Shown: piece after piece, positions 1-10,180 of the stretch | Layout: each line of letters opens with the position of its first letter | Numbering within the stretch: the stretch's first letter is position 1 | DNA from: Amoeboradix gromovi X-113 | Lineage: Eukaryota; Fungi; Sanchytriomycota | Length of the DNA stretch: 10,180 bases | Direction: 5' to 3' | Assembly (NCBI GenBank): GCA_018985225.1 | Contig: JADGIF010000357.1 | Location: 1-10,180 of the forward strand | Notes under the pieces: model-generated | Seen by the model: only the letters and a program-made list of their open reading frames with translations | What the model was told of the DNA's origin: nothing | The model's database searches: none | Position numbers and translations under genes: made by a program

Positions 1-84
1 GTGATAGATAGTTTGCTAGCGAATGGTGAGAGACCAGGCTGGCAACAAAGGATCACTGATAAAGTAGTTTCGCCTATTACCTAG
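1..84 (+). CDS. 3' end (partial) of a putative Fanzor/TnpB-family RNA-guided nuclease: VIDSLLANGERPGWQQRITDKVVSPIT*
   Basis: Frame 1 is open to TAG at 82-84 and the frame is preserved in the second copy. The G-x-R-P-x-aromatic-x-x-R tail resembles Fanzor1 C-termini. It is followed by a hairpin and a TIR-type end shared with the CxxC/RD-containing element at 9203-9680. Confidence 0.6.
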   Translation: MIDSLLANGERPGWQQRITDKVVSPIT

Positions 85-182
85 GTGAAGAAATATGGGA
101 CACTGCTGTGAAAATTTCAACTGGGTAAATCTCGTCACCCGCTTTTTACCCCTAGTCTAGTTTTTACAGAGCATGTCCCATA
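1..182 (+). repeat. Left copy of a 182-bp inverted repeat (partner at 9984-10165); right end of a TIR transposon, probably Fanzor-encoding; truncated by the window edge
   Basis: Manual alignment of 1-182 to the reverse complement of 9984-10165 is ungapped with 11 mismatches (positions 4, 39, 63, 79, 105, 115, 129, 139, 152, 153, 160). Similarity stops abruptly after TGTCCCA-TA. Confidence 0.95.
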
Positions 183-197
183 CCAATAAATGACCTT
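94..197 (+). ncRNA. Putative omegaRNA: scaffold hairpin 96-180 plus flank-derived guide from about 181 (TACCAATAAATGACC...)
   Basis: Stems 94-102/174-182, 106-115/160-169, 120-122/154-156 and 123-129/145-151. All 7 differences from the second copy in this stretch are compatible with the structure. It sits directly downstream of the ORF stop and overlaps the element end. RNA boundaries are approximate. Confidence 0.55.
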
Positions 198-464
198 GCA
201 TTTGAATCACATATAGTGAAAATTAATCATTCCTATCTGCAATTCACTCATGATGATCAATATAAATCATTTGTCGTGTTCACAGATAAACAAGCGTAAA
301 CCCTAGAAAATATGAATCTATGAGTATTTCGATTTTGCAATTGTATAATTAAACACGGTTCCATTGATTCTCTTAAACACCTACAAGAGCGCCTCTGGGT
401 GATACTTGGGCCTTTTCGCAAAGCGTGTGTCATGTTTTTTTTTCAGTCCAGTCGTTTCAGGAAG

Positions 465-1046
465 ATGCCAGACTGGGAAAAGTTCTGGAATTCGGACAAC
501 ATTCCATGGGATCAAGGCGACTGCACGCCAGCTTTTAAACATGCGGTGACTAGCGGATATTTCAAAGGTAACGTATTGATACCTGGATGTGGGTATGGAT
601 GGGACGTTTTGTACCTTGCAAAGAACTCAGATTGCAACGTGACTGGTCTAGACCTCTCACCTAGTTGCATCAAAAAGTGCGTCGAGAAACATGGAAGTTC
701 AAAAAATTTCAAATTTGTAGAAGGTGATTTTTTTGCTCAAGCTGTAAATCCGGCACAAGTGAAATACGACAGCGCTTTTGACTATACGTTTTTCTGTGCC
801 ATTGATATTGAAATGAGACCAGCATGGGGCAAGACATATTCTAATTTAATTCATTCCGGTGGCCATTTGATTACCTTGATGTTTCCATTAAAAGAAAAGG
901 TGGAAGTTGGGCCACCACATACTGTTAGTTTAGAAGAATATCAGCAAGCATTGTTAGATTTTACACTGGTCCAAAGAATTAGCGACATTGAAAGTTTCCC
1001 CAATAGAGTTGGATACGAAGAGTTGGCAATTTGGAGAAGAAAATAA
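465..1046 (+). CDS. SAM-dependent methyltransferase, TPMT/thiol-halide (HOL-like) family
   Basis: WEKFW...IPWD, VLIPGCGYGWD (SAM motif I), VTGLDLS, GDFF, FDYTFFCAI, LITLMFP and GPPH motifs. The likely start is ATG 465 (MPDWEKFW) rather than GTG 399. Confidence 0.9.
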   Translation: MPDWEKFWNSDNIPWDQGDCTPAFKHAVTSGYFKGNVLIPGCGYGWDVLYLAKNSDCNVTGLDLSPSCIKKCVEKHGSSKNFKFVEGDFFAQAVNPAQVKYDSAFDYTFFCAIDIEMRPAWGKTYSNLIHSGGHLITLMFPLKEKVEVGPPHTVSLEEYQQALLDFTLVQRISDIESFPNRVGYEELAIWRRK

Positions 1047-1861
1047 ATATGATGTTTGCAACCAATCATTTTGGTATAATAGAGCACCTTCATTTTTAAA
1101 CTGTACTAGAGCCTAGCGGAACAAATTTAACAATAACAAAATTAAATGTTGGTCCTCGTTAAATTTTTGATCTACTGGAAATTAGTAATTTTCAGAGAAA
1201 CCGACAGAGCGACTAGATCAGTTATAGCGGCTACTCAAGCTTCCGTTGTTCTGATGCAGGATTGAAGTAAGATGGATATACTTCAAGTATATGCTGCTTG
1301 CTGCTATATGATGGCAATCGAATTTCAAATGATAATTTATGCATATACAGGTCTCCAAGCCGTTTACAATAGTGTACTGTAACTTGCACAATTACATTCT
1401 ACCTATGTTAGTCCATTATTCATGGATTAGCAGCCAGGTTATCCTGCTTTAACTAACTAAAAAAGTACGAGCAAGAAGGCTATTCAATTTGTAGTATTTA
1501 TGGTTACGATAAACTATTTGTTGAATTAAAATCGATGGCTGCTCCAATTAATACAAACAGCGCGTGCTTTATGAAAATTTACTTACAAATTTTCGCGTAA
1601 CTCAATCCTGTCGTAAGTACTGAAGTGTCCCCTTTAATACTGCTAGTTCTCTATAGCATTAATCAATACTATTAGTGTTAAATTGAAAATATTGCCCCTC
1701 CATCACCATGTTAATAGTTAATTTCAGGTGTTAACGGCCACTGCATTACAAGTGAGATTCAGATTTCGCGTCCGTTTATGCAAAACCAATTGGTCTATTA
1801 AGATGGCTCTCATATACCAATCAAGAAATTCACATATAAACAAGAAACATGAGCCATCTCA

Positions 1862-3094
1862 ATGATTGAGCTATTACTACACACTCTTGTTTCGTGTACT
1901 ACTTCAGTGTCTGTAAATGTAAAAACAGATATGTCATCTACAAGTAGAAGTGTACTATCTACTGAAAACTCAAGCTCATTTGTATCAACATCATATAACA
2001 GCACTCTGTGGGGCTCAGAAATTTCGGAAGACACAAATGTTCCGTCTTTAACTGATTGCGAAAGAGTAGCAATATTGGCAAAAGGGGTTGGAATGGATAA
2101 AGGTCGGCCAGAAAAATGGAATCTTATTCTGCAAGATTGCTGCCAGCAAGGTACTGGGGTTGGTTGCAATAACGGAATTGTTCATGTTATAGATTGGAGC
2201 GGTCTATTCTTGGGCGGAACCATAGTACAAGAAGGGTTACCAAAGAGACTGCTTTATTTGTATTTAGGAATAAGTGTAGCAGACCTTGGTAATGAAAACA
2301 GGTTAACGGGAACCATTCCTCGAGATTTACCTCCATTTCTACAAGGCCTAGACTTATCGCACAATAATCTGTTTGGAACCCTTCCGAATCTTCCAGACAC
2401 ACTGATTGAAGGAATATTTTCTAACAATTTGCTTAACGGAACCTTGCCACAGTACCTTCCCTCAAATATAAATACTTTTTTAATTGACGGGAATCTCATG
2501 TCTGGGCCACTACCAGAGTATTACCCAGACACGCTCACCAAATTCAGCATTGGTTCTAAATATCCTCGGGGAAAAAACAGATTCACAGGTGGTGTATATT
2601 TAAATGCTCCGTTTTCCTTTTATTGTAACTACAATTATGTTACGGACGTTCAGTTTAACGACTTAAGCGCCTTGGACATTTGTGATATTTCAAACACACC
2701 AATGCTTGAGCACGCCGGTGATTCGAGCTTGCAATCCTGCATAGCGACGAATCTTTATTCAGCAAGCAGTTTACCTGTAACTGCAAGCCCCAGAAATGTT
2801 ACAAGGACGGTAAAGCCTAAATCTTCAACCACTACGATTTCAATGCGAACTGGATCACCATCTTCCCGTCGCAGTTCTCTTTCTACGTCACTTAAAGCTA
2901 AAACCATATCAAAAACAACAACCTTGAGTCCTGCAAAACACAAAACAACTAGTATTACCAAGAAGTCAAGCACAACAAAGTCAAAAACTGCTTTAAATTA
3001 TGGCACAAACACAGAAATACTAGAAGAATCGATTGCTGCTCGTTTACAAGTATATCTAGCTGCAAGTGTAGCAGTCTCTCTGATATTTTATTAA
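1862..3094 (+). CDS. Secreted or cell-surface leucine-rich repeat protein with a Ser/Thr-rich stalk and hydrophobic C-terminus
   Basis: Hydrophobic N-terminus and a Cys-containing cap (DCC...GVGC...IDWSGLFLGGTI). Plant-like LRRs (NRLTGTIP, LDLSHNNLFGTLP, NNLLNGTLP, GNLMSGPLP) are followed by an S/T/K-rich region and the C-terminal VYLAASVAVSLIFY. Confidence 0.85.
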   Translation: MIELLLHTLVSCTTSVSVNVKTDMSSTSRSVLSTENSSSFVSTSYNSTLWGSEISEDTNVPSLTDCERVAILAKGVGMDKGRPEKWNLILQDCCQQGTGVGCNNGIVHVIDWSGLFLGGTIVQEGLPKRLLYLYLGISVADLGNENRLTGTIPRDLPPFLQGLDLSHNNLFGTLPNLPDTLIEGIFSNNLLNGTLPQYLPSNINTFLIDGNLMSGPLPEYYPDTLTKFSIGSKYPRGKNRFTGGVYLNAPFSFYCNYNYVTDVQFNDLSALDICDISNTPMLEHAGDSSLQSCIATNLYSASSLPVTASPRNVTRTVKPKSSTTTISMRTGSPSSRRSSLSTSLKAKTISKTTTLSPAKHKTTSITKKSSTTKSKTALNYGTNTEILEESIAARLQVYLAASVAVSLIFY

Positions 3095-3132
3095 TTGAAT
3101 AAATAGCATCTTACAGCATTTATTAAACAAAC

Positions 3133-4032
3133 TTACACCTCTTCTGATAAGTTACTATTTCTGCTAATTGTAAAGTCTAAACTCTGGAAATTCCAGTTTC
3201 CACCGCTTGCACTTTGCGATCTGCCTATCGGTATAAAAGACTCTCTTATTTGCCTCAATTTGACTTGCTTTAATATCAAGTATACGATGCAATTTAGAAA
3301 GCCTTGCAATGGCAATGTCAGCGCTTGTAACACGGTTAACATATAGACCTGTTGCCCTGTGATTAATTGCACAATTCTGGTGATGCTGCTAGGTCCAAAG
3401 CTGAATATAAATGCCACAACATACAATAATTGCCGCTGTCCACTCCGCATTAGGTTTTTATTTTTAGGAAATTTGCCTGTCAGCGATCGAATGTACCACA
3501 TAACCATTAAGCTTACAATTATGTTGAAAAAGACACTAAAAAATACAAATGCATAAAATGTGCCAAATCTTAACCCTATATACTGGGCGCGATACCAGCA
3601 CCACGCACCAACAACTCCAAAGGCGTCTTGATACACAGCCACCGTATTACCAATTATAGGAATACCCCAAGCAACTATATGGTAAATATACTCCAGTTTA
3701 TTTGCCTTGTCTCTATGCATGTTGAACACAACTCGGAGCAAAACATTCATAACAAAACAGCAATTCCACAAAGGGCCACTTACAGCCATTTCTACAAAAA
3801 CACCCTGAATCATACAACCAACAGGAGATGCGAATACAAATTCACCAATAAAAAAGTTTATACTCCCCACGATATCCAAGGCGCTCATGTATAGAATGAT
3901 CCGGTTGCTCAAGTTACTTTGGTATACGTTGTTACTTTTTAGAAATCTGAAAACTAGAAATATGCTCCCTATTATTGACAAAGTGCTAGAGACTTTAGTT
4001 ATGGCGTTCAGGGTTGGGTCATGTTCAACCAT
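3133..4032 (-). CDS. 7-TM G-protein-coupled receptor, cAMP-receptor-like (Dicty_CAR/Git3 class)
   Basis: Seven hydrophobic segments with SSTLSIIGS, NRIILYMSALD, GCMIQG, YHIVAWGIP, GAWCW and PLQGFLNCIVY. The likely start is MVEHDP at 4032; the ORF is open from 4143. Confidence 0.88.
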   Translation of the reverse strand: MVEHDPTLNAITKVSSTLSIIGSIFLVFRFLKSNNVYQSNLSNRIILYMSALDIVGSINFFIGEFVFASPVGCMIQGVFVEMAVSGPLWNCCFVMNVLLRVVFNMHRDKANKLEYIYHIVAWGIPIIGNTVAVYQDAFGVVGAWCWYRAQYIGLRFGTFYAFVFFSVFFNIIVSLMVMWYIRSLTGKFPKNKNLMRSGQRQLLYVVAFIFSFGPSSITRIVQLITGQQVYMLTVLQALTLPLQGFLNCIVYLILKQVKLRQIRESFIPIGRSQSASGGNWNFQSLDFTISRNSNLSEEV

Positions 4033-4261
4033 TTTATGATTCTTGAGTAGTTTTAAGTTATATATATTTGGGGTAGACGTTGCTGTTCGTCTGATGAGTC
4101 TGCCACGCGGGTGATTAGTCAAGTGCCTTATGGAACCATACATTCACATTTTTTAGAACTATGCCGTATGTGTATCAACATGTAAGGTATGTAAGGGAAT
4201 CAGTGAAAGAGCCATTCTAGATACGTAAGTACTAGATTTAATGATTTGTATCATCGAAACA

Positions 4262-5449
4262 ATGTTTAAACGTTTCGCTTCAAAATTCAATTATAAAGAT
4301 GCATTTATAATGGACAAATTGTTGACTAATGAAGAGAAGCAGATTTACGAGAGCGCTCAAAAGTACAAATCCCAGTTGTTTAAACGGGTGGTGAACGGAA
4401 ACAGAAATGAAAAGTTTGACCGTCAAATAATGACTGAAATGGGTGAGTTAGGTTTCCTAGGATGTACGATATCGGGTTATAATTGCAGTGGTGTTTCCAG
4501 TGTAGCGTATGGTTTGATAGCTAATCAAGTAGAATATGTGGATAGTGGCTATAGATCAGCGATGAGTGTTCAGAGCAGCTTAGTAATGCACCCGATCAAT
4601 GAGTTTGGTACTGAAGCACTGAAGTCCAAATATCTGCCACAGTTAGCTGCTGGTACAATGGTCGGGTGCTTCGGATTAACTGAACCTGACTTTGGTTCCG
4701 ACCCGAGTTCTATGAAAACAGTGGCTAAAGAAGTAGATGGTGGATACGTGTTAAACGGAAGTAAAAACTGGATAACAAACTCTCCTATTGCTGATATTTG
4801 TGTAGTTTGGGCCAAATGTCAATGGGATAATAAGATTCGTGGGTTTATAGTGGAACGTAGTGACAAGGGCCTAGAAACTCCTAAAATTGAGGGCAAGTTT
4901 TCATTAAGAGCGTCAACAACAGGCATGATTATGCTTGATAATTGCTTCATTCCTTCTGAGCGTATTTTAAGTGTGGAAGGCTTGAAAGGACCATTTTCTT
5001 GCTTGAATAATGCAAGATTTGGCATTGCTTGGGGTGCCCTTGGTGCTGCCCAAGCTTGTGTTGATGTTGCATTAAACTATTGTCTAGAAAGAAGACAATT
5101 TGGGGTGCCTCTGGCATCTTTTCAGTTAATACAAAAAAAATTAGCGGATGCAGTTACTGAAATAAATCTAGGGTTATTAGGATGTTTGCAAGGTGCAAGG
5201 TTAAAAGATACCAAGGAATTGCCGTTGGAAACAATTAGCTTACTTAAGAGAAACTCATGTGGAAAGGCATTAGTAATTGCTAGAGATTGCAGAGATATGT
5301 TGGGTGGAAATGGAATTAGCGATGAGTACCACATCATTAGACATGTTATGAATTTAGAAGCAGTAAACACTTACGAAGGAACCCATGACATCCATGCTCT
5401 AATTTTAGGGCGGGGAATTACAGGGATTCAAGCATTTTCTAAACAATAA
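4262..5449 (+). CDS. GCDH: Glutaryl-CoA dehydrogenase, mitochondrial
   Basis: [46 protein letters not shown] and [25 protein letters not shown]. The likely start MFKRFASK at 4262 looks like a short presequence; the ORF is open from 4241. Confidence 0.95.
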
Positions 5450-5558
5450 ACAATCAAGTTCTGTGTTTAAACTCTTTTAATGGTAGACATCTAATAGCCC
5501 GATTTCTCTTTTGCTCTTGATACTTCCTGTTACTCGTCCTTTCTACCTTTTGTAGAGC

Positions 5559-6588
5559 ATGTTCCGTGTGCTTTCTTGGTGGACGTTTTTAAATAAAAAG
5601 CCACACTATAGTTCTTTAATGAAGAAGCTAAAAAACAATGTAGTGAACCCATTGACTGGTGAAAATATTGAGATCGCTGATGAATTAAGAGAAGAACAAT
5701 CTAAAGGAGAGAGTGTTCACGCTGCAAGTGCAGATAACCAGTTATACCAAAAACTGGAGCATGCAGTACTTAGGTGGTTGAATTCCATTTTCAACTCACA
5801 AGGAATTATAGTTAGAAATATTGGTGAAGAATGCAACGACGGTATATTGCTGGGACGGGTTTTGAATAAAGTTTTTAAGACTCCGTATAATCCAGCTGCG
5901 GTTTTAACAGATGGTAATAGAAGACAAAATATTGAAGATTTATTTGTTGTGTTGAGGGATGTTCACGGAATTCAAGAATGTGATGATTACAACCAAGAAT
6001 GTATTTTATGTTTATATAGTATTATATGAATCCAGTGGAGTAGCAGTTATTTCATTACTATGCGATTTATTTAGAAAGCTAGCTAATCCACCATTCGAAA
6101 TGCCAAGTCAGGATATTGAAGTTGCAGTTATTCGTAAGGAAAAGGTTAATGGCATATCTACTGCAAGAACCAAAAAAATCGTAATAAAGGCGTGGGACAA
6201 AAAAGCTGCTGTAGAGGATAAAAAGATGTATCTTGAAGACGAGATAATTTATAAAATGTACTCTTATGCTCCAAATGAGTTTAGAAGGCTGCAGTCCTTG
6301 ATAGTACAACTAGTTAATGTTATGCTTGATGAATCATCAGTCGCCACAATTATGGACTTAAAAGATCCTCTTATACTTGAAGCAATTCTAAACATTATCG
6401 TAATTAAAACTTCAAATATTAAACCTGATTTTAAAGAAAAAGACCCTTGGAAGCGTGTTGTACATCTATGGAAACCTTATCTAAATGACCATTTTGACGA
6501 GTCTAATGGTCTCAACGAGTACACATTAACAAAATGGATGTATTATACCATCAATAAGTATCAGTTTATAAAATCTAAAAAACAATAA
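5559..6588 (+). CDS. Parvin-like calponin-homology protein; two exons (5559-6000 and 6020-6588) joined by a 19-nt intron
   Basis: KLEHAVLRWLNSIF...IIVRNIGEECNDGILLGRVLNKV resembles parvin CH1. IEVAVIRKEKVNG and YKMYSYAPNEF...LIVQLVN resemble the parvin linker and CH2 start. Removing GT..AG 6001-6019 fuses the two listed ORFs in frame. The start could be 5559 or 5619. Confidence 0.75.
6001..6019 (+). other. Putative 19-nt spliceosomal intron GTATTTTATGTTTATATAG
   Basis: GT..AG ends, AT-rich, and located within the overlap where the frame changes. The spliced product reads ...YNQE-L-LYESSGVAVISLL... Confidence 0.7.
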
Positions 6589-6614
6589 AGATAGCTATCA
6601 TGACTAAAGTATAT

Positions 6615-8558
6615 TTACTCTTGCTGCCATTTGTAATTCACTACAATATCATCTGCTCTTTCTTCATTCAATTTCAGTTTCCCTAAATTGGTAGTGGATT
6701 GAATTCTACTTAATGCTGGACTCACTGACTTACCAATATTTGGTAGTGCATCGTCTGGTATTGTTAATCCGTAATGTCGCTTTAGTGCCAATCTTCTTGC
6801 TTTTTGGTACTCAATGCCCAATACTTTCCAATCCAATAAATCACTCAATCGCTCCGTTCTGTTTCTTAACTGAATTCTTTCTCTTCTTGATAATTTGCAG
6901 AAGTGCATCATGTGTTTAACAATTTCTTCAATACTTTCATCGACTGATTTCATTCTTCTGTCTACAATAAAAATTCCATACTCGTGCGTGTCTTTAATAA
7001 TCTCATCCATATAACATCCGAACCCACTTAGGTTAGTAGTTATACTGGGTACGCCTAATACGGTACATTCTGCGGGTGTATATCCCCAAGGTTCGTAATA
7101 AGATGGAAATACACCTAGATGGCAGCCTCGAACAAACTCTTCATACTCTATAGGAAACAACGGGCTATTGGCACTTAAAAACTCTGGGTGAAAGACTATC
7201 TTCACTCTGTCGTGGCTAGAGTTGAAAAGCTGTAATCTTCGAATGTCTTGTAGAACTGGATCATCACTAGAATCTGTCATATTATGGGTAACCACTGCAG
7301 GTGGAAGATCTCTCTTTAATGCCAGCACTCTTCTTTTTAATTGAATCTTTTCTTCTTTAGTTAACAAGTCCACTGTTGGCTGAATTCCTTTTAAACACAT
7401 TTCATATAATCTTTTGCCAATTTTCTGCTGTACATCTTCAACAGTAGCTTGCAATTGCTTGACCACTGCCTGACCTTTCATACTATCAACTGTGTAGCTC
7501 TGGTTACTTGCATGTGTGATAATAAAAGCAACAACTGTCATTTTAGATTTACTCTCTTTTAATCTCCAATTCAACCTAGCCAGTGATTCCAAATACATGT
7601 CAATGCCTTTGTTACGGTATTCGTATCTACCAGCGGTAAAGAAATACAGCGTATTGTCCAAATCAAAGTCTAAATGTCCATAGAAGTGGCCTCTGACAAA
7701 ATTGCTAATCTTCTCTTTGGCTTGCGCATGAAGGTTTTGAAATTCGTGTACAGCGGCAAATTTAGTGACATTTAATCCGTTGGGTGTTACACCATCGGGT
7801 TTTCGCTTTAAGAGCGATTCTGCTTCATATGCCGTTATGTGACTTACAGTCGTGAAAACATCAGCATTATGAGCTGCCCCTCGTTCAATACAATAGCGAT
7901 GATATATCTGACGCTGTCCAGCTTCTTTATCTACATCAAATGACTTCAAGTTATTATAAAAATCAGTTTCACCCGCACAGAGATATCTGCCCAACAGCGT
8001 TGCATGCGTAGTAAATATTGTGGCAATATTAAGATTCCAGGATCTGATAAGTGGTAAGCAAACGCCGCCCAGCCATTCGTGAGCGTGAACAACTACAGGG
8101 TTAGATTTTTGACGAGATACATACTCAGATACGAACCAAGCGACAACAAACCCAAACACAGTAGCGTTGTTTTGTTCCGTATCCTCGTCATAACTAGGTA
8201 CTTTGCAAACTTCCCATAATTCCTTTTTCCACTCTGGTAGTTTGTACCACAAACTACCCAAGTCAAACAAAATGACATAAGGGCTTCCTTCAATTAGCCA
8301 TCTACCAGTTAATACATTTAACCCTTCGTTTTTCAACACTTCCAAGCTCTCCTTAATAAATGGACCAAGTAGCGAGGCATCAACAGGTTCTACCTCAACA
8401 CTAGCATGCTTCTGGTTTAACATACCAAGCATGATATATTTACCTGGATAATAAGCAGAAGTAGTGGCTGCCTTTGTCCTGATAACAGTGTAAATTCCTC
8501 CTACCTTGTTGGCTACTTCATGTGAGACCTCAAATAGTTGTGTATCTTCAATTTTCAT
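6615..8558 (-). CDS. GSY: Glycogen synthase (GT3, fungal/animal type)
   Basis: EVANKVGGIYTV, HAHEW, FTTHATLLGR, AGRYEYRNKG, catalytic YYEPWGYTPAE and the Arg cluster SRRERIQLRNRTERLSDLLDW. Confidence 0.97.
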   Translation of the reverse strand: MKIEDTQLFEVSHEVANKVGGIYTVIRTKAATTSAYYPGKYIMLGMLNQKHASVEVEPVDASLLGPFIKESLEVLKNEGLNVLTGRWLIEGSPYVILFDLGSLWYKLPEWKKELWEVCKVPSYDEDTEQNNATVFGFVVAWFVSEYVSRQKSNPVVVHAHEWLGGVCLPLIRSWNLNIATIFTTHATLLGRYLCAGETDFYNNLKSFDVDKEAGQRQIYHRYCIERGAAHNADVFTTVSHITAYEAESLLKRKPDGVTPNGLNVTKFAAVHEFQNLHAQAKEKISNFVRGHFYGHLDFDLDNTLYFFTAGRYEYRNKGIDMYLESLARLNWRLKESKSKMTVVAFIITHASNQSYTVDSMKGQAVVKQLQATVEDVQQKIGKRLYEMCLKGIQPTVDLLTKEEKIQLKRRVLALKRDLPPAVVTHNMTDSSDDPVLQDIRRLQLFNSSHDRVKIVFHPEFLSANSPLFPIEYEEFVRGCHLGVFPSYYEPWGYTPAECTVLGVPSITTNLSGFGCYMDEIIKDTHEYGIFIVDRRMKSVDESIEEIVKHMMHFCKLSRRERIQLRNRTERLSDLLDWKVLGIEYQKARRLALKRHYGLTIPDDALPNIGKSVSPALSRIQSTTNLGKLKLNEERADDIVVNYKWQQE

Positions 8559-9202
8559 ACGGAGTGTTTATGATGCCACTCGGAAAAACTCTAAAATTTA
8601 TAGACACTTGGACATGTTCTGTTAAAATTAGAGTGAGAGTAAGCCGATAAAAATAAGGATGCTGTGTGCACTGCAAACCGAAAATTGCAGTATGTGAATC
8701 CTGCTAGGCCACTGCACTAACTCTTGAACCATTAATAACACCAGCAAACTCGGAAAAGGTGATGAATTCAATCAACCGCGTATTTCTAACGCTCTCTTCC
8801 GCCTCAAAGACTATTATCCTGGATCACTGTAATTAAATACGTCTGAGTTGGAGGGTATTGACTGCTTCAATATAATCAGAACAGCCGTATAAAAAGTTCT
8901 ATTACTATATTTGGTTCTTTTCTACGTAGTTCGTCTTTGATGTGTAGTGGTCTTGACAGCTTCCTCTTTTGACACTTCAGTAGATAGATAACAACTTACT
9001 GAAATTTATAACCGTCTTTACACAAATTCAGAATAACAATCGTGTTCATTTTCCTTTGCATACCAAGGGTTACTGAAATACACAGCCCATACTCAAGCAC
9101 TAAAAAGTATAAATAAATTTACTAACGCTAGTCTTACAAAATCTATCGATTTGAATACTTTTTCAAGTCTTCATGTCAGGTGTGACATCTTAATTTTACA
9201 AT

Positions 9203-9680
9203 TGGGACATCAAATATAAAAACTGGACTAACTTTCTATAACAACTTGGCACATTATTTCAGCTTTATCAATTTTATGGATTCAAGAGGCGAATGGACAT
9301 TCAGCTAGTTGCGGAGTTGACGAGTATAAAGGAGAATAAATATTCTGTACAGCTATTCTCTTACTATTTCATCCAATCTTTATTTCAAATAAAATATCAC
9401 TATTACACTTCAAAGAAATAGATAAGAGTAATGATGTTAGTATAACATTACAAAATGGCTCTAGAAAAGAGTACCGTCTAAGAAGATGCACCTTTTGCTT
9501 AGATGCTCAACGACCTTGCATACTTGAAAGAGATGCAGGGTCTTCTAGTTTTATTTTAAAAAGAGGAATACAATCAATGAAAGAAAATTGGTATAATAGA
9601 TCTTTTATTAATGATAGAATTTCCTCCGTATGGAGCACCTTTAAAAACGAGTTAGTCTAGTTTTTATATTTGGTGTCCCA
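9203..9680 (+). mobile_element. 478-bp non-autonomous TIR DNA transposon with a Fanzor/TnpB-like remnant and a 3-bp TSD (AAT)
   Basis: TIRs at 9203-9233 (TGGGACATCAAATATAAAAACTGGACTAACT) and 9650-9680 match at 29/31. AAT lies at 9200-9202 and 9681-9683. The right end matches 153-180 at 22/28. Confidence 0.88.
9340..9660 (+). pseudogene. Degenerate C-terminal fragment of a Fanzor/TnpB-like nuclease (Zn-finger and RuvC-III)
   Basis: A stop-free stretch of 106 codons with no upstream ATG: ...GSRKEYRLRRCTFCLDAQRPCILERDAGSSSFILKRG... CxxC is at 9487-9498 and RD at 9529-9534. YYTSKK* lies in the adjacent frame at 9401-9421, and VDEY is in frame at 9316-9327 before a stop. Confidence 0.6.
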
Positions 9681-9695
9681 AATGTAACACTTGAA
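9631..9695 (+). ncRNA. Putative shortened omegaRNA-like hairpin (9631-9680) with flanking guide (AATGTAACACTTGAA)
   Basis: TGGAGCACC (9631-9639) pairs with GGTGTCCCA (9672-9680), with one mismatch and one G-U. TAAAAAC (9642-9648) pairs with GTTTTTA (9660-9666). The architecture matches 96-180. Confidence 0.4.
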
Positions 9696-9968
9696 TTTAT
9701 TGAATTTTAGACTTTGTTTACTTTTAAATTTGAAATCAGGTACTGAGACTTGCTCCATTTTTCATAGTAACGCTACTTGTGCTAATGTCCTTTTGAAATA
9801 AACGTAGCCCAAATTTCGCAATCAGAAGAAGCGTATTCAGAGTTGATGTTCTCACCAAAACTCAGGGTTCCTTAGAAAACCAAGAACCCCCACAGAGATA
9901 CTAAAGCCTCAAGTCACTCCAATATGCTGGTTGTACCTTCCACCACTTTTAGGCGCAATGTAATATGA

Positions 9969-10072
9969 ACGCACATACTTCTATATGGGACATGCTCTGT
10001 AAAAAGTAGACTGTGGGTAAAAAGCGAGTGACGAGACTTACCCAGTTGAACTTTTCACAGTAGTGTCCCATA
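9969..10072 (-). ncRNA. Putative omegaRNA, second copy: scaffold 10070-9986 plus guide from 9985 downward (TATAGAAGTATGTGC...)
   Basis: Same hairpin as 96-180, with a G-C pair replacing U-G and a different downstream flank. Confidence 0.55.
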
Positions 10073-10165
10073 TTTCTTCACCTAGGCAATAGGCGAAACT
10101 ACATTATCAGTGATCCTTTGTTGCCAACCTGGTCTCTCACCATTCGCTAGCAAACTATCTACCAC
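9984..10165 (-). repeat. Right copy of the 182-bp inverted repeat; the element probably continues beyond the window
   Basis: The reverse complement matches 1-182 at 171/182 with no gaps. Confidence 0.95.
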
Positions 10166-10180
10166 TTGAAGATTATTACA
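10082..10180 (-). CDS. 3' end (partial) of a second putative Fanzor/TnpB-family nuclease: CNNLQVVDSLLANGERPGWQQRITDNVVSPIA*
   Basis: 33 codons open from the window edge to TAG at 10084-10082. xN-hydrophobic...G-x-RP-x-W-x-x-R fits the segment that follows the RuvC-III RDxNA motif in Fanzors. Confidence 0.62.
   Translation of the reverse strand, partial: CNNLQVVDSLLANGERPGWQQRITDNVVSPIA

Follow-up and report, generated by a model that had tools for sequence, protein, structure and literature searches.

How should three related repeats within a single short contig of a fungal parasite be read, as RNA-guided nuclease transposons or as what such transposons leave behind? The window, meaning the whole stretch of 10,180 bp that was analysed, is the entire contig C610 of an Amoeboradix gromovi assembly of 10.55 Mb in 1319 contigs. 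A. gromovi is an algal parasite with a published genome of 10.5 Mb, 36.3% GC and 1167 contigs (PMC8371127). A first-pass annotation, made from the letters alone, had placed the window in a compact, fungus-like genome, a reading that is supported. The same annotation had interpreted the repeats as three Fanzor-like loci and candidate nucleases. Between the repeats we observed host genes for a TPMT-type methyltransferase, an LRR-like protein, a cAMP-receptor-like protein, an acyl-CoA dehydrogenase, a CH-domain protein and a glycogen synthase (60-65% identical to fungal enzymes). The CH-domain gene consists of two exons.

The two edges of the window carry copies of one repeat, here called family A. 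Positions 1-180 (plus strand) and 9986-10165 (minus strand) are identical at 169 of 180 bases, and both copies keep the same reading frame up to a TAG stop (82-84, plus; 10084-10082, minus). Family-A matches lie nearly all at contig ends, so the window edges are assembly breaks in a multicopy repeat. The terminal inverted repeat (TIR) pattern was found four times in the window compared to 0 in 200 shuffles. As first described, near-identical C-termini enter from both edges, each is followed by a hairpin closing on the common terminus (with a CAGTCTAC variant in the second copy), and a complete TIR element with the same terminus and a CxxC...RD remnant lies at 9203-9680 (family B). The features are as follows.

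1-84, plus strand: last 27 codons and stop of the family-A Fanzor1 frame; overlaps the end of contig C184, and the window contig begins inside the element.
96-180, plus strand: hairpin at the right end and candidate scaffold of an omegaRNA; the right TIR (153-180) forms its 3' arm; -30.5 kcal/mol, z = -4.65.
181-195, plus strand: unique flank, putative guide source by analogy with SpuFz1; flanks vary among copies.
9203-9680, plus strand: family-B MITE or 'ghost', 478 bp with both TIRs; at least 40 full-length copies.
9203-9230, plus strand: left TIR of family B, from the inverted-repeat comparison, with the left-flank motif CAAT just before it.
9335-9385, plus strand: 5' sub-terminal block common to family B and the family-A left end; 86-92% identical to family-A left ends.
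9340-9660, plus strand: remnant frame with the second CxxC and the RuvC-III RD, apparently of another Fanzor1 subfamily (relative on L091); the stop lies inside the right TIR.
9631-9680, plus strand: family-B right-end hairpin, a short one that takes in the right TIR (9653-9680); z = -2.4.
9986-10070, minus strand: right TIR and hairpin of the second family-A copy; -33.9 kcal/mol, z = -6.6.
10082-10180, minus strand: final 32 codons, with stop, of the frame in the second family-A copy; the contig breaks off within the element.

Contig C184, which overlaps the window start, supplies the upstream frame with GDGS, EFRTSK-CxxC, a second CxxC and VDRDVNA shortly before CNNL. An RD a few codons before CNNL had been predicted, and VDRDVNACCNNL is found there on C184 and on other contigs. 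The open frame of C184 matches PF07282 (E = 4.9e-08), and its C-terminus is 66% identical to residues 500-593 of the metagenomic protein P0002 (606 aa). P0002 contains DPG370, E538, D578 and two CxxC pairs, with E538 seven residues before the first cysteine, C545. In Fanzor1 proteins, by definition, the RuvC-II glutamate has moved to a place some six residues ahead of the zinc finger (bioRxiv 2023.08.09.552727; PMC10530073). We observed this shift in EFRTSKLC on C184 and in E538/C545 of P0002. The CxxC...CxxC zinc finger followed by the RuvC-III RD is present in the family-A lineage, and the DPG motif is kept in the relatives P0002, P0155, P0006 and P0151.

Neither the C184 peptide nor the protein of C1184 (see below) matched anything in single-sequence searches of the PDB; only profile and fold did. 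A profile of the relatives ranked SpuFz1 first in the PDB (E = 1.4e-6). A structure model of P0002 (pLDDT 73, pTM only 0.45) had SpuFz, PpFz and GtFz as its top Foldseek matches (E = 5.6e-15 to 1e-9), with Fanzor2 behind (1.5e-5). P0002 has the size of a Fanzor1 with an enlarged REC, and its fold, in this predicted model of a relative, is nearer to Fanzor1 than to Fanzor2. The metagenome contig L083 carries a 2.1-kb element with an identical TIR, whose Fanzor gene was called in two pieces; the element has no transposase. The nearest Atlas clusters belong mostly to Nucleocytoviricota. These data show that the family-A parent is a Fanzor1, a narrower assignment than the Fanzor ancestry first claimed.

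Family A has at least 40 matches in the genome, 89-99% identical to the window copy. A family-A left end with the same TIR lies 105 nt upstream of C184, and three overlapping pieces joined end to end give a short element of ~793 bp. On C709, the same left end runs into a long frame that is 42% identical to P0002 residues 1-217. Because the C184-type and C709-type sequences part at a single base position, family A is an in-frame deletion. It removed roughly 450 codons, including most of the N-terminal lobe and RuvC-I, and fused about the first 50 codons, which keep the basic N-terminus, in frame to about the last 140. The RuvC-I DPG is missing from the ~790-bp family-A element and from family B; the short copies are therefore derivatives and not functional Fanzor1 members. 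Ten family-A left ends reach the junction, seven of the deleted type and three of the long type (C709, C896, C526). Most family-A copies are thus ~790-bp in-frame deletion derivatives without RuvC-I.

Since three of the ten informative left ends are long, either window edge copy could be full length, and at least one of them could be a possibly active Fanzor1 element with a middle part that collapsed during assembly. In favour of this, the edge frames are open, the three long left ends continue into the parent N-terminus, and open middle fragments related to P0002 occur on small contigs, e.g. C201, C324, C182 and C1196. However, the deleted type prevails among the informative ends, a complete family-A parent is on none of the genome's contigs, and stops interrupt the related long copies at C218 and C750. 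We consider a full-length edge copy somewhat doubtful. Many decayed Fanzor fragments occur across the genome, as do two intact Fanzor1 frames with the full triad, on C363 (685 aa) and C1184 (734 aa). The right ends of these two genes differ from those of A and B, and the encoded proteins may therefore not load A or B RNAs.

Family B is bounded by inverted repeats (9196-9233 and 9650-9687, 92% identical) and contains a 106-codon open stretch (9340-9657) with CxxC-x7-ERD. Its complete copies, at least 40, are 84-94% identical to the window copy, and its peptide gave 1135 first-look candidates genome-wide. The TIR and a sub-terminal block of 51 nt are common to family B and the family-A left end; family B lacks RuvC-I, RuvC-II and the first CxxC. 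Pfam matched none of the three window peptides, including that of family B at 9340-9657, a result that the first-pass annotation had named as speaking against its own reading and that does so at the profile level. A custom profile found nothing significant in the six frames of the window, and the family-B peptide scored only 5.5 bits on a profile of the relatives, though at the expected place. A relative outside the genome still links family B to Fanzor1. Four metagenome contigs end in the family-B TIR (L091 with a terminal base variant), and by our own reading several of them carry giant-virus-like genes. The C-terminus of a Fanzor1 encoded on L091 (profile E = 2e-12) is identical to the family-B peptide at 16 of 32 positions (50%; pairwise E = 1e-9) and has the same last codons inside the TIR. 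Given this relative with the same TIR, family B appears to be a deeper deletion of a second Fanzor1 subfamily that retains just the second CxxC and the RD, an origin that rests on one close relative. Scans of viral contigs yielded no relative, the two matches in phage DNA being due to chance.

The claim of at least two subfamilies with one TIR held, as families A and B. The claim of candidate nucleases was not supported: B lacks RuvC-I, RuvC-II and the first CxxC, A mostly lacks RuvC-I, and the three loci are remnants, or at best of undecided type, rather than new nucleases. Recent activity, which had also been proposed, stands only in moderate form, at the copy identities given above.

We also considered whether the ~190-codon (A) or ~106-codon (B) frames are functional mini-proteins, such as RNA-binding Fanzor inhibitors. 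The in-frame A deletion with its basic N-terminus would fit, as would the 100 or more open codons kept by many B copies. Against this, N/S ratios in the copies sampled ranged from 0.34 to 1.26 with none significantly below neutral, indels were present in 13 of 14 B rows, and stops occurred. By this measure we did not find purifying selection on the retained frames in the sampled copies. Because the frames drift neutrally, functional mini-proteins are highly improbable.

An 85-nt hairpin lies between the stop and the right end in both edge copies (96-180 and 9986-10070), the position that had been pointed out as that of an omegaRNA. Compared to shuffles, folding is stronger at the right ends of both families and of five outside relatives (z = -1.9 to -6.6), among them the metagenome relative L089 (z = -4.3), whereas two left ends show no such fold (z = +0.4 and z = +0.7). 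Across 17 family-A copies, almost none of the 28 consensus pairs is broken. We did not find compensatory changes within the hairpin in these copies; seven one-sided changes preserve pairing, six of them as G-U. By eye and in few sequences, the inner arm tracks the terminus across families, GGG with CCC and GAG with CTC. Rfam returned no match for the hairpin. A structured right-end region downstream of or overlapping the ORF end, as in OMEGA systems, is thus present. The position matches that of the SpuFz1 omegaRNA, which makes the hairpin a candidate scaffold, and by this analogy it is likely to be one. The flank adjoining the right end would then supply the guide; the SpuFz1 omegaRNA has a 14-15-nt variable extension (PMC10432273).

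The same hairpins could instead be pure fossils, MITEs with leftover Fanzor1 sequence at the TIR from which no guide RNA is made today. The hairpin would then be a by-product of an inverted sub-terminal TIR copy, and the left bias described below would reflect asymmetric target choice by the transposase. The one sequencing run found to contain the window stretch is a DNA run, and the missing compensatory pairs in family A, the neutral drift of the retained frames, the divergence of the B copies, often with indels, and the many decayed Fanzor fragments genome-wide all agree with this reading. It accounts less well for a hairpin that is seen at right ends only and reappears, in altered sequence, among five outside relatives, for an inner arm that shifts where GAG replaces GGG, or for one-sided changes that keep pairs; furthermore, Spu-1 ghost RNAs function in cells (PMC10432273). 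We regard pure fossils as a possibility of appreciable weight, and the omegaRNA scaffold as the preferred reading. Sequencing-run contigs across family B are fragmented into pieces of about 100 bases (amplified short-read data). With reads mapped to the window, no empty-site allele was found among the joints listed, and read depth there is no measure of copy number.

A genome-wide search with the shared TIR pattern, which the first-pass annotation had proposed, returned at least 1161 exact matches in 10.5 Mb (control, 0). This number suggests some 600 elements or more. With TIRs, short uniform length, high copy number and no transposase, the elements have the features of MITEs. Their termini are TGGGACA or GGGACA, depending on whether the first T is counted with the element or with an ANNT target. 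Flanking bases differed between the two ends. In a first set of loci, A stood four bases outside GGG at 26 of 26 left ends, with C before it at 22 of 26, compared to 26 of 38 (A) and 17 of 38 (C) at the same places of right ends. In a genome-wide sample of family-B ends, largely separate from the first set, the base five positions outside the element was C at 48 of 49 left ends, compared to 30 of 51 right ends (P = 1e-6). The commonest left flanks in this sample were CATA (15) and CAAA (11); AWWT fits 33 of 49 left flanks, and the ANNT frame is found at most ends. We observed the same four bases on both sides in 5 of 19 assembled copies (3 of 13, P = 0.10, plus 2 of 6), whose flank pairs are possibly mis-joined. 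The ANNT frame suggests a Sola-like four-base target, and the left-flank CA-NN-T, by analogy, suggests the predicted TAM of the Fanzor1. Two other target rules were rejected. A 3-bp AAT duplication fits the family-B copy of the window and no other of 13 pairs, and a strict, Mariner-like TA duplication, as proposed for Spu-1, is contradicted by the left flanks, of which only 15 of 49 have TA. We could link no transposase to the shared TIR, and no Sola transposase was seen inside or beside these TIRs. The genome has 29 matches to DUF7869, some in long open frames, for which no paper was found in the literature.

We propose the following model. A parent of ~2.1 kb, consisting of a TIR, a single Fanzor1 ORF of ~600 aa, the hairpin and a second TIR, with no transposase, lost its middle; family A arose in this way, and family B from another Fanzor1 subfamily. 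The ancestry, the family-A deletion junction, the missing catalytic residues, the copy number, the hairpin at right ends only and the left-flank motif are all seen in the data, and the steps that follow are inferred from them. A host DDE transposase, for which Sola-like is our best guess, would move the ghosts in trans through the shared TIR. The right-end hairpin with about 15 nt of flank would be transcribed as omegaRNA and loaded by a full-length Fanzor1 encoded elsewhere in the genome. The loaded Fanzor1 would cut the empty site beside a CA-NN(T) TAM, and recombination would restore the copy, following the model reviewed in PMC13565253. We hold this combination of non-autonomous Fanzor1-TIR derivatives, mobilisation in trans, omegaRNA loading and homing to be probable. 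A bolder version, in which several hundred ghosts of two Fanzor1 subfamilies serve as genome-wide guides for a Fanzor1 acting in trans, the left CA is a homing footprint and the element came via giant viruses, we consider unlikely.

For TnpB and IscB, restorative homing has been demonstrated, and the review cited above lists no demonstration for Fanzor (PMC13565253). With hundreds of ghosts and an asymmetric flank motif, Fanzor homing becomes testable by sequence statistics and small-RNA sequencing; if true, the left-only CA bias would be natural evidence for restorative homing in a eukaryote. The analysis also brings in a divergent line of Fanzor1 proteins, among which the intact candidate enzymes are P0151 and P0006 from this genome and P0002 and P0153 from metagenomes. 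It further yields a candidate scaffold and, from the many natural insertions, a predicted TAM. Among the matches listed, no literature treats Fanzor together with Amoeboradix or Sanchytrium.

Three known systems bear comparison. Fanzor1 elements of large DNA viruses, e.g. the SfAV element (bioRxiv 2023.08.09.552727), are likewise non-autonomous TIR elements with a Fanzor1 of ~606 aa, and the family-B TIR occurs in giant-virus-like contigs. However, the TIR and target of the viral elements are different, and the expansion described here is massive and in a cellular genome. The Sola2-borne Fanzor1 elements of dictyostelids (DFa-1 to -3, PPa-1/4/5; PMC3627910) also have Fanzor1 between TIRs, and some of them have lost the transposase by deletion; their AT-rich AWWT target is the one that most left flanks fit here. 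Their TIRs are 12-21 bp compared to about 28 here, and exact target duplication is infrequent in our copies.

The closest likeness is to Spu-1/SpuFz1 of Spizellomyces punctatus, a TIR element of about 2.1 kb with one Fanzor1 ORF and no transposase (PMC3627910, PMC10432273). Both systems have TIRs of ~30 nt, a conserved CA outside the left end only, a structured 75-85 nt between the stop and the right end, and ghosts of about 0.5 kb that outnumber full copies; the SpuFz1 TAM is CATA (PMC10432273). The flank here is CA-NN-T with variable NN compared to a fixed TA in Spu-1, and a structural alignment gives only about 14% identity between P0002 and SpuFz1. The ghosts of A. gromovi are recognisable internal deletions that retain the Fanzor C-terminus, and two Fanzor1 subfamilies share one TIR, in a system known from sequence alone. 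S. punctatus has 42 Fanzor and 134 ghost loci, far fewer than the TIR matches counted in this genome. The system described here is a Spu-1-type 'Fanzor1 plus ghosts' arrangement, already known in kind, at unusual scale.

Intact Fanzor1 ORFs were present at two loci in this genome, L074 (contig C363, 685 aa) and L078 (contig C1184, 734 aa), which shared 70% identity. Both ORFs contained the full D-E-D triad, and the two loci had their own right-end hairpin. Within this genome, L074 and L078 are the strongest nuclease candidates.

We observed a third deletion family, L067 (C1182) and L068 (C485), that kept a 145-codon Fanzor1 C-terminus. Its TIR was of the same type as in family A (the repeat at both window edges) and family B (the 478-bp MITE), and its hairpin was shorter. 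A TIxxTL motif was found near the end of the retained N-terminal part in family A and the third family, and the N-terminal part retained in family B apparently also stops near this motif. Sequences of A and B were joined in two further copies:

L003:736-1680 (C1129), nested copy: B element within a decayed Fanzor1, after which comes the right end of an A copy
L019:4527-4748 (C963), hybrid copy: 222-bp element with the left end of B and the right end of A

These copies are either real hybrids or mis-joins. In the assembled B copies, ANNT, the candidate target-site frame, was kept in both flanks, and its middle two bases differed between the left and right flank in most copies. Mis-pairing of flanks by the assembler would account for this mismatch.

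DUF7869 had 29 matches in the genome, including three open frames of 579-687 codons, which are candidate mobilising transposases:

C556:18982
C915:1938
C367:9293

We observed at least 150 PF07282 matches genome-wide, many of them ~600-bp Fanzor2-type deletion derivatives with a common right end. These Fanzor2-type copies are a second and separate OMEGA expansion. One locus had as neighbours both an unknown ORF and an end of family B:

C542:57-3245, minus strand (L044): IS607-type serine recombinase frame, and after it a long Fanzor2/TnpB frame that carries DPG, E and RD motifs

Among the host genes of the window, excising 19 nt (6001-6019, GT..AG) merged ORFs 5559-6029 and 5959-6588. Because a single open frame results (336 codons, with a parvin-like CH domain), this segment is a probable ultra-short intron. 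A second gene probably encodes a surface protein:

1862-3094: 410-aa, weakly LRR-like protein; it has a stalk rich in Ser, Thr and Lys, and its C-terminal end is hydrophobic

The family-B TIR also terminated four JACCDR metagenome contigs (L089-L092), one of which, L091, contained a second, Fanzor2-like ORF (582-2252). Several of these contigs carry giant-virus-like genes. The family-B ends suggest that large DNA viruses and the fungus have exchanged an element with this TIR.
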